The notes under the pieces were generated by a model, which was given only the letters and a program-made list of their open reading frames with translations, searched no databases and was not told the DNA's origin. A stretch of DNA of 43,065 bases from an uncultured Acidimicrobiales bacterium (GTDB lineage Bacteria; Actinomycetota; Acidimicrobiia; Acidimicrobiales; Hopanoidiivorantaceae). Below, in pieces: positions 1-43,065 of this stretch. The number at the start of each line of letters is the position of its first letter. The stretch's first letter is position 1. The translations under genes and the position numbers were made by a program. The stretch spans positions 1-43,065 of the forward strand of contig CAZERQ010000053.1 in assembly GCA_964514465.1 (NCBI GenBank), given 5' to 3'.

Positions 1-1046
1 GGCTTGATTACGTCATCAATCAGATCCAGCCGATCCTCAAACGCGATGAACGAGCTCTTGGCGGCATTGATGGTCAGCCAGCGTATGTCCTTCCATGTCC
101 AGTCAAACGCCTCGGCGCTCTTGGCGAATTCCTCCGACAGAGTAATGTCGCTCATCAGGCGGTTGTCGGTGTTCATGGTCACGCGATATTTCAGCCGCTT
201 CAGCAAGCCGATGGGATGCTCGGCGATGGACGCGGCCGCCCGGGTGTGGACGTTGGAGGTGGGGCAGAGCTCCAGCGGAATGCGGCGGTCGCGCACGAAC
301 GACGCCAGCCGGCCCAGCTTGGCTTCGCCGTCGGGCTGGACTTCGATGTCTTCGATTATGCGCACGCCGTGGCCCAGCCGCTCGGCCCCGCAATACTGCA
401 CCGCCTCCCAGATGGACGGCAGCCCGAAGCCTTCTCCCGCATGGATGGTGAAGTGGAAGTTGTTGCGCTGGATGCAGTGGAACGCGTCCAGATGGCGGGT
501 GGGCGGATGGCCGGCCTCCTCGCCGGCAATGTCAAAGCCCACCACGATGTCGTCGCGCCAGCGCACTGCCAGCTCGGCTATCTCCAGCGAGTGCGCCGCC
601 GTGCGCATGGCCGAAATCAAAATCCCGATGCGGATGGGCATCTCGGAGGTGGCCTGCTTGAAGCCGTCGATCACCGCCTGCACCACTTCGTCGTGGCTCA
701 GCCCCCGCTGGGTGTGAAGCTCGGGCGCAAACCGGATCTCGGCCAGCACCACGCCGTCGTTGTGCAGATCCTGCGCGCACTCATAGGCCACCCGGCTGAG
801 CGCCTCGGGCGTCTGCATCACCCCGAAGGTGTGGACGAACGCCTTGAGGTATTGATCCAGATCCATGGCCTTGGCGCCCTGGAAGAAGAACTCGGTCAAC
901 TCCTCGACATTGTGGCTGGGCAGGTCACTGTAGCCGGCATCTTTGGCCAGGTCGATGACCGTCTGGGGGCGCACGCCGCCGTCCAGATGGTCGTGCAGCA
1001 GCACCTTGGGGACTTTTTGGATTTCAGATAAGGTGGGGGTTGGCAT
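1..1046 (-). CDS. add: Adenosine deaminase (3' end runs off the window's left edge)
   Basis: Not in the ORF track because no stop falls inside the window. Read by hand from ATG at 1046: MPTPTLSEIQKVPKVLLHDHLDGGVRPQTVIDLA (HxHLDG metal motif), ending ...RLDLIDDVIKP. Follows cdd-deoA as in the mycobacterial cdd-deoA-add operon. Confidence 0.93.
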   Translation of the reverse strand, partial: MPTPTLSEIQKVPKVLLHDHLDGGVRPQTVIDLAKDAGYSDLPSHNVEELTEFFFQGAKAMDLDQYLKAFVHTFGVMQTPEALSRVAYECAQDLHNDGVVLAEIRFAPELHTQRGLSHDEVVQAVIDGFKQATSEMPIRIGILISAMRTAAHSLEIAELAVRWRDDIVVGFDIAGEEAGHPPTRHLDAFHCIQRNNFHFTIHAGEGFGLPSIWEAVQYCGAERLGHGVRIIEDIEVQPDGEAKLGRLASFVRDRRIPLELCPTSNVHTRAAASIAEHPIGLLKRLKYRVTMNTDNRLMSDITLSEEFAKSAEAFDWTWKDIRWLTINAAKSSFIAFEDRLDLIDDVIK

Positions 1047-1055
1047 AGATTAAGG

Positions 1056-2804
1056 CTAGCCGGCAGTCACCTTATCCAACACCAGCGGCGCGGGCGCGGG
1101 CGGCTCGGGGCCGATGTCATAGCCGCCGTCCAGCGCGCCCAGGGCCACCTCGAACAGCTCTGGGTTGCCGGTGTGCAGGGTGAACAGCTTGTCACCGGCT
1201 GCTATCTTGTCGCCCGGGCGGGCGTGCCAGACCACCCCGGCGGCCAGATCCACCTGGTCTTCCTTGCGGCTTCGGCCGGCTCCCAGGCGCCAGGCGGCCA
1301 CCCCCACGGCCATGGCGTCCAGACGGGTGAGATAGCCGGATTCCGGAGCCGACACTTCGTGGGTTTCGGCGGCTGTCGGCAGCTCGGCGTCGGGGTCGCC
1401 GCCCTGGGTTGTGATCATCTTGCGCCAGACATCCATGGCCGCGCCCGAATCAAGCGCCGCTTCGGGGTCGGCCGACAGACCCGCCAGCTCCAACATCTCC
1501 CGGGCCAGCGCCAGGGTCAGCTCGCGCACATCGGACGGGCCGCCGCCGGCCAGCACCCCCACCGACTCGGCCACCTCAATGGCGTTGCCGGCCGTATTTC
1601 CCAGCGGGGTGTCCATGTTGGTCAAAAGCGCGGTGGTGGCCACCTGGTGGTCGGCTCCCAGCTGAACCATGGCTTCGGCCAGCTGGCGCGCCAGGGGTTG
1701 GGTTTTCATGAACGCGCCTGTGCCCACCTTGACGTCCAGCACCAGGTTGGCGGTGCCCTCGGCGATCTTCTTGCTCATAATCGAGCTGGCGATCAGCGGA
1801 ATGGATTCGACCGTGCCGGTGACGTCGCGCAGGGCATAGAGCTTGCGATCGGCCGGGGCCAGCCCTTCGCCGGCAGCGCAGATGGTGGCTCCGACTTCGG
1901 CCAGCTGGGCCACCAGTTCGGCGTTGTCCAGCTGCGCCCGCCAGCCGGCGATGGCTTCCAGTTTGTCCAGGGTGCCGCCGGTGTGGCCCAGTCCCCGTCC
2001 GGAAAGTTGCGGCACGGCTGCTCCGCAGGCGGCGACCAGCGGTGCCAAAATGAGCGAGATCTTGTCGCCCACTCCGCCGGTGGAGTGCTTGTCGACGGTG
2101 GGGGCGGACAGGCCCGACAGATCCAGCCGTTCGCCCGAGTCGATCATGGCGGCGGTCCATGTGGCCAGCTCGTCTGGGCCCATGCCTTGCAGGCGGATGG
2201 CCATCAGCAGCGACGAGGCTTGCTCGTCGGGGATGGCGGCCTGGGTGTAGGCGTTGATGAACCAGCGGATTTGTGGGTCGGTGAGACGGTGGCCTTCGGC
2301 TTTGGCGGCCAGCAGGTCTTGCATGCTGAAGTCGGCGGGGACGGAGGCAGGCGCGGACGCGGTGCCCGGCAAGCTGGCCGGTGCCACCTGCGACAGAAAC
2401 GGCGGAGGCGAGGGCAGATCCACCATAGTAAAGGCGCCGGGCAAAAGCTGGTCGATGGTGTGCGTCTCATTGACCACCAGATCCGGCTCGCCGGCCTCAC
2501 GCAGCAGTTGGCGGCAGCGGCCGCACGGAGTGAGTTTGTCGCCTTCGCCGTCCACGCAAGCCAGCGCCACCAAACGGCCGCCCCCCGAAACATGCAGGGC
2601 CGAGATCAGCGCGCATTCGGCACACAGCGTCAGCCCCAAAGATGCGTTCTCAACGTTGCAGCCCACCACGATGCGCCCGTCATTGACCAGCGCGGCCGCA
2701 CCCACCTTCAGTCCGGAGAAAGGTGGATAGGCCTGCTGGGCTGTCTGGTGGGCCTGCGAATACAGCTCGGCCCAGTCGATTTCAGGTTTGCGGGCGGGGT
2801 TCAA
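1056..2804 (-). CDS. cdd-deoA: Cytidine deaminase - thymidine phosphorylase fusion protein
   Basis: N-terminal ~125 aa carry NVENAS, LCAE and PCGRC (Cys-type cytidine deaminase). A Pro/Ala linker follows, then DKHSTGGVGDK, SGRGLGHTGGTLDKLE and SSIMSKK (pyrimidine nucleoside phosphorylase). Single uninterrupted frame, TTG start. Confidence 0.9.
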   Translation of the reverse strand: MNPARKPEIDWAELYSQAHQTAQQAYPPFSGLKVGAAALVNDGRIVVGCNVENASLGLTLCAECALISALHVSGGGRLVALACVDGEGDKLTPCGRCRQLLREAGEPDLVVNETHTIDQLLPGAFTMVDLPSPPPFLSQVAPASLPGTASAPASVPADFSMQDLLAAKAEGHRLTDPQIRWFINAYTQAAIPDEQASSLLMAIRLQGMGPDELATWTAAMIDSGERLDLSGLSAPTVDKHSTGGVGDKISLILAPLVAACGAAVPQLSGRGLGHTGGTLDKLEAIAGWRAQLDNAELVAQLAEVGATICAAGEGLAPADRKLYALRDVTGTVESIPLIASSIMSKKIAEGTANLVLDVKVGTGAFMKTQPLARQLAEAMVQLGADHQVATTALLTNMDTPLGNTAGNAIEVAESVGVLAGGGPSDVRELTLALAREMLELAGLSADPEAALDSGAAMDVWRKMITTQGGDPDAELPTAAETHEVSAPESGYLTRLDAMAVGVAAWRLGAGRSRKEDQVDLAAGVVWHARPGDKIAAGDKLFTLHTGNPELFEVALGALDGGYDIGPEPPAPAPLVLDKVTAG

Positions 2805-2897
2805 AGCAGCGGGGGTTTGCGTGGCCGGCGGGGCGGTCGGAGTTCAGCGGGAGTTTTCGGGGCAGGCGCGGGGCGGGGCAGGCGCGGGGCGGTGGCC

Positions 2898-4043
2898 TCA
2901 GGAGTTCTCGATGGCCGAAAACGTCTCATAGTCCTCGCTGGTGTCCTCCAGATGCTCGAACTCGATCACACCCAACTCGGTGAAGCGGTCGCGCAGCCAG
3001 CCGTCGGCCGCGTCCAGCAGTCCCAGCTTGCGGCAGTTGGGCACAATCCTGGAGAACAGCATCTTCTGGAAGGTCATCTTCTCCATCGGCAGCGCCAAAA
3101 ATATCTCCACCATCTTGCGCGACGGCACACCCATCCGCTCCCAGACTTCCTGCGCCAGGAACCTGTCTCTCATTCGCAGCGCCGCCTCAAAGGCGAACAC
3201 CTGACGATCCCTGATTTCGGCGGCCGACAGATCCTGATAGAGCTCCTGCAGGCTGATGACCCCGAAGGCCACGTGGCGCGCCTCGTCGGCCATGACATAG
3301 CGCAGCAGTTCCTTGAGCAACGGCTCGTCGGTCATATGGCGCATGAAGCCGAACGCCGCCAGCGCCAGACCCTCCACCATGATCTGCATGCCCAGATAGG
3401 TCATGTCCCAGCGGCTGTCTGAGATGATGTCGTCCAGCAGCAGGCGCAGGTGCGGGTTGATGGGATAGGAGTTGCCGATCTTTTCGTTCAGATACTTGCC
3501 GAACACTTCCACGTGGCGGGCCTCGTCCACGACTTGGGTGGCGGCGTAGTATTTGGCGTCAATCCAGGGCACGGTCTCCACGATCTTGCCGGTGCAGACC
3601 AGCGCGCCCTGCTCGCCGTGGAGGAACTGGCTGAGCCGCCAGGCCACGACCTCGGTGTTGAACTCGGCCCATTCCTTGTCGCTCCAGTTGCGCACGGGCG
3701 AGCCGGGGCCGGAGATGTCCTCGATGGTGGGCGGGACGTCCTCCACCGGCGCCAGGATGTTGGTGGGGTCGACTTCGATGCTCCAGTCCAGGTCGACTTC
3801 GGCATTCCACTGCGACCGCTTGGCCTTCTCATAGAGCTTCTCCAGCTTGGGTCGGGCGCCTTTGGAATAGTCCCAGGTGAACAAGGTGTCGGCGTTGTTG
3901 ACCACATCGTGGAAGATGCTGTCTTCGCCGGCGTTGAATTCGGCGATGCTGGCGATGCGCTCGACATCGTTGGCGGTGGCCTGTTCGGTTGAGAACGGGG
4001 TTGTGAGTTTCTCGGCTTTGGGGTTCTCTGTTGTGATGCTCAT
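2898..4043 (-). CDS. Ferritin-like diiron protein (AurF/N-oxygenase-like superfamily)
   Basis: Two DEARH motifs (DEARHVEVF, DEARHVAFG) plus HGEQ and VEG carboxylate ligands. TATAAT upstream at 4088-4093 on the minus strand. Confidence 0.8.
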   Translation of the reverse strand: MSITTENPKAEKLTTPFSTEQATANDVERIASIAEFNAGEDSIFHDVVNNADTLFTWDYSKGARPKLEKLYEKAKRSQWNAEVDLDWSIEVDPTNILAPVEDVPPTIEDISGPGSPVRNWSDKEWAEFNTEVVAWRLSQFLHGEQGALVCTGKIVETVPWIDAKYYAATQVVDEARHVEVFGKYLNEKIGNSYPINPHLRLLLDDIISDSRWDMTYLGMQIMVEGLALAAFGFMRHMTDEPLLKELLRYVMADEARHVAFGVISLQELYQDLSAAEIRDRQVFAFEAALRMRDRFLAQEVWERMGVPSRKMVEIFLALPMEKMTFQKMLFSRIVPNCRKLGLLDAADGWLRDRFTELGVIEFEHLEDTSEDYETFSAIENS

Positions 4044-4087
4044 GAGCCTGTGCCTACCTTTTGGGTTGGGGGTCTGGCTGTGAATTT

Positions 4088-4093
4088 ATTATA
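4088..4093 (-). promoter_or_regulatory. -10 element (TATAAT) for the ferritin-like gene
   Basis: Perfect TATAAT in an AT patch about 45 nt upstream of ATG 4043, in otherwise GC-rich DNA. Confidence 0.5.
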
Positions 4094-4160
4094 GCGGGTT
4101 GTGGCGGGTGGTGTGGGTTGCGCGGGGTGCGGTCGCGGCGGGGTGTGGTCGCGGCGGGCC

Positions 4161-4688
4161 CTACGCCAACCTGTGGCGCTGGTGGGCGACCAGACGGTAG
4201 ACGCCCCGAGCCAGCCAACTGATTGGAGGCACCAGCATGACCCGACCGCAAATTCCCCACCAGCCTCCGATGTGGATCAAGCTTTTGGCGACCGCCCGGT
4301 GGCCCAGGTGCTGCTTGCCGGCTGCGTCAATCCAAACAGCTTGGCGCGACAGGGTCTGCTGGGACAGAGTCTGCTCAGACAGGGTCTGCTGGGTGAGGGT
4401 TGGCCGGGCTAGGTCGGATTCGGGCGACAGGTCGGATTCAGACGGAAGGACAGAATCAGACGACAGGTCAAGCTGCTGGTATGGCACGGCCCGGACCGTC
4501 TGGCGCTGGGCTACCTGGCGCTGGGCCGCCTGGTGCTCGGCTGCCTGGCGTGATTTTCGCTGGAACCAACTGGCGCGCCGCACACAAAACCGGCAGTCAC
4601 CGTCATAGATGAGGACTTGGGCGGACGGGCTAGCTGTTGCGCCCAGTGTTGGGCTTGCGGCCGTGGTTCGCCTTCTTGCGCCGGGCAT
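4161..4688 (-). CDS. DCC family (DUF393) thiol-disulfide oxidoreductase-like protein with repeat insertion
   Basis: LIYDGDCRFC (DxxCxxC) near the N-terminus; C-terminal GVYRLVAHQRH resembles the family's YxxVAxxR end. Internal QTLSQ and SESDL repeats. Confidence 0.75.
   Translation of the reverse strand: MPGARRRTTAASPTLGATASPSAQVLIYDGDCRFCVRRASWFQRKSRQAAEHQAAQRQVAQRQTVRAVPYQQLDLSSDSVLPSESDLSPESDLARPTLTQQTLSEQTLSQQTLSRQAVWIDAAGKQHLGHRAVAKSLIHIGGWWGICGRVMLVPPISWLARGVYRLVAHQRHRLA
4348..4469. repeat. In-frame tandem repeats (15-bp x3 then 18-bp x3) inside the DCC gene
   Basis: GACAGGGTCTGCTGG-like units at 4348, 4363 and 4378; AGGTCGGATTC...-like 18-mers at 4411, 4429 and 4447. Confidence 0.85.
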
Positions 4689-4862
4689 TGGCTTTTCTGC
4701 GCTGGGTTCGCTTTGACACGGAATTTATCCTAACGCCAAAATATTGAGCCCGCAACCCTAAAATATATGCAACAGCCGAGCCGTGCCATATTCGGCCAAC
4801 ACCGCACCAGAACAAACACCAGAACACCGCACCAGAAAAAGCATCACACAAGGAGCAGCAAA

Positions 4863-5099
4863 ATGGAAAAAGTTGAGAGGGATTACTATGGGGTGCCCAA
4901 GGAGGGCACGAGCGAGATACTCAAATATGTCCCCAACACGGGGGCCGACAGGCTGGGCATCTATTCGCTGATTTCCCTGGTGCGCGAGGAGCGCGAAAAC
5001 GGGTTTGAGGCTGCCAAGAGAAAGGCCCGGGCGAGTGGCGTGCTGACGGGCACAAACACCAGGGAGAAGAATACGGCCTGGCTGGCGGAGAATGGCTAG
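4863..5099 (+). CDS. Small hypothetical protein (78 aa)
   Basis: AAGGAG Shine-Dalgarno shortly before ATG 4863. Protein-like sequence MEKVERDYYGVPKEG...; fills the gap between the DCC gene and deoC. No family recognised. Confidence 0.6.
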   Translation: MEKVERDYYGVPKEGTSEILKYVPNTGADRLGIYSLISLVREERENGFEAAKRKARASGVLTGTNTREKNTAWLAENG

Positions 5100-5209
5100 C
5101 GGTGCCGGCGCTCGGAATATCGCCTGCGCCCGGAATGTCGCGCCTATATATAACGTATGCCTGCATATATAACGTATCCCCTGCCACCTAACTCCTTGCC
5201 ACTGAAACT

Positions 5210-6214
5210 GTGAATACCGCAACCGCCGACATCGTGGCGACCGTTGGGGCTCCAGCCAACGTTGCCGAAAACGAGACCAACCCCGCAACCGCAACCGCGA
5301 CCGCCACCAACCCCGCAACCTACTTCGGAGGCTGGGCCGCCATGCCGGTCGATGCCGTGGGCCTCACCGAGCGCGCCGCCGGCCTGACCACCCGCTCCAT
5401 CAAAACCAGCTCCAAAAAAGCCGCCCTGCTGCTGGCCGTCAGCTGCATGGATCTGACCACCCTGGAGGGCGCCGACACACCCGGCAAAGTCAGCTCGCTG
5501 TGCGCCAAAGCCCTGCGCCCCGATCCGTCCAATCCCCAAATCCCGCCGGTGGCGGCGGTCTGCGTCTATCCCACCCTGGTGCCGGTCGCAGCCCAAGCCC
5601 TGGGCAACTCCGAGGTCAAGATAGCCAGCGTGGCCGGCAGTTTCCCGTCGGGGCTGGGCCCACTTGAGATGCGGCTGGACGAAATCCGCTGGGCAGTCTC
5701 GGCGGGCGCCGACGAGATCGACATCGTGTTGAACCGCAGCGCCTTTTTGTCGGGCAACTATTCGGTGGCGTTCGACGAGATTGCGGCATCCAAGCAGGCC
5801 TGCGGGCAGGCGCACCTGAAGGTCATCTTGGAAGTGGGCGAGCTGGGCAGCTATGACCAGGTGCGCAAGGCGTCCATGCTGGCGGCGGCGGCGGGCGGCG
5901 ACTTCATCAAGACCTCCACCGGCAAAATCGGCTCGGCAGCCACCTTTGAGACCGCCCTGTGCATGTCCGAGGCCATCCGCGACATAGCCGAAGGCAGCGG
6001 CCGACAGGTGGGGCTGAAGCTGGCCGGGGGCATCCGCACCGCCAAGCAGGCCTGGCACTATCTGGTTATCGTGGCCGAGACGCTGGGATACGAATGGCTG
6101 ACCCCGCGCTGGTTCAGACTGGGGGCATCGTCGCTGCTGAACGATGTGCTGATGCAATACGCCAAGCTGTCGGCCGGCCGCTATCCGCGCCCCGAGGACT
6201 TTACGGTCACATAG
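5210..6214 (+). CDS. deoC: Deoxyribose-phosphate aldolase
   Basis: MDLTTLEGADT, AAVCVYP, GADEIDIV, LKVILE, FIKTSTGK, LKLAGGIR and FRLGASSLL motifs. Exact start uncertain (GTG, low-complexity N-terminus). Confidence 0.95.
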   Translation: MNTATADIVATVGAPANVAENETNPATATATATNPATYFGGWAAMPVDAVGLTERAAGLTTRSIKTSSKKAALLLAVSCMDLTTLEGADTPGKVSSLCAKALRPDPSNPQIPPVAAVCVYPTLVPVAAQALGNSEVKIASVAGSFPSGLGPLEMRLDEIRWAVSAGADEIDIVLNRSAFLSGNYSVAFDEIAASKQACGQAHLKVILEVGELGSYDQVRKASMLAAAAGGDFIKTSTGKIGSAATFETALCMSEAIRDIAEGSGRQVGLKLAGGIRTAKQAWHYLVIVAETLGYEWLTPRWFRLGASSLLNDVLMQYAKLSAGRYPRPEDFTVT

Positions 6215-6243
6215 GGCCCACCCAACGAGACACAGGACGTGCC

Positions 6244-7926
6244 ATGAACGAAACCGCCCCGTCCGCACCCGCGTCCCCGCCAGCGCCAGCGCCGCCGCCA
6301 GACGAAACCGCCCCACAGGTGGCCGTCCCCGTGTCCAGCGAGGTCGCCCGCCAGGCAGCCGAGTTCACCCTGGAATACGCCCCCTCCAAAGAATCCACCG
6401 ACATCTTGAACCTGCGCCAAAGCTATGGTCTGTTCATCGATTCGAACCTGGAGGAACCCGGCGAGTCCACCACCGCCACCATCAACCCCGCCAGCGGCGA
6501 GCACATCGCGGACTTCACCCTGGCCAACCACACAGACGTGAACCGAGCGGTGGTGTCGGCCCGCAAAACCCAAGAGCAAATCTGGGGGCCCATGGCGCCG
6601 GCCGAGCGCGCCAAATACATCTATCGCATCGCCCGGCTGCTAGCTGAGCGGTCGCGGGAGTTCGCCGTGCTGGAGACACTGGACGGCGGCAAACCCATCA
6701 AGGAGTCTCGCGATGTGGACATCCCGCTGGCATCGGCGCACTTCTTTTATCACGCCGGCTGGGCCGACAAGCTGGAGTTCGCCTTTGCCGGACGACAGCC
6801 CCGCCCGATTGGGGTGGTCGGCTCCATCATCCCGTGGAATTTCCCGCTGCTGATGGCTGCCTGGAAGCTGGCTCCAGCGCTGGCCTGCGGCAACACGGTG
6901 GTGCTCAAGCCAGCCGAGACCACGCCCCTGTCGGCGCTGCTTTTGGCCGAGGTGCTCCAAGACGCCGACCTGCCGCCGGGGGTGGTCAACATCATCACCG
7001 GCGGGCCCGACACCGGCGCCAGTCTGGTGGAACATCGCGGCGTGGACAAGCTGGCCTTCACCGGCTCGACCAGCATCGGCAAGGGCATCGCCGAGCGCAT
7101 TGCGGGCCGGCCCACCCGTCTGACCCTGGAGCTGGGGGGCAAAGCCGCCAACATCGTGTTTGAGGACGCGGCCATCGACCAGTGCGTGGAGGGAATTGTC
7201 AACGGCATCTATTTCAACCAGGGCCATGTCTGTTGCGCCGGCTCGCGCCTGCTGGTGCAGGAGTCGGTGGCCGAGCTGGTGGTGGACAAGCTGAAGCGTC
7301 GGCTGGGGACGCTGCGGGTGGGCGACCCGCTGGACAAAAACACCGACCTGGGTGCCATCAACTCCCAGGCCCAGCTGGACAAGATCGCCTCGCTGGTGGA
7401 GTCGGGGGTGGAGGAAGGCGCGGAGATCTACCAGCCCGAATGCCAGCTGCCCGCCGAGGGATATTTCTTCAAGCCGACCCTGTTCACCAACGTGTCCCAG
7501 TCGCACCGCATCGCCCGCGAGGAGATTTTCGGCCCGGTGCTGTCGGTGCTGACTTTCCGCACGCCCGAGGAGGCCGTGGAGAAGGCCAACAACACCGCCT
7601 ATGGTCTGTCGGCCGGCATCTGGACGGAAAAGGGCTCGCGGATTTTGTGGATGGCCGAGCAGATGCGCGCCGGGGTGGTCTGGGCCAACACCTTCAACCG
7701 CTTTGACCCGGCCAGTCCGTTCGGGGGATACAAGGAGAGCGGCTATGGTCGCGAGGGCGGACGTCAGGGTTTGGCGCCCTATGTTGAGCTGGAGCCTGTG
7801 GCGGGATTGAGTGGAGCAGGTTGGACGGGGGACGCGGGAGCTGGCGGCGGCTTGGCGGACGGCGGGCTTGGAGGCACTCTGGCTGGCAACACCTGGACGG
7901 GCGGCATCGGCGATGGCACTGTTTAG
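6244..7926 (+). CDS. Aldehyde dehydrogenase (probable acetaldehyde oxidation downstream of DeoC)
   Basis: IIPWNFP, KPAETTP, FTGST, LELGGK, catalytic GHVCCAG, EEIFGP and PFGGYKESG. ATG 6244 preceded by AGGA. Confidence 0.93.
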   Translation: MNETAPSAPASPPAPAPPPDETAPQVAVPVSSEVARQAAEFTLEYAPSKESTDILNLRQSYGLFIDSNLEEPGESTTATINPASGEHIADFTLANHTDVNRAVVSARKTQEQIWGPMAPAERAKYIYRIARLLAERSREFAVLETLDGGKPIKESRDVDIPLASAHFFYHAGWADKLEFAFAGRQPRPIGVVGSIIPWNFPLLMAAWKLAPALACGNTVVLKPAETTPLSALLLAEVLQDADLPPGVVNIITGGPDTGASLVEHRGVDKLAFTGSTSIGKGIAERIAGRPTRLTLELGGKAANIVFEDAAIDQCVEGIVNGIYFNQGHVCCAGSRLLVQESVAELVVDKLKRRLGTLRVGDPLDKNTDLGAINSQAQLDKIASLVESGVEEGAEIYQPECQLPAEGYFFKPTLFTNVSQSHRIAREEIFGPVLSVLTFRTPEEAVEKANNTAYGLSAGIWTEKGSRILWMAEQMRAGVVWANTFNRFDPASPFGGYKESGYGREGGRQGLAPYVELEPVAGLSGAGWTGDAGAGGGLADGGLGGTLAGNTWTGGIGDGTV

Positions 7927-8932
7927 ACGCGGGCGGGGGCGCAAGCGAGAGCAGCGGCAGCAGCCTGGCCACGCCCGACAGACCTTCGCGGCAGCCGGCC
8001 TGTCGTCCACCGGTCTGTCCCCGTTGGCCACCGACACGCCCCGCACAAACGTGCTCAAGACCTACAAGCTCTATCTCGCCGGCAACTTCCCCCGATCCGA
8101 GTCGGGCCGCACCTATCCAGTCCACACCACCGAAGGCGACCTGCTGGCGCACGCGGTCAGGGCGTCGCGCAAGGACGTCCGGGAAGCGGTCAAGGCAGCC
8201 CGCGCCGCGCAGTCGTCCTGGGCCGGGCGCACGGCCTATAACCGCGGCCAGATCCTCTATCGCATCGCCGAGATGATGGAGAGCCGCCGCGAGGAATTCG
8301 TGCGCGAGCTGCAGGCCAGGGGCGAAGCCGGCGGGCGCCACGCCTATTCGCTGGATCAGGGCGAGCTGGCCGCCCGGGAGGTTTCGGCCGCCATCGACCG
8401 CTGGATCTGGTATGCCGGCTGGTGCGACAAATTCGGCTCGGTGGCGGGCAGCAGCAATCCCGTGGCGGGGCCGTATTTCGGCTTCACCATTCCCGAGGCG
8501 ACCGGGGTGGTGGGGGTGGTGTCGCCCGATGCACCGGCGTTACTGGGTCTGGTCTCGCGTCTGGCGCCCGCGCTGGTGGGGGGCAACACGGCTGTGGTGC
8601 TGGCCAGCCAGGAGCATCCGCTGCCGTCCATCGTGCTGGCCGAGGCGCTGGCCACCAGCGACGTGCCGGCGGGAGTGGTCAACATTTTGACGGGCTTTCG
8701 CGAGGAGTTGGTGCCGCCGCTGGTCGGGCACGGCGATGTGAATGCGGTTGACCTGACCGGCTGCGAACCCGACTTGCGCACGCAGGCCCAGGGGCTGGCT
8801 TCGCAGAATGTAACCCGGGCGCTGTGGGCTTCGGAGCAGGAACGCAACTGGCTGGGTGACGCGGCGCAGAGCCCGTATCTTGTCGAGTCGTTCTGCGAGT
8901 TCAAGACCGTCTGGCACCCCAAGGGCGCCTAG
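7913..8932 (+). CDS. Truncated aldehyde-dehydrogenase-family protein (NAD-binding domain only)
   Basis: KTYKLYLAGNFPRSESGR, RGQILYRIAE, GVVNILTG and KTVWHP, but no ELGGK and no catalytic Cys domain. Overlaps the upstream ALDH stop. Confidence 0.85.
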   Translation: MALFRRGRGRKREQRQQPGHARQTFAAAGLSSTGLSPLATDTPRTNVLKTYKLYLAGNFPRSESGRTYPVHTTEGDLLAHAVRASRKDVREAVKAARAAQSSWAGRTAYNRGQILYRIAEMMESRREEFVRELQARGEAGGRHAYSLDQGELAAREVSAAIDRWIWYAGWCDKFGSVAGSSNPVAGPYFGFTIPEATGVVGVVSPDAPALLGLVSRLAPALVGGNTAVVLASQEHPLPSIVLAEALATSDVPAGVVNILTGFREELVPPLVGHGDVNAVDLTGCEPDLRTQAQGLASQNVTRALWASEQERNWLGDAAQSPYLVESFCEFKTVWHPKGA

Positions 8933-9004
8933 GTTCTGCTCGTCTGTCCGTCAGCCCAACTGTTCCGTCCGCTCGTCCCGTCCGCCCCCTGAAATCCACC
9001 CAGC

Positions 9005-9610
9005 ATGGATCGGCAATTTATTCTGGGCGTTGACCTGGACGGCGTCTGCGGCGACTATCTCGGGTCGCTCAAAAAATTCATCGCCGACGACCGCGGCATC
9101 TCCCCCGACGAGCTCACCGACGATGTGTCGTGGAACTGCCCCGAGTGGGATCTGACCACCGAGCAATACGAGGACTATCACACCCGCGCCATCACCGAGC
9201 AGCGGCTGTTTTTGAACATGAGCATGATCCGGGGCGCCAGCCAGGCCCTGTGGGAGCTTTCCAATGCGGGCGTGTGGATCCGCATCATCACCCATCGGCT
9301 GTTTCTGTCGGGCAGCCACGCCATTGTCGCCAGCGATACCGTCCAGTGGCTGGACAACGTCAAGATTCCATATCGGGACATCTGCTTCATCGGCGGCAAG
9401 CAGGATGTCGGCGCGGATTTGTATATCGAGGACAGCCCGGACAATGTGCTGGCGTTGCGCTCGGGCGATCTGGCGGTGGTGGTGTTTGACCAGCCCTACA
9501 ACCGGGAGCTGCCGGGGCCGCGGGCCGCCAACTGGGATGAAGCCCGCCAGATCATTTTGGATTTCCTGCGGCACTATGAGCTGTTTCACCCGAGCCTGCC
9601 GGGATTGTGA
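9005..9610 (+). CDS. 5'(3')-deoxyribonucleotidase (NT5C-like HAD phosphatase)
   Basis: HAD motif I GVDLDGV, motif II IITHR, motif III K, motif IV YIEDSP, and QPYNR. Sits in the deoC cluster. Confidence 0.8.
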   Translation: MDRQFILGVDLDGVCGDYLGSLKKFIADDRGISPDELTDDVSWNCPEWDLTTEQYEDYHTRAITEQRLFLNMSMIRGASQALWELSNAGVWIRIITHRLFLSGSHAIVASDTVQWLDNVKIPYRDICFIGGKQDVGADLYIEDSPDNVLALRSGDLAVVVFDQPYNRELPGPRAANWDEARQIILDFLRHYELFHPSLPGL

Positions 9611-9672
9611 TGCGGGCGGCGGATTGTGAGACAGGTGCCGGGCGCGGCGGCGGGCGGCGCTTGGGACAATTC

Positions 9673-9701
9673 CTGACAGATTCGCTGGGGCCGACTATAA
9701 T
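9673..9701 (+). promoter_or_regulatory. Sigma-70/SigA-type promoter
   Basis: CTGACA (9673-9678), 17-nt spacer, TATAAT (9696-9701), followed by AAGGAG and ATG 9743. Confidence 0.7.
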
Positions 9702-9742
9702 ATATATTGAAAGACTAAGGGAGACCACGAAAGGAGATTAAC

Positions 9743-10042
9743 ATGACCGAACACCCACGCTCGCCAGGTGTGCTTCGCATACTGGTGGCACTATTTTTCA
9801 TTTTTGTTTTCCCAATAATGATGATTGTGGACACAGCCACCGGAGGCGATTTAGAGGGTGGTCAAGTTGTTTTTGGGATCATCATCAGCATAGCCGTCGG
9901 CTGCTGGATTGCCTCAAAGTATGAGCCCGAGAGGGTTGCCACTCGGAATGCTCGCCGGCGGAGACGACACCAGAAGTATTGTCGGATCTGCCAACACGAA
10001 CAGCTCATGGGCGACCATTCGCATTCGCACGAGCACCACTGA
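9743..10042 (+). CDS. Small membrane protein (2 TM) with Arg-rich, CxxC and His-rich tail
   Basis: Strong SD and promoter; two hydrophobic stretches; C-terminus RRRRRHQKYCRICQHEQLMGDHSHSHEHH. Confidence 0.7.
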   Translation: MTEHPRSPGVLRILVALFFIFVFPIMMIVDTATGGDLEGGQVVFGIIISIAVGCWIASKYEPERVATRNARRRRRHQKYCRICQHEQLMGDHSHSHEHH

Positions 10043-10101
10043 CCCGCCAGCGCGCCCGGGTGCGCTGATATGGGCGCGTCTAGCGCGCGTCCACGCCCGC
10101 G

Positions 10102-11037
10102 CTAACTCTGCGGCGCCAACTTGGGCGGCGCCAGCTCGGGCCAGAGTCTCAAGGCAGTCAATCCCAGATAGTCGGCTTGGGCCGGCGCCGGCAGTCCGCT
10201 GGAGGCATTGCGGGCCAGCTCCACCAGTTGGGGATAGCGCAGGTGATGCGTCTGGGGGAAGTCAGAGCCCCACATCAGCCGCTGGCTGCCAAAACGGCGG
10301 GTGAGTTCAGCCAGCAACTCGGGCGCGGCTTGACCGGCTGATTCCAAAACGTTGGTGGTGACCTTGAGGTGCAGGTTGGGTCGCTCGGCCAGACGAAACA
10401 GCGGCTCGGCCTGGTGCCAGGGATCTGAACCGGCGGGCGAACCGGCGGGCGAACCGGCGCCGAAGTCGACAAAGCCGCAATGATCCAGCGCCACGGGCAA
10501 CTCGGGGAATTGCGACAGGACGGCGTCCAGATTGCTGAGCTCGGCAGGCAACAGACAGACGCTGACCCGCACATCCCATTCGGCGCAGGCTCGCCATACC
10601 TCAAAAGTTTCGGGGTCGTCCAGCCAGGAGTTCTCGGGCGTGGGGATGGAGAACAGGCGCACGCCCGACAGCTTTTGCTGCTGGGTCCAAAAGCGAAGTT
10701 TGCCCAGGCGGTCGGGCGAAGTCATGTCTATGACGCAGACCCCGACCAGTTGTGGTGGGCTGGGTTGCACCGCGCCGGACTGCGCGGCGATGGCGTCGGC
10801 GATATAGCTGTTGTCAGTGCCATAGGCGCCGACCGGCTGAACCAACACGCCAGCTTGCACTCCGGCTGAGTCCATCTCCGCCACCAGATCCTCGGCCGTT
10901 GCCGGATTGGTGTGCACCCAGGAGTTGCCCGGCAGATCCTCGGGGCGCAACCGATAGCGCTGGCGGTCGGCTCCCACGGCGTGCAGATGGGTGTCAATCA
11001 GCGGACAGGGGTTTTCAGGTGCCACCGTTATCCACAA
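10102..11037 (-). CDS. Amidohydrolase family protein (Amidohydro_2 type)
   Basis: IDTHLH, DHCG and WGSDFP motifs. Start uncertain (TTG 11037 or GTG 11025). Confidence 0.85.
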   Translation of the reverse strand: MWITVAPENPCPLIDTHLHAVGADRQRYRLRPEDLPGNSWVHTNPATAEDLVAEMDSAGVQAGVLVQPVGAYGTDNSYIADAIAAQSGAVQPSPPQLVGVCVIDMTSPDRLGKLRFWTQQQKLSGVRLFSIPTPENSWLDDPETFEVWRACAEWDVRVSVCLLPAELSNLDAVLSQFPELPVALDHCGFVDFGAGSPAGSPAGSDPWHQAEPLFRLAERPNLHLKVTTNVLESAGQAAPELLAELTRRFGSQRLMWGSDFPQTHHLRYPQLVELARNASSGLPAPAQADYLGLTALRLWPELAPPKLAPQS

Positions 11038-11140
11038 TACCGCGCCTGTCGCGTGCCGTGCCCGCGTCTGCCTTCAACCCGCGTATGCCAAAGATTTGAT
11101 CCCCCGGGCGCGCTCGTCGTCGTCGGCTAAACTCTGTCAT

Positions 11141-12367
11141 ATGATCAGCCACGAAATCCTGGACTTCACCCACTTCCACCAAGCCGAGTTGCCCGAGCGT
11201 CTGGCCGCAGGCAACGGCATGCTCGCTGCCGCCACGTCCAAACCCGGCCGAAGTTTCACTTGGCAGCTGACCGACGGACAAGCCGCGACCTACCGCATCA
11301 CCAAAAACGGAATGGAGGTCTCGTTGCGCGCCAGTGGCGAGGCGGCCCGCGGCGGCGCCAACCCAGCCAACCACAACGTGACCGTGGAAGTCTCCCCGCA
11401 GGACTGGTCGCTGTATGCCCAGGAGTTGAAAAGCTGCTTTGCGCTGCTATACACCGACGGGCTCAAAATGAAATCGGGCAGCTTCGACCAGTTCGCCGCC
11501 TGGGAGCCGACCCTGCTGGCGGCTTACTTCGGGCGGCCGCTCTATGACGAACCCCCCGAGCTCACGGACACCGACGGCCAGCCGCTCCAACTGGGCAAGT
11601 CCTTCACCCTGGACGACGACCCCGCCGAGATCGCGCACTTCTTCCAGACCACCGGCTTCGCCCACTTCCGCAATGTCTTCAGCCCCGCCGAGATTGCCGA
11701 GTTCTCCGCCATCGCCGACACCGCCTCAGCCCAGGCCCACGCCAGCGACAAGCGCTCCTGGTGGGCCACCAAGCAGGACGGCTCGCAGGTGTGCTGTCGG
11801 GTCACCTATCTCAACGACACATATCAGCAGATCGAGGCGCTCAGGGACGACCCCCGACTGCAGCGGATCAGCGACTTTTCGGGCGAGAACCTGCTGCCCA
11901 ACCCCGACCGGCTGGACGGCTATAACGTGGTCATCAAGCACGGCGAGATTGCCGAGGGGCTGTCGGATTTGCCGTGGCACCGCGACTGCGGCATGGGCGG
12001 TCATTCGGTGCTGTGCCCGGGTGTCAATGTCGGCATTCAGCTGGACGCCGCCAACAGCCAAAGCGGGCAGCTTCACTTTCTGGCGGGCTCGCATCACCAT
12101 TCCAATCGGGATATGTCGGTTGAGGCGCACTGGCCGACCGTGGCGGTGGACACCCAGCCGGGCGATGTCACGGCGCACTTCGGCCACACCATGCACGCCG
12201 CTCCTGCGCCCAGCGGGGCCGGGGTCGGGCGCCGGGCGATGTATGTGGGTTTCAAGCGTGCCGAGCTGGACGATTTTGTGCCCGCCGGACAGGGATACAA
12301 CGATGTCTTGTTCCAGCATGACGAGGGACGGATCCGCTCGCCCGAGGAAGTGCAGGCGGCGCGCTAG
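11141..12367 (+). CDS. Phytanoyl-CoA dioxygenase (PhyH) family Fe/2OG enzyme with N-terminal extra domain (possibly SCP2-like)
   Basis: WHRD, LAGSH and distal TMHAA facial-triad motifs. TAAACT 7 nt before ATG 11141 suggests a leaderless start. Confidence 0.8.
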   Translation: MISHEILDFTHFHQAELPERLAAGNGMLAAATSKPGRSFTWQLTDGQAATYRITKNGMEVSLRASGEAARGGANPANHNVTVEVSPQDWSLYAQELKSCFALLYTDGLKMKSGSFDQFAAWEPTLLAAYFGRPLYDEPPELTDTDGQPLQLGKSFTLDDDPAEIAHFFQTTGFAHFRNVFSPAEIAEFSAIADTASAQAHASDKRSWWATKQDGSQVCCRVTYLNDTYQQIEALRDDPRLQRISDFSGENLLPNPDRLDGYNVVIKHGEIAEGLSDLPWHRDCGMGGHSVLCPGVNVGIQLDAANSQSGQLHFLAGSHHHSNRDMSVEAHWPTVAVDTQPGDVTAHFGHTMHAAPAPSGAGVGRRAMYVGFKRAELDDFVPAGQGYNDVLFQHDEGRIRSPEEVQAAR

Positions 12368-12423
12368 GGGGTACGGCGCGCTAGGGGGTACGGCGCGCTA
12401 GCCGGGTCTGCGGCGCGCTAGCC
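12357..12423. repeat. Tandem repeat forming the whole convergent intergenic gap
   Basis: CGGCGCGCTAG at 12357, 12374, 12391 and 12411. The first copy holds the PhyH stop and the last holds the hydantoinase B stop. Confidence 0.9.
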
Positions 12424-14163
12424 GCGGTCGCGCCGGGCCACCGCACCCTTCGGCTTGGGCCCCCTACCGCCGCCCGGCCCCCAGCCACCGCCGCCCGGAG
12501 TCAGCATACGTATAATGTCGCCAGCCCGGGTTCGCAGGGTTACCTTGTCGGGCAACTTGACGGGCGCAGACGGATTGTCCCGCGGAACCAGCCAGTTCTC
12601 CCCTGTGGCTCCGGGTTCGCCTCCGGCCAGACCCCACGGCTGACTCTGGCGCCGCTCGGTTATCAGCGACACCACGGCCGGCTCCAAAATGGCGATGTCG
12701 CGCTGGATGCCGTCGCCGCCGCGATGCTGGCCCGCGCCGCCTGAACCCTGACGGATCTTGAGGCACTCGACCCGCATGGGGAAGGCCCGCTCCAAAGCCT
12801 CGATCGGAGTGTTCTGGGTGTTGGTCATGCAGGTGTGCACGCCGCTCATGCCGTCCTTGTTGGGTCTGGCGCCCTGGCCGGCAGCCACCGTTTCGTAATA
12901 TACCCAGCTGCGGTCGCCGCCTGGGTTTTGGTCGCCGCTCGACTTCTGTCCGTCCACCTGCATCTGTCCGTCCCCCAACCCCTGCCCTCCAATCAGGATG
13001 TTGTTCATGGTGCCGGCCGAAGCCGCGCCGACCTTCTCGGGCACAATCTGCGCCAAAGCTCCCAGGCACACATCAGCGATGCGCTGGCTCAACTCCACAT
13101 TGCCCGCTCCCACAGCCGCGGGCGGACGGGCATCCACCAGACTGCCGGGCTCGGTGATCAGCTTGACCGGACGAGTCGCTCCGCCGTTGGCTGGTATCTG
13201 CGGATCGGTTGCCGTGCGCAGGGCGAACGCCACGCAGCTTTCGGTGACCGCCCGCACTGCGTTGGCGCTGCCGGCGACCTGGGAGTCGGTGCCGGTGAAG
13301 TCGAAGGTGATCTCGTCGGCGGCGATGCTGAGAGTCAGACTGATGCTGCGGGGCTGCTGCTGGTGCGGCTCGGGGCCGAAGCTGTCCAGCACGTCCTGGA
13401 AGTGCCAGGTGCCGTCGGGCAGGGACGACAGATTGGCGCGCATCAGCCGTTCGCCATAGGCCAGGACTTGGCTGAAGCTGGCAGAGGGGTCGGCGGCGCC
13501 CGAGGGGTTGGCGGCGTTCTCCTGTGACATGGTCGCGCACAACTCGGCCAGGCGAGCGGCCCCGCTTATGTTGGCGCCCAGCTGCGCGTCTATGTCGCCC
13601 CGGCGCTCGGTTGGGGTGCGGGAGTTGGCTTCGATCAGGGCGGCCACCTCGGGAGTGAAGCTAAGCGGCGGCAGGCGCAGGCCCTCCTGGAATATCTCGG
13701 TGGCATCGGCCGGCATGGATCCGGGCGCGCCTCCGCCAAGGTCGGCATGATGGGCGCGGTTGGCGACCCAGCCCAGCAACTGCGGCGGGTCGGTGTTGGA
13801 CGGCGGGTCGGGGTTGGACGGCACGGTGGACGAAGGCACGCTGAAGCAAGGCGCCACCAGGGTAACGTCGTTGAGATGGGTTCCGCCGGCAAACGGGTCG
13901 TTGACGATGAACTGGTCACCCGGGCGGCAGCTGTCGCCGAACTGTGCCAGCACCGCGGCCACCGAAGCCGGCATGGATCCCAGATGGACTGGGATGTGCT
14001 CGGCCTGGGCCAGCAGCTCGCCATCGGGTGCGAAGATGGCCGAGGAGCAGTCGGCGCGCTCCTTGATGTTGGGACTGAATGACGCCCGCCGCAACACCAC
14101 GCCCATCTGTTGGGCGATGCCGGCTAGTCGGCTGAGCAGCACTTCGAGGCTGGCTGGATCCAT
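12418..14163 (-). CDS. Hydantoinase B / 5-oxoprolinase beta subunit
   Basis: SPNIKERADCS, HIPVHLGSM, NDPFAGGTHLND, HHADLGG, GTMNN, NTPIEALE and TPGGGGWG. Confidence 0.92.
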   Translation of the reverse strand: MDPASLEVLLSRLAGIAQQMGVVLRRASFSPNIKERADCSSAIFAPDGELLAQAEHIPVHLGSMPASVAAVLAQFGDSCRPGDQFIVNDPFAGGTHLNDVTLVAPCFSVPSSTVPSNPDPPSNTDPPQLLGWVANRAHHADLGGGAPGSMPADATEIFQEGLRLPPLSFTPEVAALIEANSRTPTERRGDIDAQLGANISGAARLAELCATMSQENAANPSGAADPSASFSQVLAYGERLMRANLSSLPDGTWHFQDVLDSFGPEPHQQQPRSISLTLSIAADEITFDFTGTDSQVAGSANAVRAVTESCVAFALRTATDPQIPANGGATRPVKLITEPGSLVDARPPAAVGAGNVELSQRIADVCLGALAQIVPEKVGAASAGTMNNILIGGQGLGDGQMQVDGQKSSGDQNPGGDRSWVYYETVAAGQGARPNKDGMSGVHTCMTNTQNTPIEALERAFPMRVECLKIRQGSGGAGQHRGGDGIQRDIAILEPAVVSLITERRQSQPWGLAGGEPGATGENWLVPRDNPSAPVKLPDKVTLRTRAGDIIRMLTPGGGGWGPGGGRGPKPKGAVARRDRG

Positions 14164-14215
14164 CGTCTTATCCCTGTCTCACACCCGCCGTGTTCCCGTC
14201 GTATTCCCGCCGCTC

Positions 14216-16084
14216 TCAAACCCGCCGCAACACCAGCGAACCCGCCCGCCCCAGTTCGCTGCGCCAACCCTCGCCCACCCAGATGGTGGTGTCCGCCTCG
14301 GTGATGACGGCCGGCCCAGCCACGACCTCGCGCTCGACATCGGGCAGCGGCACCTCAAGGCTGGCCCGCGCCACGCACCGCACGGCCGTTATCTCCACCG
14401 GGGTGTCGGGCCTGCTGTAGCCGTTTTGCTGGTGGTGCTGGCGGTGGAACAGCTCGGGGGACGGCACCTGTATCTCGTGGCTCTGTCCGCTGTATCTGCA
14501 GTCGAAGCTGGTGGTGATCTCGTCTGCTTCGGGCAGCTGCTTTTGCGCCTGGGCCCGCAGTCGGTCGGCCGCGGCTTGGGCTCCCGGGTGGTCTAGCAGC
14601 GCACCCCAGGACTGCACCAGGTCAACTTGTCGGGGCGCGCCCAGGATGCCCACGGCCGATAGCGCGCCAGCCCGGGGCGGAATGATGACGGCGCCCATGT
14701 CCAGCAGCTCGGCCAGCTCGCAGGCATGCAGCGGGCCCGCTCCGCCGAAAGCCACCAGCGCCAGCTCGCGGGGGTCGATGCCTTGCCGGGTGGTGACTGC
14801 CCGTAGCGCCTGCTCCATGTTGGTGTTGACCACTTCCAGCACACCCCGGGGATCGATGCCGGTGCGGTCGAACGCCTGGCGGGCGGCTTCGGGTTGGAGC
14901 GCGCCCAGGTTGCCGAGTTGGGCTTCGGGAGACAGGCGGCCGCAGACCAGATTGGCATCGGTGACTGTGGGGAGTTGCCCGCCCAAACCATAGCAGGCCG
15001 GGCCGGGTCGGGCTCCGGCGCTTTGCGGGCCGACCTTGAGCGCGCCGCCTGAATCGATGTGGGCGATGGAGCCGCCGCCCGCGCCGATGGTCAGGACGTC
15101 CAGCGCCATGACCCGCACGGGGTAGCCGTCAATGCTTCGCTGGGCGGCCGGGGCGGGCTGGCCGTTTTGGATCAGACAGATGTCGGTGCTGGTGCCGCCC
15201 ATGTCCAGGCTGACGACGTTGGGGAGGTCGTTGAGGGTGGCGTAGTGGGCGGCTGCCTTGACGCCTCCCGCGGGGCCCGACAGCAGCAGACGGGCAGGAG
15301 CTTCGGCGGCTTGTTCGGCTGGCAGCAGCCCGCCGGCCGAGGTCATCACCAGAACTTGGGGGGCGAGCTGGCTGAGGTCTTTTAGGTAGCTGCGGCAGCG
15401 GGGTCTCAGATAGCTGTTTAGGACGGTGGTGGAGGCCCGTTCGTATTCTCGGAATTCCGGGGCGATTTCGTGGGAGCAGGTTATGTCAGGGGTGGCGGTT
15501 GCTGAGCCTGCGTCCGCGCTCGCCGCGTTCGTGCCCGCGTCCGGCCCCGCACCCGCGTCCGCCAAGAAATCACGCACCGCCTGCTCGTGAGCCGGGTTGA
15601 GGTCGCTGTGCAGCAGACACACGGCTATGGCCTCGGTGTCCGGCGGCAACCGCGGCAACTCGTCCAGCTTCAGCGCGATGATTTCGGCACCGCTGGCGTC
15701 CAGTCGCCCGGGCACTTCCAAGCGGTGCTGGCGGTCAACCAGGGGAGCCGGCCGGTCGGCAAAAGGGTCATACAGCGAAGGGCGATCCTGGCGGGCAATC
15801 TCAATGATGTCGCCGAAGCCCTGATTGCAGACCAGCGCCACCCGAGCTCCCTTGCGCTCAAGCAGTGCGTTGGTGGCGACGGTGGTGCCGTGGGTGAGCT
15901 CCTGGAGGGGCGTTTGGTCAGCAGTCGCTAGGTCAGCAATGTCCTCCCCTTGCTGCAGTTGGGCTATGCCCGCGGCCACCGCTTCGGCCGGATTGTCGGG
16001 CGTGGACAGCACCTTGACCACCTGACCGCTGGGCGACACCAAATCGGTGAAAGTGCCTCCCGTGTCGCTGCCTATGCGCCACAT
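14216..16084 (-). CDS. Hydantoinase A / 5-oxoprolinase ATP-binding subunit
   Basis: DTGGTFTD, HGTTVATNALLE, SGPAGG, DMGGTSTD, GAGGGSI and FGGAGPLHA. Confidence 0.93.
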   Translation of the reverse strand: MWRIGSDTGGTFTDLVSPSGQVVKVLSTPDNPAEAVAAGIAQLQQGEDIADLATADQTPLQELTHGTTVATNALLERKGARVALVCNQGFGDIIEIARQDRPSLYDPFADRPAPLVDRQHRLEVPGRLDASGAEIIALKLDELPRLPPDTEAIAVCLLHSDLNPAHEQAVRDFLADAGAGPDAGTNAASADAGSATATPDITCSHEIAPEFREYERASTTVLNSYLRPRCRSYLKDLSQLAPQVLVMTSAGGLLPAEQAAEAPARLLLSGPAGGVKAAAHYATLNDLPNVVSLDMGGTSTDICLIQNGQPAPAAQRSIDGYPVRVMALDVLTIGAGGGSIAHIDSGGALKVGPQSAGARPGPACYGLGGQLPTVTDANLVCGRLSPEAQLGNLGALQPEAARQAFDRTGIDPRGVLEVVNTNMEQALRAVTTRQGIDPRELALVAFGGAGPLHACELAELLDMGAVIIPPRAGALSAVGILGAPRQVDLVQSWGALLDHPGAQAAADRLRAQAQKQLPEADEITTSFDCRYSGQSHEIQVPSPELFHRQHHQQNGYSRPDTPVEITAVRCVARASLEVPLPDVEREVVAGPAVITEADTTIWVGEGWRSELGRAGSLVLRRV

Positions 16085-16236
16085 ATTCCTGTTTCAGCCG
16101 TTGCGCCAACCCCGGCTTCGGCCCCGGCCTCGCCCCCGGCTGTCGCGCCACATATTCCTGTCCCGGCCATTACGCCAGATATCCAAGTCATAAATTATTT
16201 AAAGTCTAAACTCTATTTTGGCTAAACGATATTGGG

Positions 16237-16264
16237 CAAAAATGTCAGACCCCCCTGCCAAAAT
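16237..16264 (+). promoter_or_regulatory. RecA-NDp/PafBC-like promoter, copy 1
   Basis: TGTCAG (16243-16248), N10, CAAAAT (16259-16264), 7 nt before ATG 16272. The 18 bp CAAAAATGTCAGACCCCC are identical to 21566-21583. The -10 has C instead of the consensus first T. Confidence 0.55.
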
Positions 16265-16271
16265 ATGCATT

Positions 16272-17129
16272 ATGACTAAAACCGACCCGCAATCCCAAAC
16301 CCCCAGGGCCGCGCCCAATCGAGCCTCTCCCGGCGAAACCGCGTCCCACCAGACCGCGCCCAGCCGGGCATCTCCCGCACCCGCGCTGTCTGGCAGGGTC
16401 GCGCTGATCACCGGCGCCGGACGGGGCATCGGTCGCGCCGTGGCCGAGCGGCTGGCGCAGGCGGGGGCAGCCGTGGTTTGTGCCGCCCGCAGTGCCGACC
16501 AGATCGAAGAGGTGGCCGCAGGCATAGTCGCATCCGGCGGGCGGGCCGTGGCGGTGGAGGCGGACGTGAGCGTGCGCGAGTCGGTCAGCCAGCTTGTGGC
16601 GCGGACGCTGGAAGCCTTCGGGCAGCTGGACATACTGGTGGCCAACGCCGGCGCGGTGCATCCATTCCAGTTGGCCTGCGACATCGACGACCGGGACTGG
16701 CAGCGCATGCTGGACGTCAATTTGAGCGGGGTGCATTACTGTTGCGTGGAAGCGACTGAGGCGCTGTCCGACGGCGAAGGCGGCCACATAATTATCATGG
16801 GGTCAGGACAGGGGCATCGTCCCAGCGAGGGTCTGGCAGGTTATTGCGCCACCAAGGCGGCAGTGGCGATGTATGCGCGGGTGCTGGGGCTGGAGCTGCG
16901 GCCAAAAGGTGTCTGCGTGAACGAGCTGGTGCCGGGGCCGGTGCGCACCGAGCTTTTGGCTGGCTTGGTGAACCAGCCGCTGGAGGCGCTTCATTCAGAC
17001 GATTTTCAGATCGCCGGCGACTGGGTGAAGAACCCCGAGGATGTGGCCGAATATGTTCTGTTTCTGGCCAGCCAGCCGACCCACGGCGCCAGCGGCCAGA
17101 GATTCAGCATGTTGCGGCGTGACGGCTAG
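16272..17129 (+). CDS. Short-chain dehydrogenase/reductase (SDR)
   Basis: TGAGRGIG, ANAG and catalytic YCATK. Confidence 0.92.
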   Translation: MTKTDPQSQTPRAAPNRASPGETASHQTAPSRASPAPALSGRVALITGAGRGIGRAVAERLAQAGAAVVCAARSADQIEEVAAGIVASGGRAVAVEADVSVRESVSQLVARTLEAFGQLDILVANAGAVHPFQLACDIDDRDWQRMLDVNLSGVHYCCVEATEALSDGEGGHIIIMGSGQGHRPSEGLAGYCATKAAVAMYARVLGLELRPKGVCVNELVPGPVRTELLAGLVNQPLEALHSDDFQIAGDWVKNPEDVAEYVLFLASQPTHGASGQRFSMLRRDG

Positions 17130-17167
17130 CCGGCGGACAAAGTTTGTCATATCCAAGGACAGGTAAG

Positions 17168-17926
17168 ATGACCACAATAGTTCAAAACCCCCATTTGGCC
17201 CGCAGGCTGACGGAACCAGTGGAGCCCGCTTCAATTGAAATAGAGGAAAGCGACTTCAGGGATTTCCTTGGCAAGCTGGAATCCAACAGCATTGACCTCA
17301 TCTTGACAGATCCTCCCTACACAATCAGTCGAGACACGGGCTTTGCCAAAGTCAAAAATGGCGTTGACCGGTTTGCGGTGAGCATGGATTTCGGGGAATG
17401 GGATAAGGCGGAAATTGACCTTGACATTTTGGCAAGCGAGGCATATCGCACTCTGAAACGGGGAGGCACAGCCATAATCTGGTATGACCTCTGGAAGATA
17501 ACCAAACTGGAGCTTGCCATGAAGCAAGCGGGTTTCAAAATGTTGCGACTTGTCATCTGGCAAAAAACTAACCCAGTCCCCCTGAACCAGAGAGCCACCT
17601 ATCTTTCAAACAGCCGAGAGATTGCCGTTGTTGGCGTCAAGGGTGGGAAGCCAGTGTTTAACGGAAAATATCACAACGGAATTTACGAATATCCAATACC
17701 ACGACACAATGGCAAGCGGATTCATCCAACTCAAAAGCCGCTGGATTTGTTTGTCGATCTGGTTGAAATGCACAGCCGGCCGGGTGATCTTGTGGTTGAC
17801 CCATTTTTGGGAGGCGGCACAACTGCTGTGGCAGCTCTGCAGACAGACAGGTGTTTTGCGGGTTGTGATATTTCTTCAAAATACGTGCAGGCTTCAATCG
17901 ATCGCCTGAGGGAGTTAGCGAAGTGA
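17168..17926 (+). CDS. DNA amino-methyltransferase, beta-class (N6-A/N4-C)
   Basis: Motif IV DPPY precedes HPTQKP and motif I DPFLGGG (beta order). AT-richer than flanking genes. Confidence 0.93.
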   Translation: MTTIVQNPHLARRLTEPVEPASIEIEESDFRDFLGKLESNSIDLILTDPPYTISRDTGFAKVKNGVDRFAVSMDFGEWDKAEIDLDILASEAYRTLKRGGTAIIWYDLWKITKLELAMKQAGFKMLRLVIWQKTNPVPLNQRATYLSNSREIAVVGVKGGKPVFNGKYHNGIYEYPIPRHNGKRIHPTQKPLDLFVDLVEMHSRPGDLVVDPFLGGGTTAVAALQTDRCFAGCDISSKYVQASIDRLRELAK

Positions 17927-18558
17927 GCAAAAAAATTGCAGCTAGCCAAGGGCACAAAAGCAAGAGGGAGTTATTCTTGGAACTCGCCCAACCGGACAAG
18001 GATGGCTTTTCGCGAGAAGTGAATATCGCTGAATTTGTGGGGCGTTATGAAAGATTAAGATTTGGCAACGGCGCGGACTGGTGTCGTGACGATTCCACAC
18101 TTGCCAAAACTTACAATGTCGTCCGTCATAAGCAGGGCAACAAGATCCATGCAATTGAGCTGCATGGGCTAAAGAAGGTGCCGATTTCCAAGCCTATACC
18201 CAAAAAAATTCGCTCAGAAATCGTCCAACAGAGATGCGTGGTTTTGGATGTCGGAAAAGTCGAGTGCGACCACAAGGATGGGCGGCGCGATGATCCGAGA
18301 TTGAACGATCCAACACTCGTTACGCTGGACGATTTTCAGCCGCTGTCCAAAGCAGCCAACAATGCCAAACGGCAGCACTGCAAGAATTGCAGGGAAACGA
18401 ACCTGCGTTTTGATGCCCGTAAGCTGGGATATAACGTGTCCCAAGTCAAGGGGAACGGCCACTACAGGGGCACATGCATCGGCTGCTATTGGCACGATCC
18501 CAAATTCTTCAACCAAGAAGCCACCAAACCAGACACGACCAAAGGACAACCCCAATGA
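17923..18558 (+). CDS. NlaIII/IceA-like HNH type II restriction endonuclease
   Basis: ELFLELAQPD...GFSR, GNGADWCR, DHKDGR, FQPLSKAANNAKRQHCKNC and CIGCYWHDP match my recollection of R.NlaIII/IceA1 motifs. GTGA overlap with the MTase stop. Confidence 0.82.
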   Translation: MSKKIAASQGHKSKRELFLELAQPDKDGFSREVNIAEFVGRYERLRFGNGADWCRDDSTLAKTYNVVRHKQGNKIHAIELHGLKKVPISKPIPKKIRSEIVQQRCVVLDVGKVECDHKDGRRDDPRLNDPTLVTLDDFQPLSKAANNAKRQHCKNCRETNLRFDARKLGYNVSQVKGNGHYRGTCIGCYWHDPKFFNQEATKPDTTKGQPQ

Positions 18559-20045
18559 CCACCCAACCAAACATTCTGCTGATCGTTTCAGACGAGGAGC
18601 GCCGCAACGACTGGCTGGCCGGCAAGGTTTCGCTGCCCGCGCATGAGCGCCTCGCAGCTGACGGCCTCAGCTTCAACCATTACTACACCCACTCCTCGCC
18701 CTGCTCGCCTTCCCGGGCCAGCTTATATACGGGCCAGTATCTGGCCGACCACGGGGTGGTGGACAACGTCAGCTTTCCGGCCCACACTGCGCTCAACCCC
18801 GACATCCCCACGGTCGGCTCGCTGCTGGGGCAGGCGGGCTATCGGTCGTCCTATCTGGGCAAGTGGCATCTGTCGCACAGCCCCCAACCCGACATGTCCG
18901 CCCATGGCTACAGCGACTGGGCCGGCTCTGACCAGCATTTCACCGGCGGCCCCTGGAGCGGGCGCAAGTTCGATCCCGTGATTGCCGAACAAGCCGTCGG
19001 CTGGCTGCGACAGCACGGCGCTGGCGACACCCCCTGGTTTTTGACCGTGGCGCTGGTCAACCCGCACGACATCATGTGGTATCCGATCGACCACCTGTCA
19101 TATCAGGAACAACATCCAGATGACGTGGCGGCGTTTCGGTTCATGATTGACTACATGCTCAAGGGCATTGACCTGACCGCCCCGCCGGAGGACTACCCCG
19201 AGCTGTTTGACTCTTTGCCGGAGAATTTCGAGGACGACCTGCACACCAAACCGGAGGTTCAGCGGGCTTGGCGCACCGTGCGCAACAACGAACATTTTGT
19301 GGGGTCGATGTCGCTGGACGACCACCGCTCCTGGTTGCGCCAGCTTGACTATTATGCCTGGCTGCATGAGCGACTTGACGACAGCCTGCAGAGCATTCTG
19401 GGGTGCCTGGACGAATTGGGCATCTATGACGACACCACCATTTTGTATACCTCCGACCACGGTGACGCCTGCGGTTCGCACGGCTTGCGGGCCAAGCTGC
19501 CTTGCGTCTATGAGGAAGTCATGGGCGTGCCGCTGATCGCCAAGCCGGGCGGCGGCTTCGAGTTTGCCGGCCAGCACACCGACGCACTGGCAACCCACGT
19601 GGATCTGGCGGCCACCATCTGTTCTATGGGCGGGCTCAGCTTGTCGGATCTGCCGTCAGTTGCGGGCAAGGATCTGTCGCCGTTGCTGTCCGACCCAAGT
19701 GCCAAGATCAGGGATTGGGTGTTCTTCTCCCAGGACAGCGCGCAGTCGGATCTGATCAGCAACTGCCGCTATTCAGTCAGGGGCTTCTTTGACGGCACCA
19801 CCAAATATGCCCGCTATTTCGGCATCGGCGGCGGGATAAGACGAGCGGGCGAAGCGACCAACGAGCAGAAGCTGTTCGGCGCCGACGCCGACTTCGACGA
19901 CCACGACCACGAATGGTATGACCTGAGCGAGGACCCCCACGAACTTGAGAACAAGGCCCACCTGCGCTCCAACCGCAACCAGCTGCGCCAGCTGTTTGAC
20001 CAGCTCCTGGAGATTGAATCCCAGGAGTTGCGCAACGCCGGCTAG
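18555..20045 (+). CDS. Sulfatase (formylglycine type), apparently cytoplasmic
   Basis: PNILLIVSDE, CSPSRASLYTG, GKWHL, NPHD and SDHG. ATG overlaps the REase stop (ATGA); no obvious signal peptide. Confidence 0.92.
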   Translation: MTTQPNILLIVSDEERRNDWLAGKVSLPAHERLAADGLSFNHYYTHSSPCSPSRASLYTGQYLADHGVVDNVSFPAHTALNPDIPTVGSLLGQAGYRSSYLGKWHLSHSPQPDMSAHGYSDWAGSDQHFTGGPWSGRKFDPVIAEQAVGWLRQHGAGDTPWFLTVALVNPHDIMWYPIDHLSYQEQHPDDVAAFRFMIDYMLKGIDLTAPPEDYPELFDSLPENFEDDLHTKPEVQRAWRTVRNNEHFVGSMSLDDHRSWLRQLDYYAWLHERLDDSLQSILGCLDELGIYDDTTILYTSDHGDACGSHGLRAKLPCVYEEVMGVPLIAKPGGGFEFAGQHTDALATHVDLAATICSMGGLSLSDLPSVAGKDLSPLLSDPSAKIRDWVFFSQDSAQSDLISNCRYSVRGFFDGTTKYARYFGIGGGIRRAGEATNEQKLFGADADFDDHDHEWYDLSEDPHELENKAHLRSNRNQLRQLFDQLLEIESQELRNAG

Positions 20046-20065
20046 AAAACCAAAGAAACAAAAAG

Positions 20066-21271
20066 CTACAGCCGGATCAGTTGGCCTTCCCACAACTGCT
20101 TGCAAAAATCCTGATAGGGCAACACCAGAATGCCATCGTCCAACTTCATGGCCCGCGGCGCTCGGCACACCACAATGCGCGTCTCAAAACTGGAGTATTT
20201 CTTGTGGAGCGCGCGCAAACCCTTCAGGTGATGTCCTGAGATGGTCTGGCTTGATTTGGCTTCGATGGCCAGCCAGTCGCCCACCAGAAAATCCACTTCA
20301 GGCCCGTTGTGTTGCCCCCAATATGAAAGCCGGTTGCCCTGTCTCATGGGCGGATTGTTATATGCCAGATAGGTGGATAGCTCGTGGAACACCCAATTCT
20401 CAAAGGCCTTGCCAAAGTCCTGTGAACCCCCTTCGACAACCTCTCCCCTTTGCGCCAAAAAATTGACCATCCCAACATCGCAGAAATAAAACTTGGGCGA
20501 CATGACTTCGCGCCCCTTGGGTTTCTTGCTGAAGGACGGCAACCACTGACCCAGCTTGGTGTCTTCCAAAATTTCAAAATAGTTCTTCACGGTTTTTTCA
20601 TTTACGGAGCATTCGCTGGCGATATTTGAAATGGTGACTCCGCTGGCATCGCGCAGCGCGGCAGCATCCAAGAAATTCCTGAACCTCGGCAAGTTTCTAA
20701 CCAGCCCTTCCTGCGCTACCTCCTGGCGCAGATAATCTCCCACATAGGAATTGAGATAGTCCTGGGAGCTTTCCGACTGATAGGCAGCCGGGAAATACCC
20801 CGCATTGAGGATTCGCTGCAGATTAAAATCGGCACCCAACTCCCCGGAAGCCATGCCCCGCAGATCATAGCGCCGTCCGCGGCCGCCCAGGAGATTGCCG
20901 CCTTGGCGAATCAACTTTATGGGGCTGGAACTGCAAAGCGCAAACTTGTAGCCCCTGTTTTCCATCATCCAATGGACTTCGCTGAGCAGACCCGGCACAG
21001 CTTGAATTTCATCAATCACAATTTGCGTGTCGGCCGAAGGCGGATTGGCTTCCAGCTCAAGTCGGAGGCTTTCAGGATTTTGGCTGTATTGGGAGAAGTT
21101 GTTGCTCAAAAGCAGATCCACCCAGACATTTTCGCCCTCCGGGTAGCGTTGCCTGAGCAGGGTGCTTTTGCCAACTTGACGGGGCCCCCAGAGAAAAAAA
21201 CTTTCTTGGCCCGGCTCGGGCAGATCCAGTGCGCGCTGATACATTCCCGCATGCTGATTCATACCCATCAT
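20066..21271 (-). CDS. AAA_14 ATPase with C-terminal DUF4143 (nuclease-like) domain
   Basis: GPRQVGKST (Walker A), IVIDEIQ (Walker B), PKFYFCDVG, FENWV and EVDFL...IEAKS. AT-richer. Confidence 0.88.
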   Translation of the reverse strand: MMGMNQHAGMYQRALDLPEPGQESFFLWGPRQVGKSTLLRQRYPEGENVWVDLLLSNNFSQYSQNPESLRLELEANPPSADTQIVIDEIQAVPGLLSEVHWMMENRGYKFALCSSSPIKLIRQGGNLLGGRGRRYDLRGMASGELGADFNLQRILNAGYFPAAYQSESSQDYLNSYVGDYLRQEVAQEGLVRNLPRFRNFLDAAALRDASGVTISNIASECSVNEKTVKNYFEILEDTKLGQWLPSFSKKPKGREVMSPKFYFCDVGMVNFLAQRGEVVEGGSQDFGKAFENWVFHELSTYLAYNNPPMRQGNRLSYWGQHNGPEVDFLVGDWLAIEAKSSQTISGHHLKGLRALHKKYSSFETRIVVCRAPRAMKLDDGILVLPYQDFCKQLWEGQLIRL

Positions 21272-21565
21272 TTTAGGGGATTATCAGCTTATTTCCAGTT
21301 TTTTTGAAAAAATCAGTATAAGCACTCCGGAATTTGCGCAAAACCCGGTAGTAAGGCGGTGGAATACGACGTTTCGGCTGGTTTTCTAGACGGGCTCCCC
21401 AGGCAGGTTCGCCGGACGATCCAAGCAAGTTCGCCGGGCGAGTAGCGCCATCGCCAACTCGTTAGCCCGTCCACCAGACCATCACGACTAGCAATTTTTT
21501 CGGGTTGCTACAGCAGCACAACCCAGCACCCATCCACCAAATCCATTGAAAAATCAGACAATTGC

Positions 21566-21593
21566 CAAAAATGTCAGACCCCCACATTAATAT
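21566..21593 (+). promoter_or_regulatory. RecA-NDp/PafBC-like promoter, copy 2
   Basis: TGTCAG (21572-21577), N10, TAATAT (21588-21593), 6 nt before ATG 21600. Fits TGTCRG-N10-TANNNT. Confidence 0.65.
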
Positions 21594-21599
21594 AGTCAT

Positions 21600-22634
21600 A
21601 TGGAAGACACAATGACAAAGGCCAACAAACTTGACCACCCGAAGCCAAGTCGCCGCGGGCCAGACTACCGCGAGCCAGAGTGTCGCGGGCTAGACCACCG
21701 CGAGCCAGACCAATCCAGAATTATTTTGGGGGATGTCCTGGACGTTCTCGATAGCCTGGGAACCCAGGCAAAATTCGATGTGGTCATTGCCGACCCGCCC
21801 TACAACATCGGAAAAAACTTCGGAAACAATGACGACCAGATGGAGTTGGCCGACTATGTCGCATGGTCGCAACAATGGCTTGACCGTTGTTTTGATGTGC
21901 TGGAGGACCATGGGCTGATCTATGTCTATGGATTCCCTGAAATCCTGTCTCATCTGGCCGTCAAATTTCCTGTTGGCGAACAGCGCTGGCTAGTTTGGCA
22001 CTACACCAACAAAGCCGTGCCGTCTTCCAAATTCTGGCAGCGCTCCCACGAATCGATTTTGTGCCTGTGGAAGCCGGGCAACAGGCGGCCCGCTTTGGAG
22101 GTTGATCAAATCAGGGTTCCCTACACCAGCAATTATCTGAAGTGTGCCGGACGGGAACGAGCTGCCACCGCCAGTCGTTTCGGAGGCAAGAATGGCAGGG
22201 TCACCACATACCGAGCCCACGCAAACGGAGCTTTGCCCCGCGATGTCATCTCTGTCCCGGCGCTGGCTGGTGGGGCGGGAGCGGTTGAAAGGTGGTTCTT
22301 GTGCCGGGACTGTGGAGATCGGGTTTTTTCTCCATCGGAAACCGGTGAACACAAATCGCATGACGTGCTCAAGCACCCAACTCAAAAGCCGATGGAGCTA
22401 ACGCGGCAACTTTTGCTTTCCCGGATTGAAGGGCCCCGAATTGAAGGACAGGGGGGAAGTGTTTTGATTCCGTTTGCCGGCTCTGGATCAGAATGTGTGG
22501 TGGCCCGGGATTTGGGGGCGAATTTTCTGGGGATCGAAATGAACCCGGAATTTGTTGCGCTCGCCAATGGGTGGCTTCAGCATCCGCTCACCGACAGCGA
22601 ACAGCTTGAGAGCGAGATGCTATGTATCGCCTGA
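21600..22634 (+). CDS. DNA amino-methyltransferase, beta-class, with CxxC-x12-HxxH insertion
   Basis: DPPY, HPTQKP and IPFAGSGS. The segment CRDCGDRVFSPSETGEHKSH lies just before HPTQKP. 30-bp repeats at the 5' end (21633-21710). Confidence 0.92.
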   Translation: MEDTMTKANKLDHPKPSRRGPDYREPECRGLDHREPDQSRIILGDVLDVLDSLGTQAKFDVVIADPPYNIGKNFGNNDDQMELADYVAWSQQWLDRCFDVLEDHGLIYVYGFPEILSHLAVKFPVGEQRWLVWHYTNKAVPSSKFWQRSHESILCLWKPGNRRPALEVDQIRVPYTSNYLKCAGRERAATASRFGGKNGRVTTYRAHANGALPRDVISVPALAGGAGAVERWFLCRDCGDRVFSPSETGEHKSHDVLKHPTQKPMELTRQLLLSRIEGPRIEGQGGSVLIPFAGSGSECVVARDLGANFLGIEMNPEFVALANGWLQHPLTDSEQLESEMLCIA

Positions 22635-23218
22635 CTCCGAACATGCTGCAGGAATTTGAGCGGAGCCTGCGCGAGTTTCACAATCTATTTGACGGAAACC
22701 GCTGCAGTGGCTGGCAACTGGAGGAATTAATCGTCAAGGCGATACGATCCGACAACACAGCCAGCCACCATGCCATATGGAAAGAGGGTGGCCATGACAT
22801 CGCGGCCGACATAGTCGTGCGCGTCAACGGGAATGAGCATGAGCTGCAGATCAAATCAGGGCAGATTGTCAGCCGCGGCAAGTGCCTGCAGATCTCCGGC
22901 TACCGCTTGGGAAGGTTCGACGGAGACCTGGCTGGGATTTCTAATTTCCTGAATCAGCCCAGAGCCAACATAAATGCCACACCATACAAAAAACTTGACG
23001 GCGACACTGGGCGACGCCATAGCTACACCTTTTGCTATATCGACAGCAGCCACCTGCAGGGCCTAGGTTCGACAAACTGGGAAAAACATGGGAAACAATG
23101 GATACAGACCAATGCTGCCGGTGTGAAATTCTCACTTCGGCCAACACAGAGTTGGCAAATCTGGTGGGACATCCCTATGGCTTTGGCGGAACAAGCACGA
23201 GTTATCGAGATCAATTAA
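22622..23218 (+). CDS. Putative restriction endonuclease (PD-(D/E)xK-like, QxK variant)
   Basis: Overlaps the MTase stop by 13 nt. A helix with LEE, then ADIVV...ELQIKSG spaced like a PD-(D/E)xK core. Same AT-richer composition. Family not recognised. Confidence 0.6.
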   Translation: MYRLTPNMLQEFERSLREFHNLFDGNRCSGWQLEELIVKAIRSDNTASHHAIWKEGGHDIAADIVVRVNGNEHELQIKSGQIVSRGKCLQISGYRLGRFDGDLAGISNFLNQPRANINATPYKKLDGDTGRRHSYTFCYIDSSHLQGLGSTNWEKHGKQWIQTNAAGVKFSLRPTQSWQIWWDIPMALAEQARVIEIN

Positions 23219-23285
23219 TCTGGCGGTTTCGCATAGCTAGCCATCCCCCGCTAACCGATAGCTAGTTCACTCCATAAACCGTAAA

Positions 23286-24218
23286 CTAGCCAACTCCATA
23301 AACCGGCGCGGGTGGTGGCGCCTCAGAGATTGACTGATGCACCGCCGCGGCTATCTCATCCACCCCGAATGCCCGCCCCGGCTCGGGCGCCTTCACAACC
23401 GGCCCGTGCTGCCAGCCGTCGCACACGTTCAACTCGCCCCCGGTGATCTCGAACATGCGCCCGCTGACATCGCAGCCAGCCGAACCCAGCCACACCACCA
23501 AAGGCGAAGCGTTGGCCGGATCCTTTTCGTCAAAACCGCCCTGGGCCACATCCTCGCTGGAGTAGATCACGCCCTCGGTCATGCGGGTGCGCGCATCGGG
23601 GGCGATGGCGTTGACCAGCACACCATAGCGACCCCACTCGGCGGCCTGCTGAACGGTCAAGGTCGCGATGCCGGCTTTGGCGGCGGCATAGTTGCCCTGT
23701 CCGATCGAACCCATCAGCCCGGCGCCCGAGCTGGTGTTGACCAGACGGGCCACGACCTCCTCACCTGCCTTGGAGCGATCCCGCCAATGCGCCACCGCAT
23801 GACGGGCCGGCGCAAAATGCCCTTTCAGATGCACTCGTATGACCGCATCCCACTCCTCCTCGCTGGTGTTGGCCAGCATACGGTCGCGCAAAAACCCGGC
23901 GTTACACACCAGCGTGTCCAGCCGCCCCCACAGCTCAACGGCCTGGTCGACCATGGCCTTGGCCTGATCCCAGTCGGCCACGTCAGCCCCATTGGTTTCG
24001 GCCTGGCCGCCCATGGCTCGGATTTCAGCCACCACCTCGTCGGCAGGTGAAACCTCGTCTGGCGAGGCATCGTCTGACTGCTCGCCCTGTCGGCCCACGC
24101 CCAGGTCGTTCACCAGCACTTTGGCGCCCTGGCGAGCGAATTCCAGCGCGTGCGCCCGGCCCAGACCGCGCCCGGCGCCGGTCACAATGACCACCCGATC
24201 TTCACACATTCCGGCCAC
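23286..24218 (-). CDS. SDR family oxidoreductase, Rv3548c-like (steroid catabolism)
   Basis: TGAGRGLG, NAGFLRDRM, VHLKGHF, SSGAGLMGSIGQGNYAAAK and ARTRMTE. GTG 24218 has a GGAG upstream; alternatives are 24242 and 24209. Confidence 0.88.
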   Translation of the reverse strand: MAGMCEDRVVIVTGAGRGLGRAHALEFARQGAKVLVNDLGVGRQGEQSDDASPDEVSPADEVVAEIRAMGGQAETNGADVADWDQAKAMVDQAVELWGRLDTLVCNAGFLRDRMLANTSEEEWDAVIRVHLKGHFAPARHAVAHWRDRSKAGEEVVARLVNTSSGAGLMGSIGQGNYAAAKAGIATLTVQQAAEWGRYGVLVNAIAPDARTRMTEGVIYSSEDVAQGGFDEKDPANASPLVVWLGSAGCDVSGRMFEITGGELNVCDGWQHGPVVKAPEPGRAFGVDEIAAAVHQSISEAPPPAPVYGVG

Positions 24219-24234
24219 GCCCGCGCTCCGTTTG

Positions 24235-24290
24235 TCCGTCAACCCGTCTGCCCGTCAACCCGTCAAACCGTCAACCCGTCTGCCCGTCAA
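24235..24290. repeat. 8-bp microsatellite (CCCGTCAA/CCCGTCTG) x7
   Basis: Seven contiguous 8-mers between the ltp3-like stop and the SDR start. Confidence 0.9.
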
Positions 24291-24306
24291 ACCCGCCACC
24301 CGCGCC

Positions 24307-25467
24307 TTAACCGAAGCTCGGGTTCAGCTCGCTCGACACCAGCCACATGGCAAAATACTGAGCCGCCCCGCCATAGGCATGGCCCACCGCAACCTTGGCG
24401 CCCTCCACCTGATATTCCCCGGCCGTGCCGCGCACCTGGTTGGCCGCCTCCAAGCAGCGGATCATGCCAGACGCCCCGATGGGATTGGACGACAGCACCC
24501 CGCCCGAGGGGTTCACCGGGAAGTCGCCGCCCAATGCCGTGGCCCCCTCATCGGTCATCTTCCAGCCCTCGCCCACCTCGGCAATGGAATGTCCCTCCAA
24601 CCACATCGGCTCATACCAGCTGAACGGCACATACAACTCGGCGGCATCAATCTGGCGGCGCGGGTCGGTGATGCCCGCCTTCTTATACAGCGCAGCCGAA
24701 CACTCCACCCCCGCCTGCGGCCGCACCGGATCGCGCCCCGGGAACTGGCTGAACTCGGTGCGCTTGGCGTGCGAAATCACCCAGGCCGGAGTGCGGCCGC
24801 TCTTGCGCACACCCTCCTGGTTGGTCAGCACCATCGCCGCCGCCCCGTCAGAGGACGGACACGACTCCAAAAAGTGAATCGGATCCCACAGCATGGGCGA
24901 CTCCTTGACCTGATCCACGCTGATGTCGGGCAGATGCAGATGGGCATAGGGGTTCTTCAGCGCGTTCTGGCGATCCTTGACGGCGATCATCCAGCCGATG
25001 TGCTCGGGCGCCTGGCTGCGGCGGATGTATTCCCGGATCCAGGGAGCAAACGTGCCGCCCGCGCCCTGCCCGCCGCTGCGCCCGCCCGACAGCGTCCAGG
25101 TCGCGTTGCCTTCGGACTGCTTCTCATAGCCCACCGTCAGAACCGTGTTATACAGGCCCGACTCAACGATGGTGGCTGCCGAAACCGCGGTGGATGCGCC
25201 CACCGAACCGGCCGTGTGGACCCGATAGATGGTCTTGCCCACCGCGCCCAGCGCATCGCACAGGCTCAGCTCGGGCATCATCACCCCCTCAAGTGCGTCG
25301 GGCGCCTTGCCGATGACGATGGCGTCCAGATCCGAAAAGTCGACCCCGGCATCCTCCATGGCCCGCAGCGCCGCCTCGCGCACCAAGCCGTCAAGCGACA
25401 CGTCTGAGCGCTGCTTTTTGTATTTGGTCTGGCCCACGCCGATCACGGCACTCGCAACTGCCATCAC
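24307..25467 (-). CDS. ltp3: Thiolase-fold protein, Ltp3-like
   Basis: GKAPDALEGVMMPE, RVHTAGSVG, YVPFSWYEPMWLE, NPSGGVLSSNPIGASG and GHAYGG match recalled Rv3523; synteny with ltp4 and an Rv3521-like gene. Confidence 0.85.
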   Translation of the reverse strand: MMAVASAVIGVGQTKYKKQRSDVSLDGLVREAALRAMEDAGVDFSDLDAIVIGKAPDALEGVMMPELSLCDALGAVGKTIYRVHTAGSVGASTAVSAATIVESGLYNTVLTVGYEKQSEGNATWTLSGGRSGGQGAGGTFAPWIREYIRRSQAPEHIGWMIAVKDRQNALKNPYAHLHLPDISVDQVKESPMLWDPIHFLESCPSSDGAAAMVLTNQEGVRKSGRTPAWVISHAKRTEFSQFPGRDPVRPQAGVECSAALYKKAGITDPRRQIDAAELYVPFSWYEPMWLEGHSIAEVGEGWKMTDEGATALGGDFPVNPSGGVLSSNPIGASGMIRCLEAANQVRGTAGEYQVEGAKVAVGHAYGGAAQYFAMWLVSSELNPSFG

Positions 25468-26549
25468 GCATCACCGCCTTCCAGCAGGCACAGCAGGTTC
25501 TGTTGCAGACATGGGCCGCTCGATGCGTGCGCGACGCCCCGGCCGGCATGTCCCGCCGCGATGCGGTTGGCCACCTCGATCACGCGCACCAGACCGGTCG
25601 CCATGACCGGATGTCCGGCCAGCGGCCCGCCCGACGGATTGACCACGCAGCTGTCTGGCAGGTCCAGCTCCCGGCGCAAGATGATCTCCTCGGGGCTGTA
25701 GTTGACGCTCAGCTCGGCGATGTCCAGCGGCGCGCCCGGCGACCCGCCAATTATTCCCAACCGCTCGGCCGCTGTCCGCGTGGAAACCGACCGGGTCAGG
25801 TCGCGCAAACCGAAGTGATGCGACTCCATGCGATGGTCGATGCCCCGGATCCAGACCGGGTTGTCACACAGGTCGCCGGCCACTTCAGCCGAAGCGATGA
25901 TCACCGCGGCGGCGCCGTCCGAGATGGGAGGCAGGTCGTGCTTGCGCAGCGGCTCGCAGAAATACGGCTCAGCCAGCAGCTCCTGGGGGCTCTTGTCATA
26001 GGCCAGCTGCGCGTTGGGATTATGCAGCGCGTCCCGGCGGCTGCGCGACACCACCTGGGCGAAATCCTCTTCGCTGGCCACGCCCTGATCCAGCATGGCC
26101 CGAGCCGCCAGCCCCGCGGTCGAAACCGGATCCAAACCCAGCGGCGCGTAAAAATATGGATCGGTCTGCAACGGGAACACCTCACGGGGCCGCCCGGGCG
26201 AGGACTTGCCCGAACCCGACACCAGCACAGTGTTGATGTCGCCGTGCTGCAGTCGAACCCAGCCCTCAAACAGCGCCCAGGCCGCGTCCATCTCCACATG
26301 GTTCTCATAAATCGGCGGCCAGGCCCCGACCCCGTCCAAGTTGGAGACGAAGGCGAACGGCATGCCCGACAGATAGTCGCAGCTGCCCGCGATGGTGAAG
26401 TCGATGTCGTGGCGATCCATGCCAACCTTGGAGATGACATCGTTGGCGCAGCTCATGATCAGCGACACTTCGGTGTCCATATGGCAGCGATACGACGGGG
26501 TCTGCGAAGTCGCCACGATGGCCACATCGACAGGCGGTGAGATGGCCAT
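25464..26549 (-). CDS. ltp4: Thiolase-fold protein, Ltp4-like
   Basis: GSCDYLSG, HVEMDAAWALFE, QTDPY, NPSGGPL and HASSGPCLQQNL match recalled Rv3522. 4-nt overlap with ltp3. Confidence 0.85.
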   Translation of the reverse strand: MAISPPVDVAIVATSQTPSYRCHMDTEVSLIMSCANDVISKVGMDRHDIDFTIAGSCDYLSGMPFAFVSNLDGVGAWPPIYENHVEMDAAWALFEGWVRLQHGDINTVLVSGSGKSSPGRPREVFPLQTDPYFYAPLGLDPVSTAGLAARAMLDQGVASEEDFAQVVSRSRRDALHNPNAQLAYDKSPQELLAEPYFCEPLRKHDLPPISDGAAAVIIASAEVAGDLCDNPVWIRGIDHRMESHHFGLRDLTRSVSTRTAAERLGIIGGSPGAPLDIAELSVNYSPEEIILRRELDLPDSCVVNPSGGPLAGHPVMATGLVRVIEVANRIAAGHAGRGVAHASSGPCLQQNLLCLLEGGDA

Positions 26550-27707
26550 CTAGATTGCGTGCTCCTTAAGGCTGGCGGGGTCGACATCGGGTTCGCCGGT
26601 GGGATCCCAGCGCTCCACCACGGTCTCGGGGATCGAGCCGAAGCGGTTGTCCATGTCCAGGATCTCACGTTCGGCGGGCGGGCGCCAGACGGCCTTGAGG
26701 CGCATTCCGATTCTGAAATCTGCGACCGCGATGTGGCGGATGTCGATGCCTTGCACCGGCTGGTCGGCGCCGTCCAGCAGGATGGAGCATCGGATGTAGG
26801 GCTCGGTTTCCTTTTGTCCGTGATATTGGACGGGGTTGATTTCGGTGAAGCCCACGACCGTGCCCACGTCGGCCACTTCCAGCTCGTCAGCTTCGGTGAT
26901 AGCCACGCGTTCCATGGGGTCAAAACCGCGGCCCGGCACATATATCTTGCCCGACGCCGGACTGCGCTGGGCTATGATCTTGCCGGCCAGCAAGCCTTCG
27001 GCGAAACGGCGGCGATGGTCGTGCAGCGGTTCTGAGATGGTGAGGGATATGACGTGCTCGGTGATGGTGACCGGCTCCTCGCCGGGGGCAATGTCTTCGG
27101 GTGCGACGGTGGCCGGGGCGGCGGGCGCGGACTCAGTGGCGGGCGCGTCGTCGGGCGCGGCGGCACCCCCAGCCGCGGCGGCATCCCCAGCCTCGGGCAC
27201 GAAAAAAATGTCGGTGATGGCACCGGCGCGTTCCCCGCGCCACTGGGCCACGACCCGCATGCCCGTGGAGATGTCGTCCGACGAGTTAGCCTGGATCGCG
27301 TGCGGTAGAGGCGTGTCGGCTCCGTCCAGCAAAATCTGCGCAAACGCAAACGGCTCAGCAAAAGGATGCTTGGCGGTGGGATGCTGCACCCAAGTCCAAG
27401 ACACGACCTCACCGCCCGGGCCCACCTCCACAAAATCCGGCTCGATGGCGGCGGCTGTCTCAGGGTGATATTCCAGCGGCGGACAAAACACCTTGGGGCC
27501 GGCGGCAGTCCCAAAACCGGCAGCGACCTCGATCCGGTTGCCCAGAATTTTCCCGTCCCGCAAGCCGGTCAGGAAAGGGCCCACGAATGGGCCAGTCGTG
27601 CGGGTGTAGGGGAACTCCAGGACATGGTGGCTGTCTGGGATCGGCGCGGGCGAAGCCGACGGGGACGAACCGGGCGAAGCCGAACTGGGCGCGGGCGAAG
27701 CTGGCAT
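26550..27707 (-). CDS. Tandem DUF35 (Zn-ribbon/OB-fold) protein, Rv3521-like
   Basis: Two repeats of F..GL..GKI...G.V..(W/F)T...ILLDGAD...GMR joined by an Ala/Pro linker. Directly upstream of ltp4. Confidence 0.85.
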   Translation of the reverse strand: MPASPAPSSASPGSSPSASPAPIPDSHHVLEFPYTRTTGPFVGPFLTGLRDGKILGNRIEVAAGFGTAAGPKVFCPPLEYHPETAAAIEPDFVEVGPGGEVVSWTWVQHPTAKHPFAEPFAFAQILLDGADTPLPHAIQANSSDDISTGMRVVAQWRGERAGAITDIFFVPEAGDAAAAGGAAAPDDAPATESAPAAPATVAPEDIAPGEEPVTITEHVISLTISEPLHDHRRRFAEGLLAGKIIAQRSPASGKIYVPGRGFDPMERVAITEADELEVADVGTVVGFTEINPVQYHGQKETEPYIRCSILLDGADQPVQGIDIRHIAVADFRIGMRLKAVWRPPAEREILDMDNRFGSIPETVVERWDPTGEPDVDPASLKEHAI

Positions 27708-27739
27708 GGAATTATGAGCCTAGCACAAATGCTGGCACA

Positions 27740-28657
27740 TCAGCTGCCGAATGCCGAGATGATGTCGCTGCCATAACCCAACGTCTGCTCCACCGCCTCG
27801 TCCAGTGTCTGTCCGCCGCCGTTGGCCACCAGCCAGGTCACGCCCAGCCGCTCCAGCTCCGCTATCGAATCCAGATGCTGCTGCAGGTCAAACCCCGCCG
27901 TGCCGGGCGTGCCACCCTCGAAGGTCATATATATAACGTCAATCGGATCGCTGCGCCCCTGCCGCTCCAACTGCTCAGACAGATAGGCCAGCATGTCGGC
28001 CAGATCCTGGTTGTTGTCCAGATGTGCCGACCGGCGCCGGTCGCCCAGGGCCCGGGGATTGGGCATGGGCATCCAGCCCTGGCCCCATTGGGCAACCCGG
28101 CGGCGAGTGAGTTTGGAATTGCCGCCCAACCAGACGGGTGGAATGCGGGCAGGCGTGGGAAGCGAGGCGCTGTCGCGCACCGAAAAATGCCGTCCCTCAT
28201 AGCTGAAGGGTTCGCCCCGCCAAGCCAGCCGCATAACCTCGATGGACTCGTCAAACAGCTCGTTGCGCTCATCAAAATCCACGCCCAGGGCTTTGTATTC
28301 CCCCTTCAGATAGCCGCAGCCGGCGCCCAGAATCACCCGGCCGCCGGAGAGCGCGTCCAAACTGGCGACGGTTTTGGCCAGCAGCAGCGGGTTGCGATAT
28401 GGCAGCACGGTCAGGTTGGTGAGCAGCGACAGCTCCCGGGTGGCGGCGGCGCAGAAACTGAGACCCACAAACGGATCCAGCGCGTCGTGGCCTCCGCTTT
28501 GGCGCCACTTTTCTGGCGGAATGGGATGCTCGGTGAAGAATGCGGCGGAAAAGCCGGCTTGCTCGGCGGCCTGGGAGAGCTGGGCAATGGCGTCGGCCGA
28601 CAAGAACTCGGGGTTGGGCGGGCATTGCATGAAGGGGAAGCCGTAGGCGAATTTCAT
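27740..28657 (-). CDS. LLM-class (probably F420-dependent) oxidoreductase
   Basis: AEQAGF..EH, LPYRNPLLLAK.VASLD.LSGGR and PPVWLGG. Start taken at MKFAYGFP. Confidence 0.88.
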   Translation of the reverse strand: MKFAYGFPFMQCPPNPEFLSADAIAQLSQAAEQAGFSAAFFTEHPIPPEKWRQSGGHDALDPFVGLSFCAAATRELSLLTNLTVLPYRNPLLLAKTVASLDALSGGRVILGAGCGYLKGEYKALGVDFDERNELFDESIEVMRLAWRGEPFSYEGRHFSVRDSASLPTPARIPPVWLGGNSKLTRRRVAQWGQGWMPMPNPRALGDRRRSAHLDNNQDLADMLAYLSEQLERQGRSDPIDVIYMTFEGGTPGTAGFDLQQHLDSIAELERLGVTWLVANGGGQTLDEAVEQTLGYGSDIISAFGS

Positions 28658-28812
28658 AGGTCTAGGTTTAGCACATTGCTTGGCGCTCTGCTGTCGCTGA
28701 CCCGAAGCCGGCGCGCCCAAGCGGAGCCAGCCCGCGCCCAACCCGACCATCCCAAACCAAACCACACACACCCCAAGCCACCCAATCCGACTTAAACTGA
28801 ATAGCAAAGCCG

Positions 28813-30378
28813 ATGCTGTTTCCCACCTTTACCTTCGCTGTCTTTTTTGCTGTTGTTTTGTGCACGGGCTGGCTGCTCCACTCCAAGCCGGTGCTTTGGA
28901 AGCTGTTCATGGTTGCCGCCAGCTATGTGTTTTATGCCTGGTGGAATCCGCGTTTCGTGCTGCTGTTGGTTGCGTCCACTTTTGTCAACACGATTTGCGG
29001 TCGCATCATCGGCCATCAGTCGGTCGCAGCCCGCGCCACCGCGGCCCGAGCGGCCGCGCCCCAAACCACCGCGCCCGCAACCCAAACCGCCACCAACCAG
29101 CCGCGCCCAACTCCCGTCCGCCGAACCGCGCTCATCGTGGCCGTGCTATACAACCTGGGCGTGCTCGGATTCTTCAAATACCACGACTTCTTCATCTCCA
29201 GCATCGAAGACGGCCTGCAACGGCTGGGCATGTCGGCCAACCTGCCGCTGCTGCGGGTGGTGCTGCCGGTCGGCATATCCTTTTTCACCTTCCAGGCGCT
29301 CAGCTATGTCATCGATATCCACCGCGGCAAAATCTCAACCTGCGGCCTGCTGGACTTCGCCGTCTATCTGTCATTTTTCCCGCAACTGGTGGCCGGCCCC
29401 ATCGTCAGAGCCTCGGAGTTTTTGCCCCAACTGCAAAAGCGCCTCAACCCGCTTGACATCGACCTGACCAGAGCCACCATTCTCATCGCCTCGGGCCTGT
29501 TCAAAAAGGTCGTCATCTCGAGCTATCTGGCCGAAGCCCTGGTGGATGATGTCTTCGGCTTCCCCGACCGCTTCTCGGGGCTGGAAATTCTGCTGGCACT
29601 CTATGGCTATTCCATCCAGATCTATGCCGACTTCAGCGGCTACACCGACATCGCCATCGGCGTGGCCATCCTGTTGGGCTTCCGCTTCCCCGAGAACTTC
29701 AACCAGCCCTACCGAGCCACCAGCATCGGAGATTTCTGGAGGCGGTGGCACATTACCTTGTCGAGTTGGCTGCGGGACTATCTCTATATTCCGCTGGGCG
29801 GGAACCGCGGCGGACGGGCCAAGCGGGATCGGAATTTGTTTTTGACGATGCTGTTGGGCGGATTATGGCACGGAGCTGCTTGGCCGTTCGTGGTTTGGGG
29901 AGCCTACCAAGGAACCGGCTTGTTGGTTGAGCGACGGGTGGAGGAACGTTTTGGTTCGGACGGGACGGACGGATCGCGCGGATTGGACGGATCGCGCGCC
30001 CAGCCCAGCTTGCCCACGCGCCGCCCGCTGGTGCGCCGCCCGCTGGCGACTCCGCTCAGGTGGCTGATCACATTTCACTTCGTCTGCGTGGGCTGGCTTT
30101 TCTTCCGTTCAGAAACCCTGGGCGACGCGGCCGACATGATCGCCCGGTTGTTTACATCGTTCCTCTCCCCCGCGCCCGAAATCAACAATGTGTTCGTTGG
30201 CGTGATCGTGTTCTCGCTATTGGCGCAGATGCTCTCACGCCAGGGCCTGGCCAGGTTGCAGGTCGGACTTTCGAGGTTGCCGGTCTGGTGGCTGGTGCTG
30301 GGGTTCGGCTTTTGGATCTTGCTGGTCGACCAACTCGGGCCCGAAGGCGTGGCCCCGTTCATCTATTTCCAATTCTGA
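28813..30378 (+). CDS. MBOAT family O-acyltransferase (AlgI/PatA-like)
   Basis: LPVGISFFTFQ, FFPQLVAGPI, DFSGYTDIAIG, FWRRWHITLS, GLWHGA and terminal FIYFQF. Confidence 0.93.
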   Translation: MLFPTFTFAVFFAVVLCTGWLLHSKPVLWKLFMVAASYVFYAWWNPRFVLLLVASTFVNTICGRIIGHQSVAARATAARAAAPQTTAPATQTATNQPRPTPVRRTALIVAVLYNLGVLGFFKYHDFFISSIEDGLQRLGMSANLPLLRVVLPVGISFFTFQALSYVIDIHRGKISTCGLLDFAVYLSFFPQLVAGPIVRASEFLPQLQKRLNPLDIDLTRATILIASGLFKKVVISSYLAEALVDDVFGFPDRFSGLEILLALYGYSIQIYADFSGYTDIAIGVAILLGFRFPENFNQPYRATSIGDFWRRWHITLSSWLRDYLYIPLGGNRGGRAKRDRNLFLTMLLGGLWHGAAWPFVVWGAYQGTGLLVERRVEERFGSDGTDGSRGLDGSRAQPSLPTRRPLVRRPLATPLRWLITFHFVCVGWLFFRSETLGDAADMIARLFTSFLSPAPEINNVFVGVIVFSLLAQMLSRQGLARLQVGLSRLPVWWLVLGFGFWILLVDQLGPEGVAPFIYFQF

Positions 30379-30392
30379 TTGTGGGTTCCGAC

Positions 30393-31730
30393 ATGGCCAC
30401 CCAACCTCCCAATCGCAATGCTGGCTCGACCGACCGGGCAACCAAGCACGGCGCGAGAACAAGCGCGGGCGCAAACCCAAACGCGCGGCCGAGACCGCCG
30501 AGCACGCAGCCGCGAAACCCGCAACCGCGCCGGCGCACGGCTTCAGCCAGCCAGACCATGGGGGCTGTCTTGTTCGGCTTGCTGGTGGCGGCCCTGTTGT
30601 CGTCTGGCAGTTTGGTGGGTTTGGCTGAGCGCCAGGATTTCGGCACCACCCGAGACATTGTCTTGCCGGTTGCCGAGGGCTTTGACCGCTTCAGCAGTTT
30701 CTTGAGCCTTGACCGGCCCGCCAACGCGCTCAGTTCAGCTTTGGACGACGACCAAGCTGACTATGACGTGGATGCCTTGATCGCCATCGGTCGCCAGCAA
30801 GCCGGCGATGCTGGGGCACTTGATCCTGGAGTGGCCGACGCGCCTGGGCCGACGGCCGACGCGCCCAGACCGACGTCTGACGCGTCAGGGGAAGTGGCCA
30901 ATCCAGGGCCAGCGGCTGATCCGGCCGCGACCGACCCAAGCGCGCCGGCAACCAATCCGGCCGCGGCGCCCGGCCAACCCGCAGCACCTGTTATCCCCAA
31001 CCCGCCAACTGCAACCGTCAACCCGTCCGCCACACCCGTCAACCCGGCCGCCACAACCGTCGCCCCAGCCCAACCCCAAACCAGCCCGTTTGCTCCATTC
31101 CGCCGTCAAGTCTCAGCCGACAATCCGCTCAAGCTGTGGGTCGGCGGCGACTCCCTTACCCTGGCGCTGACCCGAGGCTTCGGGCGCATCACCCCGACCA
31201 CCCTGGTCGACTACACCCGCGACCCGCACATCTCATCGGGCCTTACCCGCCCCGACTACCTCGACTGGCCCCAACGCTTGGCTAGGCTGCTCAACGAAGA
31301 CCGCCCCGAAGTGCTGGTCATCATGTTCGGCGGCAACGACTACCAGGACGTCTATTACAACGGCCAGCTGCTCACACGCCCCAGTCAAGCCTGGCTGGAT
31401 TTCTATCGGATCCGGGTGGCCGCCGCCATGGACTTGCTCAACCAGCCCAACTTGGAGGTGATCTGGGTGGGGGTTCCGATCATGCGAGACGACTTTTTCG
31501 CAACCGGCATGGCGCACCTCAACGAAATCTACCGCTCCGAGGCGGCCAGCAGAAGTTCAATCTGGTATTTTGACACCTGGGATCTGTTCGCCGACAGCAA
31601 CGGGAACTACACCGACATCATCGACGGGCAGACCATGCGGGAGGTGGACGGCGTCCATCTCACAACCGCCGGCGGCGTGCGTCTGGCCGAGACAATCTGG
31701 GAAACCGTCGCGCCGCGCTGGGGGATATAG
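30393..31730 (+). CDS. SGNH/GDSL (DUF459-like) acetyltransferase partner, membrane anchored
   Basis: TM segment, Pro/Ala/Thr linker, GDSL, SSGL.RPDY.DW, GGND and DGVH. Starts just after the MBOAT stop. Confidence 0.85.
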   Translation: MATQPPNRNAGSTDRATKHGARTSAGANPNARPRPPSTQPRNPQPRRRTASASQTMGAVLFGLLVAALLSSGSLVGLAERQDFGTTRDIVLPVAEGFDRFSSFLSLDRPANALSSALDDDQADYDVDALIAIGRQQAGDAGALDPGVADAPGPTADAPRPTSDASGEVANPGPAADPAATDPSAPATNPAAAPGQPAAPVIPNPPTATVNPSATPVNPAATTVAPAQPQTSPFAPFRRQVSADNPLKLWVGGDSLTLALTRGFGRITPTTLVDYTRDPHISSGLTRPDYLDWPQRLARLLNEDRPEVLVIMFGGNDYQDVYYNGQLLTRPSQAWLDFYRIRVAAAMDLLNQPNLEVIWVGVPIMRDDFFATGMAHLNEIYRSEAASRSSIWYFDTWDLFADSNGNYTDIIDGQTMREVDGVHLTTAGGVRLAETIWETVAPRWGI

Positions 31731-31973
31731 GTGAAGGCTGGTGGGTGCAGTTGGCAGAGTCACGCCACACAAACATTTGCTAAACTCCACGCAAAAACCA
31801 CAGAACCCAACTAGGCTGGTGAATACAATAGGCTATTGCACAGCAGACGGCCAGACCGGTCGGCGCAATCCCTCAACCCCAACCACATTATAATTACCCA
31901 TACATACCCATTGCATAGTCCAGATAAAATATCCAATCCAAACAACACAATCCAAACTTCTAGGAGACCCAAA

Positions 31974-33014
31974 ATGTTCAAGAAAATAACCACCCTTTTG
32001 ATCGCTCTGCTGGCTCTGGCCCTGTTTGCGGCCGCCTGCAGCGACGATGGCGACAGCGGTTCCGAGGAATCGCTTTTGGACACCGTGCGTGAGCGTGGCC
32101 GTGTCATCTGCGGCGCCCGCGACGCGTTGACCGGCTTTGCCATGGTGGACGAGTCAGGCAACTTCTCCGGCTTTGACGTCGAGTTCTGCCGGGTTGTGGC
32201 CGCCGGCGTGCTGGGCGACGCCAACGCGGTGGAGATCAAGCCGCTTGAGACAGCCGACCGGTTCACCGCTTTGCAGTCCGGCGAGGTTGATGTGCTGATC
32301 CGCAACACCACCTGGACAGCCACCCGCGACGGACAGGAAGGCGCCAACTTCTTGTTCACCACGCTCTATGACGGACAGGGCTTTTTGGTGCCAGCCGACA
32401 GCGGCATCCGAAGCCTGGAGGACCTTGACGGCGCGAACATCTGCGTCGCACAAGGCACCACCACCGAGCAGAACCTGTCGACCGTGTTCAGGAACCGGGG
32501 CATAAGTTTCACGCCGCAGCTGTTCGGCACCAACACGGATCTGCAGTCAGCCTATGAGAGCGGCCAGTGCCAGTCCTTCACCGGCGACGCCTCGACTTTG
32601 GCGACCTACAAGTTCACCTCCGAGCAAGCCGGCGGCCCGGCGCAATTCGTCATTCCCGAGGTCATCTCCAAGGAGCCCTTGGGCCCGGTCGTGGCTGACG
32701 GCGATACCGCCTGGGCGCAAGCTGTCAACTGGTCGGTCATGGCCACGGTTCAGGCTTGGGAGTTCGGCCTGGACTCCGGCAACATCGGCAGCTACAGCGG
32801 CTCGGACGGTAACATCTTGAACTTCCTGGGCAGCGACGGGTTCGACCCGGGCTTGGGCCTGGCGTCGGACTTCGCGGTCAACGTGGTTAGCCAGGTCGGC
32901 AACTACGGCGAAATCTATGCGCGCACCCTGGAACCGCTGGGCCTGCCCATGGCGGGATCCAACAACCGCCTCTGGTCAGACGGCGGCCTGCTCTACACCC
33001 CGCCCTACAGGTAA
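31974..33014 (+). CDS. aapJ: General L-amino acid ABC transporter substrate-binding lipoprotein (AapJ/BztA-like)
   Basis: Lipobox LFAAAC, RFTALQSGEVD, RNTTWT..RD, ISKEPLGP, VGNYGEIY and GGLLY.PP. AGGAG SD upstream. Confidence 0.88.
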   Translation: MFKKITTLLIALLALALFAAACSDDGDSGSEESLLDTVRERGRVICGARDALTGFAMVDESGNFSGFDVEFCRVVAAGVLGDANAVEIKPLETADRFTALQSGEVDVLIRNTTWTATRDGQEGANFLFTTLYDGQGFLVPADSGIRSLEDLDGANICVAQGTTTEQNLSTVFRNRGISFTPQLFGTNTDLQSAYESGQCQSFTGDASTLATYKFTSEQAGGPAQFVIPEVISKEPLGPVVADGDTAWAQAVNWSVMATVQAWEFGLDSGNIGSYSGSDGNILNFLGSDGFDPGLGLASDFAVNVVSQVGNYGEIYARTLEPLGLPMAGSNNRLWSDGGLLYTPPYR

Positions 33015-33033
33015 CCAGGAGCTGACAATTCTT

Positions 33034-33108
33034 GGCGCTAGCAGTCCTTGATGGCTAAGACCCTGATGGCTTAAGGAGAGTGGCCATCTCACGGGACTGC
33101 TAGTCGCC
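33034..33108 (+). other. Intercistronic stem-loop after the substrate-binding gene
   Basis: CTAGCAGTCC (33038-33047) pairs perfectly with GGACTGCTAG (33094-33103), extended by GGCG/CGCC and GATGGC/GCCATC. No U-tract. Confidence 0.7.
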
Positions 33109-33119
33109 CGGTCGCCAAA

Positions 33120-34415
33120 TTGCCCGGTCGCCGTTCGGGTGCCGCACACGTGACCCAGTCATCGTCTCGCGACCTGCGAGGGATGCCGAACAACCGCCGG
33201 GGAATGCCGGGTGGCTTGCGGGGGATTCAGGACGCCATCCGGCCCATCTTCCGCAACCTGCAAGTCATCCGGGTTGTGCTGCAGGTGCTGGGGGCGGGAC
33301 TGCTTGCGCTGGTGGTCTGGTGGTTGCTCGGCAACCTGAGCTCCAACCTGGACCGCCTGAACATCCCCAAGGATTTCGACTTCCTGACCCGGCCGACCGG
33401 CTTTGACATACCGGAGAACAGGGGCTTTGACGCCCGGCTGCCGGTGTGGCGGATGCTTTTGATCGCGCTGCAGAACACTGTTCTGGCCGCGGTGGTGGGC
33501 ATTGTGATCGCCAGCGTTCTGGGATTGATTATCGGCATCTCAAGGCTGTCGTCCAACTGGCTGGTGGCCAAGCTGTCGCAGTTCTATGTCGAGACCTTCA
33601 GGAACATCCCCGCTCTGGTGATCATCATCTTCATCAGTTTTGCGATCTTCCAGTTTGGCCCGCTGCCTGTCATCGGCGAGTCCCGCGAGTTCAAGTTCTT
33701 CGGCTCAGACGACAACTGGCTGATCGTCTCCAAGTCCCGCATTGCCATCGTCAGCTTCATTGCCGGCGACCATGCCACCACTTTTTGGATCATCGTTGCG
33801 GGCGCGGCCGTGGCGGCGGCTGGGATTTGGTGGTGGCGCACCAATGTATACAACCAGACCGGCCGCCAGCACCACCGCTTGGCTTGGTCGGTCGGAACGT
33901 TGGTTGCCGTGGCGGTGGTGGCATACCTGGCTTTGGGCTTGCCCTATAGCTGGTCGTGGCCGGAGTTGGCCGACAACAACTTCAGCTATGTGGGCGGCTT
34001 TTCCACCAGCGCGGCCTATCTTTCCTTGACGGTGGCCCTGGGGCTCTACACCGCCAGCCATATAGCCGAGGTGGTGCGGGGTTCCATCCTTTCGGTTTCG
34101 AGGGGCCAGACCGAGGCGGCCGAAAGCGTGGCGCTGACCTCGTTTCAAAAATATCGTTTCGTGGTCTTGCCCCAGGCCTTGCGGGTGGCCGTCCCGTCCA
34201 TCACCAACAACTATCTGAACCTCACAAAAAACACATCGCTTGGGACGGCCATCGGATATGCGGAGCTGGCGCAGCTGACCCGCACCTCATATTCCAGCAC
34301 CAGCCCGGCGCCGCAGGCGATCTTGATCATGATGTGCGCCTATCTGCTGTTGTCGCTGATTATTTCGCTGATGGCCAACGGCTTCAACCAGACGCTGCGG
34401 CTCAAGGAGCGCTGA
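33120..34415 (+). CDS. aapQ: Amino acid ABC transporter permease (AapQ/BztB-like)
   Basis: YVETFRNIP and EAA loop AEVVRGSILSVSRGQTEAA. Start uncertain (33120-33204). Confidence 0.88.
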   Translation: MPGRRSGAAHVTQSSSRDLRGMPNNRRGMPGGLRGIQDAIRPIFRNLQVIRVVLQVLGAGLLALVVWWLLGNLSSNLDRLNIPKDFDFLTRPTGFDIPENRGFDARLPVWRMLLIALQNTVLAAVVGIVIASVLGLIIGISRLSSNWLVAKLSQFYVETFRNIPALVIIIFISFAIFQFGPLPVIGESREFKFFGSDDNWLIVSKSRIAIVSFIAGDHATTFWIIVAGAAVAAAGIWWWRTNVYNQTGRQHHRLAWSVGTLVAVAVVAYLALGLPYSWSWPELADNNFSYVGGFSTSAAYLSLTVALGLYTASHIAEVVRGSILSVSRGQTEAAESVALTSFQKYRFVVLPQALRVAVPSITNNYLNLTKNTSLGTAIGYAELAQLTRTSYSSTSPAPQAILIMMCAYLLLSLIISLMANGFNQTLRLKER

Positions 34416-34416
34416 T

Positions 34417-35985
34417 ATGAACTGGAAAACAGTCGACTTGCGCGCACTGCTGCGTAGCCGCGTGCAGGAGTATCGCCAGAGCGTGCTGGAGTTTCGCCAG
34501 GGCGTGCTGGAGCTACGCCGTAACTCGCCGGCCTGGATACACAAGAACCTGTTCAACAACTGGTATAACTCAGCTTTGACCGTCTTGATGGCCGGACTGA
34601 CGGCTCTGCTGGCTTATTTCGGGTTCAGGTATTTGTTTGTCACCGCAAACTGGGAACCCATCACCTCGAACCTCACCTTGCTGATGATCGGCACTTTCCC
34701 GCGCAGCCAGCAATGGCGCATTGTGGTGCAGCTGCTGCTGCTGGCGGCCGCGGCCGGCATCTTTTGGGGTGCCTCCATCGGTGCGGCCAGGGATCGGGCC
34801 AAACAAGCCGGCCTGGACTTTTCAGTCGAGCGTGTGCGGCGTGTGATCGGACGCTGGTCGGCGCTGTTTTTGCTGCTGGGTGCAATGCTGTTTTTGACCC
34901 GGACCCTCCAACCGTTGCTCCTTACGGTTGCCGCCATCTTTATCCTGTTCATGCTGCGTGCAGTCATCCGTCGAGTTGGTTCCACCTGGCGCAGCGGTGC
35001 CTGGATCCTGGGATATGTCTGCCTGATGGTGGCCTGGCAGGTGGTGAGCGGCACCCAGGGTTCGGCTTGGTGGTGGGCGGCCGGGCTGCTGGCGCTTTTG
35101 TGTTTACGGCTGGCGTCTAACTTGTCGGAGATCTTCCCGCGTAACGCCGCGGTCAGGATAATTTTCGCCAGTGGCTCCTATAGATTTCTGTTGTCGCTGT
35201 CGGCCATTGCTGTGGGGACAGCCCTGGGTTATCTGGTGTATCTACCGCTGAACTTCAGCGGGGTCGGCTGGGACAAATGGTCGGGCTTCCATCTCAATCT
35301 CACGGCGGCGGCTATTTCCATCGTGGCTGCGTTTCCGCTGGGCATGTTGTTGGCGCTGGGGCGGCGTTCGCAGTTGCCGGTGGTGCGGTGGTGCAGCATC
35401 AGCTATATCGAGTTGGTGCGCGGGGTTCCCCTCATCGGCTTGCTGTTCGTGGGCAACTCCATGCTGGGTTTCTTCATCGATGTCTCAACCAAGACCGACA
35501 ACGCCCTGTTCATCTTTGACGGGTTCGACTGGGTGCTGGAATTTTTCCGCGACACCTCAACGCCGCTGTCGCAGGTCACCCGGGCGGTGGCGGTGATGAC
35601 CATCTTCACCTCGGCGTATCTGGCGGAGATCATCCGGGGCGGACTTCAAGCGGTGTCTCGGGGCCAGGTCGAGGCCAGCCAAGCGGTGGGGTTGTCGCCG
35701 CGCCAGACCACCCAGCTCGTGGTCATGCCCCAGGCCATCACGGCGGTGATCCCCTCGCTGGTGGGCCAGTTCATAAGTTTGCTGAAGGACAGCACCTTGC
35801 TTTCGGTGATTGCAGTTCTGGAGATCTTGCGGGTGCGCCAAAACATTCATTCGCAGTCGGACTACACCACCATGGGCATCGCCGAAACACTGGTTTTCAT
35901 CGCCTTTGCGTTATGGGCTTTTGCCTTCACAATGTCGCGTGAAAGCCAGAAACTAGAGAAAAAGTTAGGAGTAGAAACAAGATGA
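34417..35985 (+). CDS. aapM: Amino acid ABC transporter permease (AapM/BztC-like), extended
   Basis: [29 protein letters not shown] and [15 protein letters not shown]. Confidence 0.88.
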
Positions 35986-36716
35986 CATCCAACATGATCG
36001 AATTCCACCAGGTTGACAAATTCTTCGGGCAGTTCCAGGCTCTCAAGAACATCAACCTTTCCATCGCCGAACAGGAGGTGGTGGTCGTAATCGGGCCTTC
36101 CGGCTCCGGCAAGTCCACGCTGATCCGCTGCGTGAACCGTCTGGAAAAACACGATGCGGGCCAGATATTCGTTGACGGCATGGAGTTGAGCGACGACACC
36201 AAGACCACCCGCGATGTGCGGCGTGCCACGGGGATGGTCTTTCAGCAGTTCAACCTGTTCCCGCACCTGAGCGTGATCGACAACATCACTCTGGGCCCGC
36301 GCCAGGTCAAGCGCAGTCCCCGGGATGAGGCAGAAAAGCTGGCCTTGAGTCTGCTTGAGCGGGTCAAGATTCCCGAACAGGCCAGAAAGTTCCCGGGCCA
36401 GCTTTCAGGAGGTCAGCAGCAGCGGGTGGCCATTGCCCGGTCGCTGGCCATGTCGCCCAAGGTGATGCTGTTTGACGAGCCCACTTCGGCGCTGGATCCT
36501 GAAATGATCAAGGAGGTGCTGGATGTGATGAAGGAGCTGGCCACCACCGGCATGACCATGATCGTGGTGACTCACGAGATGGGCTTTGCGAGAGAGGTGG
36601 CCCAGCGGGTGGTGTTCATGGACGAAGGTGAGATTGTGGAGGTCGGCACTCCCGATCACTTCTTTGAAGATCCCACAGAGGACAGGACTAAGCTGTTCCT
36701 CTCCCAGATTCTTTAG
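35982..36716 (+). CDS. aapP: Amino acid ABC transporter ATP-binding protein (AapP/GlnQ-like)
   Basis: [17 protein letters not shown] and [15 protein letters not shown]-type overlap with the permease stop. Confidence 0.93.
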
Positions 36717-36731
36717 CCCGGTGGGCGGGGG

Positions 36732-37682
36732 TCAGAAGCCGGTGGTTGAGCCAGTGCTGCCGAACCCGCCGAAGCCGCCGCCGCCACCGAAGCCACCGCG
36801 GTTTTTCTTGGGGGCGAACGCGCCTGCCACCTCATTGCCACCAAAACCCGCTGGCGTCTCACCCTTGACCGCATAGTTATACAGCACGCTCTGATAAACA
36901 CTGTTCAAGGCAGACAAAAACAACCCCACACCCACCAGATAAATAACGGCCACAGCCACCCCAACAATTATCACCGGCACAAAACCGGTCATTGAAACCA
37001 AAACAACCAGAATAATTCCCGGCAGAGCAAACACCAAACCCACTATCCCCATGCCAAACTGGCCGATCAGGTTCTCACCCCAGGTCTCGCGCAGCATCTC
37101 CTTGGAGCGGCGCAGGCTGGCGAACGGCCCCAAGCCCTCAACCACCACAATCGGTATCACCAAAAACTTCATCACGTTCCAAGCCAGCTCCAGCAGCGAA
37201 CTCAGGATCCAGCCCACAAACCTGATTCGTTCCATGGCGGCCTGCAACAAGCTGATCAACCAGGATATGGTCAGCGCCACCAGTCCCCAAAGTGCCAGCT
37301 GCTTCAGCCTGGAGCGCGCACCTCGCAAAGCGCTTTGCACGGTCGGGTCGCCGCCGGAAAGTCGCTCCAGTGCCCCATGCACGATGGCCCCATGAAAGAA
37401 CGCGTTGGCTATGGCCAGACAGGGCAGCACCACCAACCCCAACAAAACATAGACGGCCGGATGCGGTGTCTCCCACCAGGAATTGTCGGCCGTTCCGTCA
37501 ACACTCGTGCCCGCAGCCGTCAGCAACCCGGCAACCAGCACAACCGCGCCGGCCAGCAACAGCAACACCAGCGCCACACCGAAACTCATGGCCGCCAGCC
37601 AAAGCAGTTCCCTGTCCTGCTTCAGGACACCCCACGATGTCTTGAAGATGCTCCAGGATCTGGAGAAATAGCCGTGTCTCAT
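36732..37682 (-). CDS. Membrane protein (DUF6159-like)
   Basis: FSRSW..FK.SW.VLKQDREL, about 6 TM segments, SL.RS..ML.ETWGE and a Gly-rich tail. TAGGCT 7 nt before ATG. Confidence 0.75.
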   Translation of the reverse strand: MRHGYFSRSWSIFKTSWGVLKQDRELLWLAAMSFGVALVLLLLAGAVVLVAGLLTAAGTSVDGTADNSWWETPHPAVYVLLGLVVLPCLAIANAFFHGAIVHGALERLSGGDPTVQSALRGARSRLKQLALWGLVALTISWLISLLQAAMERIRFVGWILSSLLELAWNVMKFLVIPIVVVEGLGPFASLRRSKEMLRETWGENLIGQFGMGIVGLVFALPGIILVVLVSMTGFVPVIIVGVAVAVIYLVGVGLFLSALNSVYQSVLYNYAVKGETPAGFGGNEVAGAFAPKKNRGGFGGGGGFGGFGSTGSTTGF

Positions 37683-37754
37683 AGCAAATAGCCTAGCGGG
37701 GAAATACGGCCCAGCGGGAATTAACTCAGCGGGGAAAACCTGGCGCGCCGCGGC

Positions 37755-39503
37755 CTAGCGCGCCGTGACCGTCTCGGTGTCTTTGCCCGATTTCATGATC
37801 CTGCCCGGCAGCTCCCCGGTGTTGCGGCCGTCCTCAACAATCGGCACTCCGTTGCAGAACACCGCCGACAGCCCAACTCCGGCCGAATAGAGCCTTGACG
37901 TCCCCCCGGGCAGATCGTCAACCATCCGCAGCGGCTCAGCGTCAATGGTCTCGGGATCAAAGATCACCAGGTCGGCATACCAACCCGTCTGAATCTGACC
38001 CCGCCTAACCAGGCCAAACAAGCGCGCCGGACGGTCGGTCAGCAAATGGACAGCCTGCTCCACGCCGATCAGCTTGCGCCCCCGCAGCATGTCGCCCAGC
38101 CACTGGGTGGTGTAGGGCGCGCCGCACATCCGATCCAGATGCGCCCCGGCATCGGAGCCGCCGATCAGCACGTCGGGCTGCTCCCACAACTCGCTGCGCA
38201 TGCTCCAGCTTTCGGTGTCGTCATCGGTGGGGTGCGGCCACAGAATTGTGCGTCCGCCGTCGGCCACCACAATGTCGCACAGCACATCAAACGCGTTCTG
38301 CCCTTCGCCGCTGCCACCCCGTTCCTGCGCGATGTCGCGGACAACCCGCCCGGACAGACCCTCGTTTTCGGGCGAGAAAGTGTCGCCGATGGAATAGGTG
38401 CCCCAGTTGGTCAGGCGCAAGAACACCCCGGCTTCGGGCAGCTGCGACTGGCTATACAGATATTCCCGCACCTCCGGGTCGGACAGTTTGGCGACCCGCT
38501 CCTCCAGTGGTAGGCCCAAAATGTCGCCCCAGCCCGGCAATCGGTTGAGCGCGCAATAGAACCCGAAGCTCATGTTCATGCCCACCAAGATGGGCATGGT
38601 CAAAGCCACCAGCCGGCCGCCGGCTTCGGCCACCCGGGCAGACGTCCCGGCTTGCTGTTGCACCCGGTCGGCGTGGGCGGCGTCCACCGTCAGCACGTTC
38701 CAGTTGATGGGTCGGTTGGCTTCAGACGACATCTCAGACAGCAGCGCAATCTCCTCGTCGCTGAAGCGATCCATGCAGCCGTCCACGATTATCTCCAGGG
38801 TGGTGCCCGGGTGCTGGCCGGCCGTGCGCGACAGGGCGACGACCTCCTCGTTGGAGGCGTGGCGGCTGGGCACCGGGGCGCCGTCGCCATCTTCATGCGT
38901 GTAGGCCAGCGAAGTGGAAAATCCGATGCCGCCCGCCTGGATGCTCTCCTCCAGCAGGGCGCTCATCTCGGCGATCTGGTCGGCGGTGGCCTGCTCGCCC
39001 ACCGAGGCTTCGCCCATGACATGGCGGCGCAGGGCGCTGTGGCCCACCAAGAAAGCGGCGTTGACTCCGATGCGACCCTCGAGGCTGCCCAGATAATCGC
39101 CGAAAGTCCGCCAGTCCCAGGGCAGTCCCTGCTCCAGGGCGGTCAGCGGCATTCCCTCTACTTTGACCATCATCTTGCGCAGATAGTCGGCGTCGGCTTC
39201 AGACACCGGAGCCAGCGTGAAGCCGCAGTTGCCGGCGATGACGGAGGTGACCCCGTGCAGGCTGGAGGGCGTGGCATAGGGATCCCAGAACAGCTGGGCG
39301 TCATAGTGCGTGTGCGGATCCACGAAACCCGGGCAGACGAATTTGCCGCTGGCGTCCACCACGTTCTGGGCGTCGGATTCGGGGATGCTGCCGGGTTCTG
39401 CGATTTCGGCAATCTGGTCGCCGGTGATGGCGATATCGGCTGGGCGGGCGGGTGCGGCGGTGCCGTCGATGAGCTGTCCGCCTTTGATGAGGTAGTCAAA
39501 CAT
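37755..39503 (-). CDS. N-acyl-D-amino-acid deacylase family amidohydrolase
   Basis: PGFVDPHTHYDAQ, GNCGF, SDAGAH and ADLVIFDP. Start taken at MFDYLIKGG. Confidence 0.9.
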   Translation of the reverse strand: MFDYLIKGGQLIDGTAAPARPADIAITGDQIAEIAEPGSIPESDAQNVVDASGKFVCPGFVDPHTHYDAQLFWDPYATPSSLHGVTSVIAGNCGFTLAPVSEADADYLRKMMVKVEGMPLTALEQGLPWDWRTFGDYLGSLEGRIGVNAAFLVGHSALRRHVMGEASVGEQATADQIAEMSALLEESIQAGGIGFSTSLAYTHEDGDGAPVPSRHASNEEVVALSRTAGQHPGTTLEIIVDGCMDRFSDEEIALLSEMSSEANRPINWNVLTVDAAHADRVQQQAGTSARVAEAGGRLVALTMPILVGMNMSFGFYCALNRLPGWGDILGLPLEERVAKLSDPEVREYLYSQSQLPEAGVFLRLTNWGTYSIGDTFSPENEGLSGRVVRDIAQERGGSGEGQNAFDVLCDIVVADGGRTILWPHPTDDDTESWSMRSELWEQPDVLIGGSDAGAHLDRMCGAPYTTQWLGDMLRGRKLIGVEQAVHLLTDRPARLFGLVRRGQIQTGWYADLVIFDPETIDAEPLRMVDDLPGGTSRLYSAGVGLSAVFCNGVPIVEDGRNTGELPGRIMKSGKDTETVTAR

Positions 39504-39629
39504 GGTGGTGGTCTTTCGGTGTGGGTCGTGGGTTTTGGTGGGGTCAGATATTCTGCTTGCTTTCAAGTTTAGTCAGAGGGCCGGACATTTTTCCCCGAAG
39601 CGAGTCGCCCAGAGCGCGAGCCGGCCGTC

Positions 39630-40136
39630 TCAGCGTCTGTCCGCAAAAAACCGTTGCAGCAGCGCCGCGCACTCGGGCTCCAGCACGCCGCCCACCACTT
39701 CGAAATTGTGCGACAGGCGGGGGTCGGCCCCGAAGTTATACAGCGAACCGCACGCGCCAGCCTTAGGGTCGGCCGCCCCGAACACCACCTGGGCAACCCG
39801 GCTCAGCACCGCTGCCCCAGCGCACATCGGGCAGGGCTCCAGCGTGCTAACCAGCACAGCCCCGTCCAGCCGGGAGCCGCCCAACTTGTCGCACGCCGAC
39901 CTGATGGCCAGCACCTCCGCGTGGGCCGTGGAGTCGCCGCGCAACTCGCGCTCATTCTTGCCGGCCGCCAGGATTTGGTCATCCAGCAGAATCACTGCGC
40001 CCACCGGCACATCTCCGTGCTCTTTGGCTTGCTCGGCTTGCGTCAGCGCCTGGCGCATGGCCCAGACGTGGATGTCGTCGGGCGCTATGCTTGAGTTGGC
40101 TGGCTGCTGTTTGGCTGGCTGCTGTTCGTCTGACAT
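39630..40136 (-). CDS. tadA: tRNA-specific adenosine deaminase
   Basis: DVPVGAV, TAHAE, TLEPCPMCAGA, DPKAGA and LL..FF. Immediately downstream of tRNA-Ser. Confidence 0.92.
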   Translation of the reverse strand: MSDEQQPAKQQPANSSIAPDDIHVWAMRQALTQAEQAKEHGDVPVGAVILLDDQILAAGKNERELRGDSTAHAEVLAIRSACDKLGGSRLDGAVLVSTLEPCPMCAGAAVLSRVAQVVFGAADPKAGACGSLYNFGADPRLSHNFEVVGGVLEPECAALLQRFFADRR

Positions 40137-40177
40137 AGGCGCTTGCTTTTGACGCTTGCGTGATGGCGCAAAGTTTG

Positions 40178-40266
40178 TGGCGGAGGGAGTGGGATTTGAA
40201 CCCACGGTGACCAGAGGCCACACACGCTCTCCAGGCGTGCCGATTCGTCCGCTCTCGCATCCCTCC
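40178..40266 (-). tRNA. tRNA-Ser(GGA)
   Basis: GGAGGGA/TCCCTCC acceptor stem with G discriminator and encoded CCA; anticodon arm CACGC-CTGGAGA-GCGTG; long variable arm; GTTCAAATC T-loop. Confidence 0.96.
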
Positions 40267-40273
40267 AGATTCC

Positions 40274-40291
40274 AGTCTAGCGTGATATACT
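40274..40291. promoter_or_regulatory. Back-to-back -10 elements for tRNA-Ser and SRP RNA
   Basis: TAGACT on minus (40279-40274), 7 nt before the tRNA 5' end; extended TGaTATACT on plus (40283-40291). Confidence 0.55.
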
Positions 40292-40321
40292 GAATATACA
40301 GCCATCGGGCCGAGCAGCAGT

Positions 40322-40453
40322 CGAGCCGCGAGGTGTGACGATTGGGTCCTGTGCGACTGGGTCCCGTGAATCGAGTCAGAGCCGGGAGGCAGCAGCTCTC
40401 AGCGGTCAACCTGGGGTGCCGCAGTCAACCTGGTCGTCACATCTGGCGGCTTG
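40322..40453 (+). ncRNA. ffs: Signal recognition particle RNA (small bacterial 4.5S type)
   Basis: Long hairpin: AGGTGTGACGATTGGG pairs with CCTGGTCGTCACATCT, and apical GAGT-CAGA-GCC-GGGA-GGC-AGCA-GCTC is helix-8-like. Adjacent to tadA and tRNA-Ser. Ends approximate. Confidence 0.85.
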
Positions 40454-40521
40454 GCGCCGGCGGGGGACGTGGGCGCGGCTATGGCGAAGCGCGGCGAGCG
40501 GCTGGGCGCGACGCAACTCCG

Positions 40522-41214
40522 TCAGTTCCCCTTGTGCAGATCCGGCTGCAGACGCAGGATGTCGCCCACCTTGCCCACACCTCTGATGTCCACTTCGGTC
40601 TTGCCCACCACCTTGACCCACTCGGGCAGCAAGTCCTGGGACACGTCCGCCAGTATCTCGCCCGCCTCGGCAATCTCGCACAGCCGGAACGCCAGGTTGA
40701 CCGGCTCGCCGATGTAGTCGTCTCCCTCAAACAGCAGCGCATCGCCCGACGCCAGCCCCACCCGCACGGAAATGTGCGTGGCCTTGAAGTGATGAATGAT
40801 GTGGGCGCCGGTTGCGATGATGCGGCCGGGGTCGGGGCTCACCAGCATGGCGCCGTCGCCCATCCACTTCGACACCCGCACTCCGCGCAGGCTGGCCACC
40901 AGTCGGGTCTCGCGGCGGAAGGCGGTCAGCAGCTCTGCGGCTATGGCTGGGCCTTGCTGTCGGGTAACGGACGTGAACCCGCTCATGTCGATGAAGCCGA
41001 AGGTGCGCCTGACCAGCATGTATTTGGTGGCGGGCTGGAGGTCGCGCGGGGATTCGGTGCCGTCGCCTTCGCGGGCCAGCACCCACTCTCGGGCCGGGCT
41101 CATCTCGGGTTCCGGGGTTGGGAGGTCGGAGGCGTCGGGCGGCGCGGGCACGGGCACGGCGGGCGCACCAGCTTCCCCGTCAATCTCTGTGGGTGTGTCT
41201 TCGTCCTTTTTCAA
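40522..41214 (-). CDS. Stand-alone class III adenylate/guanylate cyclase domain protein
   Basis: FIDMSGFT, KWMGDG, RVGL and DYIGEPVNLAFRL (both Asp, Lys and NxxxR present). TTG start is uncertain. Confidence 0.85.
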   Translation of the reverse strand: MKKDEDTPTEIDGEAGAPAVPVPAPPDASDLPTPEPEMSPAREWVLAREGDGTESPRDLQPATKYMLVRRTFGFIDMSGFTSVTRQQGPAIAAELLTAFRRETRLVASLRGVRVSKWMGDGAMLVSPDPGRIIATGAHIIHHFKATHISVRVGLASGDALLFEGDDYIGEPVNLAFRLCEIAEAGEILADVSQDLLPEWVKVVGKTEVDIRGVGKVGDILRLQPDLHKGN

Positions 41215-41482
41215 ATCTGTGTCCGTGTCTGTATGTCTGTGTCTCTATATTCACATCTCCATGTATCCATCTTTACATATGAGGCGTCAATATGGGAGCC
41301 TTAACCAATGTGAGACCTCAATCTGGCAGCCACGGCCTGCGGCCCGAAACCGCGCTGGCAACACCACCACCAGCATTTGCGTCCGCCACGCTCTATAGTA
41401 AATTCAATTGTCAAAAGGCAAGCCAAGCGGCAAGCCAAAGCCCAACCCAAAGCCCAAACCCAAACCCAAAAAAGGATCCGCT

Positions 41483-42469
41483 ATGTTCAACGCCATTTTG
41501 CTCTCCAAAGACGATGATAACTTCTCCTGCCAGCAAGTTCAACTCAATGCTGACCAGCTGCCGGACGAGGCCGTGGAGATTGACGTGGAATATTCCACCA
41601 TCAACTACAAGGACGGCTTGGCCATCACCGGGCGCCCGGGCATCGTCCGCAACTGGCCCATCGTGCCGGGCATCGACCTGACCGGAACCATCGCCGCCAG
41701 CCAGGATCCCAACTGGCAAGCAGGCGACCGGATCACCCTCAACGGCTGGGATGTCGGCGAGAAGCACTGGGGCGGCCTGGCGCAAAAGGCCCGCTCCAAA
41801 CCCGAATGGCTGACCCGCCTGCCCGAGACCATCAGCACATTTCACGGCGCGGCCATCGGCACGGCGGGCTACACGGCCATGCTGTGCGTGCTGGAGCTGG
41901 AGGAGCATGGCATAACGCCCGACAAAGGCCCGGTGCTGGTGACCGGAGCGGCCGGTGGGGTGGGCAGTGTGGCGGTGGCGGTGCTGGCCAAGCTGGGATA
42001 TGAGGTCACCGCGTCCAGCGGTCGCGGCGACACCGAAGACGACTATCTCAAGGCGCTGGGTGCCAGCCAGGTCATTGGCCGAGACGAGTTCTCAGGCGAG
42101 CTTCGTCCGCTGGGTTCGGCCAAGTGGGCCGGCGCGGTTGATGTGGTGGGCAGCACGACCCTGGCGCAGGTCATCTCTGAGACCCAACCCCACGGTTGCG
42201 TGGCGGCTTGTGGGCTGGCCCAGGGTGCCGACTTGCCGGGCTCGGTCATTCCGTTCATCTTGCGGGCGGTGACGCTGGCCGGGGTGAACTGCGTGTATGA
42301 GCCGGCGGCGAGGCGGGACTTGGCTTGGGAGCGTCTGGCGCGGGACTTGGATTTGGACAAGCTGGACATGATGACCCAGGAAGTCGGGCTAGGAGAGGTG
42401 CCTCAGGTTGCGGCTGATATTTTGGAGGGTAAGGTTCGGGGGCGGGTGGTTGTGAATGTGAATCGGTGA
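41483..42469 (+). CDS. acuI: Acryloyl-CoA reductase AcuI/YhdH family (MDR)
   Basis: YSTINYKDGLA, PGIDL.G, AIGTAGYTAML, VTGAAGGVGS, PFILRAVTLAG and GKVRGRVVV. AAAGGA SD upstream. Confidence 0.88.
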   Translation: MFNAILLSKDDDNFSCQQVQLNADQLPDEAVEIDVEYSTINYKDGLAITGRPGIVRNWPIVPGIDLTGTIAASQDPNWQAGDRITLNGWDVGEKHWGGLAQKARSKPEWLTRLPETISTFHGAAIGTAGYTAMLCVLELEEHGITPDKGPVLVTGAAGGVGSVAVAVLAKLGYEVTASSGRGDTEDDYLKALGASQVIGRDEFSGELRPLGSAKWAGAVDVVGSTTLAQVISETQPHGCVAACGLAQGADLPGSVIPFILRAVTLAGVNCVYEPAARRDLAWERLARDLDLDKLDMMTQEVGLGEVPQVAADILEGKVRGRVVVNVNR

Positions 42470-42498
42470 GGCGGGCCGGTGATGTGTGCCGGCTACTC

Positions 42499-43065
42499 CT
42501 ACTCCCCCAGCAAAATCCCGGGCAGCCGAGCCGCCGCCGTCTGAGCCAACTTCGCCACTTCCCCCAGTCGCGAATCACAATCCACCTCACGAGCCAACTC
42601 CGCCGCCAGCTCCAAGTCCTTGAGTGCCAGTCCGATCACCGGCTCGACCAACTCTGGCGCAGGCGCCAACTGTCGCAGATTGCCGAAGCCTCCGTGCGTG
42701 CCGATGTGCCGGTCGGAGTGCTCGATAATCCGCCAGAACTGCTCCACATCCACCTCGGCGGCTGCGGCCAGGGCCGTGGCAACGCCGGCCACCATCCATT
42801 CGCAATAGGTGATCAGGTTGCGGGCAATCTTGGCGCGCTGGCCGGCTCCCCAGTCGCCCATCCGCAGAGCCAGGCCGACATAATCCGACAGTTGCGGGGC
42901 GACCCATTCGCAGGCCTCGGCCGGACCACCCAACATGACCGCCAGATCGCCGCTTTCGGCCGCCGCCGGCCCGCCCGTCACGGGTGCGTCCAAGATGGTC
43001 AGACCCGACTGGCTGGCTTGGCGCGCCAACTCGCTCACGGTTTCGGGCTGGACGGTTGAATGGAC
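42499..43065 (-). CDS. NAD(P)-dependent beta-hydroxyacid dehydrogenase family (5' part beyond the window's right edge)
   Basis: Frame open to the edge (VHSTVQPETV...), with LDAPVTGG, G.GQ.AK...N and KDLELA. Confidence 0.85.
   Translation of the reverse strand, partial: VHSTVQPETVSELARQASQSGLTILDAPVTGGPAAAESGDLAVMLGGPAEACEWVAPQLSDYVGLALRMGDWGAGQRAKIARNLITYCEWMVAGVATALAAAAEVDVEQFWRIIEHSDRHIGTHGGFGNLRQLAPAPELVEPVIGLALKDLELAAELAREVDCDSRLGEVAKLAQTAAARLPGILLGE

Follow-up and report, generated by a model that had tools for sequence, protein, structure and literature searches.

A 43,065-nucleotide stretch of DNA (the window) from an uncultured Acidimicrobiales bacterium raises the question of why two predicted restriction-modification (R-M) gene pairs lie behind the same promoter-like sequence. 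The original prediction took it for a leaderless promoter of the PafBC (RecA-NDp) type, suggested that both R-M modules may belong to a DNA damage regulon and knew of no description of such a link. The source genome (G000; assembly 77% complete) was compared with G001-G003 from the same genus and with G004, which together make five genomes of one family. The 18-mer CAAAAATGTCAGACCCCC is indeed found at positions 16237-16254 and again, identical, at 21566-21583. Beyond it, both sites continue as TGTCAG-N10-hexamer, and an ATG lies 7 nt past the hexamer at site 1 (16272) and 6 nt past it at site 2 (21600). Pfam analysis reproduced the gene content described behind both sites, an SDR-methyltransferase-nuclease-sulfatase run and a methyltransferase followed by a 198-aa protein, whose nuclease assignment is predicted. 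The features are:

16235-16264, plus strand: predicted PafBC-type promoter, site 1 (A-rich flank 16235-16242; -26 element TGTCAG 16243-16248; 10-nt spacer; -10 element CAAAAT 16259-16264; 20.4 bits)
16272-17129, plus strand: short-chain dehydrogenase (SDR), 285 aa, predicted leaderless, ATG 7 nt past the -10 element (Pfam adh_short, E 5e-54)
17168-17926, plus strand: N6/N4 (beta-class) DNA methyltransferase MT1, GC about 50% (Pfam N6_N4_Mtase, E 3.6e-34; PADLOC MTase_II)
17923-18558, plus strand: ICEA-family HNH endonuclease, predicted restriction partner of MT1 (Pfam ICEA, E 2.5e-50)
18555-20045, plus strand: sulfatase, predicted original second gene of the SDR operon (Pfam Sulfatase, E 9e-43; adjoins the SDR gene in G001-G003)
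20066-21271, minus strand: AAA_14/DUF4143 ATPase, divergent from site 2 (PADLOC candidate PDC-S01)
21564-21593, plus strand: predicted PafBC-type promoter, site 2 (-26 element TGTCAG 21572-21577; 10-nt spacer; -10 element TAATAT 21588-21593; 22.0 bits)
21600-22634, plus strand: N6/N4 DNA methyltransferase MT2, 344 aa, predicted leaderless (Pfam, E 2e-30; PADLOC MTase_II)
22622-23218, plus strand: 198-aa predicted PD-(D/E)XK type II restriction endonuclease, partner of MT2 (structure model and Foldseek)

Sites were scored with a matrix trained on recA promoters, for which the 22.0 bits of site 2 is the maximum. The loose pattern TGTCRG-N10-YANNNT has seven matches in the window (0.70 ± 0.75 in 100 shuffles), and a high score is reached only at the two 18-mer sites, the other five scoring 3.7-11.3 bits. 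The first -10 base of site 1 is C where T is expected; the sites of dnaB in G000 and recA in G004 share this C. A simple consensus scan revealed no plus-strand sigma-70 -35/-10 pair at either site. Seven copies of the 18-mer are present in G000, one of them, identical, at recA (G000:C138), and 17 sites of this genome score at least 20 bits versus none in each of five block-shuffled genomes. The spacer is 10 nt long in 18 of the 30 TGTCAGACC seeds, with 0-4 at spacers of 7-9 and 11-14. The motif also precedes recA in G001-G004 and at 20 of 24 recA loci from other Acidimicrobiia families, and its spelling shifts genome-wide by lineage, the G000 form being AAAA-TGTCAG-ACCC. It agrees with the published PafBC consensus tGTCgg(N10)tA(N3)T (PMC8635444), and the genome encodes an adjacent pafB-pafC pair (G000:C63). 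On these sequence grounds, the motif is the predicted local form of the PafBC promoter, as originally proposed.

A repeated 18-mer could also mark where a dispersed repeat or a mobile element terminates, its position in front of genes being a by-product. In G001, two copies of a 222-bp sequence (91% identity), beginning at the motif, bracket an R-M cassette, and a related motif is found at three tnpB genes in G000, but blastn showed no similarity among the sequences flanking the 17 strong sites of G000, and the repeat reading was rejected on this ground. Within the sites, only the -26 region and the -10 hexamer are conserved, the sequence between them being variable, and the recA sites are orthologous across the class, with spellings that vary genome-wide by lineage, making a mobile origin highly improbable.

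The genes behind the motif in G000 include recA, dnaB, comM-dprA and two DEDDh exonucleases. The expectation that the motif would head both recA and the uvr genes held for recA and failed for uvrA, uvrB, uvrC (185 nt of upstream sequence covered) and uvrD; it was also absent from lexA and recQ, and ruvC has only a weak match of 8.9 bits. With E. coli queries, no match to ssb, ruvB or radA was obtained in the 77%-complete assembly. The SOS box has the pattern GAAC-N4-GTTC, and none was present within 150 nt of 31 motif sites. About one third of the strong sites precede metabolic or housekeeping genes, including dxr, HtpX, an LLM monooxygenase, a 5'-nucleotidase and an SDR.

The history of the two modules differs. 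The SDR gene has an orthologue of equal length in G003 with the same 7-nt spacing, and a counterpart of site 1 precedes it there with the R-M pair absent; a degenerate form is present in G001 and G002. Among the four genomes compared, MT1 and the ICEA nuclease lie between the SDR and sulfatase genes in G000 only. The start of the ICEA frame overlaps the MT1 stop and its stop overlaps the sulfatase start, and no direct repeats were found around the insertion. By synteny, site 1 is the predicted ancestral promoter of an SDR-sulfatase operon that later received the R-M pair, and the site at 16237 is not the R-M module's own, contrary to the initial view. MT1 and the adjoining nuclease, which has no PADLOC REase match, form a predicted type II R-M gene pair, whose products would share a recognition sequence.

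In the second module, MT2 has relatives of 53-66% identity in many unrelated phyla. The 198-aa protein has no sequence match in Pfam, PADLOC, NCBIfam or the PDB, and none of its 104 homologues carries a Pfam domain; its conserved residues are E34/E35, D63 and Q76-x-K78. A structure model (pLDDT 94) was used in one Foldseek search, in which the top rows were MvaI, 3ndh, Hjc, SwaI, DpnI and EcoRV (best E 1.3e-3, none below 0.001), and its Atlas neighbours carry SmaI (19%) and ThaI (15%) annotations. The predicted fold is therefore nearest to type II restriction endonucleases. The MT2 orthologue of G004 is preceded by the motif in that genome's own spelling, 6 nt before the ATG; the G001 orthologue has no motif, and outside the family 0 of 78 MT2-homologue loci reach 13 bits.

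R-M genes were strongly over-represented behind the motif, as the original prediction implied. Methyltransferase genes directly headed by it (at least 16 bits) number 6 of 16, 7 of 23, 3 of 20, 4 of 23 and 6 of 17 in G000-G004, respectively, or 26 of 99 in the family (26%) versus about 1-2% of all genes; these are not 99 independent trials, because the five genomes are kin and some cassettes are shared. For G000, Fisher's test gave p ~ 6e-8 relative to the remaining genes (17 of 1,417), a background estimated with a crude gene caller that missed low-GC genes, including four motif-headed methylases. In all five genomes, each headed methylase carries the recA-type spelling of its own genome. Methyltransferase genes that lack a directly adjoining motif number 10 of 16 in G000, and the family total is 73 of 99.

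This last fraction, about three quarters of the methylase genes, would also be expected if R-M cassettes simply landed behind any available promoter, with PafBC control real, incidental and unselected. The position of MT1 and the ICEA nuclease within an older operon fits such passive capture, as do D12 methylases directly behind recA (G001, G002) and lexA (G000). However, the family-wide share of headed methylases exceeds the gene background many-fold, and five of the six headed G000 methylases have their ATG 6-10 nt past the -10 element, in register for a leaderless start. Moreover, the headed methylases belong to unrelated classes (beta, Eco57I-type, type I HsdM, type ISP and D12), and the same cassette occurs in the host's own spelling in G000 and G004. 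Incidental capture thus appears improbable.

We favour, with moderate confidence, the reading that both sites are predicted PafBC-activated promoters, likely to raise R-M expression when single-stranded DNA accumulates: the same motif is found at recA and at about one quarter of the family's methylases, and DNA damage is therefore likely to increase R-M expression. If the mechanism resembles that of M. smegmatis, single-stranded DNA would bind the WYL domains of PafBC, PafB would read the -26 GTC while PafC held SigA domain 4, and RNA polymerase would start about 7 nt past the -10 element, at the ATG, producing a leaderless mRNA. R-M genes would have come under this control by two routes, through insertion into an existing motif-headed operon, as synteny shows for MT1 and the ICEA nuclease, or, for the MT2-nuclease cassette common to unrelated phyla, through a promoter probably gained within the family and fitted to the start codon. 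Between inductions, basal PafBC-dependent transcription probably keeps the methylases on, judging from the behaviour of adnA (PMC8682763) and the use of the same promoter by dxr and dnaB.

The regulator itself complicates this reading. The only two WYL matches in G000 are PafB and PafC. PafB matches the 7P5X/9FND chains (E 5e-21) and retains the DNA-reading Arg46 and Arg50, as well as Arg181, Tyr196, Arg204 and Arg208. Its Arg211 is replaced in all four genomes of the genus (Ala in G000; Asn, Asn and Ser in G001-G003) and retained in all 40 others (G004 and 39 of 39 genomes of other families, 19 + 20). The second WYL arginine, Arg214, is retained in G000 and G003 and displaced in G001 and G002, whereas PafC has Gln in place of Arg204 throughout the genus (4 of 4 genomes) and Arg in 19 of 19 others. 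The G000 pairs for single-stranded DNA binding are thus Ala/Arg (PafB R211/R214) and Lys/Gln (PafC R201/R204), neither intact. Double mutants at such residues, which include PafB Arg211 and PafC Arg204, abolish single-stranded DNA binding in M. smegmatis. These changes make a canonical single-stranded DNA-gated PafBC less likely and leave the case for a PafBC-read promoter unaffected. The natural Arg211 variants provide a ready test of the role of this residue.

The promoters could accordingly be PafBC-dependent and no longer damage-gated, with PafBC a standing adaptor whose switch was lost or retuned, giving steady expression of recA, R-M and housekeeping genes. Methylases must stay on constantly to protect the chromosome, which suits an ungated activator, as do the lack of the motif at most uvr genes, the arginine losses confined to the genus and the distribution of dxr sites (4 of 5 family genomes, 13.1-18.5 bits; 0 of 19 in other families, best 6.6). 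However, the other arginines and Tyr196 of PafB are kept (Arg214 in G000 and G003), the PafC pair is dispensable for single-stranded DNA binding in vitro (PMC11804915), and DdaA with the same first-Arg-to-Ala change is still damage-induced (PMC12392091). Published arginine mutants lost activity rather than becoming constitutive, and in G004, where the PafB arginines are intact, the motif already heads dxr and 6 of 17 methylases. We regard the ungated alternative as rather unlikely. Similarly doubtful is its fuller form, in which PafBC of this sponge-associated genus lost its sensor arginine and acquired an extended, lineage-specific operator, becoming a retuned or standing sigma adaptor with a docking promoter for incoming R-M cassettes and essential genes such as dxr.

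The usual picture of R-M systems is one of self-regulation, through C proteins or promoter methylation. A link from PafBC or WYL regulators to R-M is not new, in disagreement with the original prediction. In M. smegmatis, MSMEG_3213/3214, named as a MamA homologue and its cognate REase (PMC11279042), show log2 values of 2.1-2.4 in the wild type versus 0.0-0.4 in the pafBC deletion (PMC8682763 Table S1, 2021); the main text of that paper never mentions restriction, methylase or methyltransferase. That regulon resembles the present one in its bipartite TGTC-N12-TANNNT motif without a -35 element, at recA, in pafB-pafC with Arg46/Arg50 and in placing a full type II R-M pair under PafBC control (the pairs here being predicted). 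In contrast, the motif here stands on many unrelated, horizontally shared R-M cassettes in five genomes, is longer and lineage-specific and is mostly missing from uvr genes, and the WYL arginines are altered. The M. tuberculosis DNA methyltransferase genes MamA (Rv3263) and MamB (Rv2024c) are likewise listed as PafBC-dependent after UV and ciprofloxacin (PMC8682763 Table S4; names from PMC11279042); these are two genes among the M. tuberculosis genes examined, and MamA has no cognate endonuclease (PMC11279042).

DdaA of Moraxellaceae is a WYL activator of the DNA damage response. In Acinetobacter, its motif precedes 27.2% of R-M systems, and after mitomycin C it raises both their transcription and defence against phages (PMC12392091). 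Like G000 PafB, it has alanine in place of its first WYL arginine, but it is a different protein from another phylum and also controls CRISPR-Cas; it contacts the DNA some 50 bp ahead of the start site and, according to its authors, probably does not act by sigma adaptation (PMC12392091). BrxR and CapW, as described in PMC12392091, also place anti-phage genes under WYL control, as local repressors encoded in the defence locus, unlike the global activator encoded elsewhere here. R-M genes may already be discussed in Mueller 2018 (Cell Rep), the main regulon paper, and in Rafique 2025, which PMC12848934 cites for PafBC and phage resistance. Motif identity and enrichment support R-M genes in a PafBC-type regulon, whereas the novelty of the link and R-M ownership of site 1 fall away. 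New here are the scale, the lineage-specific spellings, the recruitment of housekeeping genes (dxr) and the loss of PafB Arg211 in the genus.

If an activator sensing single-stranded DNA drives one quarter of a lineage's R-M genes, defence and methylation would be tied to genome stress, and cells could re-methylate repaired DNA and raise restriction while phages or prophages are active. The DdaA result would then extend to Actinomycetota by a different mechanism, and the PafBC dependence of mycobacterial methylases, which has passed without comment, would deserve a second look. R-M systems are known to be abundant in sponge symbionts (PMC5649159), and the predicted wiring of acquired cassettes into the regulation of one sponge-associated lineage becomes visible here.

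Several candidate connections were discarded. A single operon for the C60 methylase and coaE-uvrB was first suspected and then dropped, because an opposite-strand frame separates them and because 14 coaE loci, examined over 1,500 nt, gave one loose match and no convincing motif. The idea that the G001 cassette had captured the promoter of nrdB was rejected, as nrdB lacks the motif in 4 of 4 other genomes. A tie between Arg211 loss and the recruitment of dxr or R-M genes is unsupported, given that in G004 the recruited genes occur together with intact arginines. A third site in the window had been overlooked earlier:

39566-39595 (39587), minus strand: weaker predicted PafBC-type site (TGTCCG; 13.6 bits), 62 nt upstream of an amidohydrolase gene unrelated to R-M

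In G003, the orthologue of this amidohydrolase gene is preceded by a strong site.

The identical 18-mers noted at positions 16237-16254 and 21566-21583 are both present in the window. Each runs into TGTCAG and, after a ten-base spacer, a -10-like hexamer ending 7 bases before the ATG at 16272 (site 1) or 6 bases before the ATG at 21600 (site 2).

Features of the window around the two promoter sites
16235-16264, + strand: site 1, promoter motif heading genes for an SDR, an N6/N4 methyltransferase (MT1), an ICEA-family nuclease (IceA) and a sulfatase (Pfam)
20066-21271, - strand: AAA_14/DUF4143 ATPase gene between both restriction-modification (R-M) modules (PADLOC PDC-S01, E 3e-54)
21564-21593, + strand: site 2, promoter motif heading genes for an N6/N4 methyltransferase (MT2) and a 198-aa protein (Pfam search)
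21589-21618, - strand: sigma-70-like site (10-of-12 match) overlapping the -10 of site 2 and pointing towards the ATPase gene
39566-39595, - strand: third copy of the motif, weaker than the other two and 62 nt upstream of an amidohydrolase gene whose orthologue in the related genome G003 has a strong copy (locus L110)

Motif scores, in bits, come from a matrix whose training set was 25 recA promoters alone (20 loci in other families and five in this one); position 6, the middle of the -10 and the final six positions of the spacer were flattened by hand. The host assembly (G000; 1.78 Mb, 77% complete) contains seven copies of the exact 18-mer, one of them upstream of recA, and 31 sites scoring at least 16 bits; 17 reach at least 20 bits, versus none in each of five block-shuffled genomes. 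Among 30 TGTCAGACC seeds, the -10 hexamer was found at spacer 10 in 18 and at each other spacer from 7 to 14 in 0-4. A dispersed repeat was rejected as the origin of the 18-mer, since the spacer is fixed at 10 and no similarity links the flanks of the 17 strong sites; this spacer preference and the unlike flanks argue for a promoter read by a protein.

The original prediction had likened this promoter to those activated by PafBC, the WYL-domain activator of the actinobacterial DNA-damage response, and this was borne out at the level of sequence. The motif agrees with the consensus tGTCgg(N10)tA(N3)T given in PMC8635444, and when 24 recA loci were taken from the order's other families, 20 were preceded by the same motif, mostly spelled TGTCAC-ACCCC. 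Adjacent pafB and pafC genes lie on another G000 contig; the assembly has no further WYL match. The encoded PafB aligns with the M. smegmatis chains and retains Arg46 and Arg50, described in the same source as the GTC-reading residues. Thus, the motif in the window is real and, judged by sequence, is a PafBC promoter.

Methylase genes are over-represented behind the motif. Across G000 and the four genomes closest to it (G001-G004, of the same family), matches to four Pfam DNA-methylase families gave, after removal of 12 second matches to the same gene, 107 scored genes, of which 99 had sufficient upstream sequence. With a 16-bit cut-off chosen after the score distribution was seen, 6/16, 7/23, 3/20, 4/23 and 6/17 are directly headed in G000-G004, respectively. 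The total (26/99) is descriptive, because the genomes are kin, the cassettes are partly orthologous, and the N6_Mtase matches may include genes other than DNA methylases. For G000 alone, Fisher p is ~6e-8 against a background of ~17 in some 1,400 other genes, as estimated with a crude gene caller. The MT2-homologue loci that could be scored, 78 in all (80 matches listed; Poribacteria, Dehalococcoidia, Proteobacteria, one archaeon, a few other Acidimicrobiia and G001), served as a control; none reached 13 bits. In other families the motif lies within 700 nt of 7 of 30 examined methylase loci (49 matches listed), all seven representing one widespread methylase family, which indicates that the association predates the host family and extends beyond it. 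This methylase, with about one copy per Acidimicrobiia genome, has the motif in seven genomes of other families and also in G001 (L352, L358-L360, L363, L367, L369; L051).

The motif is spelled differently by lineage. In the consensus, drawn for G001-G004 from fetched loci only, the flanks read AAAA-TGTCAG in G000 and G003, ATGC-N-TGTCAC in G001 and G002 (all four of one genus), and AAAT-TGTCAC in G004, outside this genus; methylase promoters match the recA spelling of their own host. Site 2 is fitted directly to MT2. The MT2 orthologue in G004 (64% identity) carries the spelling of its own genome 6 nt upstream of the ATG, and that in G001 has no motif, arguing that the promoter was not carried unchanged with the cassette; it was presumably gained or re-spelled in the host. 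At the same locus in G003, a deletion took the promoter and most of MT2 and spared the nuclease frame, so that the broken ATPase gene now runs into the final 48 MT2 codons (L338:3091-4407, G003:C64). In G001, a 222-bp duplication (91% identical; L088:511-732, 3564-3785), which starts with the motif and includes a small ORF, flanks both sides of a methylase and EcoO109I-family endonuclease.

Site 1 did not prove to be a promoter of the R-M module's own. In G001, G002 and G003 the gene order is hydantoinase A, promoter, SDR and sulfatase, with the R-M genes absent; the motif is full in G003, 7 nt before the ATG, and degenerate in G001 and G002. MT1-IceA therefore appears to have been inserted into an existing operon headed by an older SDR-sulfatase promoter, three losses being the less likely alternative to this single insertion. 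The R-M genes of the window are GC-poor (50-56%) compared with the SDR and sulfatase genes (62-67%). The MT1-IceA frames overlap those of their neighbours, and a search for a terminator-like site between SDR and MT1 gave none; SDR and MT1-IceA are therefore likely co-transcribed.

The 198-aa partner of MT2 has 104 homologues, none with a Pfam domain. Its model, built from an alignment of 66 of them, is confident (pLDDT 94). Among solved structures it comes closest to type II restriction endonucleases and to Holliday-junction resolvases, none reaching E 0.001. The protein is predicted, not proven, to be a restriction enzyme.

The PafBC of this genus departs from the canonical ssDNA-gated activator in one tested feature, the WYL arginines (M. 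smegmatis numbering). At PafB position 211 its genomes G000-G003 have Ala, Asn, Asn and Ser, respectively, against Arg in G004 and in 39/39 genomes of other families (19 plus 20 picked from 89 matches). PafC position 204 is Gln in 4/4 genus genomes versus Arg in 19/19 others, a comparison without G004, where the stretch examined, which runs to the contig end, contains no pafC. G000 PafB retains its other ssDNA residues. In M. smegmatis, PMC11804915 reports loss of ssDNA binding for PafB R211A/R214A, a double mutant rather than a single R211 change, and an arginine pair in PafC dispensable in vitro. DdaA, the WYL activator of the Acinetobacter damage response, has the same first-arginine change as G000 PafB, yet is damage-responsive (PMC12392091).

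The original prediction was not aware of any description of R-M modules wired into such a damage regulon, but there are precedents. Table S1 of PMC8682763 gives two M. smegmatis genes as induced, with ciprofloxacin/UV log2 values of 2.35/2.41 for MSMEG_3213 and 2.10/2.40 for MSMEG_3214, falling to 0.26/0.41 and 0.01/0.24 upon pafBC deletion; PMC11279042 describes these genes as a MamA homologue and its cognate endonuclease. Rv3263 (MamA) and Rv2024c (MamB) are entered under 'PafBC dependent' in Table S4 of PMC8682763, whose main text nowhere uses the words restriction, methylase or methyltransferase. PMC12392091 shows experimentally that DdaA drives R-M transcription and defence, and places its motif before 27.2% of Acinetobacter R-M systems. 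Among openly accessible papers, Mueller 2018 and the supplements on bioRxiv excepted, none by its title or abstract opening states PafBC control of R-M or treats Acidimicrobiia. The principle of R-M control by a WYL damage activator is thus known, and mycobacterial data contain a case without remarking on it; new here, as read from sequence, are the family-wide recruitment, the host-specific spelling and the altered sensor. By analogy, the R-M genes of the window are predicted to be damage-inducible.

The expected motif upstream of repair genes was found for recA and only weakly for ruvC, and is absent from uvrA, uvrB, uvrC, uvrD, recQ and lexA; searches for ssb, ruvB and radA with E. coli queries gave no match in the 77%-complete assembly. 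Pfam analysis of downstream genes revealed recA, dnaB, comM-dprA, DEDDh exonucleases and tnpB, six methyltransferases, several unknown genes, and the metabolic genes dxr, HtpX, LLM monooxygenase, 5'-nucleotidase and the SDR and amidohydrolase of the window. The dxr motif occurs in 4/5 family genomes, including G004 with its intact PafB arginines, versus 0/19 others, indicating that housekeeping genes were taken into the regulon.

In G000, SOS-box-like sites lie upstream of lexA (L271), and a D12-class methylase starts at its stop (L271, G000:C182:3869-5836, -). D12 methylases directly follow recA in G001 and G002 (L272, L273), and an N6/N4 match follows it in G004 (L027). Defence-type genes behind the motif in G004 (L119, L121, L123, L122, L125) include an AbiP2 reverse transcriptase (728 nt downstream), two Panacea antitoxins, a PDC-S06 ATPase, HsdM, and a D12 methylase with a HaeIII-family endonuclease. 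G000 strongly avoids GTAC (observed/expected 0.21) and AAGCTT (0.19), which suggests long-standing active restriction at these two sequences.

A short DUF5131 remnant behind the motif (L004:5400-5498, G000:C138, -), from a gene that G003 has in intact form (L064), precedes rimO-pgsA-cinA-recA. Three tnpB (IS605-type) genes have a TGTCTG variant 6-7 nt before the ATG (L018 on G000:C194; G000:C63:15639; G000:C37:715). The genes behind strong motifs at L003:6200-7622, L008:3-929, L014:1631-2704 and L017 have no Pfam, NCBIfam or clear PADLOC match, apart from a weak MTase_II similarity in L014 (E 4e-4), and are candidates for unrecognised defence genes.
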